Both the position numbers and the translations under genes were made by a program. A stretch of 25,887 nt of DNA from a virus (Duplodnaviria > Caudoviricetes), in IMG/VR virus record IMGVR_UViG_3300023172_000172, positions 1-25,887 of that record; one strand, written 5' to 3'. The notes below the pieces were generated by a model. That model was not told where the DNA came from. It saw nothing but the letters and a program-made list of their open reading frames with translations, and did not search any database. Below, in pieces: positions 1 through 25,887 of this stretch (position 1 is its first letter; every line of letters starts with the position of its first letter).

Positions 1-273
1 GCAATAAGCGATATAAGAATTAAGTTTTTCGACTTTGAAGTTTTCGAACATAAAAAATTAACAAAAAAAGATCTTGACAATCCTGAATTATTATGTGATA
101 ATACTCGCTATAATAATTCTAGAAAAATCGTATCAAATGGTAAAATTTACAACAGTAAAGCAGCATGGTCTCACGAACTCGAAGGCGAACACAATACGGT
201 CATTGATTGCGATGAATTCTGGGAAGAACTCTCAACACTAAAACTTTACAATGATAACAGAATCAGCGACTGA
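1..273 (+). CDS. Hypothetical phage protein, C-terminal part (5' truncated by the window edge)
   Basis: Frame 1 is open from base 1 to TGA at 271-273 (AISDIRIKFFDFEVFE...EFWEELSTLKLYNDNRISD*). It is missing from the ORF track because no start codon lies in the window. Confidence 0.7.
   Translation, partial: AISDIRIKFFDFEVFEHKKLTKKDLDNPELLCDNTRYNNSRKIVSNGKIYNSKAAWSHELEGEHNTVIDCDEFWEELSTLKLYNDNRISD
74..102 (+). promoter_or_regulatory. Putative sigma70-type promoter inside the upstream CDS, facing the annealing-protein gene
   Basis: TTGACA (74-79), a 17-nt spacer, then GATAAT (97-102), with TG at the extended -10 position (94-95) and an A-tract (UP-like) at 61-69. Confidence 0.55.
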
Positions 274-316
274 CAATTCAATAACAATCTCTTCACAAAT
301 CAACAGTAAGCATATT

Positions 317-1090
317 ATGGCCACAAAAAAAACTCTACCCAAAAACTATGCGCAAGGACCACTAAAATTTGCCCGAAATGAATATGGCCTGCTTAATGGA
401 GTTGATTATGATTTCAGTGAAGATGGATCAGTAAACTGGAGGTCTATGATAAAGGATGAACATCTATTCCCCAACAGGTCTTGGTTTGATCTAAGAAAAA
501 AAGATTTACCCAGAACTATTGACGGACTCAAAGATCATCAACTTCTTATCAAGCTTAGCGGAATTAAAGAACTAGCAAAACTAAGAGGTTTCTCAGACGT
601 ATCCTACGAAGTAGTTAAATGTCAAGAAGACCATGTTGCGGTGATCTGTAGAGTTACATTTTTACCAAACTACGAGACAGGAAATCAACCTGTAACATTT
701 CAAGACATGGCAAACGCCACTCTAAATAACACGAGTAGTTTTGCAACAAAATTTCTAGAAACTATTGCCTGCAATAGAGCATTTGTTAGGTGTGTAAGGA
801 ATTTCTTAAATGTACATATTGTCGGAGATGACGAAATAGATAAATCGAATCAAGGAAACGCAAATCAGGCTAATAGTAACCAAGCCTTACCGTCTATTAC
901 CCCAGAATCTATGATCGAGTCTTCAGCAAGGGAAAAGCTAAATTGTTCTAGCTTTGAAGAATTCAAGGTAGTATTAAGAGATTGGTGGAAAACAGGAAAA
1001 TATAAAAACGAAAAAGTTGTAGACTGGAATAGTTATTCCGATATTCCCCCGTCTCAGGCTCGAGTACTAATGAAGGTAATCAACTCATAG
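317..1090 (+). CDS. Putative single-strand annealing/recombination protein (Rad52/Sak/Red-beta superfamily fold)
   Basis: The core LLIKLSGIKELAKLRGF...VAVICRVTF...MANAT...FLETIACNRAFVRCVRNFLNVHIVGDDEI matches the SSAP helix pattern (A.(T/N)RA..R..R..LN.....EE/DE). A low-complexity N/Q linker and a small C-terminal domain follow. ATG 317 (MATKK) is preferred over ATG 251, which overlaps the previous ORF. Confidence 0.55.
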   Translation: MATKKTLPKNYAQGPLKFARNEYGLLNGVDYDFSEDGSVNWRSMIKDEHLFPNRSWFDLRKKDLPRTIDGLKDHQLLIKLSGIKELAKLRGFSDVSYEVVKCQEDHVAVICRVTFLPNYETGNQPVTFQDMANATLNNTSSFATKFLETIACNRAFVRCVRNFLNVHIVGDDEIDKSNQGNANQANSNQALPSITPESMIESSAREKLNCSSFEEFKVVLRDWWKTGKYKNEKVVDWNSYSDIPPSQARVLMKVINS

Positions 1091-1703
1091 AATCGAGTTT
1101 TTTCATTAAATACTCCACCCTATCATTTAACACTTTTATTTGATCTTGCTGTTCCTGTATTGCGCCAACAAGTATTGGTACCATTTTTTCGTACTTCATT
1201 GCCAGATATCCATTTTGTCTTTCTGTAACAATTTCCGGAGCAATACCGCTAACTTGTTGAGCAATTAATCCTATATCGTGGCCGCTATATGTTTGTTGAT
1301 TTCCGTTCCAATCAAACTCTATAGCATCAAGAGACTGTACTTTTTCTAAACAGCCACTTATTTTTATTTGATTATCTTTTAAATTTGCATCAGATGCGGC
1401 GTATGCCACTACATCACCGTAAGAATACAGGCCATTAGCACAGCCAAGATAAAACGCGTTATCAACCAAATCGGGAAGACTTGTTCCGTTACTTTGTGAA
1501 TTTTGGTCGGTTGGACTTACATAATCCCCTAATATATGAGTATTATATCTACCAACAATATAATTGCCAGCACCATTTATTATTGTTGATCTGCGAGACC
1601 CTTCGATTTTATTATTAAAGCCACAAAGAATAACATTCGCATCATCATAATTAATGGCGTCTGTTGCGCTCGGCGCGGAAGTTCCTGGATTTGTTGGGGA
1701 CAT
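1080..1703 (-). CDS. Small tail fibre protein with beta-roll repeats and a C-terminal intramolecular chaperone/autoprotease (Peptidase S74)
   Basis: SDANLK (Ser-x4-Lys dyad spacing), FDWN, HDIGLIAQ, PEIV, GYLAMKYEKMVPILVGAIQE and a terminal coiled coil are S74 hallmarks. N-terminal I(L)CGFNN / IINGAGN repeats precede them. Confidence 0.85.
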   Translation of the reverse strand: MSPTNPGTSAPSATDAINYDDANVILCGFNNKIEGSRRSTIINGAGNYIVGRYNTHILGDYVSPTDQNSQSNGTSLPDLVDNAFYLGCANGLYSYGDVVAYAASDANLKDNQIKISGCLEKVQSLDAIEFDWNGNQQTYSGHDIGLIAQQVSGIAPEIVTERQNGYLAMKYEKMVPILVGAIQEQQDQIKVLNDRVEYLMKKLDSMS

Positions 1704-1710
1704 AATTTAT

Positions 1711-4700
1711 TTATTTTTTATACCATGTTTTAGAGTTTGTAGGGGTACTATTGTAGCTCGGAGCATACCATATTTCGCCAGCTTGATTCACTATTATATC
1801 ATACCATCCCTTGCTTCCGGCAGTATTATCTGCATTTTTAAAAACCCTCTTGCCAGAACCATGTTCCCAAGTACCCAATGAACTCGAATTAGTTATAAAT
1901 GCTGGATCAAACCACAAGCCTTGCCCAGAAGTAGCCTTGTAAAAAGCAACCGTGAAGGTGCCATTGACGAAACTTGGATGATTAACAAAAACCCATTCTG
2001 GAGTTGTAGAAAAAATTTCAATGTAAACCCATAAACCGTCTGTAGAGAGTAGCTGAGTATAGATGTTTGGAGTTGAGCCGCTCCATTCAGGATAAAACCA
2101 ACCAAACGCATGGTTGGCATAAAACCAAGCTGGCACAGTTGCCATTCCATCTTCCGACTTAAGCAAATTTCTTGAACAATAAAAATGAGTAGGCCAATAG
2201 CGTAACACATTAAAAGAGGCGTCTGTATTTATCCATGTGTCATGTAGCCACCCATAGTTATATCCAGCAAGATTCGACCCTCTCTTTAAAACATTTGTCC
2301 ATCCAGATGAAATAGGAAAGTTTGTCTGAGATTGAGATTGATCTGAATTATCTATAACATTTTTTGCGCCACAAAAAACACCCTGAACAGAACCACCATC
2401 TATTTTATTTTGATAACCCGCTCCTATTACATTAGCTCCGTCACTACTTACGCTTAGATCGGGCATTGTATTTTGATAACCAGCAACTATAGCAGAAAAA
2501 TTGTCCCCAACCGAATTATTATAACCGTTTCCGATAAAAGAAAATCTTCCTGTTATATCATTATGTGCTCCGCCGACAATTGAAGAAGCGAGAGAATCTA
2601 CTTGATTTGGTCCAGTTGTTACTCGCGTGATATCATTATTATATCCACCTCCAATAAAAATAGCTTCTGGCTCTGGATTTTGCGTGCCGGTAAATGAGAT
2701 ACCTGCTTGAAAATTATCGCTTCTTCTACTATATGAATTAACGAAAGCTGTATTAAATTCAATTCTTCCTTGCGTTGCGCCAGGATATGGATTTGCATTA
2801 AACCTTATATATCTTCCACTATCACCAATAGTAAATAGTTGAGATTTTACATCTACTCCAGATTCAACACTAAATCTCATGTGGGAGTCAGCATCTCCTA
2901 TGTCAAATTGTATATTATTATTACCATGTTGATCATTTGCTGCAGATAATAAAAATCCAGGCGAAGAATAGTCGGCCCATGTTTTACCCGCACTCTTAAT
3001 AACCCCACCATCACCAGGATCGGGATTATTCGGATCGTCCCCAGGGCCTCTTCCCATTGTTAAGCTTCTTGTGATCATTGCATCTTCTGCAAGCAATAAT
3101 TTTGTAGCAACACTTTCAAATTGAGCACCAAATGTTTTCCATAAGTGGCCTGTTGGATCAGGGTTGCTTGTATTATAAGTAGCAGGGTCGTGACTTGTAT
3201 TTGTCTCCAGAGCAATATAATATGTTTGATCGGCCGTCCTGTATACTACATCTCCGCGTAAATTTTGAGTCGGAGAACCTGGGGCGTCATGAACTCCAAT
3301 ATAAGTGCTTGTAGAATTCCAAACCCCTCTATAAACAGGGCTTCTTCCTGTCGGACCAGCAGCCCCCTGAGCAACAAGACCTACAGAAACTGAGTGTTCC
3401 GTAGAAGTGCCATCCCCAGAAGAATATATTATAACAGATTCGTGCTCAGCTGTGTTGTCGCCCTGATGAATAATTGTATCAAATCCATACTTTATTGGAT
3501 TATCATGCCTATCTCCTACATCCAACGAAGCAAAAGCAATCTTTGCATTGGAGTCAAAATTATTAGGATCATAAATAAAACCACTAATATTATATCCAGT
3601 GAAATTATTCTGACCATCTGTTTCATATTCATCATATCCAAAAATTTGAACACCATTAGGAAAGGCCATTCTGAACCTTACGTCATCATGATTAATGCTG
3701 CTATTGTTATATCTTACTACAATATCAGAGCTTTGAGATAATGATGGAATATATGCCCCATCATCCCTTTCATCATACGTAAAAAATGCTGGCTCTGCAG
3801 TCATTGACATTACGGTAAATTCTCCGCCGTCACGCTGCTTAATATTTCCCTCAATTGTTAATTGGCCATTTTCGTAGTATAATTTTCCACCAGGATTCCC
3901 AGGAAAGTCTCGACCTTTAAACATGAAGCTTCCATTTCCGCTTATTACAAATCCAGCACCCGGATATCCATATCCATGATACCCAGTTCCACCACCCACA
4001 TATACAGGATCGCCGAATCCTACGCTTCTAATTTGTCCACTATTTTGATCGCCACCAACCTGAATATCTTGACCAATAATTTCCGCGGATCTAATTTTGT
4101 CTGCAGTTATATTATGTATTTTAGCATTAGTAATAGCTGCATTTTCTATGTGAGCAGTACCAATTGTCGCATTTGCGAAAGAGTGCCACATTGGTGACGC
4201 GATTCCATTTGCATTTCTTGCAATAATATCATCTCCATCACTAAGCACAGATGGTCTTCGACCATCATAGTCTGTATTTTTGTTCGCAGAAGGATCATTT
4301 GTATTACCCTCTCCTGCTGGATGATAATCTACCGTGGAATAATTACCGCTATATAAAATATTTCTTAATGGATTATTTGCATTTAAACTTAAAGGAGTTT
4401 CTTTTACAATTTTTATTTTATCTCCATTAGATGGAGAGAATGGTAAAGACACAGATAATTGAATTGTATTAGTTAAATCTGTATATGTGTTTATTTTTCT
4501 TTCTTGCCCTTGGAGTAATCCATCTTCAAATCGCACATAGTATTCTGAACCTGCATTGATGTCAGGAATGTTTCTTCCGTCTGTTGTATCGCTTCCAACA
4601 ATGACAAAGTTCGAAACAGATGGGGACAAGTCATCGATTGCAGAAGTAAATAGCGTTGTTTTTTGCCCTGGAGCTTCTAAACCAAGATGTCCACTTTGTT

Positions 4701-7700
4701 CTGGAGTAAGCCTACTTGCTTCCACCGCATAAGTATTACCCTTAAAATAAACATATTGATCACTAGTATCTCCAGGCCCTATCACAAAACCTATTCCACT
4801 TTTATACAAAAAGTGTCTATCCCAAGATATTTCGCCAGCACCAGGAGTATTACTCTCAAAAGGATTATTTGGAACTAGCGCTAGGGTATTAGGAAATGTT
4901 TGAGTAATGCTTTGCTCAAAATCAGAAATATCAGTAGGTGCTTGTTGACCTAATATAAGCTCAAGCCCCTCCACATTCTCATTAGTAAGATTTGCCTGAC
5001 CAGTAAACGGACCTTTATTTCCAGCCATATCAACTGCCCTAATCCAGAAATACCTCTTGTCATTGGTTGTCCCATTATGAGTAACTTGAATTATTGGCGA
5101 CATAGCAGATACATTTAGCACATTTGTCGCATTCGTAATACCAGAAGCGAAATCCTGTTCTTCTGTGGGTATTGGTCCTAGACTTTCTATATCTCCAGTA
5201 ATTCTTCTATAACCAACTAAATTTTCATCTTGATTTATCGCTCTATTTTGAGCCCCTAAATACAAATAATTATCTTCCGATTGCCACACCTCATAATGGC
5301 TAACATCATTTGGAATGCTATCTAAAAATCCACCTGTCCTTGAGTTATTTGAACTAACTTCACCAGCATTAAGCTCAAAAAATTCGGTATGAGGAACCTC
5401 CCAATTCAAGAAGTAATTAGTAAAAGCAGTATCTCCATGGAAATTATATACCGGTCCAGGAATTGCATCTTGCGTAGTAGAAAACACTGGCCCATTATAT
5501 CCATTCGGATTCTTGTTATTATAATTCAGAGGATAAATCAAAACCAACTCAGGAGAACCTTGATTATCTACTAAATCAAATAAGTCGCCGCTACCAAAAT
5601 GGTCAAACGGCAATAATTTATAATAATATCCAGTGATTTGATTTCCTTGTCCTTGAATAAACGGAATTGGAGGAGAATCAGTAATTGAGTTAAAATTATC
5701 AAAAACTTCAGAAACAAAAGTCGGAGCGTTTGCCCCAGGCAATCCATCAGAATCTAAAATACTAAAGTTTGGCGTGCTAGATCTATATAATTGAAGTTTA
5801 GTTACGGTCTCCCTATCTTCATTAGCATACCTAAAATTAAATGTAGTTTGTGTGGTTCTACTTAAACTATCTACCTGAAAACCGTTCGCCAAAATACTTG
5901 GCTCTCGATTAAATCCAACAATCGATCTAGTACTTAATACATTACCCTCATTATCAAGTATTCCCAGCTCAAGACCAACACTTCTTTTTCCGCTTTGAGG
6001 AATACCAATATGTTTAAAAATAACATTATCATAACCAGTATTTAATTCCCAAAAAGGTAGCCATTGAGAAGAATAGTAGTCCGAATAAATTTGTTGATTA
6101 ATGTTTGAAATATTTGTCAGGGGAGCGCCAGTTGGATTGCTTTCTAAGCATTGGTATACTGCTCCATTACTATATACAAGATCCCCTTCATTGTGACTTG
6201 TTTGAAAATCTGTGCCACCGTAATCAGCCGCCCAATATGTTTGGTCTGCATAATTTGGCGTTCTTACTCCGTTCGCGGATCCCAGTCCATTTTCAATTAC
6301 TCCGCTCCATATATTATTTTCGTATATAACTAGGCTTCCTTCAGAATATCTTTGTTGATCGGAATAGTTTGTTATCTGAAAATCATACGCAGGAACCACT
6401 TCAACATATCCTGTATAATTAGAAGGATTTTGAGATAACCAATGATTATATCCAGTAGAAGGCAATACCTCATCACTGGGATTTATATTTTGAAGAGCTT
6501 TATATATCCCACAGTTTACATCAGTAAATATACCTTGAGGTAACCAATGCAACGATCCAGTGCTTGGCAATATAGAATCCTGAGTAGTTTGATCTTCTAT
6601 TGATTTATATATATATCCACTATATAAAACAGTATCTCCAATGTTATACTGGGTTCCAGTTTTGTATATCGTTGAATTTATTGATGGCGCAATAACAAGC
6701 GATCCAAGTGTGTAATTCAAACCCTCATTAAAAACGCCACTAATATTACTTGCATCTGGACCAACCAACTGCCCATCCGATCCAGTCGGAATATACAAAG
6801 AGTTATTATATTCAAAAACATCAGCATAAGGCAGTCCATCCCTATAAACATAATTATTTGAAACATCCCACAAATCATATGAAGGCCTAATATAATCAGC
6901 CGGAGAACTTCCTGTTTTTGCGGTATATAAAGAGAGACCCGTTACAACATTCTGCCCAGATAAATAATTTCCATAATTTCTATATACCTCATAATTGGGA
7001 TAGCCACCCGTTTTATACAATTCATTATTAATTTCTCTTGTATACTCAAATGTATCAAAAATTTTCGTAGCAGGAAGATCTTCAGATAACTCCTGAATTC
7101 CTTCGTTGTTTAGAGAGCTTCTACTATTAAAGCCTTCTGTTATTCCACTTAAAAATTCTTTCGTATCACTATCAAAAAGAGATCCGCTAATTCCAAGTAT
7201 GCTAGGCCTGTCGTTAGGAGATACAAGAAATTTGTATTGATTTAAATCAACTAGATTACCATTTTGATCAGTTACATTCCATCTAAAAATTAAATCATCT
7301 TCTCTTTCTATAAAAGACAAATTATCGATCTTTACATTAGCTAAAAAGGGAAACAAATCCGATCCCGGATCTCCAGCCTTGACAAGCCCAGTTTCCGTTA
7401 AATTATATGTATACCCAGTTCCATATCCATCTCGCGGAATAAAAGAGTAATAATATTTTCGACCCCAAATTTGATCAAATGAAGTATTATTTAAACTAAC
7501 AACTCTTTCTTGTGTCGCATATTCTACTGCCGGCCCCAATTCACTCCATAAAGGCGCTCCATCAGCGGGAGTTGTACCGACATAAGAAATAGCGTCATAA
7601 GACTGAGTACATACATATATATTATCTTGATAATTAACATAATCTCCTTCAGTAAAATAAGGCCTATGCTTAGTCCAATCAGGCGCCTCATTTGTTTTCT

Positions 7701-8628
7701 TATAATATTCTATACTATTAAATATATTACTCGGATCATATATATCATGATCTTCTGAAATATTTACAGAATTAATTATTACATCTTGAAAATCAGTATC
7801 ACTATGTCCCCATGCTAGTCCAAATTTCGATCCAACAAGAGAGTAGCTTACTTCGTCTGCTTCTGGAATATAATTTGTTCCGGTTATTACGCCCGTAGCA
7901 GTTCTTCCGAATGCGTCATGAGAAATAACTTCCAGCGCAAGTGTTCTGTCTAAATTTAATTCACTAAAGGTCAACTCTGGCAATGTAAATGAAAAGCCAG
8001 TATAATGATCCATCATTGCAGAAACATTTGCAGTATTTAATATTGACTGCAAACCTTCATTCAGGGGTGAATCTAATTGACTAGAAGATATTATATTTCC
8101 ATTTTCTGTATTTCTTAATTGTAAAGAAAAGTGAGATAAAAAAGTATCACTTAATAATTCATTACCCAATACTTCACCTTCTTTTGCGTGTCCGACAGGC
8201 GGAATCAATCTCCAATCAACTTCAACCACCCTATTAACGTATTCTGAATCTACAGCTAATATATTCGACCCGGATTCTGGATTAGCTTCTATTGTACTGC
8301 CTATTTTTGCATCTTCGGGCAAATTAGATATTCTAATATCCCCAAATGTAAACGTATCATCAAAGCTCGGAGGACTTACGCTAATCGCTTCTTCAACAAA
8401 AGCAGATCGAACACCTATATCACTTACAGCAAAAATTCTTATTTTAAAATTACCGTAATTACCCCTCAAGGAAACCACTTTGTGCGCTGTTTCACCTTCT
8501 GCGTAGACTAGGTCAGACCCCTTGCCGAGCTTATACTGAAACGAATAGTTATCCGATGTTCCTATAATTTCATAGCTTGCGCTAATATCATTAACATCAA
8601 ATTGAATACCTATTGCTGTGGATAACAT
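1711..8628 (-). CDS. Giant central tail fibre / receptor-binding protein (C-terminal continuation of gpJ)
   Basis: FN3-like units (KIRIFAVSDIGVRS; YYYSFIPRDGYG; YYYKLLPFDHFG; RYFWIRAVDMAGNKGPF), CBM5/12-like Y..GD.V.Y....Y repeats, a trimeric beta-helix pattern (ATIGTAHIENAAITNAKIHNITADKI), GG.YNN beta-roll repeats and a Trp-rich C-terminus. It lies directly after the gpJ gene. Confidence 0.8.
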   Translation of the reverse strand: MLSTAIGIQFDVNDISASYEIIGTSDNYSFQYKLGKGSDLVYAEGETAHKVVSLRGNYGNFKIRIFAVSDIGVRSAFVEEAISVSPPSFDDTFTFGDIRISNLPEDAKIGSTIEANPESGSNILAVDSEYVNRVVEVDWRLIPPVGHAKEGEVLGNELLSDTFLSHFSLQLRNTENGNIISSSQLDSPLNEGLQSILNTANVSAMMDHYTGFSFTLPELTFSELNLDRTLALEVISHDAFGRTATGVITGTNYIPEADEVSYSLVGSKFGLAWGHSDTDFQDVIINSVNISEDHDIYDPSNIFNSIEYYKKTNEAPDWTKHRPYFTEGDYVNYQDNIYVCTQSYDAISYVGTTPADGAPLWSELGPAVEYATQERVVSLNNTSFDQIWGRKYYYSFIPRDGYGTGYTYNLTETGLVKAGDPGSDLFPFLANVKIDNLSFIEREDDLIFRWNVTDQNGNLVDLNQYKFLVSPNDRPSILGISGSLFDSDTKEFLSGITEGFNSRSSLNNEGIQELSEDLPATKIFDTFEYTREINNELYKTGGYPNYEVYRNYGNYLSGQNVVTGLSLYTAKTGSSPADYIRPSYDLWDVSNNYVYRDGLPYADVFEYNNSLYIPTGSDGQLVGPDASNISGVFNEGLNYTLGSLVIAPSINSTIYKTGTQYNIGDTVLYSGYIYKSIEDQTTQDSILPSTGSLHWLPQGIFTDVNCGIYKALQNINPSDEVLPSTGYNHWLSQNPSNYTGYVEVVPAYDFQITNYSDQQRYSEGSLVIYENNIWSGVIENGLGSANGVRTPNYADQTYWAADYGGTDFQTSHNEGDLVYSNGAVYQCLESNPTGAPLTNISNINQQIYSDYYSSQWLPFWELNTGYDNVIFKHIGIPQSGKRSVGLELGILDNEGNVLSTRSIVGFNREPSILANGFQVDSLSRTTQTTFNFRYANEDRETVTKLQLYRSSTPNFSILDSDGLPGANAPTFVSEVFDNFNSITDSPPIPFIQGQGNQITGYYYKLLPFDHFGSGDLFDLVDNQGSPELVLIYPLNYNNKNPNGYNGPVFSTTQDAIPGPVYNFHGDTAFTNYFLNWEVPHTEFFELNAGEVSSNNSRTGGFLDSIPNDVSHYEVWQSEDNYLYLGAQNRAINQDENLVGYRRITGDIESLGPIPTEEQDFASGITNATNVLNVSAMSPIIQVTHNGTTNDKRYFWIRAVDMAGNKGPFTGQANLTNENVEGLELILGQQAPTDISDFEQSITQTFPNTLALVPNNPFESNTPGAGEISWDRHFLYKSGIGFVIGPGDTSDQYVYFKGNTYAVEASRLTPEQSGHLGLEAPGQKTTLFTSAIDDLSPSVSNFVIVGSDTTDGRNIPDINAGSEYYVRFEDGLLQGQERKINTYTDLTNTIQLSVSLPFSPSNGDKIKIVKETPLSLNANNPLRNILYSGNYSTVDYHPAGEGNTNDPSANKNTDYDGRRPSVLSDGDDIIARNANGIASPMWHSFANATIGTAHIENAAITNAKIHNITADKIRSAEIIGQDIQVGGDQNSGQIRSVGFGDPVYVGGGTGYHGYGYPGAGFVISGNGSFMFKGRDFPGNPGGKLYYENGQLTIEGNIKQRDGGEFTVMSMTAEPAFFTYDERDDGAYIPSLSQSSDIVVRYNNSSINHDDVRFRMAFPNGVQIFGYDEYETDGQNNFTGYNISGFIYDPNNFDSNAKIAFASLDVGDRHDNPIKYGFDTIIHQGDNTAEHESVIIYSSGDGTSTEHSVSVGLVAQGAAGPTGRSPVYRGVWNSTSTYIGVHDAPGSPTQNLRGDVVYRTADQTYYIALETNTSHDPATYNTSNPDPTGHLWKTFGAQFESVATKLLLAEDAMITRSLTMGRGPGDDPNNPDPGDGGVIKSAGKTWADYSSPGFLLSAANDQHGNNNIQFDIGDADSHMRFSVESGVDVKSQLFTIGDSGRYIRFNANPYPGATQGRIEFNTAFVNSYSRRSDNFQAGISFTGTQNPEPEAIFIGGGYNNDITRVTTGPNQVDSLASSIVGGAHNDITGRFSFIGNGYNNSVGDNFSAIVAGYQNTMPDLSVSSDGANVIGAGYQNKIDGGSVQGVFCGAKNVIDNSDQSQSQTNFPISSGWTNVLKRGSNLAGYNYGWLHDTWINTDASFNVLRYWPTHFYCSRNLLKSEDGMATVPAWFYANHAFGWFYPEWSGSTPNIYTQLLSTDGLWVYIEIFSTTPEWVFVNHPSFVNGTFTVAFYKATSGQGLWFDPAFITNSSSLGTWEHGSGKRVFKNADNTAGSKGWYDIIVNQAGEIWYAPSYNSTPTNSKTWYKK

Positions 8629-8632
8629 TTTC

Positions 8633-11600
8633 TTATGCAGTTAAATCTGTTAATATTAAATCGGTTGGAGCTTCTGGAATCGCCATATCTGCCTGAGGAG
8701 GAATTGGAATCACAGGTCTTCTGACTATACTTTTTTTATCAACTGAATCGAATTTAGCTTGAACATATTCTAAACCAGTAACCTCATATTTATTTTCATC
8801 CATTTCTTTTACACTCATAGTTCTAAATAATTGCCCCTCAAGAATAGAAGAGCTTCCATCCACAGCTTTTTGAATAAAGAGTATATTCCCCCCAGTAACA
8901 GAGAACCCACTTGTTGACGCAGCTGATGAAGAATTAATTAACTCAAAAACTGATTTTGATATTTTAATCAACCTCCATTTTGGCGGAGTACTAGTCCATT
9001 TATTTCCACTGTAGGTATAGGAATTATTTATTGCGGAAGCGCCCGTTCCTGAAGCACCATTAATATATACAAATTGCCCATCTGGAATTTCTACATTACT
9101 AGATGAATCTAAAGTAATTCTAACAGATTGTACATTTTGTTTTGCGTCATTTGCGGAGACGACAGAATAAGAAGATATATTTATATTTTTAGAATCGGGA
9201 TGACTTTCTAATCTTTGATATGGATTTACTGTTGATTGGTTTGGTGGAGTAGAAGATGTCGACACCTTACCTTGCCTCGTAGTAACTTCTTCCTGAAGAG
9301 CAACATAATAACCAACTCCAGAAGCGACTTGTACAATAACATACTTTGCATTATTAATTGAGTATTTCTCGCCAACAGATTTCGATGTATCAGTGTCCCA
9401 AATAAATAATTCGACAAGAATATTAAAACTATCATAAAGCGGGCTGACCCATCCGTTAGCAGTAGATGAATTTTCATGAATTTTCGAAAAATACCAAAAT
9501 TGATCCTTTATGCCCTCTGCTGTATAAATCCAGCCCAGATCAGCATCATCACGACCATAAAACCAAATATTGTTGGTTAGATTATTAAGATAATCTTCGG
9601 AAAAATAAATCCACCCAAAGTTGATCACGTAGGTCCATGGACCCTTTGGTACTATATTACCCAACCAATAAGAATGTTTCCATCCACTACCATCACCATA
9701 ATCTAAAGTAACCCCAAAAACATCTTGTTCTGTCGCAGTTAAGCCAGAACCCGAACTTAAAGCCACAATGCCTTTTGCAGACCATGTAGATCCAATACTG
9801 ATTTGATCCAACGCCTCTTTGGTTCTTTGCTCGTCTTGAGGAAGAACATAATGCAGCCCTCCTTCGTTTCCAAGAATATCAAATCCATTATTATAGACTT
9901 CAACAGCTGACCCAGAAGAAGTCTCAGAGACCTGAAAAGTATGCTTTGTGACATTAATTATATAATATGCCCGCTCGTCATATTTTGAAGGGTTCAGTCC
10001 TCCAGGAAGAATGCCGTTTGAGTTAAATGCAACCCTATCGCCATTATCAAAATTATGATTAAAAGATACAAATAAATTTTGACCCAAGTCCACCTCGATG
10101 GGTATCTTTAATTGCAGATCCACTGCTCTTGATTTTTGTCCTTGCGGCCCTTTTTTTCCTTCATAGTCAGAATAATCAATTCGACAATTAAACCTTATAA
10201 TTTGAGGGGTAAAAACAGACTCAATTTCTGCGTCTTGATCCTTATCAGATTTCTCAAAGGGCGCCCTCAAAGATACATTCTCTTCTGTTTCATTAGACAT
10301 GCCCACACAAACCGCAAGCTCTACGCTTGAAACAAAAGGCTCTTTTGTTAGACTTTTATCTAATAATATATACGGATTATCTACCTCTATAACACCATCA
10401 CTTTGCAGGTTTCCGCTCCCATCGGTTATTGTTCTTGTATAATATTGTTTATCTTGAATATCTAAAACCCTTCCGCTTTTTAATTTCCCCGCTCTCGCTT
10501 CATCAGAAACTTCGAATATTGCCCCGGGAAATAAATAGGACGCTTCTGCACCCGCCTGAAACGAAACTGTTTCTATTTCTAACTGAGTGGTAAAAAGTAT
10601 CCACTTCGCTAAACGCCTGGCTTGGCTTTGAGAAGTGATACCAAATCCCATTGTTTCTTCTTCTTTATACCCAAATCTTTGTATTGCCTCAGCATCTTCT
10701 TCTACAATTACGTCTGGCTTGAAGTTATTGTCCTTATTATTATAACGAACCAAAGATGTTGTTACCTTCTGATTCTTACTCACGCCATTATAATTAAATC
10801 CTTCAATCCCTACATTTGAATTAGTAAACAATTGAACCGGATTCTTATATGAATCCTGTACAGCAACTATTTTTCCGCCGCTATAAGTACTAATTCCCCT
10901 AAAAATAGACGCGAAATTATTTATAATCTGAAGCGCTTCATTTCTATCTGTTAGATATAAATTAGCAGTGAATCTTGGCTCTACCAATGGATGATTCAAC
11001 TGTACGGCACACGCACCAACTGTGATATTTGAAGAATTTGTAGCGGATAAATTTTTAAAACTAGGGCCACTTACAGTAATTGTTTGATTTTCTGCATCAG
11101 AAGAAAGTATAACCCTTTCCTCAATTAATATCTCCCCCTCTCTGAATGCGGAGTCTTTTTTTGCGCGAATTCCGCCCAGTGTATTTGTAGATATAAAAAA
11201 TGCCATCTTTTTTCCAGCAAAAGATTGCTTGTCGCCAAACTCTTTTTTAAAATCAGGAATCTGTTCAGTTCTCGTAACATTAAGCGCTGAATCCAAGTAA
11301 TGCCCAGAAGAATCGATTTTTATTTGAAAACTCTCCTCCCCAGAATTTAATGTTTCAAAATTCCTAGGTAGGCCAGAGCTAGTCTCAAAAGGATAATCTG
11401 TCTCGACGAGTTGGTCGCAGTATTTTGCAATTTTATATAACTGCCATTTATCAATATTTTCTTCATTAAGTCCGAATTTACCAACCCCATATCTGGCATT
11501 ATGCAATAAGTCGTAATAAATCCAAGCAGGATTATCGCTCCAATATTTATCCTCATCACTTATTGAATGAACAGAAGCTAGAGCATCAGCCTGTCCTTTA

Positions 11601-13210
11601 AATAATCCATTCCAAGGACCATCATATTTTCTAGTAACTGGATCATAATTACTAGGAATAAGAATTTTTTTCATTTTTACATGATATGACCTCTCTGGAA
11701 TTTGACTAAAATTTTTACTATCAAATTTTATTTTACATATTGCACTATGAGGATATAATAAATCTTCAATTACTGACTCTGTAACAGAAATAAAATTTAG
11801 AACCTTAGTTTTTGCAATCCCCCCGAGAGTGCCACCTCGAGCGGTGGAGTCCAATTCATTACTCAATTTAACCAATTTAAATGTAACTCCTTTTGACTTT
11901 ATCCTTGGCACAATATAGTCAACAACAATATCAAATTCATATTCATCAGTAGCGATCCCTCTAACAATAAAAGAAGTTTCTCCATTTTTCATCAAGCCGG
12001 TGCCTGGGCTATCAGAATTATACGCAGGAATATCAACTTCTGCCCCTTGACTCCGAGTCTTTATCTTGCAGCCGGATGAGCTAGATAATATATTATGCTC
12101 TTCATCATCCTTGAGTATATTTACTGCGAAAGATATTGATGTCGGACCATTACTACCATCATCATTTTGAATTTGTAACGCAACGCCCAAATTTAATGTC
12201 ACCCTTGACACATTCTCATTAGCCACAAAATGAGTTAGTATTTTTGCATTATTTTTTATTGCGTCATTAAAATCTGCTCGACTCTCTTTCTTTTCAGGGT
12301 TATTTACATATGGCCCAGCTCCATAAAATTTTGTTCCATATTCAAGAGTCATGGTTGTTTCGGCAGATAAAACTCTAGACTCTTCTTCTTTACCGAGCTG
12401 TATTTCGGGCAACTCTCCATTTTCATTTAGTATAAAATTTAACGAACCTTCCCCAGAGCCATCACTGTCGGTATTTTTTATCTGTACATTATTCAAGAAT
12501 ATGCCCTCTCTTATATCTCCACCAGATATTGGTCCGCCATTTATATTTACGAAACCTTCTATTGGTCCCTCTGATAACAATTCCATGTATTCGATGTCTG
12601 AATAAGATTCAAGAGTATTAGCATTTTCCTTGACAGATCTATAAGTTTTTTTATTTTGAGCTATATTAGTTGAACCTATTTTTAATCTTCCGTAACCTAA
12701 CGGAACAGCAACCCCTTGATTTGTTCTATTTTCTGAGCCCCTCAGCAAAAAAGATTTTGTTGTTGTGGGCTCACCTCTTTTTGGCGGCTTAAAGAGAGAC
12801 TTCATTATTGCACCAACAACAAAAGAAATTGCAACCGCAGCAACTATCTTACCTAATAATTTCAATCCGGTAATTTTTCCTGCTGCATCCAGTACAAAAA
12901 ATAGTGGCATGAGGGGACCCGAGCCTTGAACACGCGGACATATATGAATTTCTTTTTTATCTTGTATTAAATCAATTTTTTCTTTATTGATTGAGTGTTC
13001 GACAAGGTCTTCTTTTGAATTGATCTTTTTAGGATCTTTTGTAAAAATATAGTATTCTACCCCTTTTTTTTCTGTATCAATTAAATACTCAAGAAACCCA
13101 CTATTATTAGACTCCAAGGCATGAAAAGCTTCGGCAGGAGTGCGCACGGCAAGGTTCCACTTTTCGCCAAAGCGTTTACCTAATTTACCATGTAAATATA
13201 CCGTCTTCAC
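8633..13210 (-). CDS. Fusion of gpI-like ubiquitin-fold tail assembly domain and gpJ-like tail tip/host-specificity protein
   Basis: The N-terminus VYLHGKLGKRFG...AVRTPAEAFHAL...IHICPRVQGSG, a hydrophobic stretch and QGVAVPLGYGRLKIGS are gpI-like. gpJ motifs follow: LLSEGPIEG, LYPHSA, FSQIPERSY, IPSNYDPVTRKYDGPWNGLFK, WSDNPAWIYYDLL...RYG, IDKWQLYKIAKYCDQLV, EPRFTAN, GITSQSQARRLAKWIL, SGRV, YEVTGLEY. GTG start with AAGGA upstream. Confidence 0.9.
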   Translation of the reverse strand: MKTVYLHGKLGKRFGEKWNLAVRTPAEAFHALESNNSGFLEYLIDTEKKGVEYYIFTKDPKKINSKEDLVEHSINKEKIDLIQDKKEIHICPRVQGSGPLMPLFFVLDAAGKITGLKLLGKIVAAVAISFVVGAIMKSLFKPPKRGEPTTTKSFLLRGSENRTNQGVAVPLGYGRLKIGSTNIAQNKKTYRSVKENANTLESYSDIEYMELLSEGPIEGFVNINGGPISGGDIREGIFLNNVQIKNTDSDGSGEGSLNFILNENGELPEIQLGKEEESRVLSAETTMTLEYGTKFYGAGPYVNNPEKKESRADFNDAIKNNAKILTHFVANENVSRVTLNLGVALQIQNDDGSNGPTSISFAVNILKDDEEHNILSSSSGCKIKTRSQGAEVDIPAYNSDSPGTGLMKNGETSFIVRGIATDEYEFDIVVDYIVPRIKSKGVTFKLVKLSNELDSTARGGTLGGIAKTKVLNFISVTESVIEDLLYPHSAICKIKFDSKNFSQIPERSYHVKMKKILIPSNYDPVTRKYDGPWNGLFKGQADALASVHSISDEDKYWSDNPAWIYYDLLHNARYGVGKFGLNEENIDKWQLYKIAKYCDQLVETDYPFETSSGLPRNFETLNSGEESFQIKIDSSGHYLDSALNVTRTEQIPDFKKEFGDKQSFAGKKMAFFISTNTLGGIRAKKDSAFREGEILIEERVILSSDAENQTITVSGPSFKNLSATNSSNITVGACAVQLNHPLVEPRFTANLYLTDRNEALQIINNFASIFRGISTYSGGKIVAVQDSYKNPVQLFTNSNVGIEGFNYNGVSKNQKVTTSLVRYNNKDNNFKPDVIVEEDAEAIQRFGYKEEETMGFGITSQSQARRLAKWILFTTQLEIETVSFQAGAEASYLFPGAIFEVSDEARAGKLKSGRVLDIQDKQYYTRTITDGSGNLQSDGVIEVDNPYILLDKSLTKEPFVSSVELAVCVGMSNETEENVSLRAPFEKSDKDQDAEIESVFTPQIIRFNCRIDYSDYEGKKGPQGQKSRAVDLQLKIPIEVDLGQNLFVSFNHNFDNGDRVAFNSNGILPGGLNPSKYDERAYYIINVTKHTFQVSETSSGSAVEVYNNGFDILGNEGGLHYVLPQDEQRTKEALDQISIGSTWSAKGIVALSSGSGLTATEQDVFGVTLDYGDGSGWKHSYWLGNIVPKGPWTYVINFGWIYFSEDYLNNLTNNIWFYGRDDADLGWIYTAEGIKDQFWYFSKIHENSSTANGWVSPLYDSFNILVELFIWDTDTSKSVGEKYSINNAKYVIVQVASGVGYYVALQEEVTTRQGKVSTSSTPPNQSTVNPYQRLESHPDSKNINISSYSVVSANDAKQNVQSVRITLDSSSNVEIPDGQFVYINGASGTGASAINNSYTYSGNKWTSTPPKWRLIKISKSVFELINSSSAASTSGFSVTGGNILFIQKAVDGSSSILEGQLFRTMSVKEMDENKYEVTGLEYVQAKFDSVDKKSIVRRPVIPIPPQADMAIPEAPTDLILTDLTA

Positions 13211-13236
13211 TTCCTTATACCTAGATATCTATACAC
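13211..13236 (-). promoter_or_regulatory. Putative late promoter/RBS element upstream of the gpI-J gene
   Basis: The minus strand reads GTGTATA-GATATCT-AGGTATAAGG-AA-GTG. The same GTGTATA and AGG(A/T)ATAAGG elements precede the TMP gene. Confidence 0.4.
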
Positions 13237-13600
13237 CTACATTCTCATATACAAAAAAACTATCTTCACTTAAGCTATATATTAAAAAAGGTATACATAA
13301 TTCATCCGAAAACAACTTGTCCATTTCAGAAGGAAAAGGTCCGCTGTTTACATGAGAATGATAAACGCATAATACTTTATTTTCTATTAAAATTTTATTA
13401 TCTATTAGAAAATGAACATGCTTTTTCTCACTCAAGTTTTTGCAAGGTAAAAACTCAACAACATCAGATTCTATTATCAACCCACAAGATTCTTCTTCTT
13501 TTAAAGAATGAGCATAATCTTTAATTTTTAAAAGTAGACTTTTATTTAAAAAACTATACCGCTTCAGGTCTATGTTTATCTGTTCCAGGAAAACCTCCAA
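13229..13600 (-). CDS. JAB/JAMM (Mov34/MPN) metalloprotease, gpK-like tail assembly protein lacking the NlpC/P60 domain
   Basis: EESCGLI...PCKNLS...F.ID...YHSH...PSEMD gives an intact E-HxH-S-D JAMM motif. It sits between the L and I/J genes as in lambda. The start codon is uncertain (TTG inside gpL). Confidence 0.85.
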   Translation of the reverse strand: MEVFLEQINIDLKRYSFLNKSLLLKIKDYAHSLKEEESCGLIIESDVVEFLPCKNLSEKKHVHFLIDNKILIENKVLCVYHSHVNSGPFPSEMDKLFSDELCIPFLIYSLSEDSFFVYENVGV

Positions 13601-14645
13601 ATCTTATACCCGGATAAGTTTTATCAATTTTATTATAGTCAGATAAACTGCCAGGCGAAAATCTTTTTTTGCACGCCTCCAAAGTTTTATTGCATTCATC
13701 TTTTGCCCAAAAATTTTTATCAAAAAACGGATGGTGCGCACTAGCTAAAGCATGCCCCTGAACACACACAAAAACTGACGGAGTAGACTTGTACGGATTA
13801 TCTGCATTTCTTGGAGTAATTTTCACAACGTCTCCTAAATCATAACCTCTAAGATCAACCTCTGTACCATTCTTTCCATAACTGCTCCAAGAATCAACAT
13901 CATCAATTCCATTAGGGTAACGTACTGGCACTACAGTCCCAGTACTTCCAGACTCTTTTGAAAACCCAGACGTTAAAGATTCTGTTGATGCAGTTTCAAT
14001 AGGAAGTCCCTTGTATCCACACCCTATTGAACATCTATATACCCAGCCGCAATAATTTGGCAGTACAATTCTGGCAGGAACTTCTGTTCCCTCTAGCTCC
14101 AACGAAGATACAAGCTCAAACTGTATAATGTTTTTATTTTCTGAGCTTTTCTTGTTAATAAAAAAAACATCATCAGGATAATGCGAATTCGGATCCGCCT
14201 CGCCAAAAGGATTTTTTCCAGCATCATTTTTAGTTCCTGGATCAATAAAATTATCATCATCTAAAAAACGAGCGAATGTTCTTTTTCTTGTCACCTTGCA
14301 ATTCGCAAAGTCAAAATTTGCATGAACAATTTTGGACAATAGACCTTCAGGGTTTGCAATTGTAATCTTCGGCCTCGGAAGACGCCCGTCGCCTTGTTGC
14401 TCAAAACCCTCCATTGCAACTGGGAGAGGCTGAAATGCTTTGCCCTGCCAATATACTGGATTAGATGAATTTTTCATTGGGCAAAAACGATAAACAGTAT
14501 CTGCACCAAAATTTGCACCAAGTACATCCTTAAACATTTCAAAATTAGGCTGCAAATTACTAAAATCAATTTCATACAAATCTATCAAAGTATCTGGAGT
14601 TAAAGATACCAATGCTTTGTTAAAATTTGATTGAGCCTTAGACAT
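13554..14645 (-). CDS. Lambda gpL-like minor tail (tail tip) protein with Fe-S-type Cys cluster
   Basis: IDLYEID, VYWQGKAFQPLP..EGFE..GDGRLPRPKITIAN, VTRKRTFARFLD..NF, ADP, FEL.S.LE, PAR, C.W.YR...C.Y, D.C.K....CKKRF and FGGFPG are the classic gpL motifs. Confidence 0.92.
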   Translation of the reverse strand: MSKAQSNFNKALVSLTPDTLIDLYEIDFSNLQPNFEMFKDVLGANFGADTVYRFCPMKNSSNPVYWQGKAFQPLPVAMEGFEQQGDGRLPRPKITIANPEGLLSKIVHANFDFANCKVTRKRTFARFLDDDNFIDPGTKNDAGKNPFGEADPNSHYPDDVFFINKKSSENKNIIQFELVSSLELEGTEVPARIVLPNYCGWVYRCSIGCGYKGLPIETASTESLTSGFSKESGSTGTVVPVRYPNGIDDVDSWSSYGKNGTEVDLRGYDLGDVVKITPRNADNPYKSTPSVFVCVQGHALASAHHPFFDKNFWAKDECNKTLEACKKRFSPGSLSDYNKIDKTYPGIRFGGFPGTDKHRPEAV

Positions 14646-16924
14646 TATTTTTCACTTCCCACGAATACCTTTAAAATTCCTTCCTGCGGAGAGTACGCAG
14701 TCGAACTATCGATTTGAATGGTACCATTATTATATTGATTTGTTCCTAAAATTACAATTTCATTATTACTTGCATCAACAATATTATCAGTTCCATCAGA
14801 TATATTTATATTTAAATCACCTACAGTTACTCCTGCATATACAACATCAATATATGCACTATCTCCACCAGGAATTGAAGATACTGTGTTGTTTTTAAAG
14901 AACTGCTCTACAACATAATCTCCAATAATAAATTCAGACTGAGATGGTTCATTTATTCCTGATCTAATTTCACCACGATTATTTTGAAAAAAAGTATTTG
15001 GAACACCATTCACTACATCGGTAATAAACTTTGTTGGATCTGTTGGATCTTGATTAACCAAAGTAAACATTTGTCCGCCATCAGATAAACCATGAGTGTA
15101 TGCCTTACTAAGCTTGGCATATCTACCTGCCAAATTAAATGGAAAATTGCCATTAGACGGTATTTGAAAAATATAGTCACTAGAAGATATATTTTCCAGA
15201 ACAGCAGGGACATTTGAACCAATTTGTCCTACTATAGAAAACGTAGATGATACAGATGCAGAATTTAATGTAACACTTGTGTCACCTATATTTTGAAGCT
15301 TTAATCTAGCTTTGCATTTTTCACCAGGAACTATGACTTCTCCATCTCCTTGCAAAGAAAATGCTATCGGAGAAGTAAAAATCAACTCTCCCGGACTCAA
15401 TATAGGAGGAGTTTCTAGTGATGAATATTGCTCCGCATCCATATTAAATGGATACTGTTCAAATGTAGCAGAAATACTATGATTATTCTTGTGATTATAA
15501 GTATGAGTCCATTCTTCGCAGATAAAATTTTGCGTAGTTTCATACGGAGCAGGAGGACTAAAGTTAAACGGAATGCAGCCATAATGCTGCTCAAGGAAGT
15601 GAAGTATTGCTCTAGCCTCATCATCTTCTCGATTATTAAAGTTTAAATTTAATTTCAATAAACTTTCATTGATTCCATCTTCATATACTTGAGTATATCC
15701 ATTTCTTACGCTAATCTCACTTACTCTCGGATTCTGTTGTACCTCTAATCCCAAAGAGGGTTTCCAAAAGAAATCGCGAGTCCAGTAATTTTTATTGATA
15801 TCTGAATAATTTCCGCTGCTACGAGTCCATTCATCATTTTGTTGAGCAGGAGGCTTGTTACTTGCAGATGAATCACTATGCCAATAATAATGCTTTAAAT
15901 TTCCAGTATAAAAAGCAATATCATTTTTTTCATACAATAAAGTAGGATCATATGTTTCCGCTCCACCAACTATCCATCCACCACTAACACTTCTTCTCAA
16001 CAAAGATGTATCCAAATTCCTTATTTTCAAGGACACATCATTACTATTTTCAAAATTCAAAGAATGATTAAATTCATTACAATAAAAAGTTTTTGATTGA
16101 TTTTCTGTTGTATCGTATGGATGAAATGAAGAAGCGCCGTCCCATCTAAAACCAGATATTCCTTGCTTGTATCTCAAGTTTGGACTCGGGGAATCTTTTT
16201 CGAGTTGGCCCAAATGATTTTCCACAAAATGTATTATTGCATTTGCTTCTCTATTTGTTCGATTTTTAAATTTAAGATCAACCTCGAAACTTAAAGAATT
16301 GATTGATTTTGGCTGAACAATGTAGTATCCATTTCCATACTGATGTCTATAATTATTTGCCTTGAAAGATGCGCTTGACCCATAATCTGCATCAAAGAAA
16401 AACAAATCTGTGCTCCACAAGTCTGGATTCAAAGATGGGTCGGCATTTATTGTGGATATTGTAATTGATTGACTAGATGCCTCCTCAAAAGCCTCGATAG
16501 AATAATTCTCAGAAACAGGCCTTACTTGGATTGCCGAACCAGTTATCGAAGGATCATTATTTAAAGCGAGAACATCTTTTTGAACACTAATTATTCTATA
16601 TCTACCATCACCAGACAAAGAGCCATCAAGATCAATTATATTTCCAGGATAAAAAGATGCATTTTGATCATCTGTCCTATTTAAAGAATCAACAATATAA
16701 TGATCATTATTTGGGCCATCTGGAACCAAGTGATATCGATTTAATGCTGTAACCGAAACGCCGCCACCAAAAGTTAAATCTTCTCTGGCATAATAAAACA
16801 ATCCATCTCCAGTATTATATACAAAATCAAATTGCTTATAATTTGCGCCAGTCTCGAAGTAGCCGCTGTAATTTGTTACATGACTTCTTCTTCCAAAGAC
16901 TTCGTCTATTTTTTCTCTGCTCAT
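14645..16924 (-). CDS. Distal tail protein with two tandem lambda gpM-like domains plus accessory CBM-like and Ig-like domains
   Basis: Two copies of FF..S.G....NGY....IN.L....L.F.NR...EA.AI.HF.E.H.G. The second copy ends F.F.PP.PY....F.CEEW.HTY....SISATFEQ. The C-terminus is Ig-like (LKLQNIGDTSVTL...IPGG.S..IDV.Y...GTIQIDS). Confidence 0.8.
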   Translation of the reverse strand: MSREKIDEVFGRRSHVTNYSGYFETGANYKQFDFVYNTGDGLFYYAREDLTFGGGVSVTALNRYHLVPDGPNNDHYIVDSLNRTDDQNASFYPGNIIDLDGSLSGDGRYRIISVQKDVLALNNDPSITGSAIQVRPVSENYSIEAFEEASSQSITISTINADPSLNPDLWSTDLFFFDADYGSSASFKANNYRHQYGNGYYIVQPKSINSLSFEVDLKFKNRTNREANAIIHFVENHLGQLEKDSPSPNLRYKQGISGFRWDGASSFHPYDTTENQSKTFYCNEFNHSLNFENSNDVSLKIRNLDTSLLRRSVSGGWIVGGAETYDPTLLYEKNDIAFYTGNLKHYYWHSDSSASNKPPAQQNDEWTRSSGNYSDINKNYWTRDFFWKPSLGLEVQQNPRVSEISVRNGYTQVYEDGINESLLKLNLNFNNREDDEARAILHFLEQHYGCIPFNFSPPAPYETTQNFICEEWTHTYNHKNNHSISATFEQYPFNMDAEQYSSLETPPILSPGELIFTSPIAFSLQGDGEVIVPGEKCKARLKLQNIGDTSVTLNSASVSSTFSIVGQIGSNVPAVLENISSSDYIFQIPSNGNFPFNLAGRYAKLSKAYTHGLSDGGQMFTLVNQDPTDPTKFITDVVNGVPNTFFQNNRGEIRSGINEPSQSEFIIGDYVVEQFFKNNTVSSIPGGDSAYIDVVYAGVTVGDLNINISDGTDNIVDASNNEIVILGTNQYNNGTIQIDSSTAYSPQEGILKVFVGSEK

Positions 16925-17844
16925 TTGACTATTTGCTTGACAACAATTCTACCCTTTGAATAATTTCCCTCTCCCAAACTTACAGACTGTTCTTGTATTT
17001 TTCCTTCGCATTGAAATTTTGCAATTCTATTTCCATTCATGCTATATAAATATGCCGCAATGGAAGAGTTTCTATTAAGCTCTACTGGACGCGCATTTCC
17101 TCCATGATATTCGCCGTATTGACTTAGCTTTTGAGCTATATCATTTGCCTCAATCATCATTTCAACTTCTATATTTTCCACAGAAACTCTGTGAGGAGCA
17201 ACGCCATTCGCATTAGTAGACAATGATGTATGCTCGGAGTCTCTAATATGATTGTGGACTTTCCTACTCACTGTTATACTATAATCCATTTGAGAAACTT
17301 CAAATTGCCTACCATTAACGGCAGACATTTCCGTGTTGCTCGCTTTTACTTTTCCAAAAGATTTTAATCCGTGAGCAGGGTCAATACTTAATTCTTGAAA
17401 TCTTCGATCTACTGTTTTTAATATTGTACCATATATATCATATGTTGCATTTGCTTGTATTACTCGATAAGGAGCCAAGCTAAAACTAAAACTTGTAAGA
17501 TACATATTATTAAAAAAATATCTACCAACAATATTTCCATGAATAGGATCTTCGCCCATTCCATCTCTTATATCGAACAATTTATCAATTGCATTTGCTC
17601 CATTACTATACCCAAAAAGCTCATCAGTGATCATAAACGAAATATCTAGTCTTCCCTTCAATCCATCTAGGGGAGCAAAATGAATAAATTCTGTTTTTGC
17701 GCCGACTATATTCTTATCAACATCACCATACACTCTTTCTGGCTCGAGCGTTGGAGAAATAGATAAATTTGCAGACTGAACCATAAGATCTTTATTACCT
17801 AAAGATACCTTACCATCTTCAAATCTTAAATACGGCTTACTCAT
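16921..17844 (-). CDS. Putative tail structural protein (tail tube/baseplate-proximal fold, probably two domains)
   Basis: Lies between the TMP and Dit genes with ATGA coupling at both ends. It is beta-rich with tube-like patterns (NLSISPTLEPERVYG; YLTSFSFSLAPYRVIQANATYDIYG). Confidence 0.5.
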   Translation of the reverse strand: MSKPYLRFEDGKVSLGNKDLMVQSANLSISPTLEPERVYGDVDKNIVGAKTEFIHFAPLDGLKGRLDISFMITDELFGYSNGANAIDKLFDIRDGMGEDPIHGNIVGRYFFNNMYLTSFSFSLAPYRVIQANATYDIYGTILKTVDRRFQELSIDPAHGLKSFGKVKASNTEMSAVNGRQFEVSQMDYSITVSRKVHNHIRDSEHTSLSTNANGVAPHRVSVENIEVEMMIEANDIAQKLSQYGEYHGGNARPVELNRNSSIAAYLYSMNGNRIAKFQCEGKIQEQSVSLGEGNYSKGRIVVKQIVK

Positions 17845-18722
17845 GACACAGGATTATGCAAGGTTTCATAACCTTTATATGTTAAAGATATAGTCATTTC
17901 TCCATCAATTGAAGAATTTATACTTTCACTTATTAATCTAACATTTGAACCAGTAAATGCATTGATCATTTCATTTGTTTTACTATCTCTGATTTCTATT
18001 TTTACATTGCTTTTTGGCGCTGCTTGTATTCTGTCTTTAATTTCTCTTACTTCATATTCATCAACAATCATCGTAAAATTAATATCAGTTTCTATAGGAT
18101 ATTGAGTATCTACCTGAACTGGCTCAAGGTTTTTCATATCAATATTAAGTGTTTGCGTAAAATCGACTTCGTCTGCTTGATGAATTGCATATACAGGCTC
18201 AAGATTTAATCTTCTACTATAAGAAAAATCACTTATTGCATCAGCAGTAAAATCATCAACTGATACAGATATACTAGATTGATCAGGAAATTGTATATCT
18301 GGATGATTGATTGTAGCAGGTTCAATTAATACGCCACTACCAAGTTCACCATATACAGTTAGATCAGTTTCTATATCAGGAATATCTCCAACCGAACAAC
18401 TTACAGAATATTGAGACATTCTTGCTTTTGTAAATCCAAAACCTTTTGATCCATTATCATAAAGTATTGCGCCACTAATTTCATTTTCGTCGTATAAAAA
18501 TTTTCCTCCAGGACTCAACGGAAGCAATGGATCTCGACTAACCATCTTTCTAGAGATTCTAAAATTTCCTTGCAGAGGAGCGTCAGGAAAAGCGTCTATA
18601 AATCCGACACCAGCCACCTTTATTGGGGTTTCAGTTATTGAATAACTTCCCTCTACATTTGTTACTCCTGACAGCGCAACAGAATTAACAATAACGGTTT
18701 GTTCATAATTTGAGTAGCTCAT
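17841..18722 (-). CDS. Putative tail structural protein (tail tube-like fold, probably two domains)
   Basis: Starts 1 nt after the TMP stop codon. LSGVTNVEGSYSITETPIKVAG and AISDFSYSRRLNLEPVYAI resemble repeated tube-fold N-terminal hairpins, and SQYSVSCSVGDIPDIETDLTVYG resembles the neighbouring gene. Confidence 0.5.
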   Translation of the reverse strand: MSYSNYEQTVIVNSVALSGVTNVEGSYSITETPIKVAGVGFIDAFPDAPLQGNFRISRKMVSRDPLLPLSPGGKFLYDENEISGAILYDNGSKGFGFTKARMSQYSVSCSVGDIPDIETDLTVYGELGSGVLIEPATINHPDIQFPDQSSISVSVDDFTADAISDFSYSRRLNLEPVYAIHQADEVDFTQTLNIDMKNLEPVQVDTQYPIETDINFTMIVDEYEVREIKDRIQAAPKSNVKIEIRDSKTNEMINAFTGSNVRLISESINSSIDGEMTISLTYKGYETLHNPVS

Positions 18723-18723
18723 T

Positions 18724-21700
18724 TTACTCGCTTAGTAATCCGCCAGGTCTTTGTTCTTCAATTATAACCGCAACTACTTGCGCCTTGACTTTTTCTGCCA
18801 ATTGATTTTCTCTGGATTGATTCTCTGATGCATCTTTTGGATTTTGCCCTGAATTTTGACCGCTAGAATCTTTAGACTGTCCGCCAGATCGATCAACGTT
18901 AATTGATATATTAATATTATTTGTATTACCCGAAGAAGTTGTTGATTCGGATTGTTCTTTGAGCGGGGTAACCGCGCCACCTTGGTTAAATTTTCCTAAA
19001 TTTATTGAATCAAGCAAGGGTTTACCTAATTGACGAGCGCTACTTGCACGAATAACATATTCTCCCTCGCTGAGCATTGCCGGAATCTGGTCGATACCAG
19101 ATTTTCCAGAAATGTATCCACCGCTAGCATATTTATGAATTGGGCCGCCCCTATATCTGCCACTCAAGAATTTGCTAAAATACGAAGAAGCGTCCAAATT
19201 TTCAGCGGCCAATAAATGAGCATTTTTCGAGAAAAAAGAATCTTGAGAAACATCAATTCTTGCAGCTTTATTCATTCCAGACGCCCCTACGGAGTCAGCA
19301 ATCATTGCTTTTTTCGACATAAAATCACCAAACTTGTCAGCCCCAGCGGCTAATCCAAAACTAAGTGCTGTGCCCAAAATCATTTGCATTAAAGATCTCT
19401 TTTTGGCTTTTTTCTCGGCGGCCTTTCTCATTCTTTCCTGAATAATCCCGCGAGTATATTGAGCATCTTCTTGAAGTCCGACATTTCCAGCTTGGCCACT
19501 ATAGAAAAATCCAGACATTGCTTCCGATTGATATCTTCTTCCTGTAGCATATCCTTCGGCTCCTCCAAAATTTGCGGCAAGCGCGGAACCAGGCTTTCCT
19601 CCGTTTGAGTAACCAGGAATTTTTCCTCCGGCATTTAAAGAATGCATGAATCCACCACCGTATTTCTTTACTGCGTTTCGACTCATGACATATTCTCCAT
19701 TAGAAACCATTGCAGGAACTTGACCTCCTCGAGAAAATCCTATAGCGCCTACAATATCCCCCGCGGCTTTTTGAAGCATTGCACTTTGTATTGCCTGAAG
19801 AAAGTTTATTGCGATATTTCTCAAAACATCTCCCATGTCTTCAGCCCCATTTATACCAGCCTGCATAGCCTCTGCGAGACCATCTCTTAATTTCAATGGT
19901 AATTGTTCGCCTAATTGATAATCAATGGCGTCAGTTTGTTCTCTAACTTTTTTAAATCCATCTGCAATCCCACCGCCAAAGGTTTCGTGAGCTCTGCGAT
20001 TAGCGATTCTTTGTTTTTCTAAATTTATTAAGGTTTGTACGTTTGATATTTGTTTTTCGTATTCTGCAGTTATATTCGCTGATTGTTGTGCTAGTTCGTC
20101 CCGCCGCTCCTTATCTTTTCCTGTTGTGCCAACAATCTTTGCGTACTCTTCTGCTATTTTATTTTGTTTCTCAAGCAGCTCCTCGTTTAGGGCTTGTATT
20201 TTTAATTCTGCTTGAATATCTTTTTCCATTAATTGAAAATCTTCTCTTTCTCTGGCTGTTTGATACCCAGGGCCCTGAGCAGTCAATCTCTGCGCCGAAC
20301 CCAGCTCGTAATCTAACTCTCTCATTCTTCGGGCAGATCGAGCTGCTTCTGCACCCATTCGATGGTCTCTTTGCAATTGATTGAGTGCATCAGCCCTTTG
20401 CGCAAGAGTTAGACTTATGCCGTCTTCTGCTTTCTGTGTCGCTTCGGCATTTTCCTTTTGTTTTATTGCAAGATCTATAAGATTTTGTCTTTTTTCCCTT
20501 TCCTGATCTAATAACCTATTTAGAATTTTTTGTATTTCACTATTATCCTTTGCCTCCGTAATCATTTCATCAAGCGTATCTATTAACTTTTGCGTGTCCA
20601 TTTCTAACACTTTATTAGAGACATTCTGAAGAGCTCCTTCCCCTTCTTCCCCAAACTTTGTTTTAAACAATCTTTGAACCTCTGGATTTTCTTTTATTTG
20701 ACTTAATAACCCGAGTCTAAGTCCTTCGTCCGCAGAACCCACATTTAAGGCATATTTTTTATTTATTTCTGCTGCTGCAATTTGACCTCGCTTTGTAGCC
20801 TTTTGGGCTTCAGTCATGGATTCCGGAGAAGTTTTAAGTTGTTTTTTTAAGTTATCTATTTTTTCATCTTCGAGTTTAGCTATTTCCAATTGATTCATTG
20901 CGGCGCGTTGCTGTGCTATTTGCATTACTTTTGCCATATCCAGCTCAACGATATAGCCTTTTCTTTTTTCCGTAAGGGCATTTACTTCTTGCTCTGCTAG
21001 TTTTAATATATCTTTGTATGCTTTTGCGATTGCCGTAGGGGTTGCTTTATCGATTTGTGTTTTTAGTTCGGCCGGAGAAAAGTAAGCTTCCGTACCCGCT
21101 TCGATTTTAGCTCCAGCTTCAGTGAAAGTGTCCGACATCGCGGGTGCATAAATCTTTTTGTCTTGAGGTAACATATCCAATGCATCTCTTAAAGCCTGAG
21201 GCCTAAGTTTTGTACCCATTTGAGCTAAGATTTGATCTTCAATTCTTTTTTTGATATCCTTTTCTGGTCTTACTCTATATCCGCCGCCAACCTCTTTCAA
21301 AATATGTTTCTTCAAGCCCGCTTGGCCAACAATACTACCTCCTACGTTACTTTCTTTCAATAATTGCTGCAGGCGCTCAGCTGTATATTGAGCTGCTTCA
21401 GAGCGCTTTTTTGGATCTCCTCCCATATACTTGTCGCTCTCCAATATTCCCGACTGTTTAATCAAGTCGCCTACATTGATTCCTGACTGCTCGAGTAGTC
21501 TACTTTTAAATTCTGCTCCTGCAGCAGTGTTTGGTTTTAAATCCAAACCAAATCCGTCTCTAGTTGTTAGCCTATTAAAATCCTCTATACCTTCAAAAAC
21601 CAAGGATCTTTGTTGCAGTCGGCCACTTTGACCCTTAAGTGGGTCAAAGGCAATCTGCCTATTTTGATCAAAATACCCCGAATTTTTAAAAGCCTGCGCC

Positions 21701-24700
21701 GTTGATTGGGCAAATTTAGATCCCACTTGAGCAGATTCTTCTCTAGCAGCCTTTGCAGATTCTTTTAGCGCTTTTGTATTTTCTTCGGTTGCGGTTTGCC
21801 AACCCATAAAAGCTCCAGCTAGTCCGCCAACAACGGTTCCTATTGGGCCGAGAAATGATCCCATCATGGCTCCAGTTGAAGCTTGAGTGAATGCGCTCCC
21901 AGCAGCATACATAGTTTGATTACCTCCTTGGGCACCCACGCCACCCGCATACTGTTGTATCATTCCACCGATCATTGGTAATCCAATCATCGCCATTGTA
22001 CCCATGCCCGAAAATCTTCCCCGCGCTGCAGCACCGCGTGCTTGACTTGTAGCCACAACTTCTTTTTGCTTTGCTTCAATTAGCTTTTGTTGTGTGTCAT
22101 TTAAAGCTAGCTGCAACTGAGTACCCCTCCTTGCCGCGGAGCGGTTAAGCCTTCCCTGGGCGTTAGCCTCGACCATTATTCTATTATTTGTTTCTATTAC
22201 CCTTTGAAGCTTTTTTTCTCGATCCGTATTGATTTTTACTTGTTTTGCTGCCTCGTCTCTTGCTTCTATATATTTATCTCGCTGACCTTGATCCGCTCGA
22301 AAACCCGCCATCCAATCCTTGATAGCGTAATTTGGCACATATCCATTTGCACCAAATACATCGCGCAAGCCGTTCGGTTCGTCTTTTGTATTGGTTACGC
22401 CGAGGCCGAGTGGATTACCTCTACTCATTAATGCATTATGAGAACCAACTCTAATTTGCGAAACAGGAACTCCAGCTGCTTTTTCGCGGCCTATTGCATC
22501 GCTTAGTGGATCGGCAAAGTTGGGAATATAACCATCAGCCATTAAAACAGCCTGATTACCTTTTCCCACGCCAAGTCTAATAGCATTTCTTCCGGTCAAC
22601 TGCTGAGCGGTCTTTAGTTTGGGGGCGCTGCCTCTCGCGCCTCTATAAATTATCTCCTTGGCAATTTTAGCAGACATAGACGCCTGAAGCTCCCTGCCGT
22701 CAGATACTTTATAATCTGCTCGAGGAGCCATGGGTCCATATAATTTTTTTAACTCAGGCGTAGCCATTCTTACATCAAAATCGCCGCCCATATAATCTCG
22801 TTCAGTAGATTCGGTTTTTAGTCTTCTAGATAGAGCTTCTTCAAAAACTGCTCCATACAATCCACTGATTGCTCCCTTAGCTCCACTCCTACCCCCTTTA
22901 GGTCCCAGAAATTCTTTTACAATTTGCGCTCCTGCAGCGTCCGGAATTTTCGCTATATCATTACCTAGATTTAATTGATTAGCAACTTTTACAGTCTGAC
23001 TACCAATAACGTCACCAAGCTCGGCTAAGGCTTGAGGGACGACTCGGCCTTCACTATCTTTTGCGGACTTAGTATACCCGCCTCGTTTTACCCCCAACAT
23101 ATTAAACAAAATATTTTTATTTATCTTTTGGCCAAACACAGGCTTACCACCTTTAGCGGAAGGAGCAACACCTTTTCCTCCACCTGATAATTTTTTACCA
23201 AACCCCTCAAAAGGAATAAGCATTGTTGCTATATGTCGAGCGTCGATTGTTTCAGGATTAAAATTAGGAATATAACCACTTCCCGCATACGGATCAAATC
23301 CATGAACACTTCCAAATGCTTTTTGATAATTCTTGCCCGCCTTGCTAGACAGCGGAGGCATAATTGCAGGCTGAGTAAATCCTGCAAAATTCTTGACTTT
23401 TTCCGAGCTATTATATATTACCGAGCCTTCACCAGGCATATTCATTGATCGAATATTTCCTGCGGCATATCCTCCCTTTGCTGCTTGCGCTCGTTCGGGA
23501 TGTGCAAAATTTGGTATATGACCTGTTGCTCGACCACGCCTTGGAGTCAGAGAGGCTCCGTATCCCTTTGAATAAAGAGTGCTTGCTGTTCTTTTTGCAA
23601 TAGAATCAAGCATTTGAGCTTCGACCACCTGAGCTTGCAATAAACTTAAAATTATTTTTTCTTTTTCTGTTCGAGAAATATCAGTTCTTAACATTTCTTT
23701 ACTTAGTGCAGAATTTTGTCCAAACAAATTAACCAAAGATGTTTGAATCGCTTTTTGCTTTTGAGCCTCGCTAGTTACGCCTATAAGAGATGTTAAACTT
23801 TCTTTTGCGAATTGAGCTGCTTTTAAAAACAATTTTCCAAAAACCACAGTAAGTACAACCAAGCCTGGCCCAGTTATAATATTACCCAAACCCTTTAAAA
23901 ATCCGTTTGCAAACTTACCCCCAGCACTTTCTCCATCTCCAAGCATTGCGCTTGCACCTTCTGCAATAGATTTTACTGTATTTAGTATTTTTTCCATTCC
24001 AGGGGCAAGCATAATTTCTCCAATTTGCGCAGAAACATCTTTTAATGCTAACCCTGTTTCAGTTGCCATTGCGGACATTGTACCCCTTAGTTGCTCATTT
24101 TTTTGAATGGCTTCATTTGTTGCGCTAGAAGAAATTTGTGTGGCGTTTGCAAGTATACCATTCTGTTTTGCGGCGTCACTCAGAACGGCCTTTAAAATAT
24201 TGATTTGGAAAACTCCACCAACTGTTTGCGCGATTTGAGCCTGTTGCGCAGCAGATAAGCCGTCGAATGAATTTGCGAGATCAGTTAAAATTCTTTTAGC
24301 GCCTAAAGTATTTCCCTCCAAGTCTCTTACTGCAATACCTAAATTTTCTAATTGATTCAAAGTATCGGTACGACCTATTCTTGTAAAAATTGTCTTGAAT
24401 GAGTTACCAATAACCTTTCCGCCTCGAGCAGTTTGTTGTTGGGCCGCAGTCACCAAACCTATCAATTCATCAATACTTACCCCCGCACTTTTTGCGGCTT
24501 GACCAGTTCGAGCAATAGCATCAGCGAAGTCTTCTGCGCTTACCGCAAATTGAACGTCAACTGCGGCAAATTTACTAACCAATTGAGTAGTATCTTTAAT
24601 TTGGTTACCGTATGTATTCATGGCGGCCGTTAAAGCTTTAACTGCCTCAGCCGAATCCATGCCGGTCAATCGAGTAAGAATCAATGCGTCACGAGTTCTT

Positions 24701-25146
24701 TTTAAAGACTGCTCTACAGATAAACCTTGACGAGCATATTCTGTTGCGGCTTGTGCGGCAACATTAAAAGCCGCCCCAGTTTCTTTTGCAACATTAAACA
24801 GGCCATCGCTAAACTTGTCCAAATTTTGTGCGCTTAAATTCATGACAACATTAATGTCAGCCATCGCTTTTTCAACTTCTATCGCATTTCTAGCAACCGC
24901 TTTGAATGCATCTGCGATACCATTAATTATTGCCATACTTGCACCGAACGCAATAATACGAGCATTCGCAGCTTCCATAGATTTGCTGAATTCGTCAGCA
25001 CTGCGCTTCATGTTACCCAAAGGCTGAGTAGCGCCCTTGTCGTCAACCGTAATTTTTATTGGTTGTCGCCTAATTCTGTTTACAGCAGCCTGTACAGCCG
25101 CCTCAAGCGGTTGGGTATTACCTGATACGTTAAGATTTATAGCCAT
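18724..25146 (-). CDS. Tail tape measure protein (TP901-family core) with internal motif-delimited modules
   Basis: A long Ala/Gln/Lys-rich helical protein with a TP901 core (EYARQG, ALILTRLTG, FAAVD..FAVSAEDFADAI.RTG..AK.AGVS.DELIGLVTA....T.RGG..IGNSFKTIF.RI), a glycine-zipper hydrophobic segment, coiled coils and C-terminal [FY].xGG...PAM.S.GEYV motifs. It lies upstream of the tail tip genes. Confidence 0.95.
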   Translation of the reverse strand: MAINLNVSGNTQPLEAAVQAAVNRIRRQPIKITVDDKGATQPLGNMKRSADEFSKSMEAANARIIAFGASMAIINGIADAFKAVARNAIEVEKAMADINVVMNLSAQNLDKFSDGLFNVAKETGAAFNVAAQAATEYARQGLSVEQSLKRTRDALILTRLTGMDSAEAVKALTAAMNTYGNQIKDTTQLVSKFAAVDVQFAVSAEDFADAIARTGQAAKSAGVSIDELIGLVTAAQQQTARGGKVIGNSFKTIFTRIGRTDTLNQLENLGIAVRDLEGNTLGAKRILTDLANSFDGLSAAQQAQIAQTVGGVFQINILKAVLSDAAKQNGILANATQISSSATNEAIQKNEQLRGTMSAMATETGLALKDVSAQIGEIMLAPGMEKILNTVKSIAEGASAMLGDGESAGGKFANGFLKGLGNIITGPGLVVLTVVFGKLFLKAAQFAKESLTSLIGVTSEAQKQKAIQTSLVNLFGQNSALSKEMLRTDISRTEKEKIILSLLQAQVVEAQMLDSIAKRTASTLYSKGYGASLTPRRGRATGHIPNFAHPERAQAAKGGYAAGNIRSMNMPGEGSVIYNSSEKVKNFAGFTQPAIMPPLSSKAGKNYQKAFGSVHGFDPYAGSGYIPNFNPETIDARHIATMLIPFEGFGKKLSGGGKGVAPSAKGGKPVFGQKINKNILFNMLGVKRGGYTKSAKDSEGRVVPQALAELGDVIGSQTVKVANQLNLGNDIAKIPDAAGAQIVKEFLGPKGGRSGAKGAISGLYGAVFEEALSRRLKTESTERDYMGGDFDVRMATPELKKLYGPMAPRADYKVSDGRELQASMSAKIAKEIIYRGARGSAPKLKTAQQLTGRNAIRLGVGKGNQAVLMADGYIPNFADPLSDAIGREKAAGVPVSQIRVGSHNALMSRGNPLGLGVTNTKDEPNGLRDVFGANGYVPNYAIKDWMAGFRADQGQRDKYIEARDEAAKQVKINTDREKKLQRVIETNNRIMVEANAQGRLNRSAARRGTQLQLALNDTQQKLIEAKQKEVVATSQARGAAARGRFSGMGTMAMIGLPMIGGMIQQYAGGVGAQGGNQTMYAAGSAFTQASTGAMMGSFLGPIGTVVGGLAGAFMGWQTATEENTKALKESAKAAREESAQVGSKFAQSTAQAFKNSGYFDQNRQIAFDPLKGQSGRLQQRSLVFEGIEDFNRLTTRDGFGLDLKPNTAAGAEFKSRLLEQSGINVGDLIKQSGILESDKYMGGDPKKRSEAAQYTAERLQQLLKESNVGGSIVGQAGLKKHILKEVGGGYRVRPEKDIKKRIEDQILAQMGTKLRPQALRDALDMLPQDKKIYAPAMSDTFTEAGAKIEAGTEAYFSPAELKTQIDKATPTAIAKAYKDILKLAEQEVNALTEKRKGYIVELDMAKVMQIAQQRAAMNQLEIAKLEDEKIDNLKKQLKTSPESMTEAQKATKRGQIAAAEINKKYALNVGSADEGLRLGLLSQIKENPEVQRLFKTKFGEEGEGALQNVSNKVLEMDTQKLIDTLDEMITEAKDNSEIQKILNRLLDQEREKRQNLIDLAIKQKENAEATQKAEDGISLTLAQRADALNQLQRDHRMGAEAARSARRMRELDYELGSAQRLTAQGPGYQTAREREDFQLMEKDIQAELKIQALNEELLEKQNKIAEEYAKIVGTTGKDKERRDELAQQSANITAEYEKQISNVQTLINLEKQRIANRRAHETFGGGIADGFKKVREQTDAIDYQLGEQLPLKLRDGLAEAMQAGINGAEDMGDVLRNIAINFLQAIQSAMLQKAAGDIVGAIGFSRGGQVPAMVSNGEYVMSRNAVKKYGGGFMHSLNAGGKIPGYSNGGKPGSALAANFGGAEGYATGRRYQSEAMSGFFYSGQAGNVGLQEDAQYTRGIIQERMRKAAEKKAKKRSLMQMILGTALSFGLAAGADKFGDFMSKKAMIADSVGASGMNKAARIDVSQDSFFSKNAHLLAAENLDASSYFSKFLSGRYRGGPIHKYASGGYISGKSGIDQIPAMLSEGEYVIRASSARQLGKPLLDSINLGKFNQGGAVTPLKEQSESTTSSGNTNNINISINVDRSGGQSKDSSGQNSGQNPKDASENQSRENQLAEKVKAQVVAVIIEEQRPGGLLSE
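22327..23523 (-). repeat. Four dispersed protein-level repeats G[HY][IV]PN[FY] within the TMP
   Basis: GHIPNF 23506-23523, GYIPNF 23260-23277, GYIPNF 22516-22533 and GYVPNY 22327-22344. The codons differ, so the conservation is at protein level. Confidence 0.9.
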
Positions 25147-25147
25147 T

Positions 25148-25180
25148 TTACCTTATTCCTTTGATAAGGTAATTATACAC
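25148..25180 (-). promoter_or_regulatory. GTGTATAAT promoter-like element followed by a 9-bp stem-loop covering the TMP ribosome-binding site
   Basis: The minus strand reads GTGTATAA-TTACCTTAT-CAAAGGA-ATAAGGTAA-A-ATG. The arms at 25164-25172 and 25148-25156 are perfect reverse complements. Confidence 0.6.
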
Positions 25181-25185
25181 TAAAA

Positions 25186-25887
25186 TTATATCACGCCGTG
25201 CAATTTCATTAAATCATCCATATTTAATGTACCACCCTTCTTCTTTGCCTCTTCATGCAAACTGATTGCGCCTCTAGGCTTTTCTACTCCAAGGTATTCA
25301 TAATCTTCGTCTTTTGCGCCAACAAGGGTTCCTCCATCTCCTCTTTCAAGCTTTTCTTTTGCTTTATCCCGCTCTTCTTTGGAGCTGCTTCCAAATTCTA
25401 ATAATTTTGCAGGATCTTTTCTTATTTTATCAGGAATATTTTCATTATTATCAAATATATTTTTAAACACTCGAGTATAAACAATTAATCGTATTTGATT
25501 GTATGTCAATTCGCAAAACGGCTTGCCATAAAATTGCATACTATCCTCCGCAAAGCTTAAATAAGGACTATAAAAATCTTCTAATATTGTATATTGTATG
25601 CTTTCTTCTGAAAACGAGCTAAAAATATCATTATATCTTAAAACAATTTTTGCAATGTCTTGATTTTCCATTTCATCAAATTTACTTTCTTCAAACAAAG
25701 GATTCAAACACTCTTTATCTTTATAAAAGCTTTTGATCATATAAAAATCATTTAATCTATCTTTTGCATATTTTTCACAAGTGTTTCCAAGTAGCGACAT
25801 TCTTTGTATTTGTTTTTCATTCAACTCTTTTGTTTCCTTATCAATCAAGTCAGACTGTTTATCAATTTCATGCTTGATGATCATTTT
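25186..25887 (-). CDS. Hypothetical protein immediately upstream of the TMP, possibly a tail assembly chaperone (probably 5' truncated)
   Basis: The frame stays open to the window end (AAA precedes ATG 25884). The product is a charged helical protein in the position where G/GT chaperones usually lie. The function is inferred from position only. Confidence 0.6.
   Translation of the reverse strand, partial: KMIIKHEIDKQSDLIDKETKELNEKQIQRMSLLGNTCEKYAKDRLNDFYMIKSFYKDKECLNPLFEESKFDEMENQDIAKIVLRYNDIFSSFSEESIQYTILEDFYSPYLSFAEDSMQFYGKPFCELTYNQIRLIVYTRVFKNIFDNNENIPDKIRKDPAKLLEFGSSSKEERDKAKEKLERGDGGTLVGAKDEDYEYLGVEKPRGAISLHEEAKKKGGTLNMDDLMKLHGVI

Follow-up and report, generated by a model that had tools for sequence, protein, structure and literature searches.

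The tape measure protein (TMP) of mycobacteriophage TM4 reportedly carries an embedded peptidoglycan hydrolase motif that aids infection; TMPs of this type are said to hold cell-wall enzymes, with no repeated fences and with no cassette swapping shown. In the TMPs of phages T5 (pb2) and lambda (gpH), a single cut near the C-terminus separates an enzymatic, muralytic piece, according to the portions of PMC10038345 and PMC12617516 considered here. Polyvalent proteins combine unrelated enzyme domains in one polypeptide, and the main text of PMC5512222 proposes their co-delivery with DNA and proteolytic separation. In the examined text of PMC3482391, polymorphic and MuF toxins consist of a constant carrier and a hypervariable, recombined enzyme domain, with restriction-endonuclease-like cargo among them, and MuF toxins are delivered by the phage particle. 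Furthermore, Tme (PMC11126660) and Sle1 (PMC13277306), as far as the consulted sections of both papers go, belong to bacterial contractile systems and have a TMP-like carrier, hydrophobic segments and one C-terminal nuclease or variable functional domain (EndA-type in Tme).

The window analysed here is a 25,887-nt stretch of a caudoviral record (IMGVR_UViG_3300023172_000172). It encodes a TMP of 2140 aa with a nuclease-like domain placed between copies of a short peptide motif. As in TM4-type TMPs, the putative enzyme lies inside the tape measure, but within repeated fences. The T5 cut site, F-V-P-R/A-E-G-G, resembles the motif; in contrast to the one cut of pb2 and gpH, however, the present system has four or more internal motifs and polymorphic nuclease-like cargo. 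The family shares with polyvalent proteins the presence of several unrelated enzyme domains, the window TMP itself having one cargo, as well as an overlapping repertoire of metallopeptidase-, GNAT- and nuclease-like domains; judging from TMP biology, delivery with the invading DNA would be polyvalent-like, too. It differs in that the carrier is a TMP (the word 'tape' occurs 0 times in the main text of PMC5512222) and that the domains are fenced by one short peptide; an MPTase domain was absent from the window TMP in the Pfam scan. With polymorphic toxins the system shares a constant carrier on which a variable enzyme domain is exchanged by recombination, and a restriction-endonuclease-like cargo. 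Delivery by the particle, known from MuF toxins, is proposed here as well, by the tail instead of the head, and 'tape' occurs 0 times in the examined text of PMC3482391, too. The toxin domain of polymorphic toxins is C-terminal and accompanied by an adjacent immunity gene and spare cassettes, whereas here the slot domain is internal (aa 630-871 of 2140), and neither of the two was found in the related loci and records scanned. Unlike Tme and Sle1, the window protein is the genuine TMP of a siphophage, in which several modules lie internally between motifs. The system works like polyvalent proteins, polymorphic toxins and Tme/Sle1, but falls outside the polymorphic toxins by position, immunity and spare cassettes. 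No description of the motif or the cassette was found in the literature covered, beyond which most subscription papers lay, nor in the consulted parts of PMC7824862 and PMC9503650; supplements of surveys could list such architectures.

The tape measure gene and its surroundings

A lambda-like tail tip operon begins with the TMP gene (18724..25146, (-)). Its TP901-type core (PF10145; aa 120-311; 24214..24789, (-)) was recognised by Pfam with E=1.1e-29 and 104 bits, the cut-off being 33, and the PHROG matches of the ORF were TMP families, too. Behind it, Pfam and PHROG placed lambda M-, L-, K/JAB- and I+J-like genes in this order. By its core and its position ahead of the tail tip genes, the protein is a TP901-family TMP. 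The lambda K-like gene (13229..13600, (-); PF14464, E=4e-8) encodes a JAB domain alone, whose HxH...S..D motif looks intact, and is a candidate maturation protease. A single 1525-aa ORF (8633-13210) fuses the homologs of lambda I and J, and a 279-aa ORF at 251-1090 (+), convergent with the tail operon, had no Pfam or PHROG match.

The window represents the tail region of a large siphophage; the record is 18% complete, while complete relative genomes measure 184-205 kb. Salt-marsh sequencing runs contain the record in full, and the phage is uncultured and coastal. It should be added that the TMP of relative L024/P0048 stops at about 1504 aa and continues in a separate ORF, owing to a frameshift, a split gene or an assembly error. 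L056, L184, L187, L291 and others lack a real same-strand gene behind the TMP, which suggests a rearranged tail operon in that subclade.

Motif copies, fixed modules and the family

As stated in the first-pass annotation of this DNA, the TMP contains four copies of the peptide G[HY][IV]PN[FY]: motif 1, GHIPNF (aa 542-547; 23506..23523, (-)); motif 2, GYIPNF (aa 624-629; 23260..23277, (-)); motif 3, GYIPNF (aa 872-877; 22516..22533, (-)); and motif 4, GYVPNY (aa 935-940; 22327..22344, (-)). The spacers of 76, 242 and 57 aa were given exactly. From composition, 4.5e-5 copies per protein were expected by chance. The remaining five frames of the window lacked the motif, as did the other ORFs of related loci (0/1382), and in all three complete relative genomes it was confined to the TMP gene. 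The consensus is x-[AS]-x-G-[FYHL]-[IV]-P-N-[FY]-A, the residue behind the motif being mostly small and most commonly Ala. At the DNA level, 383 copies were written in 185 distinct strings with every synonymous codon in use, and this variation indicates that the motif is selected as protein. A DNA recombination site was rejected on the same ground, and with it the DNA-level form of the recombination joint considered earlier. Scanned with a loose version of the motif, 205 full-length relatives had from 0 to 14 copies, four in 126 of them, so that the count does vary among homologues, as had been anticipated.

All three inter-motif segments had been taken for swappable cargo. Among 126 distinct close relatives, for whose selection only layout and length were used, the median identity with the window was 85% for the core, 83% for the 76-aa segment, 89% for the 57-aa segment and 24% for the middle one. 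Conserved outer segments around a divergent middle define two fixed modules and one variable slot; the claim thus held for the 242-aa segment, which is exchanged, and not for the outer two, which are fixed at 83-89% identity. Fixed module 1 (23278..23505, (-)) had neither Pfam nor PHROG match, and neither it nor fixed module 2 (22345..22515, (-)) belongs to a known family. Both co-occur in 190 of the 205 full-length relatives.

Searches with module 1 retrieved 341 viral loci and 512 cluster representatives at 50% identity, none of them from cultured phages; the module was also present on nine MAG contigs, which are probably binned phage DNA and were left out of any host assignment. The longest TMP of the family has 5198 aa. 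In P0046, P0062, P0121, L220 and L226 module 1 is duplicated around a low-complexity repeat region of about 500 aa, and the distant TMPs P0123, P0124, P0125 and P0146 have a second cassette near the C-terminus with module 1- and module 2-like domains.

Exchange of the slot at the motifs

Exchange was analysed in 93 loci retained by layout and signature, among which 84 pairs had core identity of at least 95%. Slots were less than 40% identical in 51 of these pairs, intermediate in 5 and shared in 28; conversely, 34 pairs with cores below 88% had slots at least 70% identical. At the left edge, identity across the 51 pairs was 43% at position +6 of motif 2, 22% at +7 and at most 18% further in, and at the right edge it was back at -2/0 of motif 3. 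Motifs 2 and 3 are thus the left and right borders of a segment swapped between related phages, in agreement with the exchange at motifs proposed before. A reciprocal two-by-two arrangement was found as well, with flanks common to the window and L003, and slots common to the window and L011 on the one hand and to L003 and L007 on the other. DNA of the window and L003 was 96% identical up to nucleotide 1889 of the gene, where the alignment broke off to resume at 2601. Contigs from X15, an independent seawater run, resembled the flanks at 97-98% and diverged from the window at 22533 and 23258. Of the 58 supported splits of the core, 50 were contradicted by the slot tree and 14 by the flank tree. 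Crossovers would occur beside the motif because homology ends there.

The slot alone differed in 17 of the 84 same-core pairs, and 41 of the 84 differed directly behind the last motif, too. Motif 4 is a second exchange border: behind it, the TMP (19990-22326; aa 940-1720) equals the slot in variability, and blocks of it are swapped among nearly identical phages. Motif count and slot both vary, in contrast to the invariance in number and sequence that was to speak against a cassette. We consider it very likely that the TMP contains a genuine swappable cassette.

The motif as a putative cleavage site

Two conserved C-terminal modules of the window TMP, module 1 (FSRGG..GEYV..AGGKIPGYSNGG; 19594..19737, (-)) and module 2 (YASGG..GEYV..FNQGG; 18973..19131, (-)), share homology with one another and with lambda gpH 750-774. 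The peptides that fence them, [FY]-[ASN]-x-G-G, are relatives of the motif, its closest relative lying in C-terminal module 1; a profile made from the cassette motifs alone ranked peptides at aa 1837 and 2006, in these C-terminal modules, next in the window TMP. The idea that the fixed modules are diverged GE[YF]V modules received no support (hhalign probabilities below 3%), and fixed modules 1 and 2 were not homologous to gpH 750-774.

In the parts of the two papers considered, TMP cleavage is demonstrated for T5 and lambda only, with the T5 cut mapped after R1127 of pb2 (PMC10038345) and the lambda site unmapped (PMC12617516). The pb2 sequence at the R1127/A1128 cut reads S-F-V-P-R/A-E-G-G. 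When the motif profile was run on pb2, the mapped cut was the best of about 1208 windows, of which some ten overlap the site, in six of six settings, although the score was weak and was reached by 20-75% of shuffles. The match weakly suggests a cut after the Asn of the motif. Overall, we judge the processing signal proposed for the motif, that is, a predicted cleavage site, to have a slightly better than even chance of being correct.

Were the cargo to stay uncut, the motif would be a structural signal: its partner could be the tail tube, the chaperone of tail assembly or the two fixed modules, or it could delimit the units that unfold during threading. The enzyme would then remain tethered to the membrane-inserted TMP beside the entering DNA. 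Related peptides in the C-terminal modules and in gpH point this way, as the motif may then be a general TMP element, and the mostly small residue behind the motif and the joint occurrence of the fixed modules in 190 of 205 relatives are consistent with it. It accommodates less readily that every added domain brings its own motif, with up to 14 copies in a polyprotein-like row, and that the T5 cut site is the top match in pb2. We regard this explanation as rather unlikely and prefer cleavage.

The slot domain and other cargo

Nucleases of the PD-(D/E)xK superfamily have an active site with conserved E ... D ... (D/E)xK in this order and an alpha-beta-beta-beta-alpha-beta core fold. The same order of residues was found in the slot, a basic, alpha/beta, nuclease-like domain of 242 aa (aa 630-871; 22534..23259, (-)) with the PD-(D/E)xK-like pattern G765, E769, D791, D811-x-K813 and K827 (22666..22854, (-)). 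G765, E769, D791, K813 and K827 were invariant in 144 of 144 distinct slots, with either D or E at 811, and the 251 slot cores fell into 38 clusters at 50% identity. Slot core or signature was present in 271 of 296 distinct cassettes, shuffles predicting 10. Median dN/dS was 0.22 (60 of 64 pairs with usable dS), hence the slot is under purifying selection.

The structural model of the slot, built from 53 sequences (a single-sequence model reached only pLDDT 36), had pLDDT 84.8 and pTM 0.81 and was globular, alpha/beta, with six helices after residue 70; the segment is therefore non-coiled-coil, and its earlier description as non-helical was wrong. The E lies in a long helix and D-Y-K at a strand end with a helix next, an extra helix being inserted after D791. 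The fold search suggested beforehand returned no enzyme, since nothing in PDB or BFVD matched the model. The slot profile found designed repeats only among PDB sequences and scored 0.6% against Mrr_cat, and when 53 slot members were compared with Pfam and PHROG, the outcome was scattered noise and no Pfam match. Atlas neighbours of the window allele included Tox-REase families at 0.82, which is a lead only, and another allele had none; a Tox-REase-7 search of the own record was silent everywhere, as were its controls. The retained nuclease-like residue set makes an enzyme likely: we consider the cargo probably enzymatic on sequence grounds, and lean, with less assurance, towards a divergent nuclease of PD-(D/E)xK type.

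The slot could instead be a non-nuclease binding domain of new fold, for nucleic acid or a host protein, whose variation would serve to escape or mislead defences that sense TMPs, SNIPE for instance, or to suit different host envelope partners. SNIPE associates with TMPs according to the part of 10.1101/2025.11.03.685801 considered, which agrees with such a role, as do the net basic charge of the slot and the missing fold and profile matches; yet a binding domain sits poorly with E, D, D/E and K kept in metal-dependent active-site order through 38 clusters at 50% identity, while true nucleases (SNase) occupy neighbouring slots, and we find it improbable beside a nuclease.

Across the family, 1018 distinct inter-motif segments comprised 280 matches to module 1, 202 to module 2 and 282 to the slot family. 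The remaining 256 formed about 83 clusters, some of them compound since motif variants were missed, and 95% were net basic. The E-D-(D/E)xK signature was found in 24 of 130 unrelated cargo segments longer than 150 aa, as compared with 2 in shuffles. A Pfam scan of 30 of about 100 long TMPs yielded, above the cut-off and entirely between two motifs, SNase in three and DUF7178 in one, so that the unrelated domains expected between the motifs of homologous TMPs do exist. Below curated cut-offs were GNAT (best E=0.0025), P-loop (E=0.009), PGDYG (E=3e-5) and metalloprotease (HExxH, E=0.006) matches, HExxH being tagged in two small cargo clusters only. An ADP-ribosyltransferase-like cargo perceived by eye in L313 was dropped, as Pfam, PHROG and PDB lent no support and the regular expression missed it.

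A second compact cargo family was observed in L132:858-1556, L316:8589-9290, P0198 (714-925) and P0203 (753-993). Its pattern, E...VDF...PIExK, is cleaner than that of the slot family; the slot core compared with it at 20%, a figure biased by the choice of rows by motif.

Topology, proposed delivery and self-protection

At aa 423-441 (23824..23880, (-); KD19 2.03) a hydrophobic segment precedes the cassette and is predicted to span the membrane; a hydrophobic, glycine-rich stretch at aa 1045-1114 (21805..22014, (-)) closes the cassette region. Of 189 relatives, 181 had a hydrophobic segment ahead of the cassette, 122 had one behind it and 5 had one within it. The loop between hydrophobic segments of the TP901-1 TMP was predicted to be cytoplasmic (PMC5099701), and gpH* of lambda forms a trans-envelope channel, as reported in the part of PMC12617516 considered. 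From the flanking segments and the TP901-1 precedent we infer extended storage of the cassette and a final position in the cytoplasm.

The following course of events is conceivable. Inside the tail, the cassette would be threaded in unfolded form and make up part of the ruler, some 58 of roughly 310 nm if each residue spans 0.145 nm. After ejection, the hydrophobic stretches at aa 423-441 and 1045-1114 would place it on the cytoplasmic side. A protease, either the candidate JAB tail protein or a host enzyme, may cut at P-N/F in the register taken from the T5 pb2 site. The freed domain may then attack nucleic acid of the host or a competitor, or a defence component, within the first minutes, and recombination in the conserved flanks would shuffle slot alleles under host pressure. 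To this chain as a whole, with a motif-fenced, swapped, nuclease-like slot ejected with the TMP, predicted to be cut out and delivered to the cytoplasm, we assign somewhat less than an even chance.

The modules might otherwise be excised during tail assembly and act in the producing cell, in late breakdown of host DNA or exclusion of co-infecting phages, the virion retaining helical ruler pieces. Family TMPs of up to 5198 aa, which would mean very long tails if nothing were removed, fit this, and in T5 and lambda the TMP is indeed cut during tail morphogenesis; pb2C and gpHC stay in the virion, however (both points from the consulted portions of PMC10038345 and PMC12617516). Moreover, the placement of the cassette between hydrophobic segments is conserved, and a free gene would be a simpler means to the same end. 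Excision for use in the producing cell appears very unlikely compared with cytoplasmic delivery.

Inteins and homing elements are recognised by empty alleles and by C/S...N-C/S/T splice junctions. That the slot is a selfish in-frame homing endonuclease, with fixed modules like intein halves and inter-allele cutting driving the swaps, is the least probable explanation of all: homing into TMP genes is frequent and tail operons contain PD-(D/E)xK homing genes (10.1101/2023.03.23.533998), the N-module/nuclease/C-module layout is intein-like and the exchange borders are sharp, but 0 of 300 cassettes were empty (smallest gap 168 aa), Cys was absent from 48 of 48 copies of either module, Ala is commonest behind the motif, an RNA-library contig (which may be DNA) spans the cassette without a joint, and the same fences are used by non-nuclease cargo.

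As to protection from the putatively delivered domain, no immunity gene adjoining the TMP was found in the 74 scorable of 93 loci; a conserved 293-aa tail gene followed the TMP in 46 of the 74, and large tail genes or no same-strand gene in the others. The slot was single-copy, with one match in each of three records, one of them complete, and a word-limited search found no free-standing slot homolog of 130-594 aa among 8000 candidates. In the relative genome G002, no methyltransferase was present among 101 ATG-started ORFs of 170-1500 aa outside nt 39001-50000. With no immunity gene and a single-copy slot that swaps alone, protection would have to be allele-independent, for example by keeping the domain unfolded or chaperoned until release.

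DUF1501, DUF1549 and DUF1553 proteins are typical of Planctomycetes and Verrucomicrobia. All three are encoded by G002, which is a hint only at a host in one of these groups. The same genome (L346-L354) also encodes many glycosyltransferases, a subtilase, ClpB, Pol III alpha and UvdE.

Implications

In its broadest form, which we advance only tentatively, the TMP of this large aquatic siphophage clade would be a protease-processed polyprotein, with the peptide as a universal cut-and-load signal, cargo freed in the cytoplasm before the genome, and the same peptide family at the maturation cut of T5 and lambda. If so, phage effectors would have a third route in addition to MuF toxins and to proteins packaged in the head, and its default payload would be a new nuclease family. 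The findings touch on two open questions, namely how counter-defence enzymes of non-contractile phages enter before expression and what cuts TMPs. The family offers a precise peptide signal and natural cargo swaps in the hundreds, their borders sharp to the residue, and its catalogue of basic cargo domains provides candidate early host-takeover or anti-defence enzymes.
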